NCBI RefSeq assembly: GCF_016026235.1 | Contig: NZ_CP065613.1 | DNA length: 64,000 nucleotides | Source: Escherichia coli | Lineage (GTDB): Bacteria > Pseudomonadota > Gammaproteobacteria > Enterobacterales > Enterobacteriaceae | Strand: one strand, 5' to 3' | Shown here: piece after piece, positions 1 through 64,000 of the stretch | Layout: each line of letters opens with the position of its first letter | How positions within the stretch are numbered: the stretch's first letter is position 1 | Made by a program: the position numbers and the translations under genes | The notes under the pieces: generated by a model | The model's database searches: none | Seen by the model: the letters and a program-made list of their open reading frames with translations, nothing else | What the model was told of the DNA's origin: nothing

Positions 1-12914: not shown

Positions 12915-14249
12915 TTATTTCTGCAATTCCATACGTTTAATGTCGCCAACTACGAAGAGGTAGCAGACCATCGCCATCAGCGCTGAACATCCCACGAAAA
13001 CCAGTGCTGCATTGAAGGAGTGCAGTTCACTTACCAGGTAGCCAATCACCAGTGGAGTGACAATGGAGGCAACATTGCCAAAGACGTTAAAGACGCCGCC
13101 GCAGAGGCCAACAATCTCTTTCGGCGCGGTGTCAGAAATTACCGGCCAGCCCAGCGCACCAAATCCTTTGCCAAAGAAAGCCAGCGCCATCAGCATGACC
13201 ACCAGCGTGGTGTTGTTGGTGTAGTTACATAAGATGATGGTGGAAGCCAGCAACATTCCCAGCACAATCGGTAGCTTACGTGCCAGGGTCAGGGATAAAC
13301 CGCGTTTGATCAGATAATCCGAGAAGACACCTCCCAGCACGCCGCCCGCAAAACCACACAGTGCTGGAATCGAGGCGACCAGACCCACTTTCAGAATCGA
13401 CATACCTTTTTCCTGCACCAGATAAATCGGGAACCAGGTGAGGAAGAACCAGGTGATGGTGTTGATAAAATATTGTCCGAAAAATACGCCCAACATCATG
13501 CGGTTAGAGAGCAATTGCTTGATGTAATGCAGTTTGGGTCCGCTTGCTGCCGCACTGCCCGGCTTTTTGTGGTCCATATCGACCACCGCGCCATTTTCAG
13601 AGATAAACTTCAGCTCTTCCGCAGACATACGTGGGTGATCTGTCGGGTTATGAATCAACTTGATCCACAGCGCCGTCAGCACAAAACCAATCACCCCCAT
13701 AACGGTAAAGACGTGCTCCCAGCCCCAGGCGAAAGTCAGCCAGCCAAGCAGAGGCGAAAAGAGCGCCAGCGAGAAATATTGCGCCGAGTTAAAGATGGCG
13801 GAGGCAGTACCACGTTCTTTCGTCGGGAACCAGGCGGCGACAATACGGGCGTTCGCCGGGAATGATGGCGCTTCCGAGAAGCCGAGCATAAAGCGCATAA
13901 AGAACATGGAGATCCCTGCCCAGGCCAGCGGGAACATATCAACAAAGCCTTGCAGGAAGGTGAATAGCGACCAGAAAAAGAGGCTATAGGTGTAAACTTT
14001 TTTCGAGCCAAACTTATCAAGCAGCCAGCCGCCGGGGATTTGCATCAGCAAGTAGGCCCAGCCAAAAGCAGAAAAGATGTAACCCATCGAAACCGCACTT
14101 AACTGCAACTCTTTTGCCACTTCGGTACCAGCAATAGACAGCGTTGCACGATCGGCGTAGTTAACGGCGGTAACAATAAAAATAATCAGTAATATTAAAT
14201 AGCGGGTATGCACGCCTTTCTTTTTTTCGTCAACGGTGTCCAGAATCAT
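12915..14249 (-). CDS. garP: galactarate/glucarate MFS transporter
   Basis: 444-aa polytopic membrane ORF. Confidence 0.85.
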   Translation of the reverse strand: MILDTVDEKKKGVHTRYLILLIIFIVTAVNYADRATLSIAGTEVAKELQLSAVSMGYIFSAFGWAYLLMQIPGGWLLDKFGSKKVYTYSLFFWSLFTFLQGFVDMFPLAWAGISMFFMRFMLGFSEAPSFPANARIVAAWFPTKERGTASAIFNSAQYFSLALFSPLLGWLTFAWGWEHVFTVMGVIGFVLTALWIKLIHNPTDHPRMSAEELKFISENGAVVDMDHKKPGSAAASGPKLHYIKQLLSNRMMLGVFFGQYFINTITWFFLTWFPIYLVQEKGMSILKVGLVASIPALCGFAGGVLGGVFSDYLIKRGLSLTLARKLPIVLGMLLASTIILCNYTNNTTLVVMLMALAFFGKGFGALGWPVISDTAPKEIVGLCGGVFNVFGNVASIVTPLVIGYLVSELHSFNAALVFVGCSALMAMVCYLFVVGDIKRMELQK

Positions 14250-14623
14250 TTTATTTACCTCGGGTACTTATGCTGATTTTTATTATTATGGGGAAGGTGT
14301 TATTTATGAGTTTCATTTATGCCGTAACGACAATGAACTCGGGAATTAGTATAAGCAGCGCGAGAATAATAATCATTGTGCAAATGCTAATTTAATTAAT
14401 GCTATTTAAATATTATTTTGAGCATATGCACATAAGGTTGCGCGCTAAAGCACAGATTTGCGCTTTACCTTGCCGGGCGGCACTGCAATCCCTGAAATGA
14501 TTGACATTGATCACATTTCTGCGTTTAAACTCCTGACATTCTTATTTCACCCAATGAAGTCATTTATTTTTAAATGAGACCAGGTCCTCATTTTAATAAC
14601 CCCTGGCTGGAGAATATTGCACA
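14250..14623. promoter_or_regulatory. divergent garPLRK / garD promoter region
   Basis: 374-bp AT-rich spacer between divergently transcribed gar genes; sites not resolved. Confidence 0.35.
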
Positions 14624-16195
14624 ATGGCCAACATCGAAATCAGACAAGAAACGCCAACTGCGTTTTATATAAAAGTTCACGACACAGATAATGTGGCAAT
14701 TATTGTTAATGATAATGGCCTGAAAGCAGGAACGCGTTTTCCGGATGGGCTGGAATTAATTGAACATATTCCCCAGGGGCATAAAGTCGCATTGCTGGAC
14801 ATTCCGGCTAATGGTGAAATTATTCGTTATGGCGAAGTGATTGGTTACGCCGTGCGTGCAATCCCACGCGGAAGCTGGATCGACGAATCAATGGTTGTAC
14901 TACCGGAAGCGCCGCCGTTACACACGCTGCCACTGGCAACCAAAGTCCCGGAACCCTTACCGCCGCTGGAAGGATACACCTTTGAGGGCTATCGCAATGC
15001 CGATGGCAGCGTGGGCACCAAAAACCTGCTCGGCATCACCACCAGCGTCCACTGTGTGGCAGGCGTGGTGGACTACGTAGTAAAAATCATTGAACGCGAT
15101 CTGCTACCGAAATACCCGAACGTCGATGGCGTGGTGGGGCTGAATCATTTGTACGGTTGTGGCGTGGCGATTAACGCACCGGCGGCAGTTGTACCTATCC
15201 GTACCATTCACAATATTTCGCTGAATCCTAACTTTGGCGGCGAAGTAATGGTGATTGGCCTGGGTTGTGAAAAGTTGCAGCCTGAGCGCCTGCTGACTGG
15301 AACGGATGATGTGCAAGCTATTCCAGTAGAAAGCGCCAGCATTGTCAGTTTGCAGGATGAAAAGCATGTCGGTTTTCAGTCCATGGTCGAGGATATTTTG
15401 CAGGTCGCCGAACGCCATCTACAAAAACTGAATCAACGTCAGCGAGAAACCTGTCCGGCTTCAGAACTGGTTGTCGGCATGCAGTGCGGTGGCAGCGATG
15501 CCTTTTCTGGCGTAACGGCAAACCCGGCGGTTGGGTATGCGTCTGATCTACTGGTGCGCTGCGGCGCAACGGTGATGTTCTCAGAAGTCACGGAAGTGCG
15601 TGACGCGATCCATCTGCTGACACCACGCGCAGTGAACGAAGAGGTCGGCAAACGGCTGCTGGAGGAGATGGAGTGGTACGATAGCTATCTCAATATGGGA
15701 AAAACCGACCGCAGCGCCAACCCTTCGCCGGGCAACAAGAAAGGCGGTCTGGCAAATGTAGTGGAGAAAGCGCTCGGCTCCATTGCTAAATCGGGTAAAA
15801 GTGCAATTGTTGAAGTGCTGTCGCCCGGTCAACGCCCGACTAAACGCGGATTAATTTACGCCGCGACGCCAGCCAGCGATTTTGTCTGTGGCACGCAACA
15901 GGTGGCTTCGGGTATTACAGTGCAAGTGTTTACGACCGGCCGTGGTACGCCGTACGGCCTGATGGCGGTACCCGTCATTAAAATGGCGACCCGCACCGAG
16001 CTGGCGAACCGCTGGTTTGATTTAATGGATATTAATGCGGGTACTATCGCTACCGGCGAAGAGACCATTGAAGAGGTGGGCTGGAAGCTGTTCCACTTTA
16101 TTCTCGACGTCGCCAGCGGGAAGAAGAAAACCTTCTCGGATCAATGGGGACTGCATAACCAGCTGGCGGTGTTTAACCCGGCACCGGTGACCTGA
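14624..16195 (+). CDS. garD: galactarate dehydratase
   Basis: 523-aa ORF. Confidence 0.9.
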
Positions 16196-16217
16196 TTTCT
16201 TTTGGAACGTCCCTCGC

Positions 16218-16245
16218 AAAACATGGCCTTAGTGCCATGTTTTTA
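16218..16245 (+). terminator. rho-independent terminator after garD
   Basis: hairpin acatggc-ctta-gtgccatgt followed by TTTT. Confidence 0.5.
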
Positions 16246-16335
16246 TTGTTTAAAGCCCCCACGTCCATTAATAATGCATTTGCATTACTTTGCTGAAGCT
16301 TATAATTTGAGCAGAAAACAGGCTGTAAAAGTACA

Positions 16336-16668
16336 GTGCCTAATGCCCGCTCTCACGCTGTACTGACCACTGAATCAAAGGTCACGATACGCGGACAAAC
16401 AACTATCCCCGCGCCAGTGCGTGAGGCCTTAAAACTGAAGCCAGGCCTGGACAACATTCATTACGAAATTCTGCCTGGTGGGCAAGTATTTATGTGCCGA
16501 CTGGGAGATGAACAGGAGGATCATACTATGAATGCATTTTTGCGTTTTCTGGATGCAGATATCCAGAACAACCCGCAAAAAACTCGTCCATTCGACATTC
16601 AACAAGGAAAGAAACTTGTCGCTGGCATGGACGTCAACATTGATGATGAGATTGGCGACGACGAATAA
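16336..16668 (+). CDS. prlF: type II antitoxin / transcriptional autoregulator PrlF (AbrB/SpoVT-like)
   Basis: 110-aa ORF with GTG start, acidic C-terminus DDEIGDDE; stop overlaps next ATG (TAATG). Confidence 0.85.
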   Translation: MPNARSHAVLTTESKVTIRGQTTIPAPVREALKLKPGLDNIHYEILPGGQVFMCRLGDEQEDHTMNAFLRFLDADIQNNPQKTRPFDIQQGKKLVAGMDVNIDDEIGDDE

Positions 16669-17132
16669 TGGATTTTCCACAAAGGGTTAATGGTTGGGCG
16701 CTATATGCTCATCCCTGTTTTCAGGAAACCTACGACGCTTTAGTTGCCGAAGTCGAGACATTAAAGGGAAAAGATCCTGAAAATTATTAGAGAAATGCCG
16801 CCACAAAGTTATTGGCAGCAGTTCACAAAGTGATTGAGGAGCATATCACGGTCAATCCATCATCACCGGCATTCCGTCATGGCAAGTCGTTAGGCTCTGG
16901 GAAAAATAAAGACTGGTCACGGGTAAAATTTGGTGCTGGTCGTTATCGTCTCTTCTTTCGTTATAGTGAAAAAGAGAAAGTCATCATTCTGGGATGGATG
17001 AACGATGAAAACACGCTGCGCACCTACGGTAAAAAAACAGATGCCTATACCGTATTCAGCAAAATGTTAAAAAGAGGACATCCTCCTGCCGACTGGGAAA
17101 CCCTCACCCGAGAGACAGAAGAAACCCATTGA
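16668..17132 (+). pseudogene. yhaV: YhaV ribonuclease toxin reading frame interrupted by in-frame TAG at codon 41 (16788..16790)
   Basis: ATG at 16668 gives MDFPQRVNGWALYAHPCFQETYDALVAEVETLKGKDPENY then TAG, then 113 further in-frame codons without stop. Confidence 0.7.
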
Positions 17133-17186
17133 TGGTGTTCACAATGCCCGCCGAACGCATTCGTGTTGACCAGCGGGCACCCTTTC

Positions 17187-17996
17187 TCACTCCCCGACCA
17201 GAATCACTTCAACCCCAGCCTTTCGCAGTCCTTCCAGACTATCCGCAGGAATGCCTTCATCAACAATGATCATGTCGATACGTTGAGTATCAATGATCTT
17301 ATGTAAACTGGAACGATTGAATTTACTGGAATCGGTGACCACGATGATCCGTTCCGCAACTTCGCACATCCGGCGGTTTAAACGGGCTTCATCTTCATTA
17401 TGTGTGCTGACGCCGCGCTCCAGATCGATCGCATCTACACCAAGAAACAGCATATCGAAGTGGTAATTTTGCAGCGATTGCTCAGCCTGATCGCCGTAAA
17501 AAGATTGCGACTGACGGCGCAAATGCCCGCCGGTCATCAGCAGCTCAACGCCTTCCGCTTCCAGCAACGCATTAGCCACGTTCATACCGTTGGTCATCGC
17601 AATTACGTCAGTGTGCTTGCGCATCAGACGAGCAATCTCAAAAGTGGTGGTCCCGGAATCGAGGATCACCCGATGACCTGGCTGAATCAACTCAACGGCA
17701 GCTTTCGCAACGCTGCGTTTCATCGCGGTGTTCAGTGCGCTTTTATCTTCCACTGATGGCTCGACTGACGGCGTCGTGCTATCGCAGATCAACGCGCCAC
17801 CATAGGCACGCACAGCGATCCCCTGCTTTTCCAGAAACGCCAGATCGTTGCGGATCGTCACAGTAGATACGCCATACAATGCCGACAGATCGTTAACCTG
17901 CACACTCCCTTGCTGTCGCAGACGCTGAATGATCTGTTCTCGTCGCTCGCTGGTGCCTGTCACTCGCTTCTCACCTGAAGCGTCGGTATTACTCAT
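17187..17996 (-). CDS. agaR: DeoR-family repressor of the aga regulon
   Basis: 269-aa ORF with DeoR HTH ([20 protein letters not shown]). Confidence 0.9.
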
Positions 17997-18244
17997 AGTA
18001 AGTCCTTTCGTAAAACTTTCGTTTCATTTCGTTTTGCCTATTAACGCCTTTCTATTAAGCAAATGCAAGCCCACCTTGCCCATTGACGCAAGCTACTCTC
18101 GTTTCAGTGACTTTCATTATGTTTCTTTTGTGAATCAGATCAGAAAACTATTATCTTTCGTTTTATTTTTATCTCACCATGACGCAGTATCAACTGAAAC
18201 AAAACGAAAGATTAATATCGCAGTAATCTGAACTGGAGAGGAAA
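17997..18244. promoter_or_regulatory. divergent agaR / kbaZ promoter with multiple CTTTCGTTT-type repeats (AgaR operator-like)
   Basis: Repeats visible: cctttcgtaaaactttcgtttcatttcgtttt, tatctttcgttttattttt, aaacaaaacgaaagatta. Confidence 0.6.
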
Positions 18245-19525
18245 GTGAAACATCTGACAGAAATGGTGAGACAGCACAAAGCGGGCAAAACAAATGGAAT
18301 TTATGCCGTTTGTTCCGCACATCCGCTGGTGCTGGAGGCTGCAATCCGCTACGCCAGTGCAAATCAAACGCCGTTACTGATTGAAGCAACCTCCAATCAG
18401 GTAGACCAGTTCGGCGGTTATACCGGAATGACGCCCGCCGATTTTCGCGGCTTTGTTTGTCAGCTCGCCGACTCGTTGAATTTCCCGCAGGATGCGTTGA
18501 TTCTGGGTGGTGACCATCTGGGGCCAAACCGCTGGCAAAACCTGCCGGCCGCTCAGGCAATGGCCAATGCCGATGATTTGATTAAAAGCTACGTTGCGGC
18601 AGGATTCAAAAAAATCCACCTTGATTGCAGCATGTCCTGTCAGGACGATCCAATTCCCTTAACTGATGACATCGTGGCTGAACGCGCCGCCCGTCTGGCG
18701 AAAGTGGCGGAAGAAACCAGTCTTGAACACTTTGGCGAAGCCGATCTGGAGTATGTCATTGGTACCGAAGTGCCGGTACCTGGCGGCGCGCATGAAACCT
18801 TAAGCGAGCTGGCGGTCACCACGCCGGATGCCGCCCGCGCCACGCTGGAAGCCCATCGTCACGCCTTTGAAAAGCAGGGTCTGAATGCCATCTGGCCACG
18901 CATCATTGCCCTGGTGGTTCAACCCGGCGTCGAATTCGATCACACCAACGTTATTGATTATCAGCCCGCCAAAGCGACCACCTTAAGCCAGATGGTCGAA
19001 AACTACGAAACGCTGATTTTCGAAGCGCACTCTACCGATTATCAAACGCCGCAATCGCTGCGCCAGCTGGTGATTGACCACTTTGCCATTCTGAAAGTTG
19101 GCCCGGCGCTGACCTTCGCCCTGCGTGAAGCTCTGTTCTCTCTGGCGGCGATTGAAGAAGAACTGGTGCCAGCAAAAGCCTGTTCTGGTCTGCGTCAGGT
19201 GCTGGAAAACGTGATGCTCGACCGCCCGGAATACTGGCAAAGCCACTACCACGGTGACGGCAACGCGCGTCGTCTGGCGCGTGGTTATAGCTACTCGGAT
19301 CGCGTGCGCTATTACTGGCCGGACAGCCAGATTGATGACGCTTTCGCTCATCTGGTACGTAATCTGGCGGATTCACCAATTCCGCTGCCGCTGATCAGCC
19401 AGTATCTGCCGCTGCAGTACGTGAAAGTTCGCTCCGGCGAGCTGCAGCCAACGCCACGGGAACTCATTATCAACCATATTCAGGACATCCTGGCGCAGTA
19501 CCACACAGCCTGTGAAGGCCAATAA
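18245..19525 (+). CDS. kbaZ: tagatose-1,6-bisphosphate aldolase non-catalytic subunit
   Basis: 426-aa ORF, GTG start with SD ggagagg. Confidence 0.9.
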
Positions 19526-19547
19526 GCAAAACAAAGAGGAACACGCT

Positions 19548-20021
19548 ATGCCAAATATTGTTTTAAGCCGGATTGATGAACGCTTGATTCACGGTCAGGT
19601 CGGCGTTCAGTGGGTCGGATTTGCGGGGGCAAATCTGGTGCTGGTAGCCAACGATGAGGTTGCCGAAGATCCGGTACAACAAAACCTGATGGAAATGGTA
19701 CTGGCAGAAGGGATCGCCGTACGTTTCTGGACGCTGCAAAAAGTTATCGACAACATTCATCGCGCCGCCGATCGACAGAAAATCCTGCTGGTTTGTAAAA
19801 CACCCGCCGATTTCCTGACGCTGGTGAAAGGTGGCGTTCCGGTGAATCGCATTAACGTTGGCAATATGCACTACGCCAATGGCAAGCAACAAATCGCCAA
19901 AACGGTTTCTGTGGATGCGGGCGATATCGCAGCATTTAACGACCTGAAAGCCGCTGGGGTGGAATGCTTCGTTCAGGGCGTCCCGACAGAGCCTGCTGTG
20001 GACCTCTTTAAATTACTTTGA
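19548..20021 (+). CDS. agaV: PTS N-acetylgalactosamine-specific EIIB
   Basis: ORF track 19512..20021; ATG at 19548 gives 157 aa, MPNIVLSRIDERLIHGQ. Confidence 0.85.
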   Translation: MPNIVLSRIDERLIHGQVGVQWVGFAGANLVLVANDEVAEDPVQQNLMEMVLAEGIAVRFWTLQKVIDNIHRAADRQKILLVCKTPADFLTLVKGGVPVNRINVGNMHYANGKQQIAKTVSVDAGDIAAFNDLKAAGVECFVQGVPTEPAVDLFKLL

Positions 20022-20031
20022 GGGATTCATC

Positions 20032-20811
20032 ATGGAAATCAGTCTGTTGCAGGCATTCGCGTTGGGCATTATCGCCTTTATCGCTGGCCTGGATATGTTT
20101 AACGGCTTAACCCATATGCACCGCCCGGTGGTCCTCGGCCCGTTAGTCGGGCTGGTACTTGGCGATCTGCATACCGGTATTTTAACCGGCGGTACGCTGG
20201 AACTGGTGTGGATGGGGCTGGCCCCGTTGGCGGGCGCACAGCCGCCTAACGTGATTATCGGTACTATCGTCGGCACGGCGTTTGCCATTACTACTGGCGT
20301 GAAACCCGATGTCGCAGTCGGTGTCGCCGTACCTTTCGCTGTCGCAGTACAGATGGGGATTACCTTCCTGTTCTCGGTGATGTCTGGCGTGATGTCTCGC
20401 TGCGACCGGATGGCGGAGAACGCCGATACTCGCGGCATTGAACGCGTAAACTATCTGGCACTGCTGGCACTCGGCACTTTCTATTTTCTCTGCGCTTTCC
20501 TGCCTATCTACTTCGGCGCGGAACATGCAAAAACCATCATTGATGTCCTGCCGCAACGATTAATCGACGGCCTCGGCGTCGCAGGCGGCATCATGCCAGC
20601 AATCGGTTTTGCCGTGCTGCTGAAAATCATGATGAAAAACGTCTACATCCCCTACTTCATCCTGGGCTTTGTTGCCGCAGCCTGGCTCAAGTTACCGGTG
20701 CTGGCTATTGCTGCCGCCGCGCTGGCGATGGCGCTGATCGATCTGTTGCGTAAATCTCCTGAACCGACTCAACCTGCGGCACAGAAAGAGGAATTTGAAG
20801 ATGGCATCTAA
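20032..20811 (+). CDS. agaW: PTS N-acetylgalactosamine-specific EIIC (full length)
   Basis: 259-aa membrane ORF. Confidence 0.85.
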   Translation: MEISLLQAFALGIIAFIAGLDMFNGLTHMHRPVVLGPLVGLVLGDLHTGILTGGTLELVWMGLAPLAGAQPPNVIIGTIVGTAFAITTGVKPDVAVGVAVPFAVAVQMGITFLFSVMSGVMSRCDRMAENADTRGIERVNYLALLALGTFYFLCAFLPIYFGAEHAKTIIDVLPQRLIDGLGVAGGIMPAIGFAVLLKIMMKNVYIPYFILGFVAAAWLKLPVLAIAAAALAMALIDLLRKSPEPTQPAAQKEEFEDGI

Positions 20812-21679
20812 TCAAACCACCCTGCCGAACGTCAGTGAAAACGAAGAAACATTGCTGACTGGCGTCAATGAAAACGTGTATGAAGATCAGAGCATTGGCG
20901 CGGAGCTGACGAAAAAAGATATCAACCGCGTCACCTGGCGTTCCATGCTGTTACAAGCGTCTTTTAACTACGAACGTATGCAGGCTTCTGGCTGGTTGTA
21001 CGGTCTGCTGCCTGCTCTGAAAAAGATCCACACTAATAAACGCGACCTAGCGCGCGCCATGAAGGGGCATATGGGTTTCTTCAATACCCATCCGTTTCTG
21101 GTGACATTTGTTATCGGCATTATCCTTGCGATGGAGCGTTCTAAGCAGGACGTTAACAGTATTCAGAGCACCAAAATTGCCGTCGGTGCGCCGCTCGGCG
21201 GGATTGGCGATGCAATGTTCTGGCTAACGCTACTGCCGATTTGTGGCGGGATTGGAGCCAGTCTGGCATTGCAAGGCTCCATTCTTGGCGCAGTCGTCTT
21301 TATTGTGCTGTTCAACGTGGTACACCTGGGGCTGCGTTTTGGTCTGGCGCATTATGCTTACCGCATGGGCGTGGCGGCGATTCCACTCATTAAAGCGAAT
21401 ACCAAAAAAGTCGGCCATGCTGCGTCTATCGTTGGGATGACGGTAATCGGTGCGCTGGTGGCAACCTATGTTCGTTTAAGCACCACGCTGGAAATCACAG
21501 CGGGCGACGCAGTGGTTAAGTTACAGGCTGATGTTATTGACAAACTGATGCCTGCCTTCTTACCGCTGGTCTATACCCTGACCATGTTCTGGCTGGTACG
21601 TCGCGGCTGGAGTCCGCTACGCCTGATTGCGGTTACCGTGGTTCTCGGCATCGTCGGTAAATTCTGCCATTTCCTTTAA
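20801..21679 (+). CDS. agaE: PTS N-acetylgalactosamine-specific EIID
   Basis: ORF track 20795..21679; ATG at 20801 gives 292 aa; overlaps agaW stop. Confidence 0.85.
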   Translation: MASNQTTLPNVSENEETLLTGVNENVYEDQSIGAELTKKDINRVTWRSMLLQASFNYERMQASGWLYGLLPALKKIHTNKRDLARAMKGHMGFFNTHPFLVTFVIGIILAMERSKQDVNSIQSTKIAVGAPLGGIGDAMFWLTLLPICGGIGASLALQGSILGAVVFIVLFNVVHLGLRFGLAHYAYRMGVAAIPLIKANTKKVGHAASIVGMTVIGALVATYVRLSTTLEITAGDAVVKLQADVIDKLMPAFLPLVYTLTMFWLVRRGWSPLRLIAVTVVLGIVGKFCHFL

Positions 21680-21696
21680 ATACAATGAGGTATTAG

Positions 21697-22131
21697 ATGT
21701 TAAGTATTATTTTGACAGGGCATGGCGGGTTTGCCAGTGGCATGGAAAAAGCAATGAAGCAAATCCTCGGTGAGCAATCGCAGTTTATCGCCATCGATTT
21801 TCCGGAAACCTCAAGCACCGCGCTGCTTACATCGCAGCTTGAAGAGGCCATCGCCCAACTGGATTGTGAAGATGGCATTGTTTTTCTGACGGATTTGCTG
21901 GGCGGCACGCCGTTTCGCGTAGCTTCAACGCTGGCGATGCAAAAACCGGGCTGTGAAGTGATCACCGGCACCAATTTGCAACTGCTACTGGAGATGGCGC
22001 TGGAGCGCGAAGGGTTAAGCGGTGAAGAATTCCGTGTACAGGCGCTGGAGTGTGGACATCGTGGGCTGACCAGTCTGGTGGACGAGTTAGGCCGCTGCCA
22101 TGAAGAATGTCCGGTCGAGGAAGGGATATGA
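21697..22131 (+). CDS. agaF: PTS EIIA component (mannose family)
   Basis: 144-aa ORF; stop overlaps agaA start (ATGA). Confidence 0.85.
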   Translation: MLSIILTGHGGFASGMEKAMKQILGEQSQFIAIDFPETSSTALLTSQLEEAIAQLDCEDGIVFLTDLLGGTPFRVASTLAMQKPGCEVITGTNLQLLLEMALEREGLSGEEFRVQALECGHRGLTSLVDELGRCHEECPVEEGI

Positions 22132-23261
22132 CACACGTTCTGCGCGCCAGAAGGCTGCTGACTGAAGAGGGATGGCTCGATGACCATCAGTTGCGTATTG
22201 CTGACGGTGTCATCGCAGCAATCGAACCGATTCCAGTGGGCGTGACTGAACGCGATGCGGAACTGCTCTGCCCCGCTTACATCGACACCCATGTACACGG
22301 TGGTGCGGGCGTTGATGTAATGGATGACGCGCCGGATGTGCTCGACAAGCTGGCAATGCACAAGGCACGCGAAGGTGTCGGCAGTTGGTTACCGACTACC
22401 GTAACCGCGCCGCTTAATACCATTCATGCGGCGCTGAAACGTATTGCGCAACGTTGCCAACGCGGCGGACCTGGTGCGCAAGTGCTGGGGAGTTATCTCG
22501 AAGGACCGTACTTCACGCCGCAGAATAAAGGCGCGCATCCGCCGGAGTTGTTTCGCGAGCTTGAAATTGCCGAGCTGGATCAATTGATTGCCGTTTCTCA
22601 GCACACCTTACGCGTGGTAGCGCTGGCACCGGAAAAAGAGGGGGCATTGCAGGCCATCCGCCATCTTAAACAGCAAAATGTACGAGTGATGCTGGGGCAT
22701 AGCGCGGCGACCTGGCAACAAACTCGCGCCGCGTTTGATGCTGGTGCCGACGGCCTGGTGCATTGCTATAACGGGATGACAGGTTTACATCACCGCGAAC
22801 CGGGAATGGTTGGCGCGGGATTAACGGACAAGCGCGCCTGGCTGGAACTGATAGCCGATGGTCATCATGTGCATCCGGCGGCGATGTCGCTGTGTTGTTG
22901 CTGTGCGAAAGAGAGAATCGTGCTGATCACCGACGCGATGCAGGCAGCCGGGATGCCGGATGGTCGCTATACGTTATGTGGCGAAGAAGTGCAGATGCAC
23001 GGTGGCGTTGTCCGTACCGCGTCCGGTGGGCTGGCGGGCAGTACGCTGTCTGTTGATGCGGCAGTGCGCAATATGGTCGAGTTGACGGGCGTAACGCCTG
23101 CGGAAGCCATTCATATGGCATCGCTGCATCCGGCGCGAATGCTAGGTGTTGATGGTGTTCTGGGATCGCTTAAACCGGGCAAACGCGCCAGCGTCGTTGC
23201 GCTGGATAGCGGGCTGCATGTGCAACAAATCTGGATTCAGGGTCAATTAGCTTCGTTTTGA
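22128..23261 (+). CDS. agaA: N-acetylgalactosamine-6-phosphate deacetylase (full length)
   Basis: ORF track 22107..23261; ATG at 22128 gives 377 aa, MTHVLRARRLL. Confidence 0.85.
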   Translation: MTHVLRARRLLTEEGWLDDHQLRIADGVIAAIEPIPVGVTERDAELLCPAYIDTHVHGGAGVDVMDDAPDVLDKLAMHKAREGVGSWLPTTVTAPLNTIHAALKRIAQRCQRGGPGAQVLGSYLEGPYFTPQNKGAHPPELFRELEIAELDQLIAVSQHTLRVVALAPEKEGALQAIRHLKQQNVRVMLGHSAATWQQTRAAFDAGADGLVHCYNGMTGLHHREPGMVGAGLTDKRAWLELIADGHHVHPAAMSLCCCCAKERIVLITDAMQAAGMPDGRYTLCGEEVQMHGGVVRTASGGLAGSTLSVDAAVRNMVELTGVTPAEAIHMASLHPARMLGVDGVLGSLKPGKRASVVALDSGLHVQQIWIQGQLASF

Positions 23262-23335
23262 TGGTTTGCTCCATTATTGGGCCTTCACTTCCCCCGTAAG
23301 GCCTTTCTTTTTCTTTCGTTTTGATCTGTGCAGCG

Positions 23336-23393
23336 GTGTCGGATGCGACGCTAACGCGTCTTATGCGACCTACGGTACGCCGCATCCGGCAAT
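23336..23393. repeat. REP-like palindromic element
   Basis: gtcggatgcgacgctaacgcgtcttatgcgacctac ... gccgcatccggc, REP-like dyad. Confidence 0.5.
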
Positions 23394-23399
23394 CGGTGA

Positions 23400-23611
23400 A
23401 CATAGCGACGTCATTACGCAATTCTTTAATCTTCCCTTGTCTTTTCTTTCAATGATCGCAGATTTCGTTTTATTTCCTTTTTCTCCATTGAACTTTCGGT
23501 TTCTTTTCTATAGATTTTAATCAACGAAAGACATCACCAAGTGAAATGAAACGAAAGGCAAGTGAAAGCGACAACGCCCGACGTCAAGTTCATCAGACTA
23601 AGGATTGAGTT
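23400..23611 (+). promoter_or_regulatory. agaS promoter region with CTTTCGTTT-type repeats (AgaR operator-like)
   Basis: Repeats: gatttcgttttatttcc, aactttcggtttcttttc, aacgaaagacatc, gaaatgaaacgaaaggcaagtgaaagc. Confidence 0.55.
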
Positions 23612-24766
23612 ATGCCAGAAAATTACACCCCTGCTGCCGCCGCATCCGGTACATGGACTGAAGAAGAGATCCGCCATCAGCCTCGCGCATGGATCCGTTC
23701 ACTCACCAACATCGACGCGCTACGTTCCGCGCTCAATAACTTCCTTGAACCGTTACTGCGCAAAGAGAATCTGCGGATCATCCTGACCGGAGCCGGAACC
23801 TCGGCATTTATCGGTGACATCATCGCGCCGTGGCTCGCCAGCCATACCGGTAAAAACTTCAGCGCCGTACCAACCACCGATCTGGTCACTAATCCGATGG
23901 ACTACCTGAACCCAGCTCATCCGCTGCTGTTGATCTCCTTCGGTCGATCCGGCAACAGCCCGGAAAGCGTCGCTGCCGTGGAACTGGCAAATCAATTTGT
24001 ACCGGAATGCTATCACCTGCCGATTACCTGCAACGAAGCGGGCGCTCTTTACCAAAACGCGATCAACAGCGATAACGCGTTTGCCCTGCTGATGCCCGCA
24101 GAAACGCACGATCGCGGCTTTGCGATGACCAGCAGCATTACCACCATGATGGCCAGCTGCCTCGCGGTTTTCGCACCTGAGACGATCAACAGCCAAACCT
24201 TCCGCGACGTGGCGGATCGTTGCCAGGCGATCCTGACCTCACTGGGCGATTTCAGCGAAGGTGTGTTTGGTTACGCACCGTGGAAACGGATCGTTTATCT
24301 CGGCAGCGGTGGCTTACAGGGCGCAGCACGCGAGTCGGCGCTGAAAGTGCTGGAACTGACGGCGGGTAAACTGGCGGCCTTTTATGATTCTCCAACCGGA
24401 TTCCGTCATGGACCAAAATCGCTGGTCGATGACGAAACGCTGGTGGTGGTATTTGTCTCCAGCCACCCTTACACCCGTCAGTATGATCTTGATCTGCTGG
24501 CTGAACTCCGCCGTGACAACCAGGCAATGCGCGTAATCGCCATCGCCGCGGAAAGCAGCGACATCGTCGCTGCCGGTCCACATATCATCCTACCGCCGTC
24601 ACGTCACTTTATCGACGTTGAGCAGGCATTTTGCTTCCTGATGTACGCCCAGACGTTTGCACTGATGCAGTCGCTGCACATGGGCAATACGCCGGATACC
24701 CCATCAGCCAGTGGCACCGTTAACCGCGTGGTGCAAGGCGTAATCATTCATCCGTGGCAGGCATAA
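23612..24766 (+). CDS. agaS: galactosamine-6-phosphate deaminase/isomerase (SIS domains)
   Basis: 384-aa ORF, SD aaggattgag. Confidence 0.9.
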   Translation: MPENYTPAAAASGTWTEEEIRHQPRAWIRSLTNIDALRSALNNFLEPLLRKENLRIILTGAGTSAFIGDIIAPWLASHTGKNFSAVPTTDLVTNPMDYLNPAHPLLLISFGRSGNSPESVAAVELANQFVPECYHLPITCNEAGALYQNAINSDNAFALLMPAETHDRGFAMTSSITTMMASCLAVFAPETINSQTFRDVADRCQAILTSLGDFSEGVFGYAPWKRIVYLGSGGLQGAARESALKVLELTAGKLAAFYDSPTGFRHGPKSLVDDETLVVVFVSSHPYTRQYDLDLLAELRRDNQAMRVIAIAAESSDIVAAGPHIILPPSRHFIDVEQAFCFLMYAQTFALMQSLHMGNTPDTPSASGTVNRVVQGVIIHPWQA

Positions 24767-25639
<873 letters not shown>

Positions 25640-25733
25640 TCATTAGTTTTTTATGATTTATCCCAATGTACTTCCCGATTAATATCGGGGAGTGCCTTAA
25701 TGGAAAAGGAGATGACTAAACCTTAATAAATAC

Positions 25734-25742
25734 ATCAGTACA
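25734..25742. repeat. left copy of 9-bp target-site duplication ATCAGTACA
   Basis: Identical 9-mer directly abuts both IS1 ends. Confidence 0.9.
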
Positions 25743-25757
25743 GGTAATGACTCCAAC

Positions 25758-26261
25758 TTATTGATAGTGTTTTATGTTCAGATAATGCCCGATGACTTTG
25801 TCATGCAGCTCCACCGATTTTGAGAACGACAGCGACTTCCGTCCCAGCCGTGCCAGGTGCTGCCTCAGATTCAGGTTATGCCGCTCAATTCGCTGCGTAT
25901 ATCGCTTGCTGATTACGTGCAGCTTTCCCTTCAGGCGGGATTCATACAGCGGCCAGCCATCCGTCATCCATATCACCACGTCAAAGGGTGACAGCAGGCT
26001 CATAAGACGCCCCAGCGTCGCCATAGTGCGTTCACCGAATACGTGCGCAACAACCGTCTTCCGGAGACTGTCATACGCGTAAAACAGCCAGCGCTGGCGC
26101 GATTTAGCCCCGACATAGCCCCACTGTTCGTCCATTTCCGCGCAGACGATGACGTCACTGCCCGGCTGTATGCGCGAGGTTACCGACTGCGGCCTGAGTT
26201 TTTTAAGTGACGTAAAATCGTGTTGAGGCCAACGCCCATAATGCGGGCAGTTGCCCGGCAT
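25758..26261 (-). CDS. insB: IS1 InsB (transposase C-terminal part, made as InsAB' by -1 frameshift)
   Basis: 167-aa [25 protein letters not shown]... Confidence 0.9.
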
Positions 26262-26455
26262 CCAACGCCATTCATGGCCATATCAATGATTTTCTGGTGC
26301 GTACCGGGTTGAGAAGCGGTGTAAGTGAACTGCAGTTGCCATGTTTTACGGCAGTGAGAGCAGAGATAGCGCTGATGTCCGGCGGTGCTTTTGCCGTTAC
26401 GCACCACCCCGTCAGTAGCTGAACAGGAGGGACAGCTGATAGAAACAGAAGCCAC
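26180..26455 (-). CDS. insA: IS1 InsA (transposition inhibitor / transposase N-terminal part)
   Basis: 91-aa [43 protein letters not shown] (zinc-finger + HTH). Confidence 0.9.
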
Positions 26456-26510
26456 TGGAGCACCTCAAAAACACCATCATACACTAAATCAGTAAGTTGG
26501 CAGCATCACC

Positions 26511-26519
26511 ATCAGTACA
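26511..26519. repeat. right copy of 9-bp target-site duplication ATCAGTACA
   Basis: Identical to 25734..25742. Confidence 0.9.
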
Positions 26520-26582
26520 ATATCGCAACAATAATATATTTAAAAAAATTATATTATTCAACTTTATGGTGAGGATTACACA

Positions 26583-27059
26583 ATGAGCAGTCCAAATATT
26601 CTCTTAACCCGTATTGATAACCGTCTGGTTCACGGTCAGGTTGGCGTGACCTGGACATCCACCATCGGTGCGAATCTGCTGGTAGTCGTGGATGATGTTG
26701 TCGCTAACGATGATATTCAACAGAAATTAATGGGTATTACCGCAGAAACCTACGGCTTTGGCATTCGTTTCTTTACTATCGAAAAAACCATTAACGTCAT
26801 CGGCAAAGCTGCACCGCATCAGAAGATCTTCCTGATTTGCCGTACGCCACAAACGGTACGTAAATTGGTAGAAGGTGGCATTGACCTGAAAGATGTCAAC
26901 GTCGGCAATATGCATTTCTCGGAAGGGAAAAAGCAAATCAGCAGTAAAGTTTATGTCGATGACCAGGATCTCACGGACTTACGTTTTATTAAACAACGTG
27001 GCGTGAATGTTTTCATTCAGGACGTCCCTGGCGATCAAAAAGAACAAATCCCTGACTAA
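26583..27059 (+). CDS. agaB: PTS galactosamine-specific EIIB
   Basis: 158-aa ORF, paralogous to agaV (LTRIDNRLVHGQVG). Confidence 0.9.
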   Translation: MSSPNILLTRIDNRLVHGQVGVTWTSTIGANLLVVVDDVVANDDIQQKLMGITAETYGFGIRFFTIEKTINVIGKAAPHQKIFLICRTPQTVRKLVEGGIDLKDVNVGNMHFSEGKKQISSKVYVDDQDLTDLRFIKQRGVNVFIQDVPGDQKEQIPD

Positions 27060-27097
27060 ATCTAAAATCGCCTTAATATTGGTTTGAGGTAATAAAA

Positions 27098-27901
27098 ATG
27101 CATGAAATAACCCTACTTCAGGGATTATCCCTGGCGGCGTTAGTTTTCGTTCTGGGGATTGATTTTTGGCTGGAAGCCTTATTTTTATTCCGCCCGATAA
27201 TCGTTTGTACCCTAACTGGCGCTATTCTCGGTGATATTCAGACTGGCTTAATTACCGGTGGTCTGACAGAGTTGGCTTTCGCCGGATTAACCCCTGCAGG
27301 TGGTGTTCAGCCGCCCAACCCGATTATGGCGGGTCTGATGACCACCGTCATTGCATGGTCTACGGGCGTTGATGCCAAAACAGCAATTGGTCTTGGCCTG
27401 CCGTTTAGTTTGTTAATGCAGTACGTCATTCTGTTCTTCTATTCCGCTTTCTCATTATTTATGACCAAAGCCGATAAATGCGCGAAAGAGGCGGATACGG
27501 CAGCGTTTTCCCGGCTTAACTGGACAACGATGCTCATCGTCGCTTCAGCGTATGCGGTGATTGCGTTCCTCTGTACTTACCTGGCACAAGGGGCGATGCA
27601 GGCGCTGGTGAAAGCGATGCCCGCCTGGTTGACCCACGGCTTTGAAGTGGCTGGCGGTATTCTGCCTGCCGTTGGTTTTGGCTTGCTGCTGCGCGTAATG
27701 TTCAAAGCGCAATATATCCCTTACCTGATCGCCGGTTTCCTGTTTGTTTGCTACATCCAGGTCAGCAACCTGTTGCCGGTTGCCGTACTGGGCGCAGGCT
27801 TTGCGGTGTATGAGTTTTTCAATGCGAAATCCCGGCAGCAAGCGCAACCGCAGCCCGTTGCCAGTAAAAATGAAGAAGAGGACTACAGCAATGGGATCTG
27901 A
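27098..27901 (+). CDS. agaC: PTS galactosamine-specific EIIC
   Basis: 267-aa membrane ORF. Confidence 0.9.
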   Translation: MHEITLLQGLSLAALVFVLGIDFWLEALFLFRPIIVCTLTGAILGDIQTGLITGGLTELAFAGLTPAGGVQPPNPIMAGLMTTVIAWSTGVDAKTAIGLGLPFSLLMQYVILFFYSAFSLFMTKADKCAKEADTAAFSRLNWTTMLIVASAYAVIAFLCTYLAQGAMQALVKAMPAWLTHGFEVAGGILPAVGFGLLLRVMFKAQYIPYLIAGFLFVCYIQVSNLLPVAVLGAGFAVYEFFNAKSRQQAQPQPVASKNEEEDYSNGI

Positions 27902-28682
27902 AATCAGTAAAAAAGATATCACCCGTCTGGGCTTTCGTTCGTCGCTGCTGCAAGCGAGCTTTAACTACGAAAGGATGCAGGCGGGCGGTTTTACCTGGGC
28001 GATGTTGCCGATCCTGAAAAAGATTTATAAGGACGACAAACCGGGCCTAAGCGCGGCGATGAAAGATAACCTCGAATTTATTAATACCCACCCGAATCTG
28101 GTCGGATTCCTGATGGGGTTATTAATTTCGATGGAAGAAAAAGGAGAAAACCGCGACACCATTAAAGGCCTCAAAGTGGCACTGTTTGGCCCAATCGCCG
28201 GGATTGGCGATGCGATTTTCTGGTTTACTTTGTTGCCGATTATGGCGGGAATTTGCTCATCATTTGCCAGCCAGGGAAACCTGCTGGGGCCGATTCTATT
28301 TTTCGCCGTTTACCTGCTTATCTTTTTCCTGCGCGTCGGCTGGACCCACGTCGGTTATTCAGTCGGCGTGAAGGCGATCGATAAAGTGCGAGAGAACTCG
28401 CAGATGATTGCTCGCTCGGCAACCATCCTCGGGATCACGGTAATCGGGGGGCTGATCGCTTCGTATGTGCATATTAACGTGGTGACATCGTTTGCCATCG
28501 ACAGTACCCACAGCGTCGCACTGCAACAGGATTTCTTCGATAAAGTCTTCCCGAACATTTTACCGATGGCCTACACCCTGCTGATGTATTACTTCCTGCG
28601 GGTGAAAAAAGCGCATCCGGTGCTGTTAATCGGCGTGACTTTTGTGCTCTCTATTGTTTGTTCCGCATTCGGCATTTTGTAA
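27891..28682 (+). CDS. agaD: PTS galactosamine-specific EIID
   Basis: ORF track 27744..28682; ATG at 27891 gives 263 aa (MGSEISKKDITRLGF); overlaps agaC end. Confidence 0.85.
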   Translation: MGSEISKKDITRLGFRSSLLQASFNYERMQAGGFTWAMLPILKKIYKDDKPGLSAAMKDNLEFINTHPNLVGFLMGLLISMEEKGENRDTIKGLKVALFGPIAGIGDAIFWFTLLPIMAGICSSFASQGNLLGPILFFAVYLLIFFLRVGWTHVGYSVGVKAIDKVRENSQMIARSATILGITVIGGLIASYVHINVVTSFAIDSTHSVALQQDFFDKVFPNILPMAYTLLMYYFLRVKKAHPVLLIGVTFVLSIVCSAFGIL

Positions 28683-29438
28683 ATGGAACGAGGCACTGCG
28701 TCTGGCGGTGCCTCTTTACTTAAGGAATTTCATCCTGTGCAAACCCTTCAGCAAGTTGAAAACTATACGGCGTTAAGTGAACGTGCCAGCGAATATTTAT
28801 TGGCCGTGATCCGTAGCAAACCGGATGCCGTGATTTGCCTGGCGACCGGAGCCACGCCATTACTGACGTATCATTATCTGGTAGAAAAAATCCACCTGCA
28901 GCAGGTTGATGTCAGCCAGCTCACCTTCGTCAAGCTCGACGAATGGGTGGATCTGCCATTAACGATGCCTGGCACCTGCGAAACTTTCCTGCAACAGCAT
29001 ATCGTGCAGCCGCTGGGGCTACGTGAAGACCAGCTCATCAGCTTTCGCTCCGAAGAGATAAATGAGACAGAGTGCGAACGGGTAACGAACCTGATTGCGC
29101 GCAAAGGCGGTCTGGATTTATGCGTTCTCGGATTGGGGAAAAACGGTCATCTTGGGCTGAACGAACCGGGAGAAAACCTGCAACCGGCCTGCCATATCAG
29201 TCAACTTGATGCCAGAACACAGCAACATGAGATGTTAAAAACCGCGGGTCGCCCCGTGACTCGTGGGATCACCTTAGGCCTGAAGGATATTCTCAATGCC
29301 CGCGAGGTTTTGTTACTGGTGACTGGCGAAGGAAAGCAGGATGCGACAGAACGTTTTCTCACGGCTAAAGTCTCTACCTCTATCCCGGCTTCGTTTTTGT
29401 GGCTGCACAGTAACTTTATTTGTTTAATTAATACCTAA
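28683..29438 (+). CDS. agaI: galactosamine-6-phosphate isomerase/deaminase-like (NagB family)
   Basis: 251-aa ORF. Confidence 0.85.
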   Translation: MERGTASGGASLLKEFHPVQTLQQVENYTALSERASEYLLAVIRSKPDAVICLATGATPLLTYHYLVEKIHLQQVDVSQLTFVKLDEWVDLPLTMPGTCETFLQQHIVQPLGLREDQLISFRSEEINETECERVTNLIARKGGLDLCVLGLGKNGHLGLNEPGENLQPACHISQLDARTQQHEMLKTAGRPVTRGITLGLKDILNAREVLLLVTGEGKQDATERFLTAKVSTSIPASFLWLHSNFICLINT

Positions 29439-29838
29439 CCAGATGAAAAATTTGCTCAAAATGTTTAAATTAACTTATTCAACAGTCACGCATTATATTA
29501 AATAACATTTGACTGGGTTGAACATAACGCCAATAGCAAAAGGAGTTATGTTCAACAATTTAATTTTAGATATACATATAACTTGTTCTATTAATAAACC
29601 ATCTCGTATTCTGACTCGCCCCTTGGCCCAGCAAAGTCAGGCATTTATACTCTTTTTAACACATAGAAAATTCATATAAATATAATAAAAACATCAAATA
29701 TTTGCATATAAATATAATCTTAAAGTTTAGCCTATTTAATGTTCAATGAAATATTTCTACCTGTATAATCTTTAAAGATGTTGAACATATATTCACATTA
29801 AATATGATTATGTACTTGTTACAAGGATAAGGTTATAA
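29439..29838 (+). promoter_or_regulatory. AT-rich upstream region of yraH fimbrial operon with direct and inverted repeats
   Basis: 400 bp strongly AT-rich; direct repeat catataaatataat twice; inverted repeat ttgaacataac...gttatgttcaa. Confidence 0.4.
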
Positions 29839-30423
29839 ATGAATAAAGTTACAAAAACAGCTATTGCGGGCTTACTTGCGCTTTTCGCAGGTAATGCCGC
29901 TGCAACCGATGGTGAAATAGTTTTTGATGGCGAGATTTTAAAATCCGCTTGTGAAATCAATGACTCTGATAAGAAAATTGAAGTTGCTCTTGGTCACTAT
30001 AATGCCGAACAGTTTCGTTCTGTAGGCGATCGTAGCCCAAAAATTCCATTCACTATTCCTTTAGTTAACTGCCCAGTGACTGGGTGGGAGCACGATAACG
30101 GCAACGTTGAAGCGTCTTTCCGTTTATGGCTGGAAACGCGGGATAATGGTACCGTCCCTAACTTCCCTAACTTGGCAAAAGTGGGCTCTTTTGCTGGCAC
30201 AGCAGCAACAGGTGTGGGTATCCGTATTGACGATGCGGAAAGCGGAAACCTTATGCCACTAAATGCTATGGGCAATGATAACACAGTTTATCAGATCCCT
30301 GCGGACTCCGCTGGAGTTGTTAATGTTGACCTCATCGCTTACTACGTATCAACCGTTGAAGCATCAGAAATCACCCCAGGGGAAGCAGACGCTGTCGTTA
30401 ACGTAACGCTGGATTACCGTTAA
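29839..30423 (+). CDS. yraH: fimbrial major subunit-like protein
   Basis: 194-aa ORF with signal peptide MNKVTKTAIAGLLALFAGNAAA. Confidence 0.85.
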   Translation: MNKVTKTAIAGLLALFAGNAAATDGEIVFDGEILKSACEINDSDKKIEVALGHYNAEQFRSVGDRSPKIPFTIPLVNCPVTGWEHDNGNVEASFRLWLETRDNGTVPNFPNLAKVGSFAGTAATGVGIRIDDAESGNLMPLNAMGNDNTVYQIPADSAGVVNVDLIAYYVSTVEASEITPGEADAVVNVTLDYR

Positions 30424-30502
30424 TACGTTACGGCGTTATCTGACCTTTCAGATAACGCCCTTTTCCTTCCTCTTTCTCGTTGTATCAGGTTGAAAAATAA
30501 CT

Positions 30503-31198
30503 ATGTCAAAACGAACATTCGCGGTGATATTTACCTTGTTGTGTAGCTTCTGTATCGGCCAGGCGCTTGCAGGGGGTATCGTTTTACAGCGAACGCGAGT
30601 GATCTATGATGCCAGCCGCAAAGAGGCTGCGTTACCTGTCGCAAACAAAGGCGCAGAAACACCTTATTTACTGCAATCATGGGTAGATAATATAGATGGT
30701 ACAAGCCGTGCCCCATTTATTATAACCCCACCGCTATTTCGTCTTGAAGCTGGCGATGATTCATCACTGCGAATTATTAAAACAGCTGATAACCTGCCTG
30801 AAAATAAAGAGTCGCTGTTCTACATTAATGTTCGTGCCATTCCAGCAAAGAAAAAATCAGATGATGTTAATGCTAACGAGTTGACGCTGGTATTTAAAAC
30901 ACGGATCAAAATGTTTTATCGCCCCGCACACTTGAAGGGGTTGGTCAACGATGCGTGGAAATCACTGGAATTTAAACTTAGTGATCATTCACTCAATATA
31001 TATAACCCAACTGAATATTACGTCGTATTTGCCGGACTGGCAGTCGATAAAGCCGATCTCACAAGCAAAATTGAATATATCGCGCCCGGAGAACATAAAC
31101 AGTTACCACTTCCAGCATCTGGCGGAAAGAACGTGAAATGGGCTGCAATCAATGATTATGGCGGCAGTTCCGGGACAGAAACTCGTCCACTGCAATAA
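30503..31198 (+). CDS. yraI: periplasmic fimbrial chaperone (PapD-like)
   Basis: 231-aa ORF with signal peptide. Confidence 0.85.
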
Positions 31199-31226
31199 CA
31201 AATATAAAAACACAGGTCATCAGGGA

Positions 31227-33743
31227 ATGCCACAACGACACCACCAGGGACATAAACGCACACCGAAACAGTTGGCGCTCATTATCAAACGCTGTTTGCC
31301 GATGGTGCTCACTGGCAGCGGCATGCTTTGCACTACCGCTAACGCCGAAGAGTATTATTTCGACCCCATTATGCTGGAAACCACAAAAAGTGGTATGCAA
31401 ACAACCGATCTGTCACGTTTTTCAAAAAAATACGCACAACTACCAGGAACTTATCAGGTTGATATCTGGCTGAATAAAAAGAAGGTTTCACAGAAAAAAA
31501 TTACATTTACCGCCAATGCAGAGCAACTTCTGCAGCCACAGTTTACGGTAGAACAACTACGTGAGCTGGGTATTAAGGTGGATGAAATCCCGGCGCTGGC
31601 TGAAAAAGATGACGATAGCGTGATCAACTCGCTTGAACAAATCATTCCCGGTACAGCTGCTGAATTTGATTTCAATCATCAGCGACTTAATTTGAGCATT
31701 CCCCAAATTGCACTGTACCGTGATGCAAGAGGTTACGTCTCCCCTTCTCGTTGGGACGATGGTATACCAACGCTGTTTACCAACTACTCGTTTACAGGTT
31801 CTGATAACCGTTACCGCCAGGGCAATCGTAGCCAACGACAGTACCTGAATATGCAAAATGGTGCTAATTTTGGCCCCTGGCGATTACGCAACTATTCCAC
31901 ATGGACACGCAACGATCAGACATCAAGCTGGAATACCATCAGTAGTTATTTACAACGTGATATCAAGGCATTGAAGTCTCAGTTGCTTCTGGGAGAAAGC
32001 GCCACCAGCGGCAGTATTTTTTCCAGCTACACCTTTACTGGCGTGCAACTCGCTTCCGACGATAATATGTTGCCAAACAGCCAGCGCGGATTTGCCCCAA
32101 CGGTACGCGGTATCGCAAACAGTAGTGCAATCGTGACTATCAGGCAAAATGGTTATGTGATCTATCAAAGCAACGTGCCAGCGGGTGCCTTTGAAATTAA
32201 CGATCTCTACCCCTCTTCCAACAGCGGCGATTTAGAAGTCACGATTGAAGAAAGTGACGGTACGCAACGTCGCTTTATCCAGCCTTATTCTTCATTACCC
32301 ATGATGCAGCGACCTGGGCATCTAAAATATAGCGCGACCGCTGGACGCTATCGCGCTGATGCAAACAGTGATAGCAAAGAACCCGAATTTGCTGAAGCCA
32401 CGGCAATATATGGTTTGAATAATACTTTTACGCTGTATGGCGGCCTGCTCGGTTCTGAAGATTATTATGCGCTGGGGATCGGTATCGGCGGCACACTTGG
32501 CGCACTGGGCGCGTTGTCGATGGATATCAACAGAGCTGACACCCAATTCGATAACCAGCACTCTTTTCATGGCTATCAATGGCGTACGCAGTACATCAAA
32601 GATATCCCGGAAACCAACACCAATATCGCTGTCAGCTACTATCGCTATACCAACGATGGCTATTTTAGTTTTGATGAAGCCAATACCCGCAATTGGGACT
32701 ATAACAGTCGCCAAAAAAGTGAAATTCAATTCAACATCAGCCAGACAATATTTGATGGGGTAAGTCTGTATGCCTCCGGTTCACAGCAAGACTATTGGGG
32801 CAATAACGAGAAAAACAGGAATATCTCTGTTGGGGTTTCCGGCCAGCAATGGGGAATTGGTTACAGCCTGAATTATCAATACAGCCGCTACACTGATCAA
32901 AATAATGACCGCGCACTCTCTTTGAATCTCAGTATTCCGTTAGAACGCTGGTTACCGCGTAGCCGGGTTTCCTATCAGATGACCAGCCAGAAAGATCGCC
33001 CAACCCAACATGAAATGCGTCTTGATGGCTCACTGCTGGATGATGGTCGCCTGAGCTATAGCCTGGAACAAAGTCTGGATGACGATAACAACCATAACAG
33101 TAGCCTGAACGCCAGTTACCGTTCACCTTATGGAACCTTCAGTGCCGGATACAGTTACGGTAATGACAGCAGCCAATACAATTACGGCGTTACCGGCGGC
33201 GTGGTTATCCATCCTCATGGCGTGACGCTCTCGCAATATCTGGGCAACGCTTTTGCGCTTATCGATGCTAACGGGGCATCTGGCGTGAGGATACAAAACT
33301 ATCCGGGGATTGCTACCGATCCCTTTGGCTATGCAGTGGTTCCTTATCTCACAACTTATCAGGAAAACCGTCTCTCGGTAGATACTACGCAGCTGCCCGA
33401 TAACGTCGATCTTGAACAAACAACACAGTTTGTGGTGCCCAACAGAGGTGCAATGGTAGCGGCGCGTTTCAACGCCAATATCGGTTATCGCGTACTTGTT
33501 ACAGTCAGCGATCGCAACGGTAAACCGTTGCCCTTTGGCGCTCTTGCCAGCAACGATGATACGGGGCAACAAAGTATCGTCGATGAGGGCGGCATACTAT
33601 ATCTCTCTGGGATATCGAGTAAATCACAAAGCTGGACTGTACGCTGGGGAAATCAGGCAGATCAACAATGTCAGTTTGCTTTTAGTACACCGGGTTCAGA
33701 ACCAACAACCTCTGTATTACAAGGCACAGCGCAGTGCCATTAA
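31227..33743 (+). CDS. yraJ: outer-membrane fimbrial usher
   Basis: ORF track 31152..33743; start placed at MPQRHHQGHK (838 aa). Confidence 0.8.
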   Translation: MPQRHHQGHKRTPKQLALIIKRCLPMVLTGSGMLCTTANAEEYYFDPIMLETTKSGMQTTDLSRFSKKYAQLPGTYQVDIWLNKKKVSQKKITFTANAEQLLQPQFTVEQLRELGIKVDEIPALAEKDDDSVINSLEQIIPGTAAEFDFNHQRLNLSIPQIALYRDARGYVSPSRWDDGIPTLFTNYSFTGSDNRYRQGNRSQRQYLNMQNGANFGPWRLRNYSTWTRNDQTSSWNTISSYLQRDIKALKSQLLLGESATSGSIFSSYTFTGVQLASDDNMLPNSQRGFAPTVRGIANSSAIVTIRQNGYVIYQSNVPAGAFEINDLYPSSNSGDLEVTIEESDGTQRRFIQPYSSLPMMQRPGHLKYSATAGRYRADANSDSKEPEFAEATAIYGLNNTFTLYGGLLGSEDYYALGIGIGGTLGALGALSMDINRADTQFDNQHSFHGYQWRTQYIKDIPETNTNIAVSYYRYTNDGYFSFDEANTRNWDYNSRQKSEIQFNISQTIFDGVSLYASGSQQDYWGNNEKNRNISVGVSGQQWGIGYSLNYQYSRYTDQNNDRALSLNLSIPLERWLPRSRVSYQMTSQKDRPTQHEMRLDGSLLDDGRLSYSLEQSLDDDNNHNSSLNASYRSPYGTFSAGYSYGNDSSQYNYGVTGGVVIHPHGVTLSQYLGNAFALIDANGASGVRIQNYPGIATDPFGYAVVPYLTTYQENRLSVDTTQLPDNVDLEQTTQFVVPNRGAMVAARFNANIGYRVLVTVSDRNGKPLPFGALASNDDTGQQSIVDEGGILYLSGISSKSQSWTVRWGNQADQQCQFAFSTPGSEPTTSVLQGTAQCH

Positions 33744-33753
33744 GGATAAAAAA

Positions 33754-34845
33754 ATGAAAAGAGCGCCTCTTATAACAGGACTTTTGTTGATATCCACATC
33801 CTGCGCTTATGCCTCCTCAGGAGGGTGTGGAGCCGACAGCACTAGCGGTGCGACAAATTACAGCAGTGTGGTTGATGATGTTACGGTGAACCAGACAGAT
33901 AACGTGACAGGACGGGAGTTTACCTCTGCAACGCTAAGTAGCACTAACTGGCAATACGCCTGTTCCTGCTCTGCGGGTAAGGCAGTTAAACTTGTCTATA
34001 TGGTCAGCCCCGTACTTACCACCACTGGACATCAGACAGGATATTACAAACTCAATGACAGCCTGGATATTAAAACCACATTACAGGCAAACGACATTCC
34101 AGGACTCACAACCGACCAGGTTGTCTCTGTTAACACCCAATTCACACAGATAAAAAGCAGCACCGTATATTCTGCTGCAACCCAAACGGGTGTTTGCCAG
34201 GGTGACACGTCTCGTTATGGACCCGTTAATATTGGTGCAAATACCACCTTTACCCTGTATGTCACCAAGCCATTTCTCGGCTCGATGACCATTCCGAAAA
34301 CGGATATTGCCGTCATTAAAGGCGCGTGGGTCGATGGAATGGGAAGCCCGTCTACAGGTGACTTCCATGATTTAGTCAAGTTATCGATTCAGGGAAATCT
34401 CACCGCCCCACAGTCGTGCAAAATTAATCAGGGCGATGTTATTAAGGTTAATTTTGGATTCATCAATGGTCAGAAGTTTACCACCCGCAATGCCATGCCA
34501 GACGGTTTTACTCCAGTAGACTTTGATATCACTTATGACTGTGGTGATACTTCAAAGATTAAAAACTCGTTGCAAATGCGCATCGACGGTACAACTGGGG
34601 TAGTAGACCAGTACAACCTGGTCGCCAGGCGAAGAAGTTCAGACAATGTGCCCGATGTCGGTATTCGTATTGAAAATCTCGGCGGCGGAGTTGCAAATAT
34701 TCCTTTTCAGAACGGTATCCTTCCCGTTGATCCTTCCGGGCATGGCACCGTCAATATGCGCGCCTGGCCAGTTAATCTGGTCGGTGGTGAGCTGGAAACA
34801 GGAAAATTTCAGGGCACAGCCACCATTACCGTCATCGTGCGGTAA
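33754..34845 (+). CDS. yraK: fimbrial adhesin-like protein
   Basis: ORF track 33496..34845; ATG at 33754 gives MKRAPLITGLLLISTSCAYA signal peptide, 363 aa. Confidence 0.8.
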   Translation: MKRAPLITGLLLISTSCAYASSGGCGADSTSGATNYSSVVDDVTVNQTDNVTGREFTSATLSSTNWQYACSCSAGKAVKLVYMVSPVLTTTGHQTGYYKLNDSLDIKTTLQANDIPGLTTDQVVSVNTQFTQIKSSTVYSAATQTGVCQGDTSRYGPVNIGANTTFTLYVTKPFLGSMTIPKTDIAVIKGAWVDGMGSPSTGDFHDLVKLSIQGNLTAPQSCKINQGDVIKVNFGFINGQKFTTRNAMPDGFTPVDFDITYDCGDTSKIKNSLQMRIDGTTGVVDQYNLVARRRSSDNVPDVGIRIENLGGGVANIPFQNGILPVDPSGHGTVNMRAWPVNLVGGELETGKFQGTATITVIVR

Positions 34846-34852
34846 AAGAAGA

Positions 34853-34876
34853 CGTTGCGTTTTGATTAACGCAACG
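34853..34876. terminator. bidirectional hairpin between convergent yraK and rsmI
   Basis: cgttgcgtt-ttgatt-aacgcaacg hairpin with flanking A-run. Confidence 0.5.
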
Positions 34877-34887
34877 CTTCGGCACTG

Positions 34888-35748
34888 TTACTCCTGCTGC
34901 TCCAGCGCATACTTATACAGCGCATTTTTCTTCACGCCGTGAATTTCTGCGGCCAGCGCCGCCGCTTTTTTCAGCGGCAGTTCTGCCTGTAGCAGAGCCA
35001 GCGTGCGCAGGGCATCAGCAGGCAGGTCTTCTTCCTGTGCTTTATGACCTTCGACAATCAGCACCATTTCGCCTTTGCGACGGTTTTCATCTTCCTTTAC
35101 CCACGCCAGCAGCTCGCCAACGGGCGCGCCGTGAATGGTTTCCCAGGTTTTGGTCAGCTCACGCGCCAGAACCACGTAGCGGGATTCGCCTAATACCGCA
35201 ACGATATCTTCCAGGCTATCTAACAGACGGTGGGTAGATTCATAAAAAATCAGCGTGCGCGGCTCCGCTTCAATGGCTTTTAGCGCATCACGGCGGCCTT
35301 TTGATTTGGCAGGTAAAAAGCCTTCGTAACAGAAACGGTCAGAGGGTAAACCCGCGGCGCTTAACGCAGTGATAGCAGCACACGGTCCGGGTAGCGGCAC
35401 CACACGAATCCCCGCTTCACGGCAGGTACGCACCAGATGGTAGCCAGGATCGTTAATTAGCGGCGTTCCGGCATCGGAAACCAGCGCAATGTTTTGCCCC
35501 TCTTGCAGCTTCGCCAGCAACGTTTCGGCTTTTTGTTGTTCGTTATGGTCGTGCAGCGCAAACAACCGGGCATTAATCCCAAAATGTTGCAGCAATAAAC
35601 CGGTGTGACGAGTATCCTCGGCGGCAATCAGATCAACGGCCTGTAATACCTCTAACGCACGCTGGGTGATATCCGCCAGATTGCCGATTGGCGTCGGTAC
35701 AATGTAAAGCTGGCCCTGAGAATTATCCGCCGATTGGTGTTGTTTCAT
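34888..35748 (-). CDS. rsmI: 16S rRNA 2'-O-ribose C1402 methyltransferase
   Basis: 286-aa ORF. Confidence 0.9.
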
Positions 35749-35812
35749 TGTGTCGTCCGTATTGCCGATTTAATATTGAGCATTGCGTAAAAAAAATATC
35801 ACTGGATACATT

Positions 35813-37849
35813 ATGGTACCCTCAACATTTTCTCGTTTGAAAGCCGCGCGTTGTCTGCCTGTTGTTCTGGCAGCCCTGATTTTCGCCGGTTGTGGCACCC
35901 ATACTCCCGATCAGTCCACTGCTTATATGCAGGGCACGGCGCAGGCTGATTCTGCCTTTTATCTTCAGCAGATGCAGCAAAGCTCTGATGATACCAGGAT
36001 CAACTGGCAATTACTCGCCATTCGTGCACTGGTGAAAGAAGGTAAAACCGGGCAGGCGGTTGAGTTGTTTAACCAACTACCGCAAGAACTGAACGATTCT
36101 CAGCGTCGCGAGAAAACACTGCTGGCGGCAGAGATTAAACTGGCGCAGAAAGATTTTGCTGGCGCGCAAAACTTGCTGGCGAAAATCACACCTGCCGATT
36201 TAGAACAAAACCAGCAAGCGCGTTACTGGCAGGCAAAAATCGATGCCAGCCAGGGGCGTCCTTCCATTGATTTACTGCGCGCGTTAATTGCTCAGGAACC
36301 GCTGCTTGGCGCGAAAGAAAAACAGCAGAATATTGATGCCACCTGGCAGGCGCTCTCCTCCATGACTCAGGAACAAGCGAATACGCTGGTGATCAACGCC
36401 GACGAAAATATTCTGCAAGGCTGGCTGGATCTGCAGCGCGTCTGGTTTGATAACCGTAACGATCCCGACATGATGAAAGCCGGGATCGCCGACTGGCAGA
36501 AACGTTATCCGAACAACCCGGGCGCGAAAATGCTGCCAACGCAGTTGGTTAACGTAAAAGCGTTTAAACCAGCCTCGACCAACAAAATCGCCCTGCTGTT
36601 GCCACTGAATGGCCAGGCAGCGGTATTTGGTCGCACTATTCAGCAAGGCTTTGAAGCGGCGAAAAATATCGGCACTCAGCCAGTGGCAGCTCAGGTAGCT
36701 GCCGCACCTGCCGCAGACGTAGCAGAACAACCTCAACCGCAAACCGTGGATGGCGTTGCCAGCCCGGCACAAGCCTCGGTTAGCGATCTGACCGGTGAAC
36801 AGCCTGCAGCCCAGCCGGTGCCTGTAAGCGCCCCGGCGACAAGCTCCGCAGCGGTAATCGCACCCGCAAATCCATCCGCAGAGCTGAAAATCTACGATAC
36901 CTCATCACAACCACTTAGCCAGATCTTAAGCCAGGTTCAGCAGGATGGCGCGAGTATTGTGGTCGGTCCGTTGCTGAAAAATAACGTTGAAGAGTTGCTG
37001 AAGAGCAACACTCCGCTGAACGTACTGGCACTGAACCAGCCGGAGAATATCGAAAATCGCGTCAATATTTGTTACTTCGCGCTTTCACCGGAAGACGAAG
37101 CGCGCGATGCAGCGCGTCATATTCGTGACCAGGGTAAACAAGCGCCGCTGGTGCTGATCCCACGCAGTTCATTGGGCGATCGCGTAGCCAATGCGTTTGC
37201 ACAAGAGTGGCAAAAACTGGGCGGCGGCACCGTTCTGCAACAAAAATTTGGTTCCACCAGCGAATTACGCGCGGGTGTTAACGGCAGTTCTGGTATTGCT
37301 TTAACGGGTAGCCCGATTACTCTCAGAGCGACAACCGACTCCGGCATGACGACCAACAATCCAACACTGCAAACCACGCCAACCGATGACCAGTTCACCA
37401 ATAATGGCGGTCGTGTCGATGCGGTGTACATTGTGGCAACGCCGGGTGAAATCGCTTTTATTAAACCGATGATCGCCATGCGTAACGGTAGCCAGAGCGG
37501 TGCAACGCTGTACGCCAGCTCCCGCAGTGCGCAAGGGACCGCTGGCCCGGATTTCCGACTGGAGATGGAAGGCTTGCAGTACAGCGAAATCCCGATGCTG
37601 GCAGGCGGTAATCTACCGTTAATGCAGCAGGCACTCAGCGCGGTGAATAACGATTATTCACTGGCTCGCATGTATGCGATGGGCGTCGATGCCTGGTCGC
37701 TGGCAAATCATTTCTCACAAATGCGCCAGGTTCAGGGTTTTGAAATCAACGGTAATACCGGAAGCCTGACGGCTAACCCGGATTGCGTGATTAACAGGAA
37801 GTTATCATGGCTACAGTACCAACAAGGTCAGGTAGTCCCCGCCAGTTAA
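35813..37849 (+). CDS. lpoA: outer-membrane lipoprotein activator of PBP1A
   Basis: ORF track 35783..37849; start at [10 protein letters not shown], lipobox AGC, 678 aa. Confidence 0.9.
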
Positions 37850-38202
37850 CCACCAAACAGACCGGCGATGCGTGGGAAGTACAAGCGCGTCGCTGGCTGG
37901 AAGGCAAAGGACTGCGATTTGTCGCCGCTAACGTGAACGAGCGTGGCGGCGAGATCGATCTGATAATGCGTGAAGGCCGGACCACCGTTTTTGTCGAGGT
38001 GCGTTACCGCCGTTCTGCGCTTTATGGCGGCGCGGCAGCCAGTGTGACCCGCAGCAAACAACACAAATTATTACAGACTGCCCGCTTGTGGCTCGCGCGT
38101 CATAATGGGAGTTTTGATACTGTGGATTGCCGGTTCGATGTGGTAGCCTTCACCGGGAATGAGGTTGAGTGGATTAAGGATGCCTTTAATGACCACTCAT
38201 AA
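37807..38202 (+). CDS. yraN: UPF0102 protein YraN (endonuclease-like)
   Basis: 131-aa ORF overlapping lpoA 3' end. Confidence 0.85.
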
Positions 38203-38221
38203 TTAAGGTTTAAGGATTAGC

Positions 38222-38812
38222 GTGCAAGAAAGAATTAAAGCTTGCTTCACTGAAAGCATTCAAACTCAAATTGCGGCGGCAGAGGCGCTTCCGGATGCCA
38301 TCTCCCGTGCGGCCATGACGCTGGTTCAGTCTCTGCTCAATGGCAACAAAATCCTCTGTTGTGGTAATGGAACTTCCGCTGCCAATGCACAGCATTTTGC
38401 TGCCAGCATGATCAACCGTTTCGAAACGGAGCGGCCCAGCTTACCTGCCATTGCACTAAATACTGATAATGTTGTCTTAACGGCGATTGCCAACGATCGC
38501 TTACATGATGAAGTGTATGCAAAACAGGTGCGGGCGCTGGGTCATGCGGGAGATGTATTGTTAGCCATTTCTACCCGTGGCAACAGCCGCGATATTGTAA
38601 AAGCGGTAGAAGCTGCCGTTACGCGTGATATGACCATTGTGGCATTGACCGGCTATGACGGCGGTGAACTTGCAGGTTTGTTAGGGCCACAGGATGTGGA
38701 GATCCGCATTCCTTCGCATCGTAGTACTCGCATTCAGGAAATGCATATGCTGACGGTAAATTGCCTGTGCGATCTGATCGATAACACGCTTTTCCCTCAC
38801 CAGGATGATTAA
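38222..38812 (+). CDS. diaA: DnaA initiator-associating protein (SIS domain)
   Basis: 196-aa ORF. Confidence 0.9.
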
Positions 38813-38821
38813 GGAGAATAC

Positions 38822-39397
38822 ATGAAGGCATTATCGCCAATCGCAGTCCTTATTTCCGCGCTGCTGTTGCAAGGTTGTGTTGCCGCTGCCGTAGTGGGTA
38901 CCGCTGCTGTGGGTACCAAAGCCGCAACTGACCCACGCAGTGTCGGCACCCAGGTGGACGATGGTACCCTGGAAGTGCGCGTGAACAGCGCATTGTCGAA
39001 AGACGAACAGATTAAGAAAGAAGCGCGCATTAATGTAACGGCCTATCAGGGCAAAGTGCTGCTGGTTGGGCAGTCACCAAACGCTGAACTTTCGGCTCGC
39101 GCCAAACAGATTGCTATGGGCGTAGACGGTGCCAACGAAGTGTATAACGAGATTCGTCAGGGCCAGCCGATTGGTCTGGGCGAAGCGTCTAATGATACGT
39201 GGATCACCACCAAAGTGCGTTCGCAGCTCTTAACCAGCGACCTGGTGAAATCGTCCAACGTGAAAGTGACCACCGAAAACGGTGAAGTGTTCCTGATGGG
39301 GCTGGTGACTGAACGTGAAGCGAAAGCGGCGGCAGATATTGCCAGCCGGGTGAGCGGCGTGAAGCGGGTAACTACGGCGTTTACGTTTATTAAATAG
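38822..39397 (+). CDS. dolP: dual-BON-domain outer-membrane lipoprotein
   Basis: 191-aa ORF, lipobox LLQGC. Confidence 0.9.
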   Translation: MKALSPIAVLISALLLQGCVAAAVVGTAAVGTKAATDPRSVGTQVDDGTLEVRVNSALSKDEQIKKEARINVTAYQGKVLLVGQSPNAELSARAKQIAMGVDGANEVYNEIRQGQPIGLGEASNDTWITTKVRSQLLTSDLVKSSNVKVTTENGEVFLMGLVTEREAKAAADIASRVSGVKRVTTAFTFIK

Positions 39398-39404
39398 CAG
39401 CCCC

Positions 39405-39500
39405 TTGTAATGCCTGATGCGACGCTTGCCGCGTCTTATCAGGCCTACAACGATGCAAACCGTAGGTCGGATAAGGCGTTTACGCCGCATCCGACATGTT
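39405..39500. repeat. BIME composed of two REP elements
   Basis: gcctgatgcgacgcttgccgcgtcttatcaggcctac and gtaggtcggataaggcgtttacgccgcatccgacat. Confidence 0.7.
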
Positions 39501-39510
39501 TTCCCTCAAA

Positions 39511-40551
39511 TCAGAACAACAGCGCCAGCCCGCCGACAATCACACCAGACACTGCCACCATCGCCCCTGTCAGCCATAAGGCTTTCGCCGGGAACGCTTT
39601 GCGCAGCATAATCAGTGACGGCAAACTCACTGCCGGGAGCGTCATCAACAATGCCAGCGCCGGAGCGGTTCCCATACCTGCCAGCATCATCGTTTGTACA
39701 ATCGGAATTTCTGCTGCCGTGGGAATGACAAACAAGCATCCTGCTACCGCCATCGCCACCACCCACATCAGGCTGTTATCGACAGCACCATCGGCATGGG
39801 GGAATAACCAGACGCGAGCGGCACCCAACACCAGTACTGCAAGGATGTAAACCGGGATCGTACTCCAGAAAAGCGTCCATAGCGCCCTGCCCCAGCGGCT
39901 AAAAAATCCGCCCTGTGCTTCCGGTATGTCAATTTCGACCGGTGCTTGCGTTTGCGGTGTTTCACGCACCCATTTTTGCACCAGCGTCGCAATCAGCAAC
40001 ACCATCACCAGCCCCGCCACCAGACGAATCGCCACAAACCCCCAGCCGAGGACGAACCCCATAAACACCAGCGTCGCCGGGTTTAACAACGGATTGCCCA
40101 TCCAGAATGCCAGCGCACCGCCCATCGACACCTGTTGGCGACGCATTCCCGCCGCGACCGGAGCCGCACAGCAGGTACACATCATGCCCGGCAGCGAAAA
40201 CAGCGTTCCCAGCAGCGTGCCGCGAAAGCGCGATTGCCCAAGCGTACGCAACAACCAGTCACGCGGGATCAGCACCTGAATCAACGAACCGAGGATCACC
40301 CCCAGCACCGCCGCTTTCCATACTGCGAGGAAATAGATCATCGCGTAATCCAACGCCGCTTGCCACGGATTAGCATCCGCCTGCGCAAGGATAGATTTAC
40401 CGATACTGTGGGTTTCGGCAGCAGTAAACGCTTTGCCGTAGTAAGGTTGCCATTTCACATACCAGAGACCGGCAATGACAACGAGAAAGAAAAGCGCGGG
40501 TTTCCACCACTGAATGGGCGTTGCCGCCTGAGATGAAGACTGACCAGTCAT
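39511..40551 (-). CDS. yraQ: putative permease YraQ
   Basis: 346-aa membrane ORF. Confidence 0.85.
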   Translation of the reverse strand: MTGQSSSQAATPIQWWKPALFFLVVIAGLWYVKWQPYYGKAFTAAETHSIGKSILAQADANPWQAALDYAMIYFLAVWKAAVLGVILGSLIQVLIPRDWLLRTLGQSRFRGTLLGTLFSLPGMMCTCCAAPVAAGMRRQQVSMGGALAFWMGNPLLNPATLVFMGFVLGWGFVAIRLVAGLVMVLLIATLVQKWVRETPQTQAPVEIDIPEAQGGFFSRWGRALWTLFWSTIPVYILAVLVLGAARVWLFPHADGAVDNSLMWVVAMAVAGCLFVIPTAAEIPIVQTMMLAGMGTAPALALLMTLPAVSLPSLIMLRKAFPAKALWLTGAMVAVSGVIVGGLALLF

Positions 40552-40623
40552 AGCATTCCCCAGGAATAAGTTATGATAATTGAGCGCGTGAATATTACGC
40601 TCACTATCAATCCTTGGGAATAA

Positions 40624-41348
<725 letters not shown>

Positions 41349-41349
41349 A

Positions 41350-41884
<535 letters not shown>

Positions 41885-41905
<21 letters not shown>

Positions 41906-42328
41906 GTCGCGTAGCCAAATCATTTTTTTACCAAAGCCCAGCGTGTTGTCGGTGAATTTGATTTCATCGAGCCGGATTTCCCACACCGGGGCCGACAGCA
42001 TTCTGGCAACCGGAAAGCGACGATTGTACGCCTTGCGCGCGAGGTCGCTTTCCTCACCTTCCAGCCTGCGGATCTCACCTTTAAACTGCACACCGCGAAT
42101 TAACGCTACCGTTTTCGGCTGACCGTTTACCGTTCCGGCAACCGCAGCCTGCGGCCCACTCATCTGCGCGTGGCGCGTTTTTTCTTCCGTCAAAATGTAG
42201 AAGGCGACTTTCTGCGCATCAAACAGATAAAAAGCATTAGCGCACCACAGTTCCCCTTCCTGCTGCACACACCAGGTGACAACATGTTGTTTTGCCAACC
42301 AACGGCTGATGGTGATGAGTGTTTCCAT
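41885..42328 (-). CDS. yhbP: UPF0306 protein YhbP
   Basis: 147-aa ORF. Confidence 0.85.
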
Positions 42329-42378
42329 TGCTGTTCTCTTTTATACTGTGGGCCTGACCTTAACATGCGACGCAGACG

Positions 42379-42681
42379 ATGACACCCTGGTTTCTTTACT
42401 TGATCCGTACCGCCGACAATAAGCTTTATACCGGGATCACCACGGATGTCGAACGCCGCTATCAGCAGCACCAAAGCGGCAAAGGGGCGAAAGCACTGCG
42501 CGGGAAAGGAGAACTGACGCTGGCGTTTTCTGCGCCAGTGGGCGACCGTTCGCTGGCACTACGGGCGGAATATCGCGTTAAGCAACTGACCAAACGGCAA
42601 AAAGAGCGTCTGGTAGCGGAAGGCGCAGGGTTTGCAGAACTGTTGAGCAGCCTGCAAACCCCGGAGATTAAAAGCGATTGA
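42379..42681 (+). CDS. yhbQ: GIY-YIG domain protein
   Basis: 100-aa [31 protein letters not shown] motif. Confidence 0.85.
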
Positions 42682-43171
42682 AATGCTCGTGATACTCAAC
42701 CAGACCGGTTACGCCATTCAGCGCGTCATCCGCTAAACGATGTACCTGGAAGGCGCTTTCAGTGCCCGGCCAGCGGCAACGCAGATCGTGATGCGCCGCC
42801 AGTTCAAAGCCGAAACGACTGTACAGCGCCGGATCGCCCAGCGTCACCACTGCGGCATAGCCGAACTCATTAAGCGAATCGAGTCCTTCATAGACCAGTT
42901 GGCGTGCCAGCCCCTGTCCACGGTATTTTTCATCAACCGCCAACGGTGCCATGCCGACCCATTGCAGGTCTTCGCCCTGCACATCAACCGGACTAAATGC
43001 CACATAGCCAATGACCTGACCTTCGTCATCTGTCGCCACCAGTCCCAGCGTCAGAAAGCCATCTTCACGCAGATCGTGAACCAGCTTCGCTTCCGCATCA
43101 CTTTCGAATGAGCGACGCAGCAGGGCATCAATACCCGGCGCATCAATGGGAATTTCTACTCGAATTAGCAT
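42668..43171 (-). CDS. yhbS: GNAT acetyltransferase
   Basis: 167-aa ORF. Confidence 0.85.
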
Positions 43172-43689
43172 GGTTCACCTACCGATGTCTGTTTGGTTTC
43201 AGGCGCGGTTTTCATTCCCGCCTCAACAAAATCCGCCAGTTGCAGCAGCATCATGCGTAAGGCTTTCGGCATTTGCTCCAGTTCAATGGCGTCCATCAGG
43301 TTTTTCACATACAGCCCCAGCTCCGTATCGCCTTCAATCACCAGCCGACGCTGGAAGAAGAGCGTATCTGGATCTTGTTTACGCGCCGCAATCATCAGCA
43401 GATCGCTGGCGTCGGCACTAAAACTCACATCAGCTTGCGCGTTCTGGCTGACCACCAGTTTGCCATTCACCACCGAGGTAAACCATTGCAGGTCAATATC
43501 ACGCACATGAATACTTAACCAGCGGCCTTCAAGAAACTCCAGCTCGCCATCATCCAGCGCCTGACGGAATTGCCAGCTTAAGACCTGCTCAAGAACCTGG
43601 CGTTTTAGCGCAAATGGCGTCAGTTTTACCGGTACACTCAACAGAGATGGCCCCAAATGCACAATACGGGAACGCAGTTTATCCAACAC
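43165..43689 (-). CDS. ubiT: SCP2-domain protein, O2-independent ubiquinone biosynthesis accessory factor
   Basis: ORF track 43165..43713; GTG start giving 174 aa. Confidence 0.8.
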   Translation of the reverse strand: MLDKLRSRIVHLGPSLLSVPVKLTPFALKRQVLEQVLSWQFRQALDDGELEFLEGRWLSIHVRDIDLQWFTSVVNGKLVVSQNAQADVSFSADASDLLMIAARKQDPDTLFFQRRLVIEGDTELGLYVKNLMDAIELEQMPKALRMMLLQLADFVEAGMKTAPETKQTSVGEPC

Positions 43690-43897
43690 GAGTTTTACTC
43701 CCTGTTTCAACAATCATCCTATTTTGCCATATCAGAAAAATAACATAGCGGTATAAATCAACAATTCCATATGAAATTGCTGCTACCACCAATACAACTT
43801 TAACTGCCTTAAATCAAAAATTGTCGCAGCAAGGTTAACTAAAATCCCAGTTCGTTAACATTTTTGCGTTTTGATAGCGCAACCTTCAGGAAAAATT

Positions 43898-44893
43898 ATG
43901 GAGCTGCTCTGCCCTGCCGGAAATCTCCCGGCGCTTAAGGCGGCCATCGAAAACGGCGCAGATGCTGTTTATATCGGGCTAAAAGATGATACCAATGCCC
44001 GTCACTTCGCCGGCCTTAACTTTACCGAGAAAAAATTGCAGGAAGCGGTGAGTTTTGTCCATCAACATCGCCGCAAACTTCACATCGCGATTAACACTTT
44101 TGCGCATCCGGACGGTTACGCCCGTTGGCAGCGCGCCGTGGATATGGCGGCGCAGCTGGGTGCCGACGCGCTGATCCTCGCCGACCTCGCCATGCTGGAA
44201 TACGCCGCCGAGCGTTATCCGCATATTGAGCGCCACGTATCGGTGCAGGCTTCGGCGACCAATGAAGAGGCGATTAACTTTTATCATCGCCATTTTGACG
44301 TTGCCCGCGTGGTGCTGCCGCGCGTGTTGTCGATTCATCAGGTGAAACAGCTGGCACGGGTCACACCTGTACCACTGGAAGTGTTTGCTTTCGGCAGCCT
44401 GTGCATTATGTCGGAAGGCCGTTGCTATCTGTCGTCGTATCTGACGGGTGAGTCGCCTAACACCGTGGGCGCGTGTTCTCCGGCCCGTTTCGTGCGCTGG
44501 CAACAAACGCCGCAGGGGCTGGAATCCCGCCTGAACGAAGTGCTGATCGACCGTTATCAGGACGGCGAAAACGCAGGTTATCCGACGCTGTGTAAAGGGC
44601 GTTATCTGGTGGACGGCGAGCGCTATCACGCGCTGGAAGAACCAACCAGTCTCAATACCCTGGAACTGCTGCCGGAGTTAATGGCGGCGAATATTGCTTC
44701 GGTGAAAATTGAAGGCCGCCAGCGTAGCCCGGCGTATGTCAGCCAGGTGGCGAAAGTCTGGCGTCAGGCTATCGACCGTTGTAAGGCCGATCCGCAAAAC
44801 TTCATACCGCAAAGCGCGTGGATGGAGACGCTCGGGTCGATGTCCGAAGGCACGCAGACCACCCTTGGCGCGTATCACCGTAAATGGCAGTGA
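43898..44893 (+). CDS. ubiU: peptidase U32-family protein, O2-independent ubiquinone hydroxylation
   Basis: ORF track 43871..44893; start at MELLCPAGNL, 331 aa. Confidence 0.85.
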   Translation: MELLCPAGNLPALKAAIENGADAVYIGLKDDTNARHFAGLNFTEKKLQEAVSFVHQHRRKLHIAINTFAHPDGYARWQRAVDMAAQLGADALILADLAMLEYAAERYPHIERHVSVQASATNEEAINFYHRHFDVARVVLPRVLSIHQVKQLARVTPVPLEVFAFGSLCIMSEGRCYLSSYLTGESPNTVGACSPARFVRWQQTPQGLESRLNEVLIDRYQDGENAGYPTLCKGRYLVDGERYHALEEPTSLNTLELLPELMAANIASVKIEGRQRSPAYVSQVAKVWRQAIDRCKADPQNFIPQSAWMETLGSMSEGTQTTLGAYHRKWQ

Positions 44894-44901
44894 GAAGAGC
44901 A

Positions 44902-45780
44902 ATGAAATATTCCTTAGGGCCAGTGCTGTGGTACTGGCCAAAAGAGACGCTGGAAGATTTTTATCAGCAGGCCGCCACCAGCAGCGCCGACGTGATTTAT
45001 CTTGGTGAAGCGGTATGCAGCAAGCGCCGGGCAACCAAAGTTGGCGACTGGCTGGAGATGGCAAAATCGCTCGCAGGAAGTGGCAAGCAGATTGTGCTCT
45101 CCACGCTGGCGCTGGTGCAGGCATCCTCTGAACTGGGCGAACTGAAACGCTATGTTGAGAACGGTGAGTTTCTGATTGAAGCCAGCGATCTCGGCGTGGT
45201 GAATATGTGCGCTGAACGCAAACTGCCGTTCGTCGCCGGGCACGCGCTGAACTGCTACAACGCGGTGACGCTGAAAATATTGCTCAAACAGAGCATGATG
45301 CGCTGGTGTATGCCGGTGGAGCTTTCCCGCGACTGGCTGGTGAATCTGCTTAATCAGTGCGATGAGCTGGGCATTCGCAACCAGTTTGAAGTGGAAGTCC
45401 TGAGCTACGGTCATCTACCGCTGGCCTACTCCGCTCGCTGCTTTACCGCGCGTTCGGAAGACCGCCCGAAAGATGAGTGTGAAACCTGCTGCATTAAGTA
45501 TCCGAACGGGCGCAACGTGCTGTCGCAGGAAAACCAACAAGTGTTTGTACTCAATGGCATTCAGACCATGAGCGGCTACGTTTACAACCTCGGTAACGAG
45601 CTGACATCCATGCAGGGATTGGTTGATGTGGTCCGCCTGTCACCGCAGGGTACTGACACTTTCGCGATGCTCGACGCCTTCCGCGCTAATGAAAATGGCG
45701 CTGCGCCACTATTGTTGACGGCAAACAGCGACTGTAACGGCTACTGGCGGCGGCTGGCAGGACTGGAGCTGCAAGCCTAA
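44902..45780 (+). CDS. ubiV: peptidase U32-family protein, partner of UbiU
   Basis: ORF track 44884..45780; start at MKYSLGPVLWYWPKE, 292 aa. Confidence 0.85.
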   Translation: MKYSLGPVLWYWPKETLEDFYQQAATSSADVIYLGEAVCSKRRATKVGDWLEMAKSLAGSGKQIVLSTLALVQASSELGELKRYVENGEFLIEASDLGVVNMCAERKLPFVAGHALNCYNAVTLKILLKQSMMRWCMPVELSRDWLVNLLNQCDELGIRNQFEVEVLSYGHLPLAYSARCFTARSEDRPKDECETCCIKYPNGRNVLSQENQQVFVLNGIQTMSGYVYNLGNELTSMQGLVDVVRLSPQGTDTFAMLDAFRANENGAAPLLLTANSDCNGYWRRLAGLELQA

Positions 45781-45910
45781 GTAAATATGCTCGTCATACT
45801 TCAAGTTGCATGTGCTGCATCTGCATTCGTTCACCCCAGTCACTTACTTATGTAAGCTCCTGGGGATTCACTCTCTTGTCGCCTTCCTGCAACTCGAATT
45901 ATTTAGAGCA

Positions 45911-45983
45911 CAGCTCACTTTGTTAACAACTTTAACTACTCTTTAATGCAGTATTAAAGATTAATCGGTAACAAAGTGAGCTG
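45911..45983 (+). promoter_or_regulatory. nested inverted repeat immediately upstream of yhbW start codon
   Basis: 15-bp perfect arms CAGCTCACTTTGTTA (45911..45925) / TAACAAAGTGAGCTG (45969..45983) enclosing inner hairpin ctttaat-gcagt-attaaag; ATG at 45986. Confidence 0.5.
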
Positions 45984-45985
45984 TT

Positions 45986-46993
45986 ATGACTGATAAAACC
46001 ATTGCGTTTTCGCTACTCGATCTGGCCCCCATTCCCGAAGGTTCTTCAGCGCGAGAAGCATTCTCCCACTCTCTCGATCTCGCCCGTCTGGCTGAAAAGC
46101 GCGGCTATCATCGCTACTGGCTGGCAGAACACCACAATATGACTGGCATTGCCAGTGCTGCCACGTCGGTATTGATTGGCTATCTGGCGGCGAATACCAC
46201 CACGCTGCATCTGGGGTCTGGCGGCGTGATGTTGCCTAACCACTCACCGTTGGTCATTGCCGAACAGTTCGGCACGCTCAATACACTCTATCCGGGGCGA
46301 ATCGATTTGGGGCTGGGTCGTGCGCCAGGTAGTGACCAACGGACAATGATGGCGCTGCGTCGCCATATGAGCGGCGATATTGATAATTTCCCCCGCGATG
46401 TCGCGGAGCTGGTGGACTGGTTTGACGCCCGCGATCCCAATCCGCATGTGCGCCCGGTACCAGGCTATGGCGAGAAAATCCCCGTGTGGTTGTTAGGCTC
46501 CAGCCTTTACAGCGCGCAACTGGCGGCGCAGCTTGGTCTGCCGTTCGCGTTTGCCTCACACTTCGCGCCGGATATGTTGTTCCAGGCGCTGCATCTTTAT
46601 CGCAGCAACTTCAAACCGTCGGCACGACTGGAAAAACCATACGCGATGGTGTGCATCAATATTATCGCCGCCGACAGCAACCGCGATGCTGAGTTTCTGT
46701 TTACCTCAATGCAGCAAGCCTTTGTGAAGTTGCGCCGTGGCGAAACCGGGCAACTGCCGCCACCGATTCAAAATATGGATCAGTTCTGGTCGCCGTCCGA
46801 ACAGTATGGTGTGCAGCAGGCGCTGAGTATGTCGTTGGTAGGTGATAAAGCGAAAGTGCGTCATGGCTTGCAGTCGATCCTGCGCGAAACCGACGCCGAT
46901 GAGATTATGGTCAACGGGCAGATTTTCGACCACCAGGCGCGGCTGCATTCGTTTGAGCTGGCGATGGATGTTAAGGAAGAGTTGTTGGGATAG
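45986..46993 (+). CDS. yhbW: luciferase-like (flavin-dependent) monooxygenase
   Basis: 335-aa ORF. Confidence 0.85.
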
Positions 46994-46999
46994 TGTGTC

Positions 47000-47105
47000 T
47001 TAACGCGGGAAGCCTTATCCGAGCTGGCAACGCTGTCCTACGTAGACCTGATAAGCGAAGCGCATCAGGCATTGTGTAGGCAGCAGAAATGTCGGATAAG
47101 GCACC
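47000..47105. repeat. REP/BIME-like palindromic elements
   Basis: gccttatccgagctggcaacg, cctgataagcgaagcgcatcaggc, tgtcggataaggcaccgc. Confidence 0.55.
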
Positions 47106-47110
47106 GCTGA

Positions 47111-48355
47111 TTACTGATACACCGGCAGTAAATTAAAGCTCGATAAAATATGGACCAGTGCGTTGCCAACGCCAAACACCAGAATCAGCGTAATCATCGG
47201 CTTGCCGCCCCAGACGCGGAATTTCGGGCTGCCAAAGCGTTTACGCGATGCGCGGGCTAACAGCGCCGGAACAATTGCCGCCCAGATGGTAGCTGCTAAA
47301 CCAGCATAACCAATGGCGTACAGGAATCCGTTCGGGAACAGTAGACCACCCACAACAGGCGGGGCAAAGGTCAGCAATGCCGTTTTCAAGCGCCCCAGGG
47401 CTGAGTCATCGAAACCAAACAGATCTGCCAGATAGTCAAACAAACCCAGCGTTACGCCAAGGAACGAACTCGCTACCGCAAAGTTTGAGAACACGACCAG
47501 CAGAAGGTCCAGGCTACGGCTGTTCAGCACGCCGCTTAATGCCTGTACCAGCACATCAATATTACCGCCCTTCTCTGCAATACCGATAAACTCCGGACGC
47601 GGGATGTTACCCATCGTCGCCAGCAACCAGATGGTATACAGCGCCAGTGCCATCAGCGTACCGTACACCAGGCATTTCACGATGGTTTTCGGATCTTTGC
47701 CGTAATACTTCATCAGGCTTGGCACGTTACCGTGATAACCAAACGACGCCAGGCAGAACGGCAATGTCATCAGCAGATACGGCGCATAAGATGCATTGCT
47801 TTCTGCAACGTTGAACAATGTCGCAGGCTGCACATGCCCCAACAGGCTGCCAAAGGTGAGGAAGAAGGTAATGACTTTCGCCCCCAGCACAATCGCCGTC
47901 ATGCGGCTGACGGCCTTAGTACTCAACCACACCACAAACGCTACCAGCAGTGCAAAACCAAAACCCGCCGCCCGTGCCGGGACGTTTAGCGACATCTCTG
48001 CGAAGGTGTGATGCAGAATTGAACCACTGGCAGAAATATAGGCATAGGTCAGGATATAGAGCACAAAGGCAATGGAAATACCGTTGACCACGTTCCAGCC
48101 TTTGCCCAGCAAATCTTTGGTGATGGTGTCAAAACTCGAACCGATTCGGTAATTCAGGTTAGCTTCCAGAATCATCAAGCCGGAATGCAGCATACAGAAC
48201 CAGGTAAAGATCAGCGCCGCCATTGACCAGAAAAACCACGCCCCGGACATGACCACTGGCAGAGAAAACATCCCTGCGCCAATAATGGTGCCGCCGATAA
48301 TCACCACGCCGCCAAGCAGCGACGGTGACGTTTGGGTGGTGGTTAGTGTTGCCAT
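47111..48355 (-). CDS. mtr: tryptophan-specific permease
   Basis: 414-aa membrane ORF. Confidence 0.9.
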
Positions 48356-48399
48356 GAGGGCTTCTCTCCAGTGAAAAATAGTGCGACTGCGTTGTTATG

Positions 48400-48430
48400 C
48401 ATTGCACTGTACCAGTACACGAGTACAAAA
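48400..48430 (-). promoter_or_regulatory. mtr promoter region with trp-operator-like dyad
   Basis: actgtaccagtacacgagtacaaaag contains GTAC-spaced dyad; mtr is known to be TrpR/TyrR controlled. Confidence 0.3.
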
Positions 48431-48431
48431 G

Positions 48432-48456
48432 ACAAAAAAAAAGCCCCGATGGTAAA
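48432..48456 (-). terminator. rho-independent terminator after deaD
   Basis: agccccgat-ggtaaaa-atcggggct hairpin with A9 run (T-run on minus strand). Confidence 0.6.
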
Positions 48457-48508
48457 AATCGGGGCTGTATATATTATTTTACAGATTGTGTTCGCTGTTC
48501 AGCGATGA

Positions 48509-50398
48509 TTACGCATCACCACCGAAACGACGACGACCGGTAGAGTCATCACGACGCGGAGCGCGGCCTTCACGACGTTCGCCGCTAAAACGACGACCAT
48601 CACCACGGCCACCTTCACGGCGTTCACCGCTGAAGTTACGACCGCCTTCACGACGTTCGCCACCGAAACCACGACCACCGCCACGACGCTCACCGCCAGT
48701 ATGCGGCTGTGCATCGCCCAGTAACTGCATGTTCATCGGCTTGTTGAGAATGCGAGTGCGCGTAAAGTGTTGCAGCACTTCACCCGGCATACCTTTCGGC
48801 AGTTCGATGGTGGAGTGAGAAGCAAACAGCTTGATGTTACCAATGTAACGGCTGCTGATGTCGCCTTCGTTAGCAATCGCACCAACGATATGACGAACTT
48901 CAACACCATCATCGCGGCCCACTTCAATGCGGTACAGCTGCATATCGCCAACATCACGACGTTCACGACGCGGACGATCTTCACGGTCACCACGCGGGCC
49001 ACGGTCGTTACGATCGCGCGGACCACGGTCATCACGGTCACGGAATTCACGTTTCGGACGCATCGGCGCATCTGGCGGTACGATCAGAGTACGTTCACCC
49101 TGTGCCATTTTCAGCAGTGCCGCAGCCAGAGTTTCGAGATCCAGCTCTTCACCTTCAGCAGTCGGCTGAATTTTGCTCAGCAGTGCGCGGTATTGATCCA
49201 GATCGCTGCTTTCCAGCTGCTGCTGTACTTTAGCGGCGAATTTTTCCAGACGGCGTTTGCCTAGCAGTTCTGCGTTCGGCAGTTCTACTTCCGGAATAGT
49301 CAGCTTCATAGTACGTTCAATGTTGCGCAGCAGACGACGCTCGCGGTTCTCAACGAACAGCAGCGCGCGGCCAGCACGACCCGCACGACCGGTACGACCG
49401 ATACGGTGAACGTAAGACTCAGAATCCATCGGGATATCGTAGTTAACTACCAGGCTGATACGCTCAACGTCCAGGCCACGGGCTGCAACGTCGGTCGCAA
49501 TCAGGATGTCCAGACGACCATCTTTCAGGCGTTCCAGTGTCTGTTCACGCAGCGCCTGGTTCATGTCACCGTTCAGCGCGGCGCTGTTGTAGCCGTTACG
49601 CTCAAGAGCTTCAGCCACTTCCAGAGTCGCGTTTTTGGTACGAACGAAGATAATCGCCGCATCAAAATCTTCCGCTTCCAGGAAACGTACCAGTGCTTCG
49701 TTTTTGCGCATACCCCAGACAGTCCAGTAGCTCTGGCTGATGTCAGGACGGGTAGTCACGCTGGACTGAATGCGCACTTCCTGCGGCTCTTTCATAAAGC
49801 GGCGGGTAATGCGACGAATCGCTTCCGGCATGGTTGCAGAGAACAGAGCGGTCTGATGACCTTCCGGGATCTGCGCCATAATGGTTTCAACGTCTTCGAT
49901 GAAGCCCATGCGCAGCATTTCGTCAGCTTCATCCAGAACCAGACCGCTCAGTTTAGAGAGGTCCAGAGTGCCACGTTTCAGGTGGTCCAGCAGACGGCCC
50001 GGAGTACCGACAACGATCTGCGGCCCCTGACGCAGGGCGCGTAATTGCACGTCATAACGCTGGCCGCCGTACAGAGCAACCACATTTACGCCGCGCATGT
50101 GTTTAGAGAAATCCGTCATTGCTTCAGCAACCTGTACCGCCAGTTCGCGGGTCGGTGCCAGCACCAGAATCTGTGGTGCTTTCAGCTCAGGATCAAGATT
50201 CTGCAACAGAGGTAAAGAGAATGCTGCAGTTTTTCCGCTCCCCGTCTGGGCCATACCCAGAACGTCGCGGCCATTCAGCAGATGTGGAATACACTCTGCC
50301 TGAATTGGAGATGGTTTTTCGTAACCCAGATCGTTAAGGGCTTCAAGGATAGGAGCCTTCAGGCCCAGATCTGCAAAAGTGGTTTCGAATTCAGCCAT
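48509..50398 (-). CDS. deaD: DEAD-box ATP-dependent RNA helicase (CsdA)
   Basis: ORF track 48509..50464; start at [13 protein letters not shown], 629 aa; DEAD motif and RG-rich C-terminus. Confidence 0.9.
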
Positions 50399-50577
50399 GT
50401 AGTACGTGTGCCTCAAAATTAATGGCGGCCAGTCTACATAACTCATCATGAAATTGATCAGCAATTTTCATTGAAAAGTGTGAACCGGCTCAAAGTAGGT
50501 GTATTAACGAACAACAACGCCCTCACCCGTTAAGGTGATGGCAATCAAAAAAGATTACGGGCTGATGTGTACGTCAG

Positions 50578-51462
50578 CTATTGCTGGTCCGATTCTGCCA
50601 GGTCATCTTGGTCCTGGCCCAGGAGCGATAATTCCAACAATGCGTATCGGTGCTCAACAAAGTTATGAACGTTGTTGGCAACCGCCAGTTTGAACAGTGC
50701 CGTGGCGCTGTCCAAATCCCCCAGACTTAGGTAGTACTTACCTAAATAGAAGTTGGTTTCACTGAGATGCTCAGCGAGCGAGGTGTTATCCGTTGCGTCC
50801 GCCTTGAGCCTTTCCATTAACGTTTGTTCGCTAATGTTGCCCAGGTAGAACTCGACAATGTTCCATCCCCACTGTTCCTTATCCGATTTTTCGAAGTGCT
50901 GTTTCAACACTTCTTTAGCCTGCTTCTCATCGAGCTTCTGCTCGGCGAGATAAAGCCACAGACTACGGAAAGGATCATTGGGATCGTCTTGATAAAACGC
51001 CAGCAGATCATCTTGCGCTAACTTGTCACGACCGCCGTAATATAATGCGATCCCGCGATTCAAGTGCGCGTAGTTGTAAGTTGGATCAAGCTCAAGTACA
51101 GAATCAAACGCTTCATAGGCAGCATCAAAATTGCCTGCCTGCGTTAAATATATGCCTAAGTAATTGAATACTTCAGGCATATCCGGTCGGATTGCCAGCG
51201 CTTGCGAAAAATCGTTACGCGCTAATGCCCTCAGACCGAGACTATCATACAACACTCCGCGCTCATATAAAAGCTGTGCGCGTTCGTCATCGGTTAAAGC
51301 CCGACTGGCAAGGATTTGTTCCATACGTGCCAGAATCACTTCCTGCTGTAAAGTCGGTTGCAATGGTACCGCGAGGACTTCACTTTTACGCCAGGAAGTA
51401 TTACTGCATCCTGCAAGCGTAAGTGCTGTCGCAACGAAACACCAGCGCAAAAAAGGCTTCAT
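50578..51462 (-). CDS. nlpI: TPR-repeat outer-membrane lipoprotein
   Basis: 294-aa ORF, lipobox LAGCS. Confidence 0.9.
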
Positions 51463-51570
51463 TTCCCACTCCCGAAGACCACGGTTGAATGAACGTCCTG
51501 TTCCCGGTTGCTAACAAGGCGTCCTGCCCGGTTAAAAGCCCCCCGCCGCAGCGGAGGGCAAATGGCAACC

Positions 51571-53706
51571 TTACTCGCCCTGTTCAGCAGCCGGAGCTTC
51601 CGGTGCTGCAGCAGGTTGAGACTGCTCAGTCGCTTCTTTAATGCTCAGACGGATACGGCCCTGGCGATCAACTTCCAGAACTTTCACCGGTACTTCCTGA
51701 CCCATCTGCAGGTAATCGGTCACTTTCTCAACGCGTTTGTCAGCGATTTGAGAGATGTGGACCAGACCTTCTTTACCGCCGCCGATGGCAACAAATGCGC
51801 CAAAGTCAACGATACGGGTCACTTTACCAGTGTAGACGCGGCCCACTTCGATTTCTGCAGTGATCTCTTCGATACGACGAATAGCATGTTTCGCTTTCTC
51901 GCCGTCGGTCGCTGCGATCTTCACAGTACCGTCATCTTCGATTTCGATGGTAGTGCCAGTTTCTTCGGTCAGGGCACGGATAACAGAGCCGCCTTTACCG
52001 ATAACGTCTTTGATCTTATCCGGGTTGATCTTGATGGTATGGATACGCGGTGCGAACTCAGAGATATCGCCACGCGGCGCGTTGATCGCCTGTTCCATTA
52101 CGCCCAGGATATGCAGACGCGCACCTTTAGCCTGGTTCAGCGCAACCTGCATGATCTCTTTGGTGATACCTTCAATTTTGATATCCATCTGCAATGCAGA
52201 GATACCCTCGCGGGAACCCGCAACTTTGAAGTCCATATCGCCCAGGTGATCTTCGTCGCCCAAAATGTCAGACAGTACAACGTAGTTGTCGCCTTCTTTC
52301 ACCAGACCCATTGCGATACCCGCAACGGCAGCTTTGATCGGCACACCTGCGTCCATCAGCGCCAGAGACGCGCCGCACACGGAAGCCATAGAAGAGGAAC
52401 CGTTGGATTCAGTGATTTCAGACACAACACGTACGGTGTACGGGAATTTGTCCATATCCGGCATGACTGCCAGCACGCCGCGCTTCGCCAGACGACCGTG
52501 ACCAATTTCACGACGCTTCGGAGAACCGACCATGCCGGTTTCGCCTACGGAGTACGGAGGGAAGTTGTAGTGGAACAGGAAGGTATCGGTACGTTCGCCC
52601 ATCAGTTCATCAAGAACCTGCGCGTCACGAGCAGTACCCAGCGTTGCGGTAACCAGCGCCTGCGTTTCACCACGGGTGAACAGCGCAGAACCGTGAGTAC
52701 GCGGCAGCACGCCAGTACGCACATCCAGACCACGGATCATATCTTTTTCACGACCGTCGATACGCGGTTCGCCTGCCAGTACGCGGCTACGAACAACGTT
52801 TTTCTCGATAGCGTGCAGAATTTCACCCAGTTCGTTTTCGTCCAGGGTTTCGTCTTCAGCAAGCAGCGTCGCGATGGTTTCAGATTTGATGACATCAACC
52901 TGCGCATAACGCTCTTGTTTGTCGGTGATGCGGTAAGCATCGCTCAGGCGAGCTTCAGCCAGTGCAGCAACGCGCGCGTTCAGCGCTTCGTTTACCGGCT
53001 CCGGCTGCCAGTCCCAACGCGGTTTACCGGCTTCTTTCACCAGTTCATTGATGTTCTGAATAACAACCTGCTGTTGTTCATGACCGAACACTACTGCGCC
53101 CAGCATCTGGTCTTCGCTCAGCAGTTCAGCTTCAGATTCAACCATCAGTACAGCGGCTTCAGTACCCGCAACAACCAGATCCAGTTTGCTCTCTTTCAGC
53201 TCGTCCTGAGTCGGGTTCAGTACGTACTGGTCATTGATGTAACCTACGCGGGCAGCACCAATCGGGCCATTGAACGGAATACCAGACAGAGACAGTGCTG
53301 CGGAAGCACCAATCATCGCGACGATATCCGGGTTAACCTGCGGGTTAACAGAAACCACGGTGGCGATAACCTGAACTTCGTTGACGAAGCCTTCCGGGAA
53401 CAGCGGGCGAATCGGGCGGTCAATCAGACGCGCGATCAGGGTTTCGCCTTCGCTTGGACGACCTTCACGACGGAAGAAGCTACCCGGGATACGACCAGCA
53501 GCGTAGGTACGCTCCTGATAGTTAACGGTCAGTGGGAAGAAGTCCTGACCTGGTTTGGCTTTTTTCTGGCCAACAACGGTAACAAATACCGCGGTGTCAT
53601 CCATGCTAACCATAACAGCGGCAGTAGCCTGACGAGCCATCATGCCGGTTTCCAGAGTCACGGTGTGTTGGCCGTACTGGAATTTACGAACGATCGGATT
53701 AAGCAA
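51571..53706 (-). CDS. pnp: polynucleotide phosphorylase
   Basis: ORF track 51571..53793; TTG start giving [16 protein letters not shown], 711 aa. Confidence 0.9.
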
Positions 53707-53762
53707 TGTAATATCCTTTCTCTTTCTTAGACAGTACCTTACGGCACTGGTGTTAATACCCG

Positions 53763-53936
53763 ATCTTCTGCGCATCCTCGCGACTAATGACAACCCTAAC
53801 CCAGCTCTATGTGGGTAAAGCCTCTCATTAGCCGCGCGAACCTCTGCAACGGAAGATCATTCATAGCAACAATACATTAGTTTCCAGTGAATTGCTGCCG
53901 TCAGCTTGAAAAAAGGGGCCACTCAGGCCCCCTTTT
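53763..53936 (+). ncRNA. sraG: small RNA SraG (PsrO), antisense to the pnp leader
   Basis: Position between rpsO and pnp on opposite strand, recalled from K-12 annotation; + strand hairpin ggggcc-actca-ggcccc followed by T-run at 53915..53936. Confidence 0.4.
53909..53936. terminator. bidirectional rho-independent terminator (rpsO on minus strand)
   Basis: aaaaaaggggccactcaggcccccttttct. Confidence 0.7.
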
Positions 53937-53952
53937 CTGAAACTCGCAAGAA

Positions 53953-54318
<366 letters not shown>

Positions 54319-54370
54319 TTAAGCGGCAGTATTCTACTCGTAGCGACCTGTTATCGCAAGACGGTTAACA

Positions 54371-55315
54371 TTACGCCGGGTATTCAACCACCAGGCGACG
54401 AGGCGCAACGCGGCCTTCATCGTCAATTTCGCCCATACCGATAAATTTGCCGTTCTCACCTTCCGTGACGCGAACCAGTCCTTCCAGCGGCGCACCAGAT
54501 GTACGAACCGGGTTACCATTTTTGAAGTAAACAGAAGACGTTAACGGAAGATTCACCACCGGATAGTCCGAAGCTGGACTGTCCATTGGCATCAGTAATG
54601 GATCAAGTAACTCCGCAGCCGGAATATCCTGCTGTTCAGCTTGCTCAACAAGTTCACGCAGGTGCTCCAGGGTCACCATCCGTTCAACCGGATATTTACT
54701 TACCGCCAGACGGCGCAGGTAAATAACATGCGCGCCACAACCGAGTTTTTCACCCAGGTCATCAATGATGGTGCGGATATAAGTGCCTTTTGAGCAGTGA
54801 ATTTCCAGCTCCAGCTCATTGCCTTCATGGCGAATAAACAGCAATTCATAAACGGTAATCGGACGCGCTTCACGCGGAACTTCAATGCCCTGACGCGCAT
54901 ATTCGTACAGTTTTTTGCCCTGGTATTTCAGTGCTGAATACATCGATGGGATCTGTTCGATATCGCCACGGAAAGTATCCAGTGCCACCGCCAGTTGTTC
55001 TGCACTAAAGGTTACCGGACGCTCTTCAACGATTTGTCCGTCGGCGTCAGAAGTATCAGTACGCTGTCCAAGACGCGCAATGACCCGATAGCGTTTGTCG
55101 GAGTCCAGCAGATACTGGGAAAACTTCGTCGCTTCCCCGAGGCAAATCGGCAACATGCCGGTCGCCAGCGGGTCCAGCGCACCGGTATGACCGGCACGGT
55201 TGGCGTTATAAATCCGTTTCACTTTTTGCAGCGCATCGTTGCTGGACATACCCTGAGGTTTATCCAGCAACAAAACGCCGTTAATGTCGCGACCGCGACG
55301 ACGAGGACGACTCAT
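54371..55315 (-). CDS. truB: tRNA pseudouridine-55 synthase
   Basis: 314-aa ORF. Confidence 0.9.
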
Positions 55316-55716
55316 TAGTCCTCCTTGCTGTCGTCCGGGTTAACACGACGTTCTTCGTCATGTTTGACCACGCTGGTCACCAGGTTTGACATGCGCATCC
55401 CTTCAACCAGAGAGTTGTCGTAGAAGAAGGTCAGTTCCGGCACGATACGCAGGCGCATCGCTTTCCCCAGCAGGCTGCGGATGAAACCAGAAGCTTCTTG
55501 CAACGCTTTGATGCCCGCTTTAACCGCGTCTTCATCTTTGTCGTTGAGGAACGTCACATATACTTTGGCATACGCCAGGTCGCGAGACATTTCGACACCG
55601 GAAACGGTGGTCATCATGCCCAGACGAGGATCTTTAATTTCACGCTGCAGGATGAGAGCGATCTCTTTTTGCATTTCCTGCGCTACGCGCTGCGGGCGAC
55701 CAAATTCTTTCGCCAT
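55315..55716 (-). CDS. rbfA: ribosome-binding factor A
   Basis: ORF track 55315..55734; start at [14 protein letters not shown], 133 aa. Confidence 0.9.
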
Positions 55717-55737
55717 AATAAATTCTCCTGACAAAAA

Positions 55738-55754
55738 AGGGGCTGTTAGCCCCT
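55738..55754 (-). terminator. hairpin between infB and rbfA (attenuator/partial terminator)
   Basis: aggggctgttagcccct hairpin with flanking A/T runs. Confidence 0.4.
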
Positions 55755-55789
55755 TTTTAAAAATTAATTTCAGGTGGAAGGGCTGTTCA

Positions 55790-55875
55790 CGTTGGCCTGA
55801 TAAGACGCGCCAGCGTCACATCAGGCAATCCATGCCGGATGCGGCGTAAACGCCTTATCCCGCATGGAACCCTAA
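55790..55875. repeat. REP-like palindromic elements
   Basis: ggcctgataagacgcgccagcgtcacatcaggc and gccggatgcggcgtaaacgccttatcccgcatgg. Confidence 0.6.
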
Positions 55876-55880
55876 AAACC

Positions 55881-58553
55881 TTAAGCGATGGTACGTTGGA
55901 TCTCGATGATTTCGAATACTTCGATCACATCGCCAGTGCGGACGTCGTTGTAGTTCTTAACGCCGATACCACATTCCATACCGTTACGGACTTCGTTAAC
56001 GTCATCTTTGAAGCGGCGCAGGGACTCCAGCTCGCCTTCATAGATAACCACGTTGTCACGCAGAACGCGGATCGGGTTGTGACGTTTAACCACACCTTCG
56101 GTAACCATACAGCCTGCGATGGCACCAAATTTCGGCGATTTGAACACGTCACGAACTTCCGCCAGACCGATAATCTGCTGTTTCAGTTCCGGAGACAGCA
56201 TACCGCTCATCGCCGCTTTCACTTCGTCGATCAGGTTATAGATGACGGAGTAGTAACGCAGATCCAGGCTTTCCGCTTCAATCACTTTACGTGCAGAGGC
56301 ATCAGCACGTACGTTGAAGCCAACCAGGATGGCGTTGGACGCCGCAGCCAGGGTGGCGTCGGTTTCGGTGATACCACCTACGCCAGAACCGATGATCTTC
56401 ACTTTAACTTCGTCAGTAGACAGTTTCAGCAAGGAGTCGGAGATCGCTTCCACAGAACCCTGTACGTCTGCCTTCAGGACGATATTCACTTCGTGAACTT
56501 CGCCTTCGGTCATGTTGGCGAACATGTTCTCGAGTTTAGATTTCTGCTGACGCGCCAGTTTAACTTCGCGGAATTTACCCTGACGATAGAGTGCAACTTC
56601 ACGCGCTTTCTTCTCGTCACGTACAACGGTAACTTCATCACCCGCAGCCGGAACACCGGATAAGCCGAGGATTTCCACCGGAATGGACGGACCCGCTTCC
56701 AGCACTTCCTGACCCAGTTCGTTACGCATCGCACGAACACGACCGTATTCGAAGCCACACAGAACGATATCGCCCTTGTGCAGAGTACCTTCACGTACCA
56801 GAACGGTAGCAACCGGACCACGACCTTTATCGAGGAAGGATTCGATAACCGCACCGCTCGCCATACCTTTACGTACCGCTTTCAGCTCCAGAACTTCCGC
56901 CTGCAGCAGGATAGCGTCCAGCAGTTCATCGATACCGGTACCCGCTTTCGCAGATACGTGTACGAACTGGCTTTCACCGCCCCACTCTTCCGGCAGGATG
57001 CCGTACTGGGAGAGTTCGTTCTTAACGCGATCCGGATCGGCTTCTGGTTTATCGATCTTGTTCACTGCAACCACCACCGGTACCTGCGCCGCTTTCGCGT
57101 GCTGGATTGCTTCGATGGTCTGCGGCATTACGCCGTCGTCGGCAGCAACAACCAGGACTACGATGTCAGTTGCCTGCGCACCACGTGCACGCATTGAAGT
57201 AAACGCAGCGTGCCCCGGGGTGTCCAGGAAGGTGATCATGCCGTTTTCAGTTTCAACGTGGTATGCACCAATGTGCTGGGTAATGCCGCCCGCTTCGCCA
57301 GAGGCCACTTTCGTTGAGCGAATGTAGTCCAGCAGAGAGGTTTTACCGTGGTCAACGTGACCCATGATGGTCACAACCGGCGCGCGCGGTTCAGCCGCAG
57401 CACCCGTGTCACGGTCGCTCATTACCGCCTCTTCCAGCTCGTTTTCACGACGCAGGATAACTTTGTGGCCCATCTCTTCAGCAACCAGCTGTGCGGTTTC
57501 CTGATCGATAACCTGGTTGATGGTTGCCATTGCGCCCAGTTTCATCATCGCTTTGATGACCTGAGAGCCTTTAACCGCCATCTTGTTCGCCAGTTCGCCA
57601 ACGGTGATGGTTTCGCCGATCACAACGTCACGGTTAACGGCCTGAGCTGGCTTCTGGAAGCCTTGCTGCAGGGAAGAACCTTTACGTTTTCCGCCTTTAC
57701 CGCCACGTACTGCTGCGCGTGCTTCTTCACGATCAGCTTTTGATTCAGCGTGTTTGTTGCCTTTCTTCGGACGCGCTGCTTTCGCGTTACGACCACGGCC
57801 ACGGCCGCCTTCGACTTCACGATCGCTTTCGTCTTCTGCCTGGCGAGCATGTTGAGAAGTAGTGACGTGATAATCGCTGGAATCTTCAGTCGGTTCCGCG
57901 TTATCAGTCCATTTGTTTTCTTCCGCCATACGACGTGCTTCTTCAGCAACGCGACGTGCTTCTTCTTCGAGTTTACGACGCGCTTCTTCTTCGGCTTTAC
58001 GCTTGAGCTCTGCAGCTTCCTGCTCACGGCGGGCTTTTTCAGCTTGGGCGTTTTTAGTCATATCGTCTTGTTGATTGCTCACTTTGTCTTTTTCCGCAGC
58101 TTCACGTTTCGCTTGTTCAGCAGCTTCACGCTTAGCTTGTTCTGCGGCCTCACGTTCAGCTTTTTGTTGCGCCTCGCGTTTAGCCGATTCTTCTGCCTCA
58201 CGACGGGCTTGCTCTTCCGCTTCACGCTGCGCTTGCTCTTCCGCTGCAAGGCGTTCAGCCTCTTGCGGATCGCGTTTCACAAAGGTGCGTTTCTTGCGGA
58301 CTTCGATTTGTACCGATTTGCTTTTTCCACCGGTACCAGGAATGTTAAGGGTGCTGCGTGTTTTACGTTGCAGCGTCAATTTGTCCGGGCCTGAATTTTT
58401 CTGATTCAGGTGGTCAATCAAAGTCTGTTTCTCTTGTGCAGACACAGAGTCGTCAGCAGACTTCCGGATACCTGCATCAGCAAATTGCTGTACCAGGCGT
58501 TCCACGGAGGTCTGTCGCTCTGCGGCCAGCGTTTTAATCGTTACATCTGTCAT
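55881..58553 (-). CDS. infB: translation initiation factor IF-2
   Basis: 890-aa ORF with GTPase motifs [12 protein letters not shown] / DTPGH. Confidence 0.95.
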
Positions 58554-58577
58554 GCTGTTCCTTCCTGCTACAGTTTA

Positions 58578-60065
<1,488 letters not shown>

Positions 60066-60092
60066 CGCGGGCTTTTCACCTCATCCAGACTA

Positions 60093-60545
60093 TTAAAAGT
60101 GGGGAACCAGGTTCGCCTTCTGGATATTACTCAGCGCGAACACTTCATCTTTACCTTCGACGGTAACTGTGATCATTTCACCGTCTACCGCTTTGATAAC
60201 GCCCTGCCATTTACGACGGTTTTGTACCGCCATACGGAGAACCAGAGTCACCTCTTCTCCGACAAAACGGGCGTAGTGTTCAGCCGTGAACAGTGGGCGA
60301 TCGAGACCCGGTGAGGAGACTTCCAGGTTATAAGCAACGGTGATGGGATCTTCAACATCCAGCACAGCACTTACCTGGTGGCTCACATCAGCACAATCAT
60401 CAACATTGATGCCATCTTCACTATCAATATAGATGCGCAGTGTGGATGTGCGACCGCGAATAAATTCGATGCCAACCAGTTCAAAACCCAGGGCCTCAAC
60501 TGGCGCAGTAATCATCTCTGTTAATTTTTGCTCTAATGTGGACAA
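60093..60545 (-). CDS. rimP: ribosome maturation factor RimP
   Basis: ORF track 60093..60557; TTG start at 60545 giving 150 aa. Confidence 0.85.
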
Positions 60546-60606
60546 GCCCACCCCCAAGACATAAAAAAAGGGCCTAAAGCCCAGTTATTCTGTAGTCAGA
60601 TAACAA

Positions 60607-60631
60607 AAAACCCCGATAAATCGGGGCTTTA
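60607..60631 (-). terminator. hairpin between metY and rimP (operon leader attenuator)
   Basis: ccccga-taaa-tcgggg with A6 run (T-run on minus strand). Confidence 0.5.
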
Positions 60632-60751
60632 TATAACTGAACCCTATAACCGCAACTGCGGTCTGGAGCACTTTCCAGAAGGATTTTTTCAAATCCCACT
60701 ACGAAGGTCGAAGTCTTCACAGTATATTTGAAAAAGGACTCTAAGGGAAAG

Positions 60752-60828
<77 letters not shown>

Positions 60829-61087
60829 CCTGAAACGTGGCAAATTCTACTCGTTTTGGGTAAAAGATGCAAATACTGCTGGGATTTGGTGTACCGAGAC
60901 GGGACGTAAAATCTGCAGGCATTATAGTGATCCATGCCACATTTTGTCAACGTTTATTGCTAATCACGTGAATGAATATCCAGTTCACTTTCATTTGTTG
61001 AATACTTTTGCCTTCTCCTGCTCTCCCTTAAGCGCATTATTTTACAAAAAACACACTAAACTCTTCCTGTCTCCGATAAAAGATGAT

Positions 61088-61126
61088 TAAATGAAAACTC
61101 ATTTATTTTGCATAAAAATTCAGTGA
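61088..61126 (+). promoter_or_regulatory. putative ARG box (ArgR operator) upstream of argG
   Basis: tgcataaaaattcagtg resembles TGAAT-N4-ATTCA ARG box consensus; argG is ArgR-repressed in E. coli. Confidence 0.35.
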
Positions 61127-61160
61127 GAGCGGAAATCCAGGCTCATCATCAGTTAATTAA

Positions 61161-62519
<1,359 letters not shown>

Positions 62520-62540
62520 TATCATAGCTTTCGTGCTAAA

Positions 62541-62563
62541 GGCCGCAAATGCGGCCTTTTTTT
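62541..62563 (+). terminator. rho-independent terminator after argG
   Basis: ggccgcaaatgcggcc followed by T7. Confidence 0.7.
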
Positions 62564-62702
62564 ACGGCTAAGAGAATGTGACTGCGTTTAGGGGCCACCA
62601 TGTCCGAATTCGGAATTAAAGTAAAAGTTAAATGAAATAAAGTAAATTTCAGCGCATTCTATTTTTGCTTTATGTTTTTATGCTCAGTAAAAGGAATGAC
62701 CG

Positions 62703-64000: not shown

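Follow-up and report, generated by a model that had tools for sequence, protein, structure and literature searches.

The PrlF(SohA)–YhaV pair of Escherichia coli K-12 is said to have been described as a type II toxin–antitoxin (TA) system by Schmidt et al. in 2007 and Choi et al. in 2017. YhaV is presented in the literature as a RelE-type ribosome-dependent mRNA endonuclease and PrlF as an AbrB-type antitoxin, the two proteins jointly autorepressing their operon (PMC8546651, PMC11980606, PMC12107188 citing Schmidt 2007). Loss-of-function alleles of yhaV have been selected repeatedly in K-12 chemostats, through IS insertions and through frameshifts of 2 bp and 11 bp, and a frameshift truncating YhaV at 38 amino acids had the same fitness effect as the full deletion of the gene (PMC5960147). 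In the prlF1 allele, a repeat-mediated duplication of 7 bp close to the 3′ end of the gene alters the regulation of the operon: the C terminus of PrlF is truncated and YhaV is live, the operon is derepressed, and Lon is hyperactivated (PMC12107188).

We analyzed a 64-kb window of E. coli DNA (the whole stretch of 64,000 nucleotides) and focused on its garD–prlF–yhaV–agaR region, which retains the gene order of K-12. The two genes of the module are adjacent and co-oriented, with the prlF stop overlapping the yhaV ATG in the sequence TAATG at 16666–16670, and they have the architecture of a TA module, with a single promoter-like site upstream and an inverted repeat over its −35 element. The locus shares with the K-12 system its genomic position, the TAATG overlap, 98.3% nucleotide identity in yhaV, and the Toxin_YhaV and PrlF_antitoxin domains, and by descent it is a member of the PrlF–YhaV family. 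It differs from K-12 in having a yhaV broken at codon 41, a mutated Shine–Dalgarno (SD) sequence of prlF, a promoter spacer lacking 1 bp, and a prlF ATG that a 10-bp deletion has put out of frame. In a functional TA system both partners are expressible; here, the reading frame of the toxin is broken and the start of the antitoxin is displaced.

The early truncation of YhaV, after 40 amino acids in the haplotype of the window, resembles that of the chemostat alleles with their 38 amino acids. The latter leave prlF in place and arose within hundreds of generations of nitrogen or magnesium limitation (PMC5960147), whereas the window allele is natural, old, and widely distributed, and is accompanied by further lesions. 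Similarly, the deletion in prlF that we describe below is, like prlF1, a small repeat-mediated change in the length of the gene; unlike prlF1, it lies at the 5′ end, where it affects the initiation of translation, and the toxin was already dead.

Throughout, allele counts are exact matches to short diagnostic sequences among 5,426 complete E. coli genomes, and both SD energies (anti-SD duplex) and promoter scans are consensus estimates. The 465 bases of yhaV had a match in 5,152 of the 5,426 genomes, at 96 to 100% identity. The nearest complete genome, FDAARGOS_943, has an identical yhaV and is 99.9% identical over 25 kb; across the 64 kb, 30 SNPs separate it from the window, and the structural differences number only three: the 10-bp deletion in prlF, an indel of 1 bp in agaA, and the insertion of an IS1.

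An Amber Codon Interrupts yhaV

An earlier note, made from the letters of the window and a list of its open reading frames, had reported a premature stop in yhaV. We retranslated the frame and obtained the same structure: starting at ATG 16668 on the plus strand, 40 codons (MDFPQRVNGWALYAHPCFQETYDALVAEVETLKGKDPENY) are followed by TAG at 16788–16790 and by 113 more codons before the stop at 17130–17132. The 5′ fragment, amber codon included, occupies 16668..16790 and the untranslated remainder, codons 42 to 154 plus the stop, 16791..17132 on the same strand. The gene differs from that of K-12 DH1 at eight positions. A C-to-T change at nucleotide 121 of the gene turned the CAG of Gln41 into TAG, A-to-T at nucleotide 129 gave K43N (AAA to AAT), and T-to-C at nucleotide 152 gave V51A; the other five are synonymous, three of them falling within nucleotides 150–159. 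Comparison with DH1 thus bears out both the CAG that the earlier note had given for K-12 at codon 41, from which a single change leads to TAG, and its suspicion that the residue two codons on, now Asn in place of Lys, differs as well.

When the TAG is translated as Gln, residues 12–150 align to positions 1–137/138 of the Toxin_YhaV model (PF11663; RelE/ParE superfamily) with an E value of 3.4e-54. The gene is a Toxin_YhaV member by descent, and with the frame through the domain interrupted at codon 41, it is now a pseudogene. As translation stops after 40 residues, covering about a fifth of the Toxin_YhaV domain, no YhaV toxin should be made. A search of solved structures with the YhaV sequence returned nothing relevant, its sole match being a spurious one to ThreeFoil.

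The TAG Allele Is Old and Widespread

To count carriers, we used a diagnostic 71-mer (16760–16830) that covers the TAG together with five further bases specific to the haplotype. This sequence was found unchanged in 170 of the 5,426 complete genomes, while its CAG-reverted version had no exact match in any complete genome, the TAG carriers surfacing at one mismatch. The carriers include BL21, BL21(DE3), BL21-Gold(DE3), BLR(DE3), C41/C43(DE3), NEB C2566/C3029, REL606, and ATCC 8739, as well as O145:H28, O169:H41, and assorted wild isolates. In all seven that we opened (FDAARGOS_943, PT62, O145:H28 RM13514, BLR(DE3), "strain C," REL606, and ATCC 8739), PGAP marks yhaV as a pseudogene with an "internal stop," and at least 1000 contigs of public assemblies encode the 40-amino-acid N-terminal product. 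The TAG is real, old, and widespread, and it is already annotated in RefSeq; it is neither private to the window nor new. The earlier note had considered that reference alleles might carry the same TAG together with a functional restart downstream: the TAG is indeed present in reference strains of the B lineage, but a functional restart was not found. Literature searches on the B-strain allele (yhaV with BL21 or REL606, pseudogene) gave nothing on the allele itself.

The haplotype of the window is identical to that of E. coli B (REL606, BL21(DE3)), ATCC 8739, O145:H28, and O169:H41 from the promoter through yhaV codon 53, and the shared part includes the TAG, K43N, V51A, and the SD mutation. 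Beyond it, sublineages have diverged. BLR(DE3), REL606, and ATCC 8739 have a second stop in yhaV, W10 (TGG) having become TGA, along with R85W; the B lineage and ATCC 8739 differ from the window in these two changes and in having another yhaV 3′ end. A 76-mer with the codon-10 stop had an exact match in 97 complete genomes, BL21(DE3), REL606, ATCC 8739, and ATCC 11303 among them. O145:H28 has a recombinant yhaV 3′ end, and PT62 carries A44S in YhaV and D40Y in PrlF. The opened carriers of the B type, ATCC 8739, and O145:H28 keep the full prlF start, in contrast to the window with its 10-bp deletion.

No genuine intact ancestor of the TAG haplotype was found among the complete genomes or by exact look-ups of "repaired" YhaV proteins. 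The look-ups retrieved three proteins. One is an apparently intact YhaV with Q41, N43, and A51, and all four contigs behind it, metagenome contigs from ENA, carry the TAG: the metagenome gene caller had translated the TAG as Gln on short contigs and so produced a phantom intact protein. The other two come from K-12-like or recombinant haplotypes.

The Haplotype Extends over the Promoter and the prlF Ribosome-Binding Site

A column-by-column comparison of alleles showed that the TAG-bearing block spans from ~16289 to 16826. Within it, the promoter spacer has lost 1 bp and acquired three substitutions, and two more changes follow, G-to-T at 16332 and AA-to-CC at 16339–16340; the coding sequences carry S41N in PrlF, Q41*, K43N, and V51A in YhaV, and synonymous changes. 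Consensus scans of the window and K-12 DH1 placed a promoter-like site for prlF–yhaV, TTTGCA-16 nt-TATAAT, at 16279..16306 on the plus strand. The spacer is 17 nt in K-12 and 16 nt in the window, and both the loss of 1 bp and the substitutions, at 16289, 16293, and 16295, are specific to the TAG haplotype. The −35 hexamer is overlapped by the inverted repeat TAATGCA-TT-TGCATTA (16272..16287, plus strand), alternatively seen as a tandem pair of TGCATT units, which is a candidate PrlF/YhaV operator. The repeat is invariant in the compared alleles with the exception of GCA_021349815.1.

The G-to-T change at 16332 hits the former SD sequence of prlF (16329..16333, plus strand), which reads AAGTA in the window and AAGGA in K-12 and SMS-3-5. 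The anti-SD duplex was estimated at −5.3 kcal/mol in K-12 and SMS-3-5 and at −0.4 kcal/mol in the window, FDAARGOS_943, and BLR(DE3). The exact 5′ part of the block was present in 173 complete genomes, compared with the 170 carrying the TAG 71-mer plus two pigeon strains with A44S, meaning that the linkage between the 5′ haplotype and the TAG is essentially complete. With linkage of this kind, the SD and promoter changes may have come before or after the TAG.

The changes defining the haplotype are clustered, with eight in 54 bp (16289–16342) and six in 39 bp (16788–16826), and most of prlF between the two clusters and the remaining yhaV are unchanged. The clusters could be small gene-conversion patches or reflect relaxed constraint on functional elements.

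A 10-bp Deletion Displaces the prlF Start

The earlier note had taken prlF to be intact. This was contradicted when the window was aligned to five genomes, the two closest carriers of the TAG among them: 10 bp are missing at the 5′ end of the gene (reference CCTAATGCCCGCTAATGCTCGCTCTCAC, window CCTAATGCCCGCTCTCAC) and ATG 16343 is out of frame, in addition to the SD sequence being mutated across the haplotype. The deletion junction (16347..16348, plus strand) lies between imperfect tandem repeats, TAATGCCCGC/TAATGCTCGC, and the bases lost amount to one unit of this imperfect 10-bp tandem repeat; imperfect tandem repeats are a classic substrate for slippage. The canonical ATG now opens a 7-codon ORF, MPALTLY-stop (16343..16366, plus strand), while the present prlF frame runs for 110 codons from GTG 16336 (16336..16668, plus strand), which is its sole in-frame opening in the ORF list. 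A canonical ATG with an SD sequence, as in all other compared alleles, is lacking in the window.

Among the 5,132 complete-genome records matching the region, none has the 10-bp deletion, the best full-length match of 88.4% reflecting the gap. In draft assemblies, the deletion is found on about 24–48 contigs; the 24 that we read, from 48 index blocks, fall into three context groups and come from independent NCBI and SRA samples. We opened one locus per context group, and the TAG was present in all three. The absence of the deletion from complete genomes and the presence of the TAG in all three representatives indicate that the TAG preceded the deletion, and the mere 30 SNPs and three structural differences separating the window from FDAARGOS_943 indicate that the deletion arose recently, in a background that already shared the TAG. 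One representative, GCA_021349815.1, combines the deletion with a B-like yhaV 3′ end and with a third TGCATT unit in the operator/−35 repeat (equivalent to 16274–16287). As the deletion is found next to this 3′ end, it has either recurred or moved by recombination; the contig suggests that the deletion spread through independent events or by recombination and that the operator was remodeled further.

We considered whether PrlF persists from GTG 16336 as a functional orphan antitoxin and autorepressor, lacking Ala3, with its toxin dead. Initiation at the GTG would give a protein starting MPNARSH instead of MPANARSH, and the loss of Ala3 is the sole difference between the 110-amino-acid product and the haplotype protein WP_001300560.1. 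The product matches PF15937 (PrlF_antitoxin, AbrB/SpoVT-type) in the precomputed Pfam data, and exactly this protein is present in NCBI under the name PrlF, given by PGAP. With the frame open and a single residue lost, PrlF may still be made at some level. Moreover, WP_001300560.1 is identical in six divergent TAG carriers among which yhaV varies; PrlF is thus possibly still kept in most carriers, a hint that may speak against its free decay. On the other hand, neither start of the window has an SD sequence: the anti-SD duplex is −2.6 kcal/mol, with bulged pairing, at GTG 16336 and −0.4 kcal/mol at the ATG, against −5.3 kcal/mol in K-12. The out-of-frame ATG 16343, only 7 nt downstream of the GTG, competes for initiation and should capture ribosomes for the 7-codon ORF. 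Full autorepression requires YhaV as a co-repressor (PMC12107188 citing Schmidt 2007), so that PrlF alone would at best be a weaker regulator, and the second deletion-bearing lineage, GCA_021349815.1, has an altered operator repeat. Taken together, a functional orphan seems to us possible but rather unlikely in the window clone, whose PrlF is probably a weak hypomorph or null.

Farther inside prlF, ATG 16528 (codon 65; 16510–16530) is preceded by AGGAGG at ideal spacing, with a duplex energy of −10.3 kcal/mol. The motif is far stronger than the gene's own SD sequence and would yield a 46-amino-acid C-terminal PrlF peptide; either an internal start or a site of ribosome pausing could be located here.

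The Module Has Probably Decayed in Steps

The type II TA module at garD–prlF–yhaV–agaR is very probably decaying step by step, and in this respect our data agree with the interpretation given in the earlier note. In a first step, codon 41 of YhaV became TAG on a divergent prlF–yhaV haplotype, abolishing the toxin. As a second step, the same haplotype lost the prlF SD sequence and 1 bp of the promoter spacer; the two losses together probably lower the output of antitoxin. In a third step, with the toxin gone, sublineages gathered lesions of their own, W10 to TGA and R85W in the B lineage and, in the window clone, the slippage-type 10-bp deletion that puts the prlF ATG out of frame. The cell would tolerate such damage to the prlF start, as no toxin is left to neutralize. 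More generally, a dead toxin would make the antitoxin unneeded and, given the loss of YhaV as co-repressor, its expression signals could be free to degrade or even be selected to do so.

The last possibility can be taken further, the secondary lesions being compensatory rather than random drift and forming an ordered, selected series of dismantling steps. Loss of the co-repressor would then derepress prlF, and selection against surplus PrlF would favor the SD mutation, the shorter spacer, and the recurrent 10-bp deletion. In the three loci opened, the deletion was seen solely on toxin-dead backgrounds and on two yhaV 3′ backgrounds. We nevertheless consider a selected series unlikely.

Residual Toxin Activity Is Very Unlikely

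The first two in-frame start candidates after the TAG, TTG 16812 and GTG 16830, could in principle give a nuclease-active C-terminal YhaV fragment of 100–106 amino acids. Catalytic residues of RelE-type toxins are usually found in the C-terminal part, and a 100-amino-acid ORF has been called mechanically on 278 contigs, under YhaV-type names and with a match to PF11663. Yet no SD sequence was found before TTG 16812 or GTG 16830, where the anti-SD duplexes are −0.4 and −1.8 kcal/mol, respectively, as the earlier note had also judged in seeing no credible restart, and a product from either codon would lose the first ~30% of the Toxin_YhaV domain. The R85W of the B lineage falls within the fragment, the window clone tolerates damage to the prlF start, and the K-12 frameshift, for which the same downstream ORF is available, acts as a clean deletion (PMC5960147). 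An active restart fragment is thus very unlikely, and the inactivation of the toxin proposed in the earlier note is well supported by a frame ending at codon 40, a domain spanning residues 12–150, and no SD-backed restart.

Read-through of the amber codon, natural or by a suppressor tRNA, is extremely unlikely as a source of full-length, active YhaV. A suppressor tRNA-Gln would bring back the Gln41 of the wild type, but the only tRNAs within the 64-kb window are tRNA-Met and tRNA-Leu(GAG), and of the 155 complete genomes in which glnV is of the supE44 type, every one of the 60 listed is a K-12 laboratory derivative with the CAG allele; the suppression that the earlier note had raised as an alternative is supported by neither. 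Furthermore, the TAG persists in 170 genomes of unrelated lineages, 97 of them with an extra TGA at codon 10, which is unexpected for a gene in use, and a cell still producing toxin would be harmed by a damaged prlF start. Finally, short indels in repeats are a known class of sequencing error, but an artifact of sequencing or assembly, also raised in the earlier note, can be set aside for the TAG, which recurs in 170 complete genomes from many laboratories, and has a negligible probability for the deletion, whose product is found on 24 contigs in three context groups with representatives differing in their yhaV 3′ ends.

Consequences for Annotation and Other Features of the Window

The yhaV TAG allele is already known at the level of annotation, and the deletion at the prlF start is a small addition to it. 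The allele has consequences for the use of common strains: BL21(DE3), REL606, and ATCC 8739 are without functional YhaV, and counts of active toxins and interpretations of yhaV transcripts made for K-12 are not transferable to them. A preprint with RNA-seq data from REL606 lists YhaV among the active toxins (10.1101/2023.02.05.527212). Homology-driven annotation calls the 110-amino-acid, GTG-started PrlF a normal antitoxin and thereby hides the out-of-frame canonical start, and some metagenome calls reading TAG as Gln add seemingly intact but phantom YhaV entries to public collections of proteins. The locus itself neatly illustrates, in nature, the order in which a TA module is expected to decay, with the toxin lost first and the antitoxin after it.

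Elsewhere in the window, an Rfam scan gave matches at 9558–9934, 53765–53936, 54166–54280, 55794–55864, and 60563–60663; these comprise rnpB (RNase P RNA), SraG, the S15 leader, naRNA4, and the rimP leader, all of them expected neighbors and nothing unusual. In agaA (nagA according to PGAP), the window has one extra A at 22183 in comparison with FDAARGOS_943; as the copy in that genome is flagged "frameshifted," the copy in the window is probably the intact one. An IS1 of 768 bp (25743–26510, within 25733–26519) that is absent from FDAARGOS_943 lies between kbaY and agaB. The element has 23-bp terminal inverted repeats, its minus strand carries the ORFs of InsA and InsB, and a target duplication of 9–10 bp, CATCAGTAC(A), accompanies it; the insertion may be polar on the downstream agaBCDI.

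Follow-up and report, generated by a model that had tools for sequence, protein, structure and literature searches.

Repeat arrays at the agaR, kbaZ and agaS promoters of Escherichia coli as very probable operators of the repressor AgaR

Introduction

Control of the aga/gam regulon by AgaR was described in 2004 and is recorded in standard regulatory databases. AgaR shares a DeoR-type HTH and a sugar-phosphate sensor domain with DeoR (deoO1/O2/OE) and with GlpR (glp operons). In the DeoR and GlpR systems several operators serve each promoter, overlapping or flanking its core, and CRP exerts co-control. The operators of DeoR and GlpR are palindromes. In contrast, the AgaR sites are runs of direct 5-nt repeats, and whole runs stand in opposite orientation on the two sides of a promoter.

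The closest described system is that of E. coli K-12, whose AgaR operators (Ray & Larson 2004, Mol Microbiol 51:813; Leyn et al. 2012, J Biol Chem 287:28047) involve the same genes, the same repressor, and the same promoters PR, PZ, and PS as the locus analysed here. AgaR binds the agaR, kbaZ, and agaS promoters in K-12, GalNAc induces PZ 5-fold and PS 20-fold, and deletion of agaR makes agaA and agaS constitutive (PMC3668189). AgaR binding and AgaR-dependent repression in K-12 are credited to Ray & Larson 2004 in passages of PMC3668189 and PMC5018945, and the AgaR regulon of Leyn et al. 2012 is summarised in a passage of the latter. A 20-nt sequence from 'PkbaZ', CTTTCGTTTCATTTTCGTTT, served as the AgaR site on a synthetic promoter, on which AgaR-dependent regulation was measured (PMC8667592 Table S3). 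The aga/gam regulon supports growth of gut E. coli on mucin-derived GalNAc, and loss of AgaR unlocks the use of glucose or tagatose via the aga PTS and aldolase (PMC9628945; PMC10101011).

Here we analyse the control regions of this regulon in a 64,000-nt stretch of E. coli DNA (hereinafter the window) and compare them with orthologous loci of other Enterobacterales.

Results

The aga/gam locus in the window

The 64-kb window contains the aga/gam cluster of E. coli, as judged from the list of open reading frames (ORFs) and from the annotation of a 99.9% identical strain. Specifically, positions 17000-24000 are 99.9% identical to E. coli FDAARGOS_943, and at least 80% of this segment is covered in 4,931 of 5,426 complete E. 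coli genomes. The repressor gene agaR (17187..17996, minus strand) is an ORF that carries this name in the RefSeq annotation of the 99.9% identical strain. Its product combines an N-terminal DeoR-type HTH (HTH_DeoR, PF08220, residues 18-74; 1.9e-21, 76 bits against a cutoff of 21) with a C-terminal sensor domain (DeoRC, PF00455, residues 89-247; 3.3e-55, 186.8 bits against a cutoff of 31.8), as a DeoR-family repressor does. On the plus strand, kbaZ (18245-19525) was placed by ORF and annotation; agaV, agaW, agaE, and agaF lie between kbaZ and agaA according to the annotation; and agaA (22107-23261) was placed by annotation and the ORF list. The gene agaS (23612..24766, plus strand; ORF, annotation, and Pfam SIS domain) is the first of the agaS-kbaY-agaBCDI operon, and it is followed in the annotation by kbaY and then agaB, agaC, agaD, and agaI.

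Two control regions result from this arrangement. The first, 17997-18244, is the entire divergent agaR(-)/kbaZ(+) intergenic region. The second is the agaA/agaS intergenic region (23262-23611), of which 23400-23611 lies next to the promoter.

The agaR-kbaZ region differs from that of K-12 MG1655 by one base (18149), which lies outside the operators and every conserved block, and the K-12 experiments therefore transfer directly. The sequence at 18016-18034, CTTTCGTTTCATTTCGTTT, is the same in K-12 and has one T fewer than the published site CTTTCGTTTCATTTTCGTTT. The agaS core operators of K-12 are identical or nearly identical to those of the window. No substantive difference from the K-12 system was seen. 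The strain analysed here keeps the full agaVWEFA segment, which K-12 has lost through a 2.3-kb deletion, and the two strains differ in their allele of the second REP, which stands upstream of PS.

An IS1 was also observed in the agaS operon, at 25743-26510. The exact IS1 junction was sought in 5,426 genomes of E. coli; the matches listed were all in two pieces, which means that IS1 lies nearby at other positions. A yhaV pseudogene was seen as well.

Repeat arrays in the two control regions

Of the 8 exact copies of TTTCGTTT in the 64-kb window, 7 fall within the agaR-kbaZ and agaA-agaS intergenic regions (plus strand at 18017, 18027, 18156, 23314, and 23463; minus strand at 18202 and 23549). 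Likewise, CTTTCRTTT occurs 6 times in the window against 1.8 expected, 5 of these within the two control regions. A motif-blind repeat finder returned direct and inverted copies in each region. Specifically, 18153-18168 and 18197-18212 form an inverted pair with 94% complementarity, 23463-23476 and 23543-23556 form another with 93%, and both pairs bracket predicted core promoters.

The repeat unit is 5 nt, as seen at 18017-18036 (TTTCG TTTCA TTTCG TTTTG) and, on the minus strand, at 23542-23556 (TTTCG TTTCA TTTCA). The motif is a run of such TTTCR/TTTYR units over about 20-24 nt. The initial annotation had reported direct and inverted motif copies in both control regions, and the TTTCGTTT counts, the repeat finder, and the consensus scan described below all bear this out; the repeats it described are real, but the motif is longer than the CTTTCGTTT that it named.

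A 24-nt AgaR consensus, WRMMTTTCRTTTYRTTTYNYTTKK, is said to come from the 2004 work and to have been derived originally from these very K-12 sites. The only checks on this form of it are two sites that it matches perfectly and the published 20-mer, and a literature search for the consensus string returned no match. At a cut-off of at most 3 mismatches, it matched the window 6 times against 0.15 expected, and none of 100 shuffles reached 6. All six matches lie in the two control regions, which together span 598 nt or 0.9% of the window: 18013-36 (+, 0 mismatches), 18108-31 (+, 1), 18190-213 (-, 3), 23300-23 (+, 3), 23459-82 (+, 2), and 23537-60 (-, 0). Because the consensus was derived from K-12 sites, the E. 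coli matches are partly circular. We therefore fetched orthologous loci from other Enterobacterales, and the independent evidence for the motif comes only from these other genera and from the repeat finder.

Conservation across Enterobacterales

The comparison comprised 80 loci with AgaR orthologues (81-99% identity) from other Enterobacterales, including Klebsiella, Citrobacter, Enterobacter, Yersinia, Serratia, Buttiauxella, Cedecea, and Mixta, as well as Salmonella arizonae and diarizonae; with the window this gave 81 sequences and about 1.2 Mb. The synteny agaR<>kbaZ-agaV...agaA-agaS-kbaY is kept in the orthologous loci, and the agaR-kbaZ intergenic region measures 245-251 nt in most of them. 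The 81 sequences contain 325 consensus matches, of which 321 lie in the same two control regions, 210 in the agaR-kbaZ intergenic region and 111 at most 420 nt upstream of agaS. The rest of the roughly 1.2 Mb holds only 4 matches, 2 of them boundary artefacts. Counted from the start of kbaZ, the matches recur at fixed offsets of about -233 (+), -137 (+), and -55 (-), as they do in the window. In alignments of the agaR-kbaZ region (27 genera) and of the agaS upstream region (22 sequences), operators, the CRP site, and promoter hexamers form conserved islands with mean identities of 0.81-1.00, whereas the intervening DNA is unconserved, with mean identities of 0.30-0.69. Expansions of the pentamer were also observed in other genera.

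The TTTCGTTT arrays are very probably operators of AgaR, the DeoR-family repressor of the N-acetylgalactosamine/galactosamine (aga/gam) regulon. The proposal of the initial annotation that DeoR-family operator arrays for AgaR lie at the agaR/kbaZ and agaS promoters is supported by the HTH_DeoR and DeoRC domains of the protein, by a published site nearly equal to 18016-18034, and by motif copies at fixed positions in 80 orthologous loci.

Probable operators and predicted promoters of the agaR-kbaZ region

A simple sigma-70 scan of the agaR-kbaZ region did not recover the promoters proposed below; it returned two minus-strand candidates (18193 to 18165 and 18177 to 18150), neither of which coincides with conserved blocks. 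Upstream of agaS, the same type of scan called no promoter. Because these scans were unhelpful, the promoters were assigned from conservation instead.

Operator OR (AAACTTTCGTTTCATTTCGTTTTG; 18013..18036, plus strand) consists of four tandem 5-nt units and matches the consensus without mismatch. In 27 genera, 16 of its 24 columns are at least 90% conserved, with a mean identity of 0.87. Conservation points to the minus-strand combination TTGCAT-18 nt-TTAATA as a plausible agaR promoter, PR (18039..18068), with the -35 hexamer at 18068 to 18063, the -10 hexamer at 18044 to 18039, and an 18-nt spacer between them. On the plus strand, TATTAA at 18039-44 has an identity of 1.00 across the 27 genera, and ATGCAA at 18063-68 has 0.96. 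The PR spacer contains a conserved CCTTTCT (18047-18053). From its position relative to PR, we infer that OR lies over the predicted agaR transcription start, which would fall at about 18031 on the minus strand. Beyond PR, the segment 18072-18107 is unconserved, with a mean identity of 0.43.

Operator OZ1 (18108..18131, plus strand; 1 mismatch to the consensus) lies directly upstream of a CRP-like site and overlaps it by 3 nt. At the position of OZ1, -137 or -136 from the kbaZ start, 64 consensus matches were found in the 81 sequences scanned, and 15 of 24 columns are at least 90% conserved (mean identity 0.89). The CRP-like site, TGTGAATCAGATCAGA (18129..18144), has 1 mismatch to TGTGA-N6-TCACA and a mean identity of 0.94 across genera. 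It would lie at about -61.5 from the predicted kbaZ start, and the kbaZ promoter is reportedly CRP-dependent.

The remaining two operators of kbaZ lie at its predicted promoter, PZ. OZ2 (ATCTTTCGTTTTATTTTTATC; 18153..18173, plus strand) lies over the predicted -35 region. Its TTTCGTTTTATTTT fits the core of the motif with 0 mismatches. OZ2 is one arm of the 94% inverted pair with OZ3, and 15 of its 21 columns are at least 90% conserved, with a mean identity of 0.90. The predicted -10 hexamer is CAGTAT (18185..18190, plus strand; mean identity 0.92), and four of its positions, C, A, A, and T, do not vary among the 27 genera. Taking CAGTAT as the -10 hexamer on the strength of this conservation, we infer that kbaZ transcription would start near 18197. 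OZ3 (AATCTTTCGTTTTGTTTCAGTTGA on the minus strand; 18190..18213) is an inverted copy with 3 mismatches over this predicted start. Its CGAAAG core is invariant or nearly so, its mean identity is 0.86, and at its position, -57 to -54 from kbaZ, 47 consensus matches were found in the 81 sequences scanned.

Two further motif fragments in this region were rejected as operators. The agaR Shine-Dalgarno sequence, read on the opposite strand, accounts for CTTTC at 18005-18009, and the kbaZ ribosome-binding site accounts for GAAAG at 18240. An Rfam scan found no RNA family in either control region, with a sub-threshold REP/naRNA4 match only; the microRNA models that it matched are spurious and pick up the inverted operators.

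Probable operators and predicted promoter of agaS

The 22-sequence alignment shows a conserved core, collinear and without indels, that extends from a GATCRCA half-site (23453-60) as far as the agaS ATG. The half-site is the conserved right half of a putative weak CRP-like site (23445..23460). Its GATCACA has a mean identity of 0.83 across genera, the left half is poor, and 23445-23460 is absent from the CRP matches with at most 2 mismatches.

Operator OS1 (CAGATTTCGTTTTATTTCCTTTTT; 23459..23482, plus strand; 2 mismatches) lies just upstream of the predicted -35 hexamer of the agaS promoter, PS. Its TTTCGTTTTATTTC is kept in nearly all genera and lies about 150 nt before the agaS ATG in at least 60 loci; most loci have 147-152 nt between OS1 and the ATG, and the window has 149 nt. 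The predicted PS core (23488..23516, plus strand) comprises a -35 hexamer TTGAAC (23488-23493), a spacer, and a -10 hexamer TAGATT (23511-23516). The spacer holds OS2 (CTTTCGGTTTCTTTTCT, CTTTCGrTTTCTTTTC; 23493-23509), an operator-like member of the direct-repeat family whose fit to the consensus is poor, with more than 3 mismatches. ATTGAAC, CTTTCGATTTCTTTTC, and TATAGATTT, the last of which is the predicted -10 hexamer, are conserved with mean identities of 0.86-0.90. Downstream of the predicted PS start, which would fall at about 23523, operator OS3 (TGCCTTTCGTTTCATTTCACTTGG on the minus strand; 23537..23560) is an inverted copy with 0 mismatches, and its GAAAyGAAACGAAAG holds most of the invariant columns of the alignment. 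OS1 and OS3 are 79-81 nt apart in 61 of 70 loci and 80 nt apart in the window.

The probable agaA terminator and its distal repeat

The initial annotation had placed the agaS set within 23400-23611. The proximal copies do lie there, but a further copy, 23300-23323, lies outside this interval and upstream of the REP. The segment 23279-23323 (plus strand) is a probable intrinsic terminator of the kbaZ-agaA operon, and the "operator" at 23300-23323 would be its U-tract. Specifically, a hairpin (23279-23304; -11.9 kcal/mol) stands directly before the consensus match at 23300-23323 and is continued by the U-tract/CTTTC repeat GCCTTTCTTTTTCTTTCGTTTTG (23301-23323). A simple terminator scan did not call this terminator, probably because its loop is long; folding brought it to light. 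The 18 genera compared all retain the hairpin with a changing inner-stem sequence, at -11.5 to -19.4 kcal/mol against -9.8 in E. coli. In E. coli the hairpin is accompanied by UUUCUUUUU but has a weak stem (-9.8 to -11.9 kcal/mol, z -1.1). The terminator tail with its CTTTC has a mean identity of 0.86.

It is an even question whether 23300-23323 is only the U-rich tail of the agaA terminator, so that PS would have three proximal operators only and the operator resemblance of the tail would be a by-product of its T-richness. Consistent with this, the segment directly follows the hairpin, which is conserved while its inner-stem sequence varies; it has 3 mismatches to the consensus, with its first CTTTC out of the 5-nt phase; and its distance to OS1 varies by lineage, at about 39, 94, or 150 nt. 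However, about 20 of 22 genera retain a CTTTC behind the first 8 U residues, which is more than a terminator tail requires; Kosakonia pseudosacchari has an expanded form of it, (CTTTCG)n; and GCCTTTCTTTT of the tail recurs inside the conserved agaR promoter spacer. The repeat has about equal chances of being a distal AgaR site, and it is regarded here as a candidate.

The REP element upstream of agaS

The REP-like element that the initial annotation had noted at 23336..23393, beside the agaS set, is real, as indicated by a pattern match, its fold, and its alignment to a copy at 55.8 kb. It consists of one REP (23338-23372) and a partial inverted REP (23378-23391), together 23338..23391 on the plus strand, and occurs in Escherichia loci only. 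The REP region folds with -34.9 kcal/mol (z -2.7). The REP pattern matches at 23341-23365, and the second copy in the window, 55799-55823, lies inside an above-threshold naRNA4 region (55794-55864). The element at 23338-23372 aligns to the REP half of the naRNA4 model (E 0.046) as well as to the 55.8-kb copy. It is an extragenic, imperfect palindrome of ~35 nt with the REP consensus and another genomic copy. The naRNA4 gathering score is not reached (23.2 bits against a threshold of 59.5 bits), as expected for an allele with only one complete REP, and the element is therefore not filed as naRNA4. As in the REP/BIME elements of E. coli, including naRNA4 (RF02564), a 35-nt imperfect palindrome, here GTCGGATGCGACGCTAACGCGTCTTATGCGACCTAC, lies extragenically after a terminator; the K-12-type allele has two inverted REPs, whereas the one described here has one complete REP and a fragment.

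Among the non-Escherichia loci compared, REP-like sequence upstream of agaS is absent from all, and an unrelated AT-rich stretch takes its place. The agaA-agaS intergenic region measures 343-350 nt with the REP (Escherichia) and 237-305 nt elsewhere. The distance from the terminator-associated CTTTC repeat to OS1 is about 150 nt with the REP, compared with about 94 nt in other genera and about 39 nt in the Enterobacter, Lelliottia, and Kosakonia group. Within E. coli, the REP segment has at least 80% query coverage in 5,307 of 5,337 matching genomes. There are two REP alleles of equal length. One is shared by the window and a cryptic-clade Escherichia; the other, with a complete second inverted REP, is common to K-12, UTI89, and O55:H7. 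The proximal operators are unaffected by the REP allele.

It had been suggested that REP insertion reshaped the spacing at the agaS promoter. This is correct for the intergenic region, which is longer, and for the distal CTTTC repeat, which has been pushed away, but the spacing of the core promoter and operators is unchanged. That the insertion thereby changed regulation is unlikely. The REP-bearing segment, which occurs in Escherichia only, does lengthen the intergenic region and increase the distance between OS1 and the CTTTC repeat of the terminator from about 94 to about 150 nt. However, genera without the REP are collinear with the window over the whole stretch between the GATCRCA half-site and the agaS ATG, and the core spacings of the window fall within their ranges; the upstream distance already varies among genera without the REP (39 vs 94 nt); and total length does not differ between the two REP haplotypes of E. 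coli. The REP lies upstream of, and outside, the constrained agaS promoter/operator core, and the core operator spacing is unchanged.

A combination of both elements is a speculative and rather improbable reading. The terminator U-tract GCCTTTCTTTTyCTTTCG (23301-23318) might double as a distal AgaR operator that loops to the PS-proximal operators, and the Escherichia-specific REP/BIME might have retuned this loop from about 94 to about 150 nt. If so, read-through of the kbaZ operon would be coupled to repression of PS.

Discussion

It is very improbable that the T-rich pentamers simply reflect the AT-richness of promoters in general (UP-element-like or curved DNA), or bind another factor such as H-NS, Fis, or NagC, instead of being AgaR-specific sites. 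Both control regions are AT-rich (GC 0.36 and 0.44), T-tracts are common in promoters, and less strict forms of the motif are found at other places in the window (6606, 6953, 25593, 33746, and 62624). However, the C and G of CTTTCG vary little or not at all among 27 genera while adjacent AT-rich DNA varies, the full motif occurs essentially only beside agaR-linked operons in 1.2 Mb of orthologous DNA, a site of the same sequence served as an AgaR binding site on a synthetic promoter (PMC8667592), and AgaR binding to purified DNA and agaR-dependent protection or repression have reportedly been shown (Ray & Larson 2004, as cited in a passage of PMC3668189).

With AgaR as the protein that occupies the arrays, the arrangement of the operators suggests how repression may work. 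Each operator consists of three or four tandem 5-nt units (TTTCG-TTTYR-TTTCN-TTTTG), so that the strongest TTTC elements recur every 10 bp, which would place the contacts on one face of the helix. At PR, one operator over the predicted start and the CTTTC in the spacer would mediate autorepression of agaR. At PZ, which would drive kbaZ-agaVWEFA, OZ1 would abut the CRP site at about -61.5, OZ2 would cover the -35 region, and the inverted OZ3 would cover the start. At PS, which would drive agaS-kbaY-agaBCDI, OS1 would stand just upstream of the -35 hexamer, OS2 in the spacer, and the inverted OS3 at about +14 to +37.

Bound as an oligomer, AgaR would shut out or trap RNA polymerase and compete with CRP. 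Because operators are predicted to lie over the start, the -35 region or spacer, the early transcribed region, and, at PZ and possibly PS, the edge of a CRP site, repression would combine occlusion, interference with CRP, and possibly a roadblock. Contacts between oppositely oriented flanking sites may stabilise AgaR occupancy. The flanking arrays face opposite ways, as would suit bridging by an AgaR oligomer, and AgaR may act cooperatively or by looping. A sugar phosphate formed from GalNAc or GalN would release AgaR; according to the literature, either sugar induces these promoters.

The AgaR operators described here are already known, at textbook level for this regulon, and their recognition in this strain signifies little beyond correct annotation. 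What the comparison adds is a phylogenetic footprint: the operator architecture of the three promoters is kept nearly base for base across Enterobacterales.

Operator-like repeats in the agaR–kbaZ and agaS upstream regions

The alignments of the agaR–kbaZ intergenic region (27 genera) and of the agaS upstream region (22 sequences) show that the operator repeat units have, in some genera, undergone microsatellite-like expansion. Citrobacter sp. NCU1 carries an (AAAAC)n run, which accounts for 20 extra nt, at the position of OZ3, the inverted AgaR operator predicted at the kbaZ promoter. In Serratia sp. DD3, OR, the predicted AgaR operator at the agaR promoter, is longer by 9 nt of CATTTCGTT type. 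Kosakonia pseudosacchari has a (CTTTCG)n run located 3’ of the predicted agaA terminator.

Two additional operator-like half-copies are present in the window. Specifically, ACTCTCGTTTCA (18095-18106) lies in an otherwise unconserved part of the agaR–kbaZ region, and AACGAAAG (23524-23531; CTTTCGTT on the minus strand) is located at the predicted agaS start. Among the aligned sequences, both half-copies are found in Escherichia only, the other genera having unrelated sequence at these positions.

A predicted terminator and REP elements between agaA and agaS

The predicted intrinsic terminator of agaA forms a hairpin at 23279-23304. Its stem is strong in other genera, with −11.5 to −19.4 kcal/mol; in Escherichia the inner stem is decayed, with −9.8 to −10.5 kcal/mol. 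This decay suggests that transcription of the kbaZ operon runs on into agaS more often in E. coli.

Directly downstream of the first REP (repetitive extragenic palindromic) element, comparison of 23372-23430 of the window with the comparison loci L082, L083, L084, and L004 defines two E. coli alleles of equal length. The second REP is truncated in the window and in Escherichia sp. MOD1-EC7003, while it is full and inverted in K-12, UTI89, and O55:H7, forming a BIME. Because of these two alleles, about half of the E. coli genomes are only 90–95% identical over the agaA–agaS intergenic region.

Neighbouring genes and structured RNAs

Directly downstream of agaR lies yhaV (16668-17132), which encodes the toxin of the prlF-yhaV toxin–antitoxin pair and whose codon 41 is an in-frame stop; the gene is annotated as a pseudogene in the closest RefSeq strain as well, and prlF is apparently intact in the window. 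The aga cluster of Escherichia albertii NBRC 107761 (L003, 1-2900) stops after agaA. It is followed by unrelated genes, including one on the opposite strand for a secreted protein of 253 aa, and agaS and kbaY are absent from the 2.7 kb downstream of agaA.

Elsewhere in the window, Rfam matches at the gathering threshold correspond to RNase P RNA (9558-9934, minus strand), SraG sRNA (53765-53936, plus strand), and, all on the minus strand, the S15 leader (54166-54280), REP-derived naRNA4 (55794-55864), the rimP leader (60563-60663), and two tRNAs (60755-60828 and 63734-63817).

An IS1 insertion in the agaS operon

A complete IS1 of 768 bp (25743-26510) lies between kbaY and agaB, within the agaS-kbaY-agaBCDI operon; its minus-strand transposase matches Pfam DDE_Tnp_IS1 (5.9e-78). 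The element is flanked by 9-bp direct target duplications, ATCAGTACA, at 25734-25742 and 26511-26519. The kbaY–agaB gap is 943 nt in the window, compared with 166 nt in a strain that is elsewhere 99.9% identical. A query spanning the IS1 junction was covered to at least 80% by 27 E. coli genomes; none of the 12 listed of these 27 has IS1 at the exact position of the window. All 12 match in two pieces, which means that IS1 lies nearby but at other positions. The insertion is likely to exert a polar effect on the galactosamine PTS genes.

Follow-up and report, generated by a model that had tools for sequence, protein, structure and literature searches.

The stretch of Escherichia coli DNA analysed here, 64,000 nucleotides in all and hereafter called the window, carries five consecutive plus-strand genes, agaV, agaW, agaE, agaF and agaA, at positions 19548-23261. 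agaV (19548-20021) codes for a 157-residue EIIB component of the phosphotransferase system (PTS) specific for N-acetylgalactosamine (Aga); it has its phospho-His15 and is identical to AgaV of E. coli C. Next come agaW (20032-20811, 259 residues), for an EIIC component identical to those of E. coli C and O157, agaE (20801-21679, 292 residues), for an EIID component, and agaF (21697-22131, 144 residues), for an EIIA component common to the Aga and galactosamine (Gam) systems, in which His9 and Gly91 are present and residue 101 is a V101A variant. The last gene, agaA (22128-23261, 377 residues), codes for an N-acetylgalactosamine-6-phosphate deacetylase of the NagA family. Our ORF check of the window found no internal stops or frameshifts in any of the five, and the lengths given in the original prediction for agaW, agaE, agaF and agaA are those of complete ORFs with full-length NCBIfam matches. 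The two overlaps that it described are also present. That between agaF and agaA is an ATGA (22128-22131); the start of agaE overlaps the stop of agaW by 11 nt (ATGGCATCTAA, 20801-20811), and this overlap is hence of another type. A GAGG-type Shine-Dalgarno motif lies 6-12 nt 5' of every start in the block, within which we infer that translation may be coupled. The gene order is annotated likewise in thousands of genomes, and the pattern is therefore not due to chance.

The block is part of kbaZ-agaVWEFA, with agaR divergent on one side and agaS-kbaY following on the other, which is the context of the Aga PTS. The agaR gene (17187-17996, minus strand), so annotated in homologous loci, codes for a DeoR-family protein of 269 residues that represses the aga regulon and has the same sequence as its counterparts in E. 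coli C and O157:H7. Between it and kbaZ (also called agaZ; 18245-19525, plus strand), which is the first gene of the operon and, following its annotation in homologous loci, codes for a tagatose-bisphosphate aldolase subunit of 426 residues, the Pr/Pz region (18013-18213) contains matches to the AgaR operator at 18013-18036, 18108-18131 and 18190-18213. Three further matches, at 23300, 23459 and 23537, are found together with a REP-like palindrome in the agaA-agaS intergenic region (23262-23611), the Ps promoter region. The motif searched was a consensus that we take to be that of Ray & Larson 2004. It occurs six times in the whole window, where 0.15 would be expected, and always within these two aga promoter regions. 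In a generic promoter and terminator scan, shuffled sequence gave more promoter-like sites than the real one, and the scan was uninformative at Pz and Ps; an Rfam scan of the aga cluster found no RNA family inside it. Downstream, agaS (23612-24766), for a GalN-6-P deaminase/isomerase, and kbaY (24779-25639), for an aldolase, are on the plus strand and intact. Both are needed for Aga catabolism, in which the role of agaS has been described (PMC3668189).

Family membership was assessed with NCBIfam equivalog models and their curated cut-offs. AgaV matched the full profile of NF008508 (319.9 bits for a cut-off of 180), AgaW that of NF040757 (410.8 for 300) and AgaF that of NF040761 (218.1 for 130), while AgaE matched NF040760 (615.7 for 500) over positions 1-292 of 292. 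All four components of an Aga PTS (IIB, IIC, IID and IIA) are thus encoded full-length and score above the equivalog cut-offs. As for AgaA, it matched the nagA model TIGR00221 over residues 3-372 (289.1 bits for a cut-off of 225.65) and aligned over some 370 residues with solved NagA structures, namely 7NUT (E=1.7e-59) and E. coli NagA (1YMY/1YRR/2P50, E=1.6e-49), which places it among the NagA/AgaA amidohydrolases. The four-component architecture is that of the mannose-family PTS (ManXYZ; TC 4.A.6). Indeed, AgaF aligns with IIA-Man (1PDO/1VRC, E=2.5e-16), its His9 facing His10 of the latter, and AgaV aligns with IIB-Man and IIB-Sor, its His15 corresponding to the conserved His of the RIDxRLxHGQV motif in the IIB structures 3EYE and 8YRI. 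The phospho-acceptor role of these IIA and IIB histidines is established. Unlike in ManX, where they are fused, IIA and IIB are separate polypeptides in the Aga system, whose substrate is N-acetylgalactosamine and whose IIA also serves a second transporter, AgaBCD.

We therefore read 19548-23261, with a probability of about 90% and on the strength of its sequence, as the central part, in canonical and undeleted form, of the kbaZ-agaVWEFA operon of E. coli, which would function in Aga uptake and deacetylation. AgaF (EIIA), AgaV (EIIB), AgaW (EIIC) and AgaE (EIID) would form a mannose-family phosphotransferase transporter that imports N-acetylgalactosamine and phosphorylates it through a relay from PEP to EI, HPr, AgaF-His9 and AgaV-His15. 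AgaA would then deacetylate Aga-6-P to GalN-6-P, which AgaS, PfkA and KbaY/KbaZ would convert to triose phosphates. Pz and Ps would be repressed by AgaR until the sugar arrives.

The reference for this assignment is E. coli C (ATCC 8739), whose aga/gam cluster was reportedly characterised by Brinkkötter et al. in 2000. The kbaZ-agaVWEFA and agaS-kbaY-agaBCDI genes have identical order, orientation, lengths and overlaps in the two sequences. AgaR, AgaV, AgaW, AgaC and AgaD are identical, and the remaining proteins of the cluster have 1-6 residue differences each. DNA identity over the five-gene block is 98.9%, with 41 nucleotide differences in 3714 bp. Only five of these are non-synonymous, which indicates purifying selection; the resulting substitutions (two in AgaE, one in AgaF, two in AgaA and none in AgaV or AgaW) are conservative. 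E. coli C lacks both the AgaF V101A variant of the window and the IS1 element described below. Experimentally, it is Aga+ Gam+ (PMC3668189). With 0-2 residue differences per protein from E. coli C, growth on Aga is predicted for the source of the window, and the block is presumably expressed.

It is conceivable, if improbable, that the block is intact and the strain nevertheless Aga-negative, because a point substitution such as AgaF V101A or KbaY E159K disables the pathway in the manner of AgaF G91S in O157:H7. We take G91S, found in some O157 outbreak isolates, to be the AgaF substitution of the Aga-negative O157:H7 isolates. There is a precedent, as a lone substitution in AgaF abolishes Aga use in some O157:H7 isolates (PMC3668189). 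The A101 variant is moreover rare, the exact 63-mer occurring in one of 5426 complete genomes, and genes nearby have decayed in the lineage, as seen in yhaV (Q41*) and in the IS1 insertion within the cluster. Yet the G91S allele is absent from AgaF of the window, which has G91, and both phospho-histidines are intact. Replacement of Val by Ala is conservative, and position 101 is a hydrophobic helix position, away from His9/His10, at which IIA-Man has Leu in the alignment. Furthermore, the public collection has 48 blocks with the same AgaF allele, some of them in unrelated backgrounds of 96.8-98.7% DNA identity, which indicates that the allele persists in nature. V101A is probably harmless. The O157:H7 strains (e.g. 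ATCC 43888 / EDL933) otherwise resemble the window in having an intact agaVWEFA block, 99.0% identical in DNA, but they have nonsense codons at agaC codon 8 and agaI codon 72, whereas both genes are open in the window. In FDAARGOS_943, the closest complete genome, agaA is annotated with a 1-bp frameshift or deletion, matching position ~22183 of the window, which does not have it. This suggests that the lineage may tolerate the loss of agaA, in agreement with the ability of nagA to substitute for agaA (PMC3668189).

The canonical, undeleted block differs from its K-12 counterpart by a segment of 2305 bp (20408-22712) that blastn and junction alignment with K-12-type loci (L002 and L003) showed to be absent from K-12, close to the 2.3 kb initially proposed. 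It is bounded by a 6-bp direct repeat, GCGACC, with one copy in agaW (20402-20407) and one in agaA (22707-22712), and the K-12 junction maps to 20407/22713 of the window. K-12 would have lost the segment by deletion between the two hexamers. It retains agaW codons 1-125 and agaA codons 196-377, and agaE and agaF are gone. In the K-12 allele, agaW codon 125 is fused to agaA codon 196 (...CGCTGCGACC joined to TGGCAAC...), and by arithmetic the 376 nt retained of agaW run into agaA out of frame. The deletion allele is not in the window, as the 2305 bp are present between the GCGACC copies and the junction 40-mer, which 369 other genomes have, is missing. The Aga-negative phenotype of K-12 is attributed to this deletion in the literature (PMC9628945, PMC2808357, PMC3668189), as the original prediction had it. 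The alignments that it proposed, with the aga regions of K-12, E. coli C and O157, showed the latter two intact like the window and K-12 deleted, and K-12 thus does not carry the complete block.

Otherwise, the K-12 locus has the same flanks (garD, prlF-yhaV, agaR, kbaZ and agaV upstream, agaS-kbaY-agaBCDI downstream) with 97.6-98.8% identity, but only fragments of agaW and agaA and no IS1 at this place. The window is 97.6-99.0% identical to MG1655, as against 99.9% to FDAARGOS_943, and 100% identical to GCA_900449985.1. By sequence, then, it is not from a K-12 derivative, in line with the non-K-12 background proposed at the outset. The intact block marks this background in a trivial sense only, since it is the majority state in E. 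coli and K-12 is the exception: the region is contiguous in 4931 of 5426 complete genomes (~91%), with 96.6-99.9% identity, and the K-12 junction occurs in 369-371 (~7%), almost exclusively laboratory derivatives of K-12. The junction is 100% identical in 367 genomes, which indicates a single recent deletion event. That a deleted background regained the intact block through recombination or horizontal transfer, or that the K-12 form is the older one, is barely credible even with recombination being frequent in E. coli, given this uniform junction with its deletion-type microhomology, the contiguity of the intact form over the full identity range, and the divergence of both flanks from K-12, which equals that of the rest of the window. 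As for the description of the intact PTS as 'ancestral', its undeleted, majority status holds, and its ancestry is inferred from the distribution within E. coli only.

In the downstream half of the cluster, the IS1 element of 768 bp mentioned in the original prediction (25743-26510, insA/insB on the minus strand), flanked by a 9-bp target duplication (ATCAGTACA, 25734-25742 and 26511-26519), is inserted 103 bp past kbaY and 72 bp ahead of agaB. K-12, E. coli C, O157 and FDAARGOS_943 have no IS1 at this place. An exact-protein look-up found the insertion, identical, in GCA_900449985.1 and GCA_031665325.1. Among the 5426 complete genomes, the exact junction had no single-piece match, only other IS1 positions nearby; some 30 of them harbour IS1 at several other sites in or just before agaB. 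The agaB, agaC and agaD genes, for the galactosamine PTS IIB, IIC and IID, and agaI (26583-29438, plus strand) are all intact ORFs separated from Ps by the IS1, and the motif search of the window found no AgaR-operator match 5' of agaB. The IS1 has probably cut off agaBCDI, and with it galactosamine uptake, from the agaS promoter; it leaves the Aga system untouched and probably affects the galactosamine half. From the position of the element between kbaY and agaB, we predict an Aga+ phenotype and regard Gam as doubtful. A further and rather doubtful reading is that the IS1 yields an Aga+ Gam- state by a route unlike those of K-12 (agaF deletion) and O157:H7 (agaC nonsense), and that the galactosamine transporter might be selected against repeatedly, as the insertions in some 30 genomes would then show.

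The contrast between the intact aga block and the K-12 deletion is already known, to the point of being textbook-level. It reportedly goes back to Brinkkötter 2000, and another earlier source is Hu 2013 (PMC3668189). Since 2000 the literature has covered the deletion together with its size and phenotype, and what our analysis adds is detail rather than discovery, namely the exact boundaries with their GCGACC microhomology and the ~7% frequency. The observation has little import beyond strain typing. Nevertheless, N-acetylgalactosamine is derived from mucin and has relevance for colonisation of the gut, and the observation predicts that, in contrast to K-12, the source strain should import this sugar and use it for growth.

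The original prediction of complete, full-length agaV, agaW, agaE, agaF and agaA genes held, as the six-frame ORF list, the raw sequence and direct translation agree on five plus-strand genes: agaV (19548-20021, 157 aa), agaW (20032-20811, 259 aa), agaE (20801-21679, 292 aa), agaF (21697-22131, 144 aa) and agaA (22128-23261, 377 aa). No internal stop was found in the translations of the five, and a GAGG-type ribosome-binding site lies upstream of each start codon. Both predicted overlaps are present: the ATGA at 22128-22131 is common to agaF and agaA, and the end of agaW shares 11 nt (ATGGCATCTAA) with the start of agaE. The translational coupling that was claimed with them can reasonably be inferred from this arrangement.

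As profile matches, we counted those to a full NCBIfam profile above its curated cut-off, and all five proteins pass: AgaV (NF008508, 319.9 bits for a cut-off of 180), AgaW (NF040757, 410.8 for 300), AgaE (NF040760, 615.7 for 500), AgaF (NF040761, 218.1 for 130) and AgaA (TIGR00221, nagA, 289.1 for 225.65). In alignments, AgaF His9 corresponds to His10, the phospho-histidine of IIA-Man, and G91 is kept, AgaV His15 corresponds to the histidine conserved among IIB domains of solved structure, one of them that of E. coli AgaB (3EYE), and AgaA aligns over approximately 370 residues with solved NagA deacetylases. AgaF carries a V101A substitution (codon at 21997-21999), a rare allele whose exact 63-mer occurs in one of 5426 complete genomes (strain A41); in the wider collection, 48 blocks have it, spread over several divergent backgrounds. 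As position 101 pairs with a Leu of IIA-Man within a helix, the substitution is probably neutral.

The best-supported mechanism is the textbook N-acetylgalactosamine (Aga) PTS and catabolic pathway, whose genetics were worked out in E. coli C (ATCC 8739) (PMC3668189). The phosphoryl group would be relayed from PEP to EI, HPr, AgaF and then AgaV, and the sugar would enter via AgaW/AgaE. AgaA, which NagA can replace, would deacetylate the product of uptake, AgaS would deaminate and isomerise the product of AgaA, and phosphorylation by PfkA would precede cleavage by KbaY/KbaZ. In the absence of the sugar, AgaR would keep the system repressed.

The agaR, kbaZ, agaS and kbaY genes are all present and open in the window. 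AgaV, AgaW and AgaR are identical to those of E. coli C, whereas AgaE differs by two residues, AgaF by one and AgaA by two, all conservative. Across the 3714 bp of the block (19548-23261), five of the 41 nucleotide differences from E. coli C change an amino acid, a pattern that indicates purifying selection. A search with the AgaR operator consensus, which reportedly goes back to Ray and Larson in 2004, gave 6 matches for 0.15 expected, three in the agaR-kbaZ and three in the agaA-agaS intergenic region. The promoters Pz and Pr have been placed in the former region and Ps in the latter (PMC3668189).

The kbaY-agaB intergenic region harbours a 768-bp IS1 (25743-26510, with minus-strand insA and insB), flanked by a 9-bp target duplication (ATCAGTACA) at 25734-25742 and 26511-26519. 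It lies inside the agaS-kbaY-agaBCDI operon, 103 bp past kbaY and 72 bp ahead of agaB. No genome among the 5426 complete ones of E. coli has this exact insertion; an identical one is present in GCA_900449985.1 and GCA_031665325.1. IS1 is classically polar in both orientations. As the aga promoters described are Pr, Pz and Ps (PMC3668189), and as the consensus search found no AgaR operator motif before agaB, agaBCDI would depend on read-through from Ps. The element thus probably exerts polarity on the genes of the galactosamine PTS, with galactosamine uptake reduced or lost, and the upstream Aga system would be unaffected. Approximately 32 complete E. coli genomes have a same-orientation IS1 elsewhere, just past kbaY or within agaB, and at least six distinct spacings occur among them. 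By a rough estimate, in which genomes were counted and clones not merged, IS1 copies in the kbaY-agaB-agaC interval show no clear excess over the background rate.

FDAARGOS_943, the closest complete E. coli genome, is 99.9% identical to the window over 12.7 kb, the next-best genomes reaching 99.1%, and UGFA01000002.1 (GCA_900449985.1) matches it at 100% over 12,435 bp, IS1 included. The FDAARGOS_943 locus (L001) lacks one base in the early part of agaA (GATGACCATC to GATGCCATC), matching window position ~22183, where the agaA of the window is intact, and its gene is annotated as frameshifted. Either a genuine mutation or a fault in the assembly could explain this 1-bp deletion. Elsewhere, codon 41 of yhaV (16668-17132, plus strand), whose product is the toxin in the PrlF-YhaV toxin-antitoxin pair, is a stop (Q41*), which the FDAARGOS_943 annotation also carries; prlF (16336-16668), which encodes the antitoxin, is intact.

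MG1655 is collinear with the window at 97.6-99.0% identity and differs structurally, beyond the aga deletion and the IS1, at three places. Near rnpB, the window has fewer repeat copies: K-12 is ~478 bp longer between yhaC and rnpB (window 9517-9580), and the extra length includes two additional copies of a 64-bp segment, single in the window. Between ubiV and yhbW, the window has a 120-bp insertion relative to K-12 (~45793-45911), an ERIC/IRU repeat since the ERIC1R primer sequence ATGTAAGCTCCTGGGGATTCAC lies inside it. Between argG and leuU, the alignment bears out the replacement noticed earlier, as ~1.2 kb of unrelated DNA (62512-63688) stands in place of yhbX. It contains a 317-aa ORF (62703-63656, plus strand) whose N-terminus matches an HTH profile only weakly and below threshold (PF12844, 25.1 bits for a cut-off of 30.2). 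The Rfam matches at gathering threshold (9558-9934, 53765-53936, 54166-54280, 55794-55864, 60563-60663, 60755-60828 and 63734-63817) comprise rnpB, SraG, the S15 leader, naRNA4, the rimP leader and two tRNAs at the metY and leuU positions, none of them unexpected in this part of the chromosome.

A K-12-type locus (L002) and that of MG1655 (L003) match the window through 20407 and again from 22703-22713. Base-by-base inspection sets the K-12 deletion at 20408-22712, i.e. 2305 bp, in keeping with the ~2.3 kb loss cutting agaW and agaA that the original prediction had described. The hexamer GCGACC, present at 20402-20407 and 22707-22712 in the window, is single in K-12, as is typical of a microhomology deletion. 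What remains in K-12 is 125 codons of agaW and one further nt (376 nt in all), together with agaA codon 196 and all that follows, mutually out of frame and labelled as partial pseudogenes in RefSeq. That this 2.3-kb loss, which includes the EIIA gene agaF, accounts for the inability of K-12 to use N-acetylgalactosamine, as the original prediction also had it, is stated in three publications (PMC9628945; PMC2808357, citing Brinkkötter et al. 2000; PMC3668189).

A 300-bp probe over the K-12 junction was contiguous in 371 of the 5426 complete genomes, and a 40-nt junction-only probe matched 369, 367 of them at 100% identity. An even sample of these 369 consists mostly of MG1655, W3110, DH5α, J53, EC600, BW25113, MC4100 and derivatives; a few junction genomes are unlike K-12 in size or source, such as TUM12357 (chicken, 5.03 Mb) and A134_1EC (4.81 Mb). 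A further 85 genomes have no match to the 5-kb probe (kbaZ-3' to agaS-5') and nearly all match the wider region; aga losses larger than that of K-12 therefore exist. The interpretation of the block as undeleted, in a non-K-12 background, is supported. The intact state read from the window is shared by 4931 of the 5426 genomes, in which 19000-24000 is contiguous (at least 80% of the query) at 96.6% to 99.9% identity. The subject is already known. The intact aga block is the majority state and the rule for the species, to which K-12 makes an exception.

Follow-up and report, generated by a model that had tools for sequence, protein, structure and literature searches.

IS1 is polar in either orientation and its polarity is relieved by rho mutations, a notion that goes back to the gal and lac insertion mutants of the 1970s. 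In these classical cases the element likewise lies within a polycistronic sugar operon, the gene upstream of it staying expressed and those downstream losing their expression. The polarity of the gal and lac insertions was proven both genetically and biochemically, whereas in the case described here we infer it for an intergenic insertion that breaks no gene. A search of the open-access literature for support of IS1 polarity in both orientations did not return any.

The genes for the use of N-acetylgalactosamine (Aga) and galactosamine (Gam) are themselves known to vary among Escherichia coli strains. K-12 carries a 2.3-kb agaW'-agaA' deletion, and EDL933 has a truncated agaC and a split agaI (PMC3668189). 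Both resemble the strain that provided the 64-kb stretch of DNA analysed here (the window) in having a strain-specific lesion that removes one of the two branches. However, the branch lost in K-12 is that for Aga, while the one predicted to be lost in the window strain is that for Gam; in EDL933, it is again the Gam branch that is lost, by point lesions rather than by an insertion sequence. The distal genes have been treated as a single operon, agaS-kbaY-agaBCDI (PMC5797941), and in a genomic SELEX of constitutive RpoD promoters they appear as one unit (agaS--agaBCDI); since agaB is named nowhere else in that work, the screen lists no agaB promoter (PMC3946193). A key piece of information came from an agaS deletion in E. 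coli C, which was Gam- and could not be complemented by agaSY or by agaBCD alone, but only by a clone running from agaS through agaD, and which was read by its authors as polar on agaBCD (PMC3668189). The fact that only the agaS-to-agaD clone complemented this mutant suggests that agaBCD lack a sufficient promoter of their own. In addition, agaI was found to be dispensable for the use of both galactosamine and N-acetylgalactosamine (PMC3668189), so that any phenotype predicted for the loss of agaBCDI expression rests on agaBCD.

The window is ordinary E. coli chromosome and covers the stretch from tdcE to nusA-infB and secG, with gar, prlF-yhaV, the aga cluster and yraHIJK in between. The aga cluster is present in its complete 13-gene form (agaR, kbaZ, agaVWEFA, agaS, kbaY and agaBCDI), and all 13 open reading frames are full length and free of internal stops. 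A single IS1 was found in the 64 kb. It sits between kbaY and agaB, in an AT-rich spacer of 166 bp, 103 bp past the kbaY stop and 72 bp ahead of the agaB start, with its transposase genes facing away from agaB (Table 1). An earlier reading, made from the sequence alone, had described a complete 768-bp IS1 with inverted repeats, insA, insB and the A6C site, placed in this spacer so as to split the aga cluster, with insA-insB on the minus strand, opposite to the aga genes, and with the N-acetylgalactosamine branch (agaVWEF and agaA) left intact. All the coordinates that it gives proved correct, as did each of its structural statements, and the genes of that branch are indeed full length without stops.

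Table 1. Coordinates of the IS1 insertion and of the surrounding aga features in the window.
Feature	Position	Strand	Remarks
agaR, kbaZ, agaV, agaW, agaE, agaF, agaA, agaS	17187..24766	+ (agaR minus)	all intact
kbaY	24779..25639	+	286 aa, intact; last gene upstream of the insertion
Native 12-bp stem-loop	25668..25695	+	GUACUUCCCGAU-UAAU-AUCGGGGAGUGC; 47 nt upstream of IS1; no T-tract
9-bp duplication, left copy	25734..25742		ATCAGTACA; abuts the IS1 end directly
IS1	25743..26510	-	768 bp, IS1A type
IRR	25743..25765	-	kbaY side; GGTAATGACTCCAACTTATTGAT
insB frame	26261..25758	-	167 aa as annotated in K-12; yields InsAB' with insA
A6C (AAAAAAC) programmed -1 frameshift motif	26204..26198	-	IS1 positions 307-313
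insA	26455..26180	-	91 aa, GTG start; Pfam Zn_ribbon_InsA and HTH_Tnp_IS1
IRL	26488..26510	-	agaB side; + strand bears outward-facing TTGGCA at 26497-26502
9-bp duplication, right copy	26511..26519		ATCAGTACA; abuts the IS1 end directly
Remaining native spacer and agaB ribosome-binding site	26520..26582	+	GAGGA at 26571-26575; no sigma-70-like site above 8/12
agaB	26583-27059	+	intact; now parted from the agaS promoter by IS1
agaC	27098-27901	+	intact; downstream of IS1
agaD	27891-28682	+	intact; downstream of IS1
agaI	28683-29438	+	intact; downstream of IS1

Comparison with the IS1A copy of K-12 MG1655 (insA1/insB1, b0022/b0021, identical to IS1E) showed that the two elements share the 768-bp length, the inverted repeats, insA, insB, the A6C motif and a 232-residue InsAB'. 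They are identical at 767 of the 768 bases, the sole change being an A to T substitution at IS1 position 262, which is synonymous in insA; otherwise, the window copy differs from the K-12 one in its chromosomal location. The terminal inverted repeats (23 nt each; those of the IS1 family begin with GGT(G/A)ATG) are imperfect, with 18 of the 23 positions (78%) complementary. A -1 shift at the A6C motif yields an InsAB' transposase of 232 residues without a stop, which scores 243 bits against the NCBIfam equivalog transpos_IS1 (cutoff 100) and contains the Pfam domains Zn_ribbon_InsA (1.7e-20), HTH_Tnp_IS1 (3.3e-28) and DDE_Tnp_IS1 (1.9e-77). A promoter-like site on the minus strand (26503->26476) coincides with the position of the IS1 insA promoter. 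Judged from its sequence, the element is IS1A in every tested respect, a known element that is apparently fully functional, with all sequence requirements for transposition intact.

IS1 elements duplicate 8-9 bp of their target, usually 9. The two copies of ATCAGTACA flanking the element are perfect, and this nonamer occurs only once at the empty site of the genomes VTB97432v and FDAARGOS_943. The match of a 9-mer at two fixed positions has a probability of about 4e-6 by chance. A repeat finder reports 10 nt instead of 9 because the terminal IS1 base, C26510, is the same as the base preceding the left copy. When the element and one copy of the repeat are taken out, the window flanks rejoin on both empty-site genomes at 100% identity, with nothing lost or gained. 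The nearest complete genome is that of FDAARGOS_943, with 99.9% identity over the first 25 kb (the next best reaches 99.1%). Over the shared 63.2 kb, the two sequences are separated by 30 SNPs and two indels, of 10 bp and 1 bp, and IS1 is the sole structural difference, the spacer of FDAARGOS_943 having the empty 166-bp form. Queries spanning the junctions gave no colinear match at the window site in 5,426 complete E. coli genomes, and the exact 30-nt left junction was found neither in the GTDB species representatives nor in a metagenome contig collection. Because a relative only 30 SNPs away has the empty site and the other genomes searched lack the junctions, the insertion is considered recent and private to the strain. 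The sequence evidence thus identifies it as a simple, recent transposition, private to this strain among all collections searched. The perfect 9-bp repeat pointed out by the sequence-only reading is therefore confirmed, and the description of the transposition as "recent, unrearranged" holds in view of the empty site in the close relative, the colinear flanks and the unshared junctions. Reports of an IS1 between kbaY and agaB were not found in the literature; no insertion at this site is present in the collections searched, but nothing about it is new in kind. It provides a clean private marker separating the window strain from FDAARGOS_943.

Two explanations would deprive the insertion of this simple origin. 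One is that an assembler misplaced an IS1 repeat and that the true chromosome has the empty site. IS1 is indeed multicopy in E. coli (the median genome has 10 matching places), repeats of this kind can be misplaced, and the window junctions were found in no other genome. However, misplacement of a repeat would not leave a single-copy sequence perfectly duplicated over 9 bp exactly at both IS1 ends, and the flanks are colinear with the relative and 100% identical across the junction, which makes an artefact highly improbable. The other explanation is that the element marks the edge of a more extensive rearrangement caused by IS1, for instance an inversion, an adjacent deletion or a composite transposon. 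Events of this sort are common at the aga locus of other strains, where IS1-to-yraI/yraJ deletions, a garD-IS1-agaB junction and two IS1 bracketing agaB were found. In the window, on the contrary, neither flank is missing, the two are colinear with the relative, and an intact duplication joins them; a second IS1 is absent from the 64 kb. Given the colinear flanks and the lack of a second IS1 in the window, a larger rearrangement is effectively refuted.

With regard to its consequences, the insertion probably silences the galactosamine uptake genes agaBCDI by polarity. This is also what the sequence-only reading had proposed, and all that could be examined here agrees with it. In this account, one IS1A copy transposed recently into the kbaY-agaB spacer, making the usual 9-bp duplication. 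Transcripts from the AgaR-controlled agaS promoter would enter the element through IRR and, because the transposase genes face away from agaB, they would be antisense to insB and insA. Before they reach agaB, these transcripts would have to traverse about 870 nt of RNA that is untranslated and partly C-rich, and the most likely outcome would be Rho-dependent premature termination, that is, classical IS1 polarity. As a result, agaBCD (encoding the galactosamine PTS components IIB, IIC and IID) and agaI would be expressed poorly or not at all, while the expression of agaS, kbaY and the entire kbaZ-agaVWEFA operon would be unaffected, with Aga+ Gam- as the predicted phenotype. Several features of the sequence are consistent with this proposal. 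The plus-strand RNA across 25796-26146 (around 350 nt) is untranslated and contains 30-37% C and 23-26% G, a C-rich and G-poor composition that favours Rho loading, and an open reading frame with a Shine-Dalgarno sequence was not found in this stretch. A weak terminator-like hairpin was also detected on the plus strand at 26370-26384. No plus-strand sigma-70-like site scoring above 8/12 was found between IS1 and agaB by the tool scan or by a more permissive one, applied to both the occupied and the reconstructed empty site. Taken as a whole, the explanation combining a recent IS1A transposition with Rho-dependent polarity on agaBCDI and an Aga+ Gam- phenotype is considered likely, the transcription block and the phenotype being its predicted parts. 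Polarity is rarely absolute, and a low level of read-through could still permit slow growth on galactosamine. No decay was seen in agaBCDI, which is expected if the insertion is recent but would also fit a continued use of these genes.

A different consequence can be envisaged, in which IS1 does not silence agaBCDI but uncouples these genes from AgaR, so that a weak native or hybrid promoter provides low constitutive expression. The outward-facing TTGGCA in IRL agrees with the -35 consensus in five of six bases, at a distance of 8 bp from the IS1 end, and the flank that it faces is very AT-rich, the empty spacer having a GC content of 28%. Moreover, hybrid promoters were reportedly described for IS1 insertions by Prentki et al. 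in 1986, and the 72-bp remnant of the spacer, with about 20% GC, belongs to the kind of AT-rich DNA that can hold weak promoters missed by consensus scans. However, TTGGCA pairs best with CAATAT, at an unfavourable spacing of 15 nt and with a combined score of 8/12, and none of the hexamers found at 16-18 nt (AATATC, ATATCG and TATCGC) has the conserved final T; with such poor -10 partners, the candidate hybrid promoter was judged weak. The tool scan also returned no promoter site on the plus strand and, in E. coli C, the native spacer gave too little agaBCD expression once upstream transcription was disturbed (PMC3668189). An escape from AgaR control is consequently regarded as unlikely, and silencing by polarity is retained as the preferred reading.

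The native part of the spacer displays some additional features. The 103 nt upstream of IS1 fold with -25.3 kcal/mol (z = -2.95) and contain the stem-loop listed in Table 1. An intrinsic terminator at this place was considered and rejected, given that this strong hairpin has no T-tract; the structure may instead be a stabiliser of mRNA 3'-ends or a processing site that sets the levels of agaS-kbaY versus agaBCDI. On the other side of the element, an AT-rich inverted repeat (AATAATATATTT / AATTATATTATT, 26530-26558) is found just upstream of agaB. The same region contains a minus-strand promoter-like site, TTGAAT-17-TATATT (26561->26533), which aims from the native spacer at the IRL/insA side and, if active, could supply read-through transcription to the IS1 transposase genes. 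Read-through from upstream was reported to raise IS1 transposition in a 2025 paper (PMC12428005).

The insertion found in the window is not an isolated case. At least 18 distinct IS1 junctions, in both orientations, were mapped within the kbaY-agaB-agaC region (equivalent to 25640-27900 in the window). Counting from the kbaY stop, simple insertions with 8-9-bp duplications were located at +28, +75, +95 (the window), +102, +165, +185, +192, +329, +332, +350, +458, +700 and +774, and IS1-adjacent deletions reaching yraI or yraJ at +102, +176, +211, +313 and +589; in one further case, everything from garD to the spacer was deleted. An IS1 within about 650 bp past the kbaY stop was present in at least 83 genomes, 32 with the orientation seen in the window and 51 with the opposite one, although these counts are inflated by clonal descent and it is the distinct junctions that demonstrate many independent events. 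In contrast, the interval of about 650 bp past the agaS/kbaY boundary, that is, within kbaY, yielded a single genome with an IS1 in the window orientation and none in the opposite one. An apparent orientation bias was dismissed, as the recovery of a single orientation was an artefact of a strand-fixed query and the reversed-IS1 query matched the 51 genomes mentioned above. A query made of IS1 plus both flanks was covered at 80% or more in 279 genomes; the two of them that were inspected carry, instead of the window insertion, other IS1 copies in agaC, at +774 and +700. Of the 5,426 genomes, 5,247 have an uninterrupted kbaY-agaB junction.

The closest counterparts are the independent insertions found within the same 166-bp spacer in PT62/LP5-1 (+102), in CFSAN061771 and WS4437A-1 (+75) and in ECONIH5 (+28, opposite orientation). 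Like the window insertion, they display 8-9-bp duplications and have the same predicted effect on agaBCDI. However, none of them occupies the window site (+95..+103), and some correspond to other IS1 variants (96-99% identity). ECONIH5 carries, besides the IS1 at +28, an IS4-family element in the same spacer. A second group comprises the insertions at +774 in agaC, which many of the 279 genomes have in common (VTB97432v, Sanji and ECONIH6, for example), and those in agaB in other lineages, in which the galactosamine PTS is lost and agaS-kbaY are kept; these, in contrast to the insertion in the window, break coding sequence. In strain 3045, two inverted IS1 copies (+165 and +774) bracket agaB in a composite-transposon-like arrangement. 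UK_Dog_Liverpool and EC21Z-078 share the same right IS1 junction in yraJ and differ in the left one, which lies at +102 in the spacer in the former and at +313 in agaB in the latter; the pair resembles nested adjacent deletions that have extended from a single fixed IS1 end.

The GC content is 28% in the spacer, 44% in agaB and 52% in kbaY, and the asymmetry between kbaY and the downstream region fits the combination of a preference of IS1 for AT-rich DNA with selection that is purifying for kbaY and relaxed for the galactosamine PTS. It could also be envisaged that the window insertion is one more instance of a population-wide pattern, in which the kbaY-agaB-agaC segment of about 0.8 kb gathers IS1 insertions and IS1-adjacent deletions much more frequently than its neighbour kbaY. 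Loss of AgaBCD, a PTS of the mannose family, might be selected for, perhaps because the system is costly or because phage or bacteriocins use it as an entry route. This idea is seen as rather doubtful, and none of the present observations requires positive selection for AgaBCD loss. In descriptive terms, IS1 has recurrently hit agaB and agaC together with the spacer while sparing agaS-kbaY, which suggests that many E. coli lineages can do without the galactosamine branch. Lesions affecting one branch of the aga/gam genes are already documented, and the recurrent IS1 pattern fits the known variation of the aga locus; the window insertion is, accordingly, an ordinary event, with textbook IS polarity as the proposed mechanism. 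Its practical meaning derives from the prediction that the window strain grows on N-acetylgalactosamine and not on galactosamine, in spite of its intact-looking aga genes. As all 13 of them are intact and a Gam- phenotype is nonetheless predicted, a metabolic reconstruction based on annotation would misjudge the strain. The case serves as a warning, of local value only, that a cluster with 13 intact aga genes may still be Gam-.

The comparison with FDAARGOS_943 revealed other differences in this part of the chromosome. In that genome, a 1-bp deletion puts agaA out of frame, the gene being annotated as a nagA pseudogene, while the window agaA is intact at the corresponding position (22183). With an IS1 in one and an agaA frameshift in the other, the window strain and FDAARGOS_943 carry different private aga lesions. 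Within agaBCDI, the sole SNP between them is found at window position 27512, in agaC, and it may be private to FDAARGOS_943 and not to the window strain, because the AgaC of the former has its own protein accession, unlike the common allele found elsewhere.

Finally, the prlF-yhaV module (16336-17132), which adjoins agaR, also shows changes. The window copy of the prlF antitoxin gene lacks 10 bp (CGCTAATGCT, at 16348), which leaves the ATG out of frame. As the lost stretch is one short tandem-like repeat unit, the frame now begins at the GTG at 16336 and the N-terminus hardly changes (VPNARSHAV versus MPANARSHAV). In the yhaV toxin gene (16668..17132), the reading frame is interrupted by a stop at codon 41 (16788-16790), which is also present in FDAARGOS_943, and this toxin-antitoxin module seems to be decaying.

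Follow-up and report, generated by a model that had tools for sequence, protein, structure and literature searches.

What does the AT-only palindrome immediately upstream of agaB do in a strain in which an IS1 element has landed between it and kbaY, the preceding gene of the operon? We addressed this question in the 64,000-nucleotide stretch of Escherichia coli DNA that was analysed here (the window), in which an earlier note had suggested that the palindrome may be a site for a regulator other than AgaR or an intrinsically bent promoter element, any promoter here being the only native route to agaBCDI expression. The reading that we favour, with about even confidence, is that the palindrome is incidental to an AT-rich intercistronic tract that acts through its base composition, including H-NS cover and an AU-rich agaB leader. 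The anatomy of the locus, its conservation pattern and the published dependence of these genes on the operon promoter PS and on H-NS are established, and the roles proposed below are built on them.

Anatomy and chance expectation of the palindrome

The two arms, AATAATATA and TATATTATT, are complementary at 9/9 positions and enclose an AT-only inner spacer (Table 1), and the same letters can also be read with a 5-nt gap and 12-nt arms that contain one mismatch. The interval first described, 26528-26560, is the palindrome with two extra bases on each side, and the AT-only inverted repeat reported there is the sequence that we find. The distance to agaB had been put at about 25 bp, and we measured 24 nt between the end of the right arm and the ATG at 26583; relative to this ATG, the AT-only tract (100% A/U as RNA) runs from -53 to -25. 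IS1 had been placed about 10 bp away; we find that the left arm begins 10 bp past the target duplication and 19 bp past the IS1 end.

Table 1 Features around the agaB palindrome, in window coordinates, and positions of IS1 in the kbaY-agaB spacer, given as the distance in bp from the right IS1 end to the agaB ATG.
Feature	Position	Strand	Genome or basis
kbaY, upstream neighbour of agaB in the agaS-kbaY-agaBCDI operon	24779-25639	+	
Left part of the native kbaY-agaB spacer, IS1 now between this part and agaB	25640-25742	+	
Left copy of the 9-bp IS1 target duplication ATCAGTACA	25734-25742		
IS1, 768 bp, insA and insB intact, IRL end towards agaB	25743-26510	-	
Right copy of the 9-bp IS1 target duplication ATCAGTACA	26511-26519		
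Left arm AATAATATA	26530-26538	n/a	sequence read directly
Sigma-70-like candidate: -35 TTGAAT (26561-26556), 17-bp spacer, -10 TATATT (26538-26533)	26533-26561	-	promoter scan, 9/12 match
Inner spacer of the palindrome TTTAAAAAAAT, AT-only, 11 nt, with an A7 tract	26539-26549		
Right arm TATATTATT	26550-26558	n/a	
agaB Shine-Dalgarno GAGGA, within the conserved block TTTATGGTGAGGATT	26571-26575	+	
agaB, galactosamine PTS IIB component, 158 aa	26583-27059	+	RefSeq annotation, identical loci
IS1, 182 bp to ATG			L095
IS1, 146 bp to ATG			L094
IS1, 143 bp to ATG			L006
IS1, 139 bp to ATG			L093
IS1, 92 bp to ATG			L009, L010 (one orientation); L096 (opposite orientation)
IS1, 72 bp to ATG			this window
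IS1, 65 bp to ATG			L007, L008
IS1, 24 bp to ATG			L097

With IS1 and one copy of the duplication removed, the native kbaY-agaB spacer is 166 bp long and 72% AT; its left part contains a GC-rich hairpin at about 25670-25693, and no terminator-like site that could act as an intrinsic terminator was found in it. The spacer is uninterrupted in 5251 of the 5426 complete E. coli genomes, its identity across the species is 94-100%, and the IS1-free site matches some E. coli genomes at 100% identity, which bears out the earlier view that the palindrome is native sequence. The gene order agaS-kbaY-agaB-agaC-agaD is found in 24 of the 27 Enterobacteriaceae loci examined, the exceptions being L022 and L026, without agaS and kbaY upstream, and L036, without kbaY. 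Across the loci examined, the length of the kbaY-agaB spacer ranges from 59 to 353 bp.

The known aga promoters are three (PR, PZ and PS), and AgaR, a DeoR-family regulator, binds all of them. Its operators resemble the palindrome in being repeat-bearing DNA upstream of aga genes, but they consist of CTTTCGTTT-type repeats, as seen at the agaR-kbaZ and agaS promoters, and have no sequence in common with it. A pattern search that allowed up to one mismatch recovered clusters of such repeats at 18016-18210 and 23303-23557 alone, with the interval 25640-26582 free of them; the palindrome had rightly been set apart from the AgaR operators, as no repeat of this type occurs anywhere in the kbaY-agaB spacer.

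We then asked how often such a repeat arises by chance. In local mononucleotide shuffles, a perfect repeat of at least 9 bp with a spacer of 3-20 nt had P = 0.018 in the 63-nt segment and P = 0.036 in the 43-nt AT-rich segment. When the whole window was shuffled inside 30-100-bp blocks, keeping local composition, 0.12-0.2 AT-only repeats were expected per window, and at least one repeat of this kind appeared in 10-15% of the shuffles. The agaB palindrome is the sole AT-only case among the 26 perfect repeats of at least 9 bp in the window, and extrapolating the window rate gives about ten comparable repeats per genome by chance. The repeat is genuine yet statistically marginal against chance in AT-only sequence, and the caveat attached to its first description, that low-complexity AT DNA can form such repeats by chance, was largely right.

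Unequal conservation of the two arms

We aligned the locus across ten species or lineages and measured how far E. albertii and five Citrobacter diverge from the window. The left arm diverges at 4% of its positions (2/54) and the Shine-Dalgarno block at 7%, against 24% (13/54) for the right arm, 33% for the 11-nt inner spacer and 39% for the sequence upstream of the palindrome. The two arms thus differ about six-fold, and the right arm drifts near the background rate. Watson-Crick symmetry is 9/9 in E. coli, 7/9 in E. albertii and 5-8/9 in Citrobacter, and there are no compensatory changes between the arms, with zero pairs altered on both sides. As for conservation in other aga clusters, which had been proposed as a check on the palindrome, the symmetry is kept in Escherichia alone. 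Since a selected hairpin or a two-fold operator needs equal constraint on its arms, the inequality that we observe is evidence against both.

Within E. coli the palindrome is usually intact, and the inner spacer is polymorphic (A>T, A>G and T>A). The arms vary as well, at their ends: in the L011 lineage the right arm reads CATATTATT, a change at its first base, and in strain E69 the first base of the left arm is altered. Beyond the species, the homologous spacer and the left-arm motif are confined to Escherichia and Citrobacter, and other genera carry unrelated spacers of 59-215 bp. Apparent copies of the left-arm motif in Kosakonia, Pseudocitrobacter and Enterobacter sp. 10-1 were rejected, since the resemblance is no better than in shuffled sequence, which restricts the homology to Escherichia and Citrobacter. 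We think that evolution has preserved three things here: a high content of AT, the left half and the block next to the Shine-Dalgarno.

H-NS, promoters and the agaB leader

The locus has a well-documented relation to H-NS. agaB is an example used by Forrest et al. 2022 of an H-NS-targeted gene at which H-NS curbs spurious initiation, in vivo and in vitro (PMC8894471). Their Δhns measurements give log2 changes of +4.02 for agaB, +2.88 for kbaY, +2.08 for agaC, +1.08 for agaD and +1.01 for agaI, compared with -0.43 for agaS, -0.56 for agaR and -0.18 for kbaZ; namely, agaB rises 16-fold and agaS is unchanged (PMC8894471). Antisense starts within kbaY and agaB also increase in Δhns among the published entries listed (PMC8894471), which indicates that the region fires spuriously. 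H-NS-bound intervals were reported at 3283857-3283947 and 3284318-3284863 (PMC8894471), and the palindrome, at 3284117-3284145 in MG1655, falls outside both of these ChIP intervals, in the 370-bp gap between them. The 50-bp segment that contains the palindrome is 82% AT, the highest value of the region. The palindrome resembles the H-NS-silenced AT-rich DNA of that study (PMC8894471) in lying at the same locus and in carrying -10-like hexamers on both strands, but the study placed its starts and bound intervals within kbaY, agaB and agaC and not at the palindrome. From this setting we infer H-NS contact at the palindrome itself, and the ChIP intervals, which flank the palindrome without covering it, speak against this part of the compositional reading.

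On the RNA side, a precedent comes from the paralogous mannose PTS operon, in which the manX-manY spacer carries an AU-rich translation enhancer, dependent on the ribosome and S1, about 30 nt upstream of manY (bioRxiv 10.1101/808485), whose activity follows A/U content and not exact sequence (bioRxiv 10.1101/808485). The agaB tract is likewise an AU-rich intercistronic tract, tens of nucleotides upstream of an internal gene, in the same PTS family, and the tolerance of the manY enhancer to sequence change matches the kept composition and drifting right arm of the agaB tract. The two also differ: the manY element is short, U-rich (-28 to -38), footprinted and a target of the sRNA SgrS, whereas the agaB tract is 29 nt long, AT-only and palindromic, and its left half is stricter than such a model needs. 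Despite substitutions, the AT content of the leader between -55 and -21 stays at 77-91% wherever Escherichia or Citrobacter have a homologous uninterrupted spacer. A part for S1 and the leader at agaB is what we infer from this likeness.

Taken together, these observations suggest the following picture. The 29-bp palindrome is the AT-only core of the 166-bp kbaY-agaB spacer, and its two-fold symmetry would be incidental. As DNA, it would form the AT-richest part of an H-NS-silenced patch across kbaY, agaB and agaC, in which RNA polymerase would meet promoter-like hexamers on both strands and H-NS would hold them quiet. As part of the operon mRNA that starts at PS, it would form an AU-only leader with next to no structure, 13-41 nt ahead of the agaB Shine-Dalgarno, and such an AU tract could aid the loading of 30S and S1 where a long untranslated gap precedes the gene. 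On this reading it serves no regulator of its own and, as a promoter, would not suffice for agaBCD, and in this strain the polar IS1 19 bp upstream would sever agaBCDI from PS. Three further observations sit uneasily with a compositional reading. The left arm, at 2/54, is stricter than composition predicts and hints at a sequence-specific constraint; AU-rich agaB leaders are not general, as other genera have 40-77% AT at the same leader position; and in one Citrobacter strain (L023), whose leader is 54% AT, about 140 bp of inserted sequence separates the AT tract from the Shine-Dalgarno.

The main rival is a minus-strand sigma-70 promoter, probably H-NS-repressed, that would send an antisense transcript over the spacer and the 3' end of kbaY and, in the window, would read into the IS1 IRL in the sense direction of insA. 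We consider it possible but unlikely. The native spacer has no promoter-like match besides this candidate (Table 1), which scores 9/12 with the optimal 17-bp spacing, and its hexamers and spacing are kept in 8/10 aligned species and in L023, with a direct reading of the alignment showing that E. albertii retains TTGATT-16-TATATT. It would also explain the asymmetry of the palindrome, as its -10 is the left arm, its -35 is the conserved ATTCAA by the right arm, whose end it overlaps, and what lies between them, most of the right arm included, varies; the antisense starts that rise inside kbaY and agaB in Δhns fit the same idea. Weighing on the other side, matches of equal quality are as frequent in shuffled sequence (1.7-2.4 expected), the 39% divergence downstream of the putative start argues that there is no conserved product, and no start near MG1655 3284113(-) is found among the published table entries listed. 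More broadly, the published supplementary entries listed contain no transcription start at MG1655 32840xx/32841xx, and the SMRT-Cappable-seq and p19 dsRNA supplements have no start entry for the kbaY-agaB spacer. A more specific form of this rival, a conserved, H-NS-controlled antisense promoter made of the left arm and ATTCAA that tunes kbaY or agaB by transcriptional interference, we regard as distinctly unlikely. If such an antisense promoter were real, its transcription in this strain would enter the neighbouring IS1 in the sense direction of the transposase gene, and a host promoter silenced by H-NS would be linked to IS1 activity in a spacer that IS1 hits repeatedly.

The tract may also have no function at all, as a neutral AT-rich spacer with a chance palindrome whose conservation in Escherichia reflects recent common ancestry. 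The window-level chance of 10-15%, the 94-100% spacer identity throughout E. coli, the entirely different spacer in other genera and the E. coli polymorphisms in the inner spacer and at both arm ends would all be expected of such DNA, but between Escherichia and Citrobacter the left arm (4%) and the Shine-Dalgarno block (7%) are held far below the adjacent 33-39%, a non-neutral pattern that makes complete neutrality improbable.

On the plus strand, the palindrome could supply a weak internal agaB promoter, with TAATAT (26532-26537) or TATATT (26535-26540) as a -10-like hexamer, for basal expression independent of PS. These left-arm hexamers are conserved, with T1, A2 and T6 kept even in the Citrobacter G variant, and the 16-fold rise of agaB RNA in Δhns, not shared by agaS, implies some PS-independent start upstream of or in agaB. 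What makes this promoter very improbable is that our scan detected no plus-strand sigma-70-like site with 16-18 bp spacing around the palindrome or in the native spacer, and that no aligned species offers an acceptable -35 at 16-18 bp. Genetic data point the same way: in E. coli C, deleting part of agaS has a polar effect on agaBCD (PMC3668189), and nothing short of a plasmid that covers agaS to agaD relieves the galactosamine-negative phenotype (PMC3668189). This polarity ties agaBCD to PS and leaves the spacer without a sufficient promoter. The genomic-SELEX catalogue of constitutive promoters contains no kbaY/agaB entry (PMC3946193). The 'agaB mRNA' of Forrest et al. 2022 is 684 nt long on a template ending at 3284645 (PMC8894471), from which we estimate a start roughly 120-130 nt upstream of the ATG (about 118-133 nt, assuming that 75-90 nt come from the vector terminator), away from the palindrome; such a start lies upstream both of the palindrome and of the position of IS1 in the window. 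With no plus-strand sigma-70 site, dependence of agaBCD on PS and no SELEX entry, the idea of a promoter element for agaB is not upheld. In a SlyA overexpression study the operon was 2.5-fold up, with no site mapped. A mini-ORF that overlaps the agaB start (ATG GTG AGG ATT ACA CAA TGA, 26566-26586) was set aside, as its frame and length are not kept in E. albertii or Citrobacter.

A candidate operator, read through its two-fold symmetry by a dimeric factor other than AgaR or by a nucleoid protein of the IHF/Fis type, would account for the perfect 9-bp inverted repeat (local P about 0.02-0.04) and for its regulatory-looking position upstream of a transporter gene, and 89% of the arm cells in the alignment can still pair if G-U is allowed. 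Yet the half-sites are not conserved jointly and show no compensatory change, the 20-bp centre-to-centre distance and 11-nt AT spacer are unlike those of AgaR repeats, and no second copy with up to three mismatches is present in the 64-kb window. By eye, there is also no apparent match to the operator consensus sequences of NagC/Mlc, ArgR, Nac/LysR (T-N11-A), Fis or IHF. We judge an operator highly improbable, and the proposal of a site for another regulator is not supported, as the arms are not co-conserved (2/54 versus 13/54). A candidate new-regulator site is thereby removed from the aga cluster, and the sequence takes its rank with ordinary AT-rich intercistronic tracts, which are under H-NS cover and may help a downstream gene of the operon to be translated.

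The weakest alternative, which we hold to be extremely improbable, is that the repeat works through structure, be it a cruciform when the DNA is supercoiled or an mRNA hairpin of A and U that signals processing or stability. The isolated 35-nt RNA folds better than its shuffles (z = -4.4), its hairpin appears in the predicted fold of the native spacer, and the DNA can form 12 pairs, with one mismatch, around a short loop of 4-5 nt, but the predicted stability is only -3.7 kcal/mol for RNA and -3.9 kcal/mol for DNA, folding of the 81-nt leader gives z = -0.55, and the right-arm changes break pairs with no covariation. A stable hairpin was rejected on this low energy and absent covariation. An Rfam scan of the native locus returned no relevant family, its only hit being a chance snoRNA match inside agaB (E = 0.58).

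IS1 insertions in the aga spacers

The element next to the palindrome is the only IS1 in the window, and IS1 occupies this exact site in none of the complete E. coli genomes. The spacer as a whole is hit repeatedly: in eleven complete E. coli genomes IS1 lies within the kbaY-agaB spacer or at its edge, and together with the insertion in the window this gives at least 8 distinct sites, in both orientations and with 8- or 9-bp duplications (Table 1). None of the surveyed insertions falls inside the palindrome (26530-26558).

Two other spacers, surveyed by the same method, served as controls. In 19 genomes IS1 lies within or close to the agaI-yraH spacer (400 bp, 74% AT, H-NS-bound); match spans put these insertions at about 13 distinct positions, of which about 10 are within the spacer and the rest at gene edges. 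The agaA-agaS spacer (350 bp, 56% AT) has no IS1 in either orientation. As IS1 is common in both AT-rich spacers and absent at agaA-agaS, its recurrence tracks AT-rich, H-NS-associated spacers. IHF and H-NS are host factors implicated in IS1 transposition (PMC12428005), and a preference of IS1 for AT-rich regions associated with nucleoid proteins matches the recurrent landings here, although it tracks such spacers generally and not the palindrome. The palindrome as a specific attractor of IS1 was rejected, since agaI-yraH collects IS1 at similar density, with 3.6-4.2 sites per 100 bp seen here, and no insertion lies within the palindrome. Selection, in the form of tolerated loss of galactosamine uptake, is a confounder for this recurrence. 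IS1 lands time and again in the kbaY-agaB and agaI-yraH spacers of natural E. coli, and AT-rich, H-NS-associated spacers of this kind would direct where insertions erode a sugar pathway that the cell can do without.

IS1 is polar in either orientation. Its insertion in the kbaY-agaB spacer parts agaBCDI from the upstream promoter PS, as had been recognized from the start. We also considered a hybrid promoter built on TTGGCA, an outward -35-like hexamer in the IRL end of IS1, and rejected it: the hexamers found 16-18 bp downstream, AATATC, ATATCG and TATCGC, make poor -10 elements, and the plus-strand scan around the site was empty as well. At the -65 insertion in L007, the partner of TTGGCA would be AACAAT, a better -10, which makes a hybrid promoter no general feature. 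As IS1 is polar, no plus-strand promoter-like site was found between IS1 and agaB, and TTGGCA lacks a usable -10 partner, we predict little or no expression of agaBCDI; in this strain they are probably silent or very weakly expressed, and the galactosamine transporter genes would probably owe their silencing to the polar IS1. kbaY and the N-acetylgalactosamine branch, in turn, are predicted to be still under PS.

IS1 in and around the aga spacers

Among 5426 complete E. coli genomes, 11 carry IS1 inside the native 166-bp kbaY-agaB spacer or at its edge; together with the window copy, these insertions represent at least eight distinct positions and include both orientations of the element. One 9-bp target, RACTAAACC, located 92 bp before the agaB ATG, was used in three different sequence backgrounds and again in both orientations. 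Several of the sites, whose IS1 right ends lie 146, 143 and 139 bp ahead of the agaB ATG, cluster just before the GC-rich hairpin that follows kbaY or at its start. The same junction search identified 19 genomes with IS1 in or near the agaI-yraH spacer (74% AT), at approximately 13 distinct positions as judged by match span, and returned no IS1 in the agaA-agaS spacer (56% AT). In this neighbourhood, IS1 recurrence therefore follows the spacers that are AT-rich and H-NS-bound.

IS1-associated rearrangements were found at the locus in two genomes. In NZ_AP025180.1 (L097), IS1 adjoins CAACTTTATGG, directly past the right arm of the AT-only palindrome upstream of agaB, with yhaV on the opposite flank; the deletion extends from yhaV through the palindrome, which is itself included. 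In NZ_CP100525.1 (L008), the other IS1 flank is a garD fragment. IS1 lies within agaC in NZ_CP178694.1 and in about 281 genomes, a widespread lineage of E. coli that also carries the variant tract AATAATATATTAAAAAAAATCATATTATT, with one palindrome pair broken.

Features of the aga locus (window coordinates unless another source is named)
Feature	Position	Detail
GC-rich hairpin	25670-25693	ACTTCCCGAT-TAAT-ATCGGGGAGT; ~30 nt past the kbaY stop
IS1, kbaY-agaB spacer	25743-26510 (window copy)	Other carriers: E. coli loci L006-L010, L093-L097
agaI-yraH spacer	29439-29838	
agaA-agaS spacer	23262-23611	
Counterpart of window kbaY-agaD	3283143-3286269 (MG1655)	
Mini-ORF	26566-26586	ATG GTG AGG ATT ACA CAA TGA; six codons
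Insertion, Citrobacter amalonaticus S646	2336-2476 (L023)	~140 bp
Inverted repeat, Phytobacter ursingii	~2445-2465 (L028)	ATGATAAT-GAA-ATTATCAT; 8-bp, AT-rich
CTTTCGTTT-type repeats	18016-18210, 23303-23557	Two clusters; both strands

H-NS silencing and predicted transcript structure within the operon

In the Δhns RNA-seq results drawn from PMC8894471, agaB rose 16-fold, kbaY 7-fold and agaC 4-fold, but agaS, the first gene of the agaB operon, is given there as unchanged. This pattern therefore implies that H-NS-silenced starts exist inside the agaS-kbaY-agaBCDI operon. Those of these silenced starts that have been mapped lie in MG1655 at 3283908, 3284569, 3284673 and 3284823 (PMC8894471). The GC-rich hairpin, after which no T run is present, dominates the structure predicted for native spacer RNA (z = -2.2); between kbaY and agaB it may mark a boundary of mRNA processing or stability.

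The agaB leader and AgaR-type repeats

The Shine-Dalgarno of agaB lies within the mini-ORF, whose stop overlaps the agaB start codon (ATGA); in E. albertii and Citrobacter the mini-ORF is kept neither in frame nor in length. The C. amalonaticus insertion falls between the AT-rich tract and the agaB Shine-Dalgarno; the tract itself is kept, with a symmetry of 8/9. The P. ursingii repeat lies in an unrelated spacer, at a distance upstream of agaB similar to that of the palindrome. The CTTTCGTTT-type clusters coincide in position with promoter regions known to be bound by AgaR, one at agaR-kbaZ and the other upstream of agaS.

Follow-up and report, generated by a model that had tools for sequence, protein, structure and literature searches.

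The yraHIJK fimbrial operon of Escherichia coli and its AT-rich control region: intact genes, a conserved upstream box and a probable aga terminator hairpin

Which elements of the region in front of a normally silent fimbrial operon are likely to control it, and does any of them act as a phase switch? The question is raised by positions 29439-34845 of the 64,000-nucleotide stretch of E. coli DNA analysed here (contig NZ_CP065613.1, hereafter the window). This region is very probably the E. coli yraHIJK chaperone-usher fimbrial operon, normally silent, intact, under purifying selection and preceded by an AT-rich, H-NS-bound 'promoter island'. The literature already covers the operon, the fact that it is cryptic, its link with H-NS and the status of the spacer as a 'promoter island'.

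An intact chaperone-usher operon between agaI and rsmI

Four ORFs, all on the + strand, code for yraH, yraI, yraJ and yraK over 29839-34845. They are the only genes between agaI and rsmI in the window, in the nearest annotated genome (99.9% identity to the window's yraHIJK locus) and in K-12. Since their lengths equal those of the RefSeq annotation of this nearest genome and of K-12, none of the four carries a frameshift, the finding that a first-pass annotation of this DNA had named as one that would speak against it. Its reading of four intact genes (major subunit, PapD-like chaperone, usher and adhesin-like tip protein) agrees with Pfam and with the homologues as well (Table 1). Compared with E. 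whittamii, dN/dS is 0.08-0.12 across the four genes, and such values of about 0.1 indicate functional constraint.

The yraHIJK locus of K-12 MG1655 (b3142-b3145) has the same place between agaI and rsmI, the same four genes and gene lengths and likewise a 400-bp spacer, with 98.2% nucleotide identity to the window over 5.6 kb. Upstream, the window also has an IS1 within the kbaY-agaB spacer, in contrast to K-12. The program-made list of ORFs puts the start of yraJ earlier, at 31152. A scan of 29000-35200 against Rfam gave no match at E up to 1.

Table 1. Features of the yraHIJK region, in window coordinates
Feature	Coordinates	Strand	Evidence or remark
agaI-yraH spacer, operon control region, homologue of the K-12 'promoter island'	29439..29838	+	400 bp, 26% GC vs 50% in the whole window
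Hairpin with 12+2 bp stem and 10-nt loop, then AAUUUAAUUUUAG; probable aga terminator or insulator	29517..29556	+	78 nt past the agaI stop codon
First copy of CATATAAATATAAT, strain-variable near-copy	29673..29686	+	Overlap with the -35 hexamer of the promoter predicted by SELEX in K-12
Second copy of CATATAAATATAAT; holds the box ATATAAATA (29706-29714), then a TAnnnT hexamer (TATAAT here, 29713-29718)	29705..29718	+	Invariant in 6 E. coli alleles
Conserved -10-like element TGTATAAT, candidate core promoter	29762..29769	+	Conservation across alleles
Third copy of TGTTGAACATA	29779..29789	+	11-nt perfect inverted repeat with 29547-29557, 221 nt between arms; overlaps a TTGAAC -35-like hexamer
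yraH, major fimbrial subunit, 194 aa	29839..30423	+	Pfam Fimbrial E=7e-27; dN/dS 0.10 vs E. whittamii
Terminator-like hairpin after yraH; probable intra-operon attenuator	30432..30459	+	12-bp stem, 6 GC pairs, tail CTTTTCCTTC
yraI, periplasmic PapD-like chaperone, 231 aa	30503..31198	+	PapD_N E=6e-41, PapD_C E=7e-12; dN/dS 0.09 vs E. whittamii
yraJ, outer-membrane usher, 838 aa	31227..33743	+	PapC_N E=4e-46, Usher E=8e-217, PapC_C E=4e-19; dN/dS 0.08 vs E. whittamii
yraK, two-domain tip adhesin, 363 aa	33754..34845	+	Fimbrial (pilin) domain at residues 211-362; dN/dS 0.12 vs E. whittamii
Terminator-like hairpin between convergent yraK and rsmI	34852..34877	.	10-bp stem, 5 GC pairs, tail CTTCTTTTAC on the minus strand

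The closest solved homologues of the Yra proteins belong to type 1 fimbriae (fimAICDFGH). In YraH, the Fimbrial domain covers residues 27-193, FimA (E=5e-10) and FimI are the closest relatives of solved structure, and the N-terminus MNKVTKTAIAGLLALFAGNAAA looks by eye like a signal peptide. YraI aligns to FimC over residues 9-222 (E=2e-42) without a long insertion, and its TRVIY and TRIKMFYRP motifs are aligned to TRVIY and SRIKLYYRP of FimC. It displays the anchoring Arg and Lys and the short F1-G1 loop of a two-domain PapD-like chaperone; in assigning these two residues to subunit anchoring we presume that established knowledge of PapD and FimC applies. YraJ matches an usher of the FimD family over nearly its full length (E=8e-176). 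Judged by the genes alone, usher, chaperone, pilin and two-domain adhesin are all present, as in Fim-like, FGS-type chaperone-usher operons. On the other hand, the yra operon differs from type 1 fimbriae in having no adaptor subunit genes (FimF/FimG) and no FimB/FimE recombinases, in that no fimS inversion was seen, and in its adhesin, which is LpfD-like and not FimH-like.

Indeed, residues 45-360 of YraK, annotated in K-12 as 'putative fimbrial adhesin YraK', match both domains of PDB 5afo (E=9e-12), an entry titled only 'FIMBRIAE' which we take to be the LpfD adhesin. Sequence similarity to LpfD is low, however, and the lpf operon differs from yra in its organisation and chromosomal site. 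Some adhesins of the Yra/Ush clade have been grouped with LpfD (PMC5717340).

By homology with the Fim system, the subunits would be exported to the periplasm, where YraI would cap and fold them through donor-strand complementation. The YraJ usher would then polymerise them via donor-strand exchange, the YraK adhesin first, at the tip, and the YraH rod next. The hairpin that follows yraH (dG -19.3 kcal/mol, z -7.3) probably has a part in the stoichiometry. By attenuating read-through it would let the output of pilin exceed that of chaperone, usher and adhesin. In six other lineages, a strong hairpin of unrelated sequence is found 3' of the yraH homologue. At the other end of the operon, the hairpin between yraK and rsmI was called by the terminator scan on the minus (rsmI) strand; its + strand fold has -23.6 kcal/mol and a z of -2.7.

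The AT-rich spacer and its conserved box

The agaI-yraH spacer is as AT-rich as the first-pass annotation had stated, and its silencing by H-NS, claimed at the same time, finds its support in published data on K-12. The spacer is 96% identical to that of K-12 over 29380-29900. In K-12, the agaI/yraH spacer counts as one of 78 'promoter islands' associated with H-NS (PMC3661553, Table 1 therein); it is listed and scored as H-NS-bound, and associated with horizontally acquired genes, by Panyukov and Ozoline (2013). It is also an RpoD-SELEX promoter marked HNS (PMC3946193), and cryptic chaperone-usher fimbriae are repressed by H-NS (PMC3559732). From its K-12 homologue, the present allele would likewise be H-NS-bound and silenced. 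Such AT-richness is shared by 7 of 8 upstream regions checked for other K-12 fimbrial genes (23-36% GC), that of yehE having 40%.

Yra expression would thus normally be off, the spacer acting, as described for K-12, as a promoter island that holds RNA polymerase and gives little productive transcript. To be switched on, the operon would need relief of silencing by a regulator encoded outside the locus. The operon can be induced, since overexpression of BolA raises yraH (PMC4337573) and yraHIJ were higher in STEC associated with HUS (PMC6033998).

The consensus scan does not single out a promoter, since it finds no more promoter-like sites in the spacer than in shuffles (3 vs 3.4 expected), and three -10 hexamers are candidates. 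Taken as a whole, the spacer is no better conserved than the genes (55-62% vs 54-64% nucleotide identity to the Escherichia sp. MOD1-EC7003 allele). The element TGTATAAT is identical in the window, K-12, E. whittamii and MOD1-EC7003, its counterparts being GGTATAAT in E. coli MEW and GGTATACT in C. amalonaticus. A 56-aa ORF within the spacer (29509-29679, TTG start) was rejected as a gene: the region carries indels and lacks conservation in E. whittamii and MOD1-EC7003.

The repeated motif pointed out by the first-pass annotation does exist. The spacer holds CATATAAATATAAT exactly twice, at 29673 and 29705, and a direct repeat of at least 14 nt arises in only 0.3% of 2000 dinucleotide shuffles. 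Yet the duplication is perfect over 14 nt in this allele only: the first copy agrees with the second at 12 of 14 positions in K-12, O157:H7, BL21 and 14EC029, and at 13 of 14 in CREC-591. In K-12, the predicted promoter is TTGATA-17-TCAAAT (PMC3946193). Its window counterpart consists of TTCATA (29671-29676), which replaces the K-12 TTGATA at the -35 hexamer, and TCAAAT (29694-29699).

The second copy behaves otherwise. With at most one mismatch, ATATAAATA is found at -129 to -135 from the start codon in the Escherichia and Citrobacter yra alleles compared (E. coli, E. whittamii, Escherichia sp. MOD1-EC7003, E. coli MEW, Citrobacter sp. MGH106 and C. amalonaticus), for a chance expectation of 0.74 hits per 400 nt. 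The genes of alleles keeping this position have diverged to about 55-65% nucleotide identity. In front of 8 other K-12 fimbrial genes, 9-mers resembling ATATAAATA turn up about as often as chance predicts and without a fixed location, and no TGTTGAACATA site is shared, bar one hit with 1 mismatch upstream of sfmA. The box is thus a specific feature of the yra lineage, and the comparison with other fimbrial promoters, which the first-pass annotation had proposed, gives no shared ATATAAATA box beyond chance. The repeated motif is better explained as one conserved box accompanied by a strain-variable near-copy, which refines the earlier reading in that only one copy is under long-term constraint. 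Together with the hairpin discussed below, this conserved box at -133 is not part of what has been described for 'promoter islands'.

The constrained elements, namely the second motif copy and TGTATAAT, could form the true promoter core, or else a nucleation site for H-NS or a site for a regulator. We would put forward only as a tentative pair of proposals that the ATATAAATA box binds an undiscovered dedicated regulator or is the true core promoter and, separately, that the agaI-rsmI site is a long-lived three-state polymorphism (common yra, deeply divergent yra-like, empty). If the former is true, the box decides when the 'cryptic' fimbria is made. In any case it offers a precise target of 9-14 nt for mutation in the study of Yra activation. 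There is some motive for such work because features of yraK ranked high in a recent model of O157:H7 outcome, in addition to the STEC data on yraHIJ cited above.

Inverted repeats and phase variation

The 11-bp inverted repeat reported earlier in the spacer is present and longer than first stated; it extends over 12 nt if exact, or over 15 nt at 93% (29517-29531 / 29542-29556, loop of 10). An exact inverted repeat of this length with a loop of at most 30 nt is found in 0.7% of shuffles. The corresponding hairpin has a dG of -18.1 kcal/mol (z -4.1), and none of 200 shuffles folds as well. Its stem is invariant in 6 E. coli alleles, which show one loop substitution, and the hairpin is kept in MOD1-EC7003 and MEW; in E. 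whittamii, one G-U pair and one broken pair weaken it. At three pairs both sides have changed and pairing persists, a covariation support that is thin (3 pairs, 5 sequences) because most stem pairs never vary. Its stem is AU-rich, its loop has 10 nt and its U tract is interrupted; the terminator scan made no call here. Most likely, this inverted repeat folds into a hairpin serving as terminator or insulator for the agaBCDI transcript upstream, and so is probably a part of the 3' end of the aga operon.

Alternatively, the three copies of TGTTGAACATA could be operator half-sites for a dimeric transcription factor that loops the spacer and controls yraH, two of them constituting the palindrome, which would not be an RNA terminator, and the third overlapping TTGAAC at 29779-29789. 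In favour of this, six E. coli alleles show no change in any of the three copies, two divergent alleles retain the palindrome with changes that are symmetric, and the proximal copy overlaps a promoter-like TTGAAC-16-TATGAT. This proximal copy, however, which is kept in E. coli and almost kept in E. whittamii, is missing from the divergent MOD1-EC7003 and MEW alleles. Moreover, the arms are 16 nt apart here and 8 nt apart in these two alleles, a variation more easily reconciled with a hairpin whose loop is free than with a fixed dimer site. The G-U stem pair of E. whittamii is tolerated only in + strand RNA, and the locus holds no cognate regulator gene. We consider the operator arrangement unlikely and retain the aga hairpin.

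Phase-variable switching, also suggested by the first-pass annotation, is not supported at this locus in either of two known forms. In a fimS-like invertible promoter, a site-specific recombinase would flip the 243-bp segment 29547-29789 and so turn the operon on or off. This segment is indeed flanked by the 11-nt perfect inverted repeats of Table 1 and carries TATAAT-rich motifs, its span including both motif copies and TGTATAAT. Nevertheless, an exact inverted repeat of at least 11 nt, at any distance, is met in 10.7% of spacer shuffles, the right arm is unconserved in the MOD1-EC7003 and MEW alleles, and no recombinase gene, tyrosine recombinases included, lies between agaI and rsmI. Using a query in which 29547-29789 was inverted and counting as a match at least 80% of the query length, we found the inverted orientation in 0 of the 3378 E. 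coli genomes that hold the region. Inversion is thus highly improbable here, and close to refuted.

In a Pap-type switch, Dam methylation competes with the binding of Lrp at two GATC sites upstream of the promoter, which sets the ON or OFF state. Nothing argues for it beyond the fimbrial and AT-rich nature of the operon. There is no GATC in 29300-29950, against 278 in the window, and none in the upstream regions of E. whittamii, MOD1-EC7003 and Citrobacter MGH106; nor is there any papI/papB-like gene between agaI and rsmI. We attach virtually no credence to this mechanism, which the lack of a GATC pair, its defining feature, already refutes. That the yra locus is devoid of phase-switch hardware is a useful negative.

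Distribution and functionality of the operon

Among 5426 complete E. coli genomes, 3268 hold at least 80% of the region; the yra unit is absent from about 39%. Empty agaI/rsmI sites were seen in two cases (L002 and L003), and a divergent yra-like allele occupies the agaI-rsmI site in only 2 of the 5426 genomes. Yra-like operons adjoin rsmI also in Citrobacter, in 'Enterobacter' pulveris and in an Enterobacteriaceae MAG. Parsimony over a few outgroups points to loss, and not gain, at the origin of the empty site. The whole 5.4-kb yra unit would then be an old resident of the rsmI-proximal site, lost from those E. coli genomes that are now without it.

Such losses, together with the poor expression under laboratory conditions described in the literature and the IS elements found inside the operon in some strains, could be taken to mean that yra is a decaying relic, 'cryptic' standing for non-functional and the spacer features for neutral AT-rich noise. 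This is very unlikely in view of the four ORFs intact in the window and in most carriers, of the dN/dS values given above, of the place beside rsmI kept across genera and of the conserved position of both box and attenuator. In addition, forced expression of yra reportedly confers adhesion, a result that later papers credit to Korea et al. 2010. A maintained, normally silent operon therefore remains our preferred reading.

Finally, UshC has been reported to be mutually exclusive with YraJ. Its locus tag, ECSF_0165, hints at a different chromosomal location, and UshC may thus not be simply another allele at the agaI-rsmI site.

Fimbrial genes and their upstream spacer

Four plus-strand genes of the E. 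coli chromosome, yraHIJK, lie between agaI and rsmI. The best genome match of window 29300-34900 is E. coli FDAARGOS_943 (99.9%), and the four gene lengths are identical to those in the RefSeq annotation of this genome and of K-12 MG1655 (b3142-b3145), so that none carries a frameshift. Among proteins of solved structure, YraH is closest to FimA (E=5e-10), YraI to FimC (E=2e-42 over residues 9-222, where the TRVIY and RIKxxYRP motifs align), YraJ to a FimD-family usher (E=8e-176) and YraK to PDB 5afo (E=9e-12, residues 45-360), an entry titled just 'FIMBRIAE' which we take to be the two-domain adhesin LpfD. Together with the Pfam domains, these data confirm the gene names and intactness proposed by the first-pass annotation. 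Compared with E. whittamii, dN/dS is 0.08-0.12 for all four genes, which therefore indicates that the operon, although cryptic, is not decaying.

Features of the agaI-rsmI region and of the neighbouring aga genes (window positions)
Feature	Position	Strand	Description
IS1 in kbaY-agaB spacer	25743-26510		768 bp; transposase ORF on minus strand, DDE_Tnp_IS1 E=6e-78
IS1 target duplication	25734-25742, 26511-26519		9 bp, ATCAGTACA
agaI	28683-29438		upstream neighbour of yraHIJK
agaI-yraH spacer	29439-29838		400 bp
Inverted repeat	29517-29531 / 29542-29556		12 nt exact, or 15 nt at 93%
CATATAAATATAAT copies	29673, 29705		direct repeat
TGTATAAT	29762-29769		second conserved element
TGTTGAACATA	29779-29789		third half-site copy
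yraH	29839-30423	+	Pfam Fimbrial
Hairpin 3' of yraH	30432-30459		12-bp stem, CU-rich tail; -19.3 kcal/mol, z -7.3
yraI	30503-31198	+	Pfam PapD_N+PapD_C
yraJ	31227-33743	+	Pfam PapC_N+Usher+PapC_C
yraK	33754-34845	+	Pfam Fimbrial, residues 211-362 only
Hairpin between yraK and rsmI	34852-34877		
rsmI	34888-35748		convergent to yraHIJK

The spacer is as AT-rich as had been described (26% GC versus 50% for the window), and its repeats are real. CATATAAATATAAT occurs twice and nowhere else in the window; among 2000 dinucleotide shuffles of the spacer, an exact direct repeat of at least 14 nt arose in 0.3%, and an exact inverted repeat as long as the observed one (12 nt, instead of the 11 bp claimed) with a short loop in 0.7%. 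An Rfam scan of the yra region gave no match. As a whole, the feature is already known, the earlier observation being correct and its interpretation half right. What is new is in small details: the proposed reassignment of the hairpin to the aga 3' end, one conserved box at -133, a conserved candidate attenuator after yraH and the three states of the agaI-rsmI site across the population.

Silencing and the question of a phase switch

This layout had been interpreted as H-NS-silenced, with phase-variable or regulator-dependent switching. The silenced, regulator-dependent half is supported by prior work, through published reports on K-12, whereas phase variation was not borne out. The homologous spacer of K-12 is one of 78 'promoter islands' (entry agaI(+)yraH(+), 3285165_325), linked to horizontally acquired genes and scored H-NS-bound (PMC3661553). 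If the two MG1655 releases, whose lengths differ by 1977 bp, are offset by that amount, this island corresponds to about window 29555-29880. Shimada et al. list the K-12 spacer as an RpoD-SELEX promoter flagged HNS, TTGATA-17-TCAAAT (PMC3946193); the window differs in having TTCATA at the -35 hexamer. Wurpel et al., after Korea et al. 2010, describe such cryptic fimbriae as repressed by H-NS (PMC3559732). BolA overexpression raises yraH (PMC4337573) and HUS-associated STEC show higher yraHIJ (PMC6033998). The silenced, regulator-dependent reading of yraHIJK is thus already known.

A Pap-type switch requires GATC pairs; it was rejected because 29300-29950 contains no GATC, against 278 in the window, and related yra upstream regions mostly lack it too. 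A fimS-type switch requires a recombinase and two orientations. The third half-site creates a perfect inverted repeat of 11 nt whose arms lie 221 nt apart, and therefore a synthetic allele with 29547-29789 inverted was built and searched in 5426 complete E. coli genomes. None of the 3378 genomes carrying the region had the inverted orientation at ≥80% coverage, all matching in split pieces only, and no recombinase gene lies between agaI and rsmI; this type was rejected as well. Slipped-strand tracts left no sign in six sampled alleles, since their single indel, of 1 nt, lies far upstream beside the agaI stop codon.

Hairpins and conserved elements

The inverted repeat forms a hairpin with a stem of 12+2 bp (-18.1 kcal/mol, z -4.1), which begins 78 nt past the agaI stop codon and is followed by a U-rich stretch. 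Six E. coli alleles have exactly the same stem and show a single substitution in the loop. The hairpin is kept in two deeply divergent alleles, those of Escherichia sp. MOD1-EC7003 (perfect arms of 14 nt around an 8-nt loop) and E. coli MEW, three pairs being altered on both sides yet still paired across divergent alleles; the E. whittamii stem has one G-U pair and one broken pair. Because loop length varies and a G-U pair occurs, an RNA hairpin on the plus strand fits better than a fixed dimer operator. Fold, conservation and the presence of a different, GC-rich hairpin between agaI and rsmI in yra-less genomes point to an element that terminates or insulates the aga transcript at its 3' end, a reading to which we give about even chances since the stem is AU-rich and a terminator scan made no call there.

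After yraH, six other lineages have a hairpin of unrelated sequence at the same place as the window's. The usual attenuator keeps pilin in excess over assembly proteins, and the hairpin after yraH would fit such a function.

The two CATATAAATATAAT copies are not equally conserved: the first lies where the spacer varies most and matches at 12-13 of 14 positions in the other five E. coli alleles, while the second is invariant. The core of this second copy, ATATAAATA, stands between -129 and -135 relative to the start codon in six lineages (E. coli, E. whittamii, MOD1-EC7003, MEW, Citrobacter sp. MGH106 and C. amalonaticus), even though yra genes share ~80-86% nucleotide identity with the window in E. 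whittamii and only ~54-69% in more distant lineages. The hexamer after this box keeps TAnnnT in 8/9 lineages. Either this hexamer or TGTATAAT, which lies 58 nt downstream, could be the real -10 element; a consensus promoter scan of the spacer (3 sites, 3.4 expected) does not choose between them. Upstream of eight other K-12 fimbrial genes the box is absent as a shared element, similar 9-mers occurring there at chance frequency and scattered positions.

Three states of the agaI-rsmI site

Most of the yra region is held by 3268 of the 5426 genomes; ~2100 match the agaI 3' end only, and in two of these, NGF1 and WB61, rsmI directly follows agaI. The site has three states in E. coli: common yraHIJK (~60%), empty (~39%) and a deeply divergent yra-like allele in two genomes, MEW (with a 1047-bp upstream spacer) and 18KM2445. 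Between yra-less genomes and the window, nucleotide homology stops at 29407/29408 and restarts at 34893. By eye, the terminal AgaI codons remain similar as protein, so that the indel is essentially the spacer, yraHIJK and its terminator. The last ~10 agaI codons (29408-29438), which are AT-rich, are peculiar to the haplotype with yra (…SNFICLINT, versus …NHFTCVIDEMCRR in yra-less genomes); the AT-richness of the spacer therefore reaches into the neighbouring gene.

Yra-like operons also adjoin rsmI in Citrobacter sp. MGH106, C. amalonaticus, 'Enterobacter' pulveris and an Enterobacteriaceae MAG, where Yra proteins are 43-69% identical to those of the window and RsmI 92-95%. By parsimony, the operon would be an old resident lost by some E. 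coli lineages. Several strains, including O157:H7 isolates, carry IS3-family (IS3, IS1203) or IS1 insertions or deletions within yraH-yraK; in strain 20-20, IS1 replaces yraH, yraI and the yraJ start. One YraI fragment, 97% identical to the E. coli protein, comes from a 2233-bp contig filed under Xenorhabdus szentirmaii DSM 16338 and probably reflects contamination of that assembly by E. coli.

Among the aga genes, the window has an IS1 that FDAARGOS_943 lacks, whose kbaY-agaB spacer is only 166 nt; the insertion may have a polar effect on agaBCDI and hence on any read-through toward yra. In FDAARGOS_943, yhaV has an internal stop and agaA/nagA is annotated as frameshifted, unlike the window, where the agaA position (22107-23261) holds an uninterrupted 384-aa ORF; the window therefore comes from a strain other than FDAARGOS_943. 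The annotation of O157:H7 WS4202 lists agaI as a pseudogene with an internal stop.

Follow-up and report, generated by a model that had tools for sequence, protein, structure and literature searches.

REP units and BIME-type arrangements in four intergenic spacers of an Escherichia coli chromosome segment

REPs are imperfect hairpin repeats of 30-40 nt, tagged with GTAG, that accumulate in transcribed spacers located 3′ of genes. Their classes y, z1 and z2 are 35, 29 and 37 nt long, respectively, and a mismatch bulge, AA opposite GC, is conserved in the stem. Four intergenic sites in a stretch of 64,000 nucleotides of E. coli DNA (the window) were compared with the described arrangements of these units. 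In the Gilson/Bachellier nomenclature (in Ton-Hoang et al. 2012, PMC3333891), BIME-2 are formed by alternating Y and Z2 REPs with short linkers, the same composition found at the dolP and infB-rbfA sites. A copy number that varies between strains defines BIME-2; the dolP locus has 1, 2 and 4 units in different species. However, BIME-2 occur as tandem arrays and each of these window loci is a single pair; no tandem REP arrays were detected in the window. With BIME-1/RIP-RIB (Y plus Z1 and a long, IHF-binding L linker), the yhbW site shares a Z1 unit with Y-like flanks, but its Y parts are fragments. None of the four spacers includes an L linker or a match to the IHF consensus (WATCAANNNNTTR), and BIME-1/RIP identity was therefore rejected. 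The linkers between paired REPs in the window are 5-13 nt long. REPINs, the REP doublets mobilized by RAYTs (Bertels & Rainey 2011, PMC3116915), consist of inverted REPs with a short spacer, as do the dolP and infB-rbfA pairs. Unlike REPINs, E. coli pairs join a Y to a Z, two distinct REP classes, and undergo tandem amplification; GTAG is also missing from the infB-rbfA copy. The infB-rbfA pair also aligns over the whole 77-nt model of REP325/naRNA4 (RF02564), Y followed by Z2. While REP325 has six pairs, the infB-rbfA site has one, its linker is 6 nt shorter, its GTAG tails are mutated, and, unlike REP325, it is located inside the nusA-infB operon, just before the terminator t3. A 2026 preprint disputes that naRNA4 itself has a role in the nucleoid. 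Another family, BoxC/PIT/TMECO ('potential intrastrand triplex', PMC4666352), is found as an alternative allele in the same convergent-gene spacers that contain REPs in the window; its sequence (CCCTCTCCCC..GGGGAGAGGGTTAGGGTGAGGGG) is unrelated to REPs and it is absent from the window. Catalogues of E. coli REPs and BIMEs go back to the 1980s, and the loci described here behave as predicted, so they carry little weight as a discovery; a useful by-product is a natural allelic series, including occupancy by IS621 at yhbW-mtr. No earlier mention of the infB-rbfA or dolP REPs was found in the literature, PMC6511841 included, and no curated REP features are present in the copy of the MG1655 RefSeq record that was examined.

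The window is a segment of a non-K-12 E. coli chromosome with the arrangement tdc–gar–aga–dolP–mtr–pnp–infB–argG; a K-12 origin was discarded because the aga operon is intact. Several strains are 100% identical to the window over the 1.4 kb around dolP, and 7.9 kb of the window is 100% identical to strain FDAARGOS_943. Gene positions were obtained by mapping onto annotated strains with correction for indels, followed by ORF checks. The genes flanking the four sites end or start as follows:

39395-39397, plus strand: dolP stop, convergent with yraQ
39511-39513, minus strand: yraQ stop, convergent with dolP
46991-46993, plus strand: yhbW stop, convergent with mtr
47111-47113, minus strand: mtr stop, convergent with yhbW
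55881-55883, minus strand: infB stop, tandem with rbfA in one operon
55716, minus strand: rbfA start, tandem with infB in one operon
23259-23261, plus strand: nagA/agaA stop, tandem with agaS
23612, plus strand: agaS start, tandem with nagA/agaA

The gene context that a first-pass annotation of this DNA had assigned to the four sites agrees with these mapped positions. None of the four REP sites lies within a gene; dolP and yhbW are in convergent spacers, infB-rbfA and agaS in tandem ones, which matches the reported distribution of E. coli REPs (about 60% between convergent and about 40% between tandem genes). Three data sets were used for comparison: the four spacers extracted from eight other E. 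coli strains, 80 species-level Enterobacteriaceae genomes located via Mtr, and 5,426 complete E. coli genomes for the frequency counts.

The reference Y, short Z and long Z REPs were those quoted in Durrant et al. 2024 (PMC11208160). Alignment to these classes, the check that the first-pass annotation had proposed, together with the sequence itself and its inverted-repeat arms, located REP-type imperfect palindromes at the four places where they had been noticed. The units and linker are:

39411/39412-39448, minus strand (GTAG-first): Z2 (long-Z) REP after dolP, 35/37, 60 bits, hairpin in the fold
39449-39461, no strand: tail-to-tail linker AACGATGCAAACC, 13 nt, without an IHF site
39462-39496/39497, plus strand: Y REP GTAGGTCGGATAAGGCGTTTACGCCGCATCCGACAT, 33/35, supported by the fold
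47005-47021/47022, plus strand: left Y-like fragment GCCTTATCCGA, 15/18 to Y, outer stem of a nested palindrome
47041-47070/47073, plus strand: Z1 (short-Z) REP GTAGACCTGATAAGCGAAGCGCATCAGGCA, 28/30 to the published Z1
47092/47093-47102, plus strand: right Y-like fragment TCGGATAAGGC, from inverted repeat, alignment and fold
55790-55826/55827, plus strand: Z2 REP with GTAG changed to GTTG, 35/37, part of the Rfam naRNA4 match
55829-55868 (aligned 55833-55863), minus strand: Y REP with the GGCCTAC tail replaced, 30/31 to Y positions 1-31
23337-23373 (Z2-aligned 23342-23374), minus strand: diverged REP, 28/33 to Z2, 30 bits
23376-23391, plus strand: distal half Y TACGCCGCATCCGGCA, 16/16 to Y positions 1-16

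The five full units match the published classes at 35/37, 33/35, 28/30, 35/37 and 30/31 positions, and the two partial units, both at the agaS site, at 28/33 and 16/16. As a control for chance, the consensus sequences were compared by blastn-short with 30 dinucleotide-preserving shuffles of the window. The best shuffle score was 28.2 bits; the five full REP units scored 44-60 bits and the two partial agaS units 30-32 bits. No further REP site above the shuffle ceiling was found by blastn-short elsewhere in the 64 kb, and the earlier list of four sites is therefore complete. Each of 5,425 complete E. coli genomes, out of 5,426, has at least 40 places matching the 96-nt dolP unit. REP identity was also examined for failure to align and for single-copy status, and neither was seen. 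The sites have inverted-repeat arms and form hairpins in minimum free energy folds (z = -4.4 to -6.9; weaker at agaS, -2.7), and RNA folding is strong on both strands, again with the exception of the weaker agaS site. The stem bulge can be read as GAT-AA-G...C-GC-ATC in the two dolP REPs and in the Y of infB-rbfA; that of the infB-rbfA Z2 is AA/AC. The GTAG tag is unchanged at dolP (both units), in the yhbW Z1 and in the agaS REP; the infB-rbfA Z2 has GTTG, and the Y beside it has lost the tag. Taken at the level of sequence, these results indicate that the four sites very probably belong to the REP (palindromic unit) family of E. coli and represent its classes Y, Z1 and Z2 (probability about 0.92). 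They are already known in kind and lie in typical contexts; what the first-pass annotation observed is confirmed and its reading is supported. Class alignment and the high copy number of the dolP unit bear out its phrase "typical enterobacterial repeats". Its term "clusters" holds for dolP and infB-rbfA, which are two-REP units, but it overstates yhbW and agaS because in the window strain yhbW has remnants beside a single intact REP and agaS has 1½ REPs.

Two readings place the palindromes outside the REP family. Short inverted repeats are frequent in intergenic DNA, and the fold of the agaS site just modestly beats its shuffles, as would be seen if the palindromes were chance GC-rich inverted repeats. 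The shuffle control, the identity to the consensus and the genome-wide multiplicity all contradict this idea, which is refuted and retains practically no probability. The hairpins could instead be locus-specific bidirectional intrinsic terminators between convergent genes, unrelated to any repeat family. Two of the sites indeed separate convergent genes, both strands give very stable folds, the mtr-yhbW spacer of Atlantibacter is a plain 25-nt hairpin, and about 40% of convergent-gene REPs overlap predicted bidirectional terminators according to the literature. However, the nearly base-for-base match to the REP classes and the presence of at least 40 copies per genome make such an identity extremely improbable. 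Furthermore, a T-run terminator-like site was sought on the dolP REPs and none was found, and in the infB-rbfA spacer the true terminator is another, conserved hairpin located downstream of the REPs. A plain-terminator identity is refuted; terminator activity is still compatible with REP identity.

The REP units after dolP were expected to be two in a BIME arrangement, and the alignment shows a Z2 and a Y REP placed tail-to-tail. As judged from the sequence, this site is a single BIME-2-type unit composed of Z2, 13 nt and Y. The Z2, which in the plus-strand reading is TGCCTGATGCGACGC..GCGTCTTATCAGGCCTAC, begins 14 nt past the dolP stop codon, and the Y stem begins 15 nt past the yraQ stop codon on the minus strand. 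This Y departs from the reference at two positions, C>T and G>A, and these two bases form a pair. A single Z2-Y unit follows dolP in 7 of 9 E. coli alleles, the window included. The strain comparison of copy number suggested in the first-pass annotation revealed variation between species: among the nine E. coli alleles and the two other species inspected, E. coli has one unit, E. whittamii two and E. albertii four. The linker AACGATGCAAACC recurs in the tandem units of E. whittamii. In E. albertii, only the 3′ end of yraQ is left after the eight-REP array and a YraQ protein match was not found; yraQ therefore appears to be truncated beside the amplified BIME. In most other genera the dolP-yraQ spacer is 26-80 nt long and REP-free. 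Since spacers at positions corresponding to the window sites are REP-free in many related genera, REPs are not required at these positions.

The two remaining E. coli alleles of the dolP-yraQ spacer have an unrelated filler of 121 nt instead of REPs. Its reverse complement is CCCTCTCCCCTTTGGGGAGAGGGTTAGGGTGAGGGG, and by comparison with Table 1 of PMC4666352 this sequence is identified as a type-A BoxC/TMECO element. Its position in one of these strains is:

L005:20099-20219: BoxC/TMECO element in the dolP-yraQ spacer of strain 18KM2445

The full-length BoxC allele was found at dolP-yraQ in 429 of the 5,426 genomes (7.9%), and the BoxC core is scattered over the genome at a median of 17 places. 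BoxC also replaces the REPs in the mtr-yhbW spacer of 'E. coli E69' (locus L011). Two unrelated repeat families thus alternate at the same convergent-gene spacers, dolP-yraQ and mtr-yhbW.

The first-pass annotation had described the repeats as "potential IS or recombination targets", and three kinds of observations directly support it: an exact IS621 target inside the dolP Z2, IS621 copies inserted in the yhbW REP tail, and whole spacers exchanged for BoxC or extra genes. IS621 is a bridge-RNA recombinase element, and its natural target is the 11-nt sequence ATCAGGCCTAC, with a CT core, in the REP tail (PMC11208160). The exact target in the window is:

39438-39448, plus strand: natural IS621 target ATCAGGCCTAC in the tail of the dolP Z2, core CT, by pattern match

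At the yhbW-mtr site, the Z1 tail ATCAGGTCTAC (47042-47052) is one mismatch from ATCAGGCCTAC. Strain 2012C-4606 carries IS621 at the CT core of the Z1 REP tail (L004:27748-29026, orthologous to window position 47046). The junctions read GTAG|ATACTGT...ATACA|AGACC, with AGACCTGATAAG as the right flank, and they reconstruct a donor ACAGTAT-CT-TGTAT and a target ATCAGGT-CT-AC. Of the 5,426 genomes, 411 (7.6%) have an IS621 junction in the GTAG tail of this REP. In strain 18KM2445, as well as in H59, the yhbW-mtr spacer was exchanged for 1.44 kb with two genes (L005:27555-29022), one for a murein L,D-transpeptidase-family protein and one for a hypothetical protein, the first of which overlaps the 3′ end of yhbW. 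The yhbW-mtr and dolP-yraQ spacers are therefore polymorphic hot spots, with IS621 in 7.6% of the genomes, BoxC in 7.9% and the two-gene insertion in some strains.

The yhbW-mtr site has one intact REP, the Z1, nested between two Y fragments in a larger palindrome. The Y fragments form a perfect inverted repeat of 11 nt, in which the left fragment pairs with 47092-47102, and the composite fold has z values of -4.4/-5.0. By its sequence composition, this site is a partial or atypical BIME. Other genera have different REP pairs at yhbW-mtr, and Atlantibacter has the bare 25-nt hairpin.

The agaS site is likewise a partial or atypical BIME, as read from the alignments. Its diverged REP has a Z2-like inner stem and loop on a Y-like GTCGGAT foot, with the plus-strand CTAC intact. 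This '1½ REP' allele was found in 2,812 of the 5,426 genomes. K-12-type genomes have two complete REPs at this site and match the window allele over the first ~45 nt only. An inversion was considered as the origin of the two alleles and was set aside, the palindromic sequence being ambiguous in this respect; the difference is described as an equal-length segmental replacement. The proposed strain comparison thus found two alleles each at the agaS and infB-rbfA sites.

From its sequence, the infB-rbfA site is a pair of BIME-2 type in which 5-6 nt separate a Z2 from a Y placed head-to-head. On the mRNA, the Y begins 12 nt past the infB stop codon; it has 19-nt arms, its fold has a z value of -6.9, and an additional stem of 7 bp, TCCATGC/GCATGGA, is formed between linker and tail. 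The window allele is the majority allele, with at least 80% coverage in 4,738 of the 5,426 genomes. The canonical GGCCTAC tail of the Y is kept in strains 18KM2445 and Z142-4, and the GTAG of the Z2 in 18KM2445. The same spacer contains a second hairpin:

55733-55759, minus strand: terminator-type hairpin AAAAAGGGGCU-AAC-AGCCCCUUUUUU, non-REP, from sequence and fold

This hairpin adjoins the rbfA ribosome-binding site on its upstream side and is the counterpart of t3, a terminator published as lying 'just upstream of rbfA' (PMC6511841). A consensus terminator scan did not call it, probably because its A/U flanks extend the stem and use up the T-run. Across genera, the sole conserved part of the infB-rbfA spacer is this hairpin, AAAAGGGGC-N-GCCCCTTTTTT, together with the rbfA ribosome-binding site, and both are conserved across Enterobacteriaceae (loci L010-L089). 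The gap between the infB stop and t3 is empty in Atlantibacter, Cedecea and Shimwellia, where the spacer is 62-64 nt long, and in other genera it is occupied by Y plus Z2, by Y plus Z1, or by a single GTAGGCCGGGTAAGCGAAGCGCCACCCGGCA-type palindrome (GCCGGGTAAGCG..CCACCCGGC). The rimP-nusA-infB transcript of ~4.8 kb ends at t3, and infB mRNA is about twice as abundant as rbfA mRNA (PMC6511841). Since the transcripts end at t3, the REP pair sits in the 3′ end of the rimP-nusA-infB transcripts.

Two further readings concern this pair alone. Rfam RF02564 (naRNA4) matches it with 75.6 bits at 55794-55864 on the minus strand, over the full model, on the transcribed strand of the operon and above the gathering score of 59.5. 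Matches to the model in the window are limited to the dolP, infB-rbfA and agaS sites, so that an independently curated model agrees with the REP assignment; the halves of the dolP site score 32-38 bits, below threshold, and the scores of the other sites taken together are 23-38 bits, also sub-threshold. Taken at face value, the match would designate a naRNA4-type sRNA gene whose product binds HU and condenses the chromosome. However, the RF02564 consensus is itself a Y REP plus linker plus Z2 REP, so any such pair scores, and the linker of the infB-rbfA pair is 6 nt shorter than that of the model. A promoter of its own was sought in the infB-rbfA spacer and none was found. In addition, the 2026 preprint describes REP325/naRNA4 as a local 3′-UTR element without measurable nucleoid compaction. 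An sRNA gene at this position is very unlikely, and a 'naRNA4' match in the infB-rbfA spacer should be annotated as a REP pair. The other reading takes the pair as domesticated, that is, immobilized and under selection for a cis effect on the stability of the infB transcript or on read-through into rbfA. Neither GTAG tail survives, and TnpA_REP does not accept a mutated GTAG; the changes in linker and tail are mutually complementary and add the 7-bp stem; the allele is present in 4,738/5,426 genomes; a GTAG-tagged palindrome lies between the infB stop and t3 in many genera; and the transcripts end at t3, with the twofold excess of infB over rbfA mRNA. Nonetheless, the REP class turns over between genera and several genera have no REP in their 62-64-nt spacer. 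This turnover fits repeated neutral insertion into a permissive site, and hairpin-templated mutation could have produced complementary changes without selection. A permissive site would fit the pattern equally well, and domestication, which is not exclusive of the REP-family explanation, is possible although unlikely. If it did take place, the majority allele would tune the stability of the infB 3′ end at t3 or the read-through into rbfA-truB. Doubtful too is the joint proposal that the infB-rbfA pair is domesticated and that REP/BIME and BoxC compete for convergent spacers, altering the expression of the neighbors. If true, dolP-yraQ offers a natural allelic series, with the REP pair in ~92% and BoxC in ~8% of the genomes. 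The REP and BoxC alleles of dolP-yraQ and the two infB-rbfA alleles are natural material on the effects of REPs on their neighbors.

For the four sites as members of the REP family, the literature suggests how they may have spread and what they may do. REPs would be spread and reshaped on single-stranded DNA by the Y1 transposase TnpA_REP (RAYT), which depends on the stem bulge and on an unmutated GTAG and is able to recombine BIMEs. The gene for this enzyme, tnpA_REP (yafL-fhiA region), lies outside the window. Recombination of BIMEs by TnpA_REP would explain the tandem amplification at dolP in the sister species, and the infB-rbfA pair is predicted to be immobile, not a TnpA_REP substrate, because both of its GTAG tails are lost. 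In RNA, the likely role of the hairpins is that of local 3′-UTR elements, as barriers to 3′-to-5′ decay and as partial, partly Rho-dependent terminators. The mRNA-stabilizing role put forward in the first-pass annotation is thus plausible from the literature; genome-wide, terminal REPs do not lengthen half-lives. Liang, Rudd & Deutscher (2015) are cited for the finding that a REP can reduce translation of the ORF preceding it if fewer than 16 nt separate the REP from the stop codon, and with stop-to-REP distances of 14 (dolP), 15 (yraQ) and 12 nt (infB), upstream translation may drop at these genes. The suggestion that the repeats mark domain boundaries is weakened because the 2026 preprint found no long-range REP-REP contacts.

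Other differences between strains were observed in the window. The kbaY-agaB spacer has an insertion of 768 bp (25742-26510) with respect to all eight comparison strains. Its matches elsewhere are annotated as IS1-like (IS1A/IS1B) transposase, and none of the genomes listed has IS1 at this position. In the agaI-rsmI interval (29407-34893), the window has the yraHIJK fimbrial operon, F9792 a LysR regulator and an MBL-fold hydrolase, and Ecol_AZ153 and Z142-4 nothing. Just 3′ of rnpB (9558-9934, minus strand), at 9519-9546, the window lacks ~254 nt found in F9792; the alignments overlap by 28 nt, and a repeated segment may therefore differ in copy number between the two. The window itself showed no tandem array. 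An ERIC/IRU-like element of ~125 nt is located at ~45791-45913, in the ubiV-yhbW spacer. It contains ATGTAAGCTCCTGGGGATTCAC, which we take to be the ERIC1R primer sequence, and matches Rfam V_AS5 with a sub-threshold score of 38.8 bits. The ubiV-yhbW spacer is ~205 nt in the window, F9792, 2012C-4606 and FDAARGOS_943 and 80 nt in MG1655, Ecol_AZ153, Z142-4, RM6067W and 18KM2445, and the presence of the element is therefore strain-dependent. At 62511-63733, yhbX is replaced by a ~950-bp gene for a helix-turn-helix-domain protein, as in FDAARGOS_943, followed directly by tRNA-Leu (63734-63817).

Follow-up and report, generated by a model that had tools for sequence, protein, structure and literature searches.

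The spacer between ubiV and yhbW in Escherichia coli carries a nested inverted repeat, conserved across Enterobacteriaceae, which we read as a regulatory module combining a promoter layer in the DNA with a fold-back layer in the RNA, a reading to which we give a little under an even chance. What it builds on was seen directly: a repeat that is conserved, spacings around it of which some are fixed and others vary, a boundary that insertions respect and a contrast in folding between two transcript forms. To these it adds a predicted transcription start, a probable activator, presumed read-through from upstream and a proposed effect on translation.

A nested inverted repeat next to the yhbW start codon

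Within the window, by which we mean the whole 64-kb stretch of DNA that was analysed, ubiV (yhbV; 44884–45780, plus strand), an open reading frame that matching E. coli records label ubiV, is followed on the same strand by yhbW (45986–46993), whose 335-aa product is annotated in E. coli as a luciferase-like monooxygenase of the FMNH2/O2 type. The yhbW ATG (45986) is preceded by two plus-strand arms, ACAGCTCACTTTGTTA (5′ arm, 45910–45925) and TAACAAAGTGAGCTGT (3′ arm, 45969–45984), each 16 nt long, 100% complementary to one another and spaced 43 nt apart, with the 3′ arm ending 1 nt upstream of the ATG. A first-pass annotation of this DNA had described 15-bp arms ending 2 nt before the start codon; the repeat itself stands, while its size and end are corrected here. 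Nested between the arms is a second hairpin, as that annotation had also seen, with 11-nt arms at 45937–45947 and 45953–45963 that are 91% complementary. This inner palindrome, TCTTTAAT-GCAGT-ATTAAAGA (45937–45963, plus strand), is a conserved block and carries the predicted −10 hexamer discussed below. The 3′ arm forms the yhbW 5′ UTR and ribosome-binding region, and inside it falls a Shine-Dalgarno-like GUGAG (45976–45980, plus strand), located 5 nt upstream of the AUG, in agreement with the earlier proposal that the downstream arm covers the Shine-Dalgarno region. The position of this motif suggests a role as the ribosome-binding site, and its distance to the ATG is fixed in all orthologues compared.

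Among perfect inverted repeats of at least 16 nt with arms no more than 150 nt apart, the yhbW repeat is the sole instance in the window, where chance alone would give about 0.002 in 64 kb by our own arithmetic. The arm sequence is unique within the window, and the 75-bp hairpin corresponds to one locus per genome; a dispersed repeat or MITE was rejected, because the second match in each genome is a self-alignment of the hairpin to its other strand (54.5 bits). At 58077, an 11-mer shared with the arm was dismissed as a chance match in a repetitive region of an 890-aa open reading frame (55881–58553, minus strand), and a metagenome scan with ACAAAGTGAGNVNNTATG was swamped by chance matches, the yhbW locus accounting for 1 of 120 loci.

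Of 5426 E. coli genomes, 5423 carry the repeat, as do some 15 further enterobacterial genera, with the core of the 5′ arm, GCTCACTTTGTTA, nearly invariant across Enterobacteriaceae, so the lack of conservation in relatives that the first-pass annotation had named as counting against its proposal does not apply. The segment ACAAAGTGAG of the 3′ arm is also retained in Providencia and Brenneria, both of which lack a 5′ arm, and Erwinia has a near-copy of the 3′ arm sequence (ACAAGTGAG) with the 5′ arm absent. Since the 3′ arm is conserved in genera without the 5′ arm, its conservation does not require pairing.

Upstream insertions and a predicted promoter inside the repeat

A typical ERIC element occupies positions 45788–45910. 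It is an imperfect palindrome of 123 bp with TA (45786–45787) on one side and CA (45911–45912; TA in E. albertii) on the other; its terminal arms show 78% complementarity over 23 nt, and it contains the ERIC1R primer sequence exactly and the ERIC2 primer sequence with one mismatch. A query containing the element matched a median of six places per genome. The inverted-repeat search placed a stem-loop, ccccag...ctgggg (45834–45865), at its centre; this is the hairpin after ubiV that had been annotated as separate, and it is present, but as the middle of the ERIC and not as a feature of its own. The element sits exactly between the ubiV stop codon and the 5′ arm and is a polymorphic insertion, occurring at this site in 1417 of 5426 E. 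coli genomes (~26%); K-12 and UTI89 have no ERIC here and a ubiV–yhbW spacer of 80 bp. With ERIC elements in general it shares an imperfect palindrome of ~125 bp, the ERIC1R and ERIC2 sequences, multiple copies, presence/absence polymorphism and a location in a transcribed spacer. It is no part of the conserved hairpin, having inserted at the adjoining TA. Next to it, a T in the flanking repeat has become C in this lineage, extending the perfect stem from 14 to 16 bp.

ERIC (in E. coli and E. albertii) is one of several insertions, 100–700 bp in size, that lie directly 5′ of the 5′ arm without disrupting the module, the others being REP-like repeats in Salmonella, identified by eye, and ccdAB, on the opposite strand, in L216 and L217. 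Because these independent insertions all fall 5′ of the 5′ arm with the module intact, we conclude that everything needed for expression lies downstream of that point.

Expression of yhbW is regulated apart from that of ubiUV, the Fnr-activated operon of which ubiV is the last gene (PMC10470549). The gene is a member of the MarA/SoxS/Rob/RamA regulon (PMC4310594, PMC6561319, PMC3139621), the YhbW protein is up 77-fold with vanillin (PMC6561319), and purified RamA both shifted the Klebsiella yhbW promoter in EMSA and activated it 6.9-fold in vitro (PMC4310594), contrary to the initial impression that no regulator of yhbW had been described. The gene is not listed in the Salmonella ChIP-seq table covering all four factors, nor does it occur in the main text of an E. 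coli MarA ChIP-seq study or in the accessible supplements of a 2025 marbox screen; these lists miss many classic targets as well. A terminator scan between ubiV and yhbW found no terminator-like site, and an intrinsic terminator at the hairpin itself was rejected, as the scan called none there in the window or in K-12 and the stem is AT-rich and followed by UAUGACUG. Hairpins after ubiV are visible by eye in Brenneria and Erwinia, uncalled by the scan, and we give this correlation little weight.

Comparative alignment points to a yhbW promoter within the repeat. The GCTC of the 5′ arm lies 36 nt from a −10-like hexamer in 17 of 21 taxa and 35 nt from it in three (AATACT at offset 36 fits two of these three), the 18 nt in between are not conserved in sequence, and on its other side the hexamer is 9 to 85 nt away from the 3′ arm, depending on the taxon. 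Measured from the putative activator box, a marbox-like 20-mer in forward orientation (ACAGCTCACTTTGTTAACAA, 45910–45929, plus strand), the gap to the hexamer is 19 bp in 20 of 21 taxa. This spacer of fixed length and non-conserved sequence (45930–45948, plus strand) leads to the predicted −10 hexamer CAGTAT (45949–45954, plus strand), a weak one, with the variants CAATAT, CACTAT and AATACT; all taxa but one outlier keep the A in second and the T in sixth position. From this geometry, transcription of yhbW would start on the plus strand within 45959–45963, at about 45960–45961, giving a leader of ~25 nt. A common E. coli SNP falls at this predicted start.

With the hexamer set at −12 to −7, the centre of the 20-mer falls at exactly −41.5, which is also the centre of the micF soxbox (PMC9638938), the class II position definitions for marbox promoters being those of published work (PMC12052159, PMC10268841, PMC9638938). 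A −35 consensus is typically lacking at class II promoters (PMC10268841), and a scan of the ubiV–yhbW spacer found no consensus sigma-70 promoter and no −35 hexamer. This geometry fits a class II activator-dependent promoter whose box would sit at −41.5 and whose transcript would begin near 45960. The 20-mer agrees with the marbox consensus AYnGCACnnWnnRYYAAAYn at 11 of 14 specified positions, which is the chance level (135 such matches observed in the window, 141 expected), and its marbox PWM score of 6.9 bits lies in the top 0.11% of window 15-mers and in the bottom 5% of 87 ChIP sites. No PWM match in the 600 bp preceding yhbW scores higher than the 5′ arm; the 3′ end of ubiV holds no better candidate, and a second marbox in the 3′ arm was rejected, its reverse complement scoring 4.0 bits for E. 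coli and −0.4 for Salmonella.

With the class II promoters of MarA/SoxS/Rob/RamA (micF, fumC, lpxC P2 and lpxL P1 among others), yhbW shares a forward box over an absent −35, centred at −41.5 from the predicted start, as well as regulon membership and, in Klebsiella, activation by RamA in vitro. It differs from them in that no in vivo ChIP peak is reported and its start is predicted, and its box departs from typical marboxes in having GCTC for GCAC and AAC for AAA and in being far more conserved. A literature search retrieved no mapped yhbW start, footprint, published marbox or RNase III site. Given a predicted start inside the hairpin, yhbW's own mRNA would lack the 5′ arm; a start downstream of the upstream arm, which the first-pass annotation had named as telling against its stem-loop, is therefore probably what the gene-specific transcript has.

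Predicted pairing between the arms in RNA

As RNA, 45900–46000 is predicted to fold into the expected stem at −29.1 kcal/mol (z = −5.3), and none of 200 shuffled sequences folded as well. The double-stranded part would comprise 16–17 perfect base pairs, or ~30 bp in total counting further stacked helices, where an RNase III substrate would have some two turns of near-continuous duplex. In 11 of the 12 core taxa modelled, the mean unpaired probability from Shine-Dalgarno to AUG is ~0.55 in the predicted primary transcript against 0.07–0.23 in read-through RNA, Pluralibacter being the exception with 0.37 in read-through RNA; in the divergent Franconibacter, Mangrovibacter and 'Klebsiella' BIGb0407, read-through RNA is predicted to be no less accessible than the primary transcript. 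Both the predicted fold and this contrast support the earlier idea that an RNA stem would bury the yhbW ribosome-binding site, and cleavage of a read-through form by RNase III is possible on the modelled structure. A known RNA family was rejected, as nothing reached the Rfam gathering score in the window, where the only matches were sub-threshold (V_AS5 on the ERIC and a spurious mir-1285 on the hairpin), and eight orthologous loci gave no match. Pairing of RyhB, whose core the 5′ arm resembles, with the yhbW ribosome site was likewise rejected, the duplex energy lying at the 59th percentile of ATG windows.

So stable a stem over the Shine-Dalgarno sequence could also indicate a riboregulator acting in cis, with the whole hairpin in yhbW's own 5′ UTR, a promoter upstream in or near ubiV, and opening by heat, RNase III, an sRNA or a protein; the failure to detect a consensus sigma-70 promoter in the spacer is in keeping with this, and no measured start speaks against it. 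We nevertheless regard it as decidedly unlikely. Heat is excluded in silico, and with it the RNA thermometer suggested in the first-pass annotation, as a thermometer stem should melt at about 30–42 °C and this one stays closed throughout 25–60 °C: between those two temperatures the mean unpaired probability from Shine-Dalgarno to AUG moves only from 0.20 to 0.23, and the minimum free energy at 60 °C is still −15 kcal/mol. An RNA hairpin leaves unexplained why the 36 nt from the 5′ arm to the hexamer are fixed when the other side varies so widely; insertions of up to 700 bp, including the opposite-strand ccdAB, would separate or block an upstream promoter; the ubiV 3′ end offers no better marbox; and a stem this stable, lacking a known opener, makes the 77-fold protein induction hard to explain.

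Upstream translation is known to open ribosome sites masked over long range, as with the MS2 replicase site, and a ribosome terminating at ubiV might similarly melt the stem and transiently free the yhbW ribosome-binding site, tying yhbW translation to ubiV. The ubiV stop codon does lie 4–7 nt from GCTCAC in 13 taxa with an uninterrupted spacer, although a generally compact spacer between the genes may be all that lies behind such closeness. The juxtaposition of stop codon and arm is broken by the ERIC in 26% of E. coli genomes, by the REP-like repeats in Salmonella and by ccdAB in L216 and L217, and yet the module persists; there is, moreover, no evident rationale for co-expressing an O2-dependent enzyme with an anaerobic operon, and we consider translational coupling very improbable.

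Pairing between the arms is itself largely preserved, with 88% of cells paired across taxa. The CTCAC/GTGAG pairs follow a path from A-U through G·U to G-C, with G·U-type intermediates in five taxa, and the outer pair swaps between A-U and G-C among taxa and is mismatched in 9 of 21. Seven double-change cells were observed, compared to 3.5 ± 1.2 after shuffling, a count that none of 500 shuffles reached. Most stem pairs are invariant and several single changes are uncompensated, so that the covariation analysis proposed at the outset yields changes leaning compensatory but a weak signal.

Nearly invariant arms that co-vary at one or two positions would be expected of co-evolving protein sites too, and the arms might instead be two inverted DNA sites of one protein, over the −35 region and downstream of the start, forming the large dyad operator considered in the first-pass annotation or a DNA loop. 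This we hold to be the least probable of the alternatives and highly unlikely, since the distance between the arms varies among genera from 43 to ~125 nt with no conserved helical phase, the 3′ arm keeps its distance to the ATG and not to the promoter, and its reverse complement is a poor marbox in both species scored. The G·U-type intermediates fit RNA pairing and not DNA symmetry, and no regulator gene adjoins the yhbW locus.

Perfect complementarity between two elements with separate jobs cannot be due to chance. It could still be without function now, if a 75-bp quasi-palindrome left, for example, by an ancient inverted duplication or a palindromic insertion had its halves separately recruited as promoter and ribosome-binding site. 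The nested 75-nt hairpin matches its own reverse complement at 77% identity over its full length, most stem pairs, being invariant, are silent on pairing, and the outgroups conserve the 3′ arm without a partner, all of which would suit such a relic. We think it unlikely all the same: independent elements would not be expected to keep 13–16 perfect complementary bases over ~15 genera, the changes observed lean compensatory by the shuffling test, and the element is single-copy with no repeat family.

A two-layer model and its known parallels

In the DNA layer of the proposed module, the 5′ arm region (45910–45929) would act as a class II activator box at −41.5, overlapping the missing −35 and bound most probably by MarA, SoxS or Rob (RamA in other genera), while the inner palindrome would supply the −10 CAGTAT (45949–45954) for a start near 45960. 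Stress-induced yhbW mRNA would begin in the loop, carry the 3′ arm alone in a short AU-rich leader, and be translatable. In the RNA layer, both arms would be present only on transcripts entering from upstream, the assumed source being read-through from the Fnr-driven anaerobic ubiUV operon, in which Rho termination may intervene. Such RNA would fold into the 16–17-bp stem at about −29 kcal/mol, burying GUGAG up to the base before the AUG, and the stem would silence yhbW translation or possibly expose the RNA to RNase III. As yhbW encodes an O2-dependent flavin monooxygenase, the stem would keep the enzyme silent in anaerobiosis, where it is useless. The arm that masks the ribosome site would double as the promoter's activator site, and in its most specific form, which we advance tentatively and with clearly more doubt than the module as a whole, the model describes a 'promoter-embedded anti-ribosome-site', the same 16 bases being an activator site in DNA and, in RNA, an anti-Shine-Dalgarno sequence that silences ubiUV-derived transcripts.

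Fold-back inhibition of read-through transcripts was reportedly described for IS10/Tn10 by Davis, Simons and Kleckner in 1985 and for IS50/Tn5 by Krebs, Schulz and Reznikoff in 1986–91. In this mechanism, native transcripts without the upstream arm are translated, whereas transcripts from outside fold back and are silent. The model gives yhbW the same layout, with one arm upstream of the native (here predicted) start and the other over the ribosome-binding site. Unlike the insertion sequences, yhbW encodes a chromosomal stress-regulon enzyme and not a transposase, outside transcription would come from a defined neighbouring operon, ubiUV, and the upstream arm coincides with a putative activator site. 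RNA thermometers (ROSE, fourU) and RNase III-processed leaders (rnc, pnp, lambda N) likewise have a stem-loop that pairs with the Shine-Dalgarno region; thermometers, however, are short imperfect stems in a gene's own leader, whereas the yhbW stem has 16 perfect bp, shows no predicted opening up to 60 °C and has a 5′ arm that probably lies outside the gene's own transcript.

For yhbW, among the most strongly induced but functionally unknown members of the mar/sox/rob regulon, the model predicts a start site and the effects of mutations, and it suggests that ERIC and REP insertions, of the sort that roughly one E. coli strain in four has at this hot spot, may tune the upstream contacts of the promoter or the fate of read-through RNA. 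Even if the model is wrong, the locus warns against reading a start-codon hairpin as a leader before the transcript start is known. If it is true, it would explain how anaerobic ubiUV and the oxidative-stress gene yhbW, neighbours read in one direction but with opposite oxygen logic, avoid cross-talk across 80 bp that hold no terminator, the O2-dependent monooxygenase being made only when its own oxidative/xenobiotic-stress promoter fires. Conserved across Enterobacteriaceae, the repeat would then do on the chromosome what fold-back inhibition does in transposons. It would show that ordinary chromosomal genes also use this insertion-sequence trick, and it would represent a general way of translationally insulating tightly packed co-directional genes that have no terminator between them.

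The inverted repeat and its conservation

The spacer between the ubiV stop codon (45778-80) and the yhbW ATG (45986), both as annotated in identical E. coli records, carries an inverted repeat whose 16-nt arms, ACAGCTCACTTTGTTA (5' arm, 45910-25) and TAACAAAGTGAGCTGT (3' arm, 45969-84), are perfectly complementary across a 43-nt gap, with an inner palindrome (45937-47 / 45953-63) between them. This confirms the observation of the first-pass annotation, which had described a slightly shorter repeat enclosing a second hairpin; its interpretation, a hairpin hiding the yhbW ribosome site, is partly supported. Folding of 45900-46000, proposed there as a check, gave -29.1 kcal/mol (z = -5.3), with no shuffled sequence as stable, and the suggested RNA thermometer is excluded in silico, the stem staying unmelted from 25 to 60 C. 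No second perfect inverted repeat as large, with its arms close together, exists in the 64-kb window; the two other sizeable ones with close arms are imperfect and lie at 18153-18212 (16 nt, 94%, 28-nt gap) and 29517-29556 (15 nt, 93%, 10-nt gap).

The hairpin was found, as a single copy, in 5423 of 5426 E. coli genomes; a repeat family was rejected, since what looks like a second copy in each genome is the hairpin's self-match on the opposite strand. The one common E. coli SNP that was checked lies in the loop, outside the arms: GATTAAT becomes GACTAAT near 45961, at the predicted transcription start (L218, L219), which explains the 98.7%-identity genomes checked, the arms being unchanged in both (n = 2). 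Orthologous spacers of about 20 other taxa share the layout, including E. albertii, Salmonella, Citrobacter, Superficieibacter, Enterobacter, Cronobacter, Franconibacter, Entomohabitans, Atlantibacter, Pluralibacter, Buttiauxella and Mangrovibacter. Providencia and Brenneria, which have no 5' partner, keep the 3' arm ACAAAGTGAG as well, and Erwinia, which has no 5' partner either, keeps it almost unchanged, so that conservation of the 3' arm by itself proves nothing. Two strains carry insertion sequences nearby: in E. coli M19 (L003, ~1575-2750) an IS110-family element sits within the 3' arm, right behind GGTAACAAAG, and the yhbW N-terminus is gone, while in E2865 (L002) IS621 lies between yhbW and mtr.

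Promoter-like geometry and candidate activators

Across taxa, the nearly invariant 5' arm core, GCTC(A/G)C(T/A)TTGTTAAC, is followed by 18 nt of fixed length but unconserved sequence and then by a conserved block, (T)GCAnTAT. Counted from GCTC, the hexamer (CAGTAT, 45949-54, the predicted -10 of yhbW) lies at an offset of 36 nt in 17 of the 21 taxa and of 35 nt in three others, of which two read AATACT at offset 36; in one decayed outlier the offset is 25. The critical A (position 2) and T (position 6) of the hexamer are kept in all taxa except this outlier. Between hexamer and 3' arm the distance varies (9 to 85 nt), since an insert of about 80 nt is found there in several genera, and the distance between the 3' arm and the ATG is fixed. 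A loop fixed to the nucleotide on one side and floating on the other fits a promoter and has no reason in an RNA hairpin. The same variable spacing between the arms, together with the anchoring of the 3' arm to the ATG and its poor quality as a marbox, makes it unlikely that the arms form a dyad operator, as had also been suggested.

With CAGTAT set as -12 to -7, the 20-mer from 45910 is centred at -41.5 and transcription is predicted to start near 45960-61. Such a position, in forward orientation over a missing -35, is canonical for class II MarA/SoxS/Rob/RamA boxes (PMC12052159, PMC10268841), and the micF soxbox also lies at -41.5 (PMC9638938). No -35/-10 consensus promoter was found in the spacer, as is expected for class II promoters (PMC10268841). 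Judged from sequence, the arrangement resembles a promoter with a hairpin wrapped around it.

Contrary to the first-pass annotation, which knew of no described regulator, yhbW is listed in the MarA, SoxS, Rob and RamA networks. In vitro, the Klebsiella yhbW promoter is shifted by purified RamA, which also activates it 6.9-fold (PMC4310594); a ramA mutant of Salmonella shows a 3-fold drop in yhbW (PMC3139621), and YhbW is the most induced protein in vanillin-stressed E. coli (77-fold), even without soxS (PMC6561319). The putative box at the 5' arm has three mismatches to the marbox consensus, a match at chance frequency in the window. Scored with a PWM derived from 87 ChIP sites of Salmonella, it is the best match in the 600 bp upstream of yhbW and reaches 6.9 bits, within the top 0.11% of window 15-mers yet in the bottom 5% of real sites. 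yhbW is missing from the Salmonella ChIP table, and appears neither in the main text of the MarA ChIP study in E. coli nor in the examined supplements of the 2025 marbox screen. The activator may be MarA-like, acting at a weak site, or a different factor. Separately, the mtr promoter region holds a strong marbox-like site, ACACAATCTGTAAAA (48477-48491, minus strand, 13.2 bits), which supplementary data from the 2025 MarA screen place at -10 from an mtr transcription start. Fnr activates ubiUV from microaerobiosis to anaerobiosis (PMC10470549), so these neighbours, of opposite oxygen logic, need separate control within 80 bp.

Insertions around the module

The hairpin just after ubiV that had been described as separate exists, but belongs to an ERIC element, a 123-bp imperfect palindrome (45788-45910) that contains the sequence of the standard primer ERIC1R exactly and that of ERIC2 with one mismatch, and that weakly matches Rfam V_AS5. 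It is inserted here in 1417 of 5426 complete E. coli genomes and absent from K-12 and UTI89, whose 80-bp spacer is essentially the hairpin alone. The insertion point is the TA immediately 5' of GCTCAC; TA flanks both sides in E. albertii, and in the lineage of the window the right flank is CA, a change that turns U.G into C-G and so takes the perfectly paired stem from 14 bp to 16 bp.

At the point where E. coli has ERIC, Salmonella carries about 100 bp of GC-rich, REP-like palindromic repeats, identified by eye (L085, ~1020-1110), so that the site between ubiV and the 5' arm may be a hot spot at which small mobile repeats insert. Tenebrionibacter-group contigs carry ccdA (L216) or the whole ccdAB toxin-antitoxin pair (L217) on the opposite strand between ubiV and the module (~385-1000); in L216, about 10 bp are missing between 5' arm and -10 block. 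All these insertions lie directly upstream of the 5' arm and leave the module undisturbed; by position, they appear to mark the upstream edge of a functional unit. A self-contained promoter beginning at the 5' arm would be unaffected by them, whereas a hypothetical ubiV promoter would be pushed 100-700 bp off or blocked. Translational coupling is possible in insertion-free strains, where a ribosome terminates 4-7 nt before the 5' arm, but this juxtaposition is dispensable in many lineages.

The conserved insert of ~80 nt between -10 block and 3' arm, within the predicted yhbW leader, occurs in Enterobacter, Cronobacter, Franconibacter, Entomohabitans and Atlantibacter (L005, ~1400-1485; L010; L087; L092; L214; L215; shorter in L089) and reads ACAGCTTTCYGGC-[variable GC hairpin]-GCCAGGCTGGAAGAAGACCTTCAATCTGATGAC...GCTGT. 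It has no match in Rfam and a weak consensus fold, and may represent either a leader element of a new type or a small mobile insertion. The predicted Mangrovibacter leader (L011, ~1420-1480) contains a terminator-like hairpin, CGGGCAGATG...CATCTGCCCG, with a T run a few bases on, which may be an attenuator.

Predicted pairing of the arms in read-through RNA

An activator box and a ribosome site have separate jobs and cannot share 13-16 nt of complementarity by accident. A functionless relic is a possible alternative. Across taxa, 88% of the cells in the table of stem pairs are paired. In place of CTCAC/GTGAG, five taxa have CTCGC/GTGAG (G.U) and Mangrovibacter has CTCGC/GCGAG (G-C); at the outer pair, six taxa have A-U, six have G-C and nine have a mismatch. 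Double-change cells number 7, against 3.5 +/- 1.2 after shuffling (0/500), but most stem pairs never vary and several single changes are uncompensated, so that these counts lend modest support to selection on pairing.

A native yhbW mRNA starting near 45960 would have the 3' arm only, and RNA entering from ubiV would carry both; no terminator-like site was found between the two genes. In models, the SD-AUG region is ~55% unpaired in the predicted native mRNA and 7-23% unpaired in read-through RNA of 11 of 12 core taxa (37% in Pluralibacter), a contrast that fades in the most divergent taxa. On this reading, read-through RNA would be silenced and the native transcript would not; cleavage of the modelled read-through stem by RNase III, another earlier suggestion, is possible. 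In fold-back inhibition of IS10 and IS50, incoming read-through RNA is silent and the native transcript is not, and the yhbW arrangement may be a chromosomal analogue. The module is a well-conserved regulatory architecture and is predicted, as the likeliest case, to join an established promoter class to an established RNA logic at a new location.
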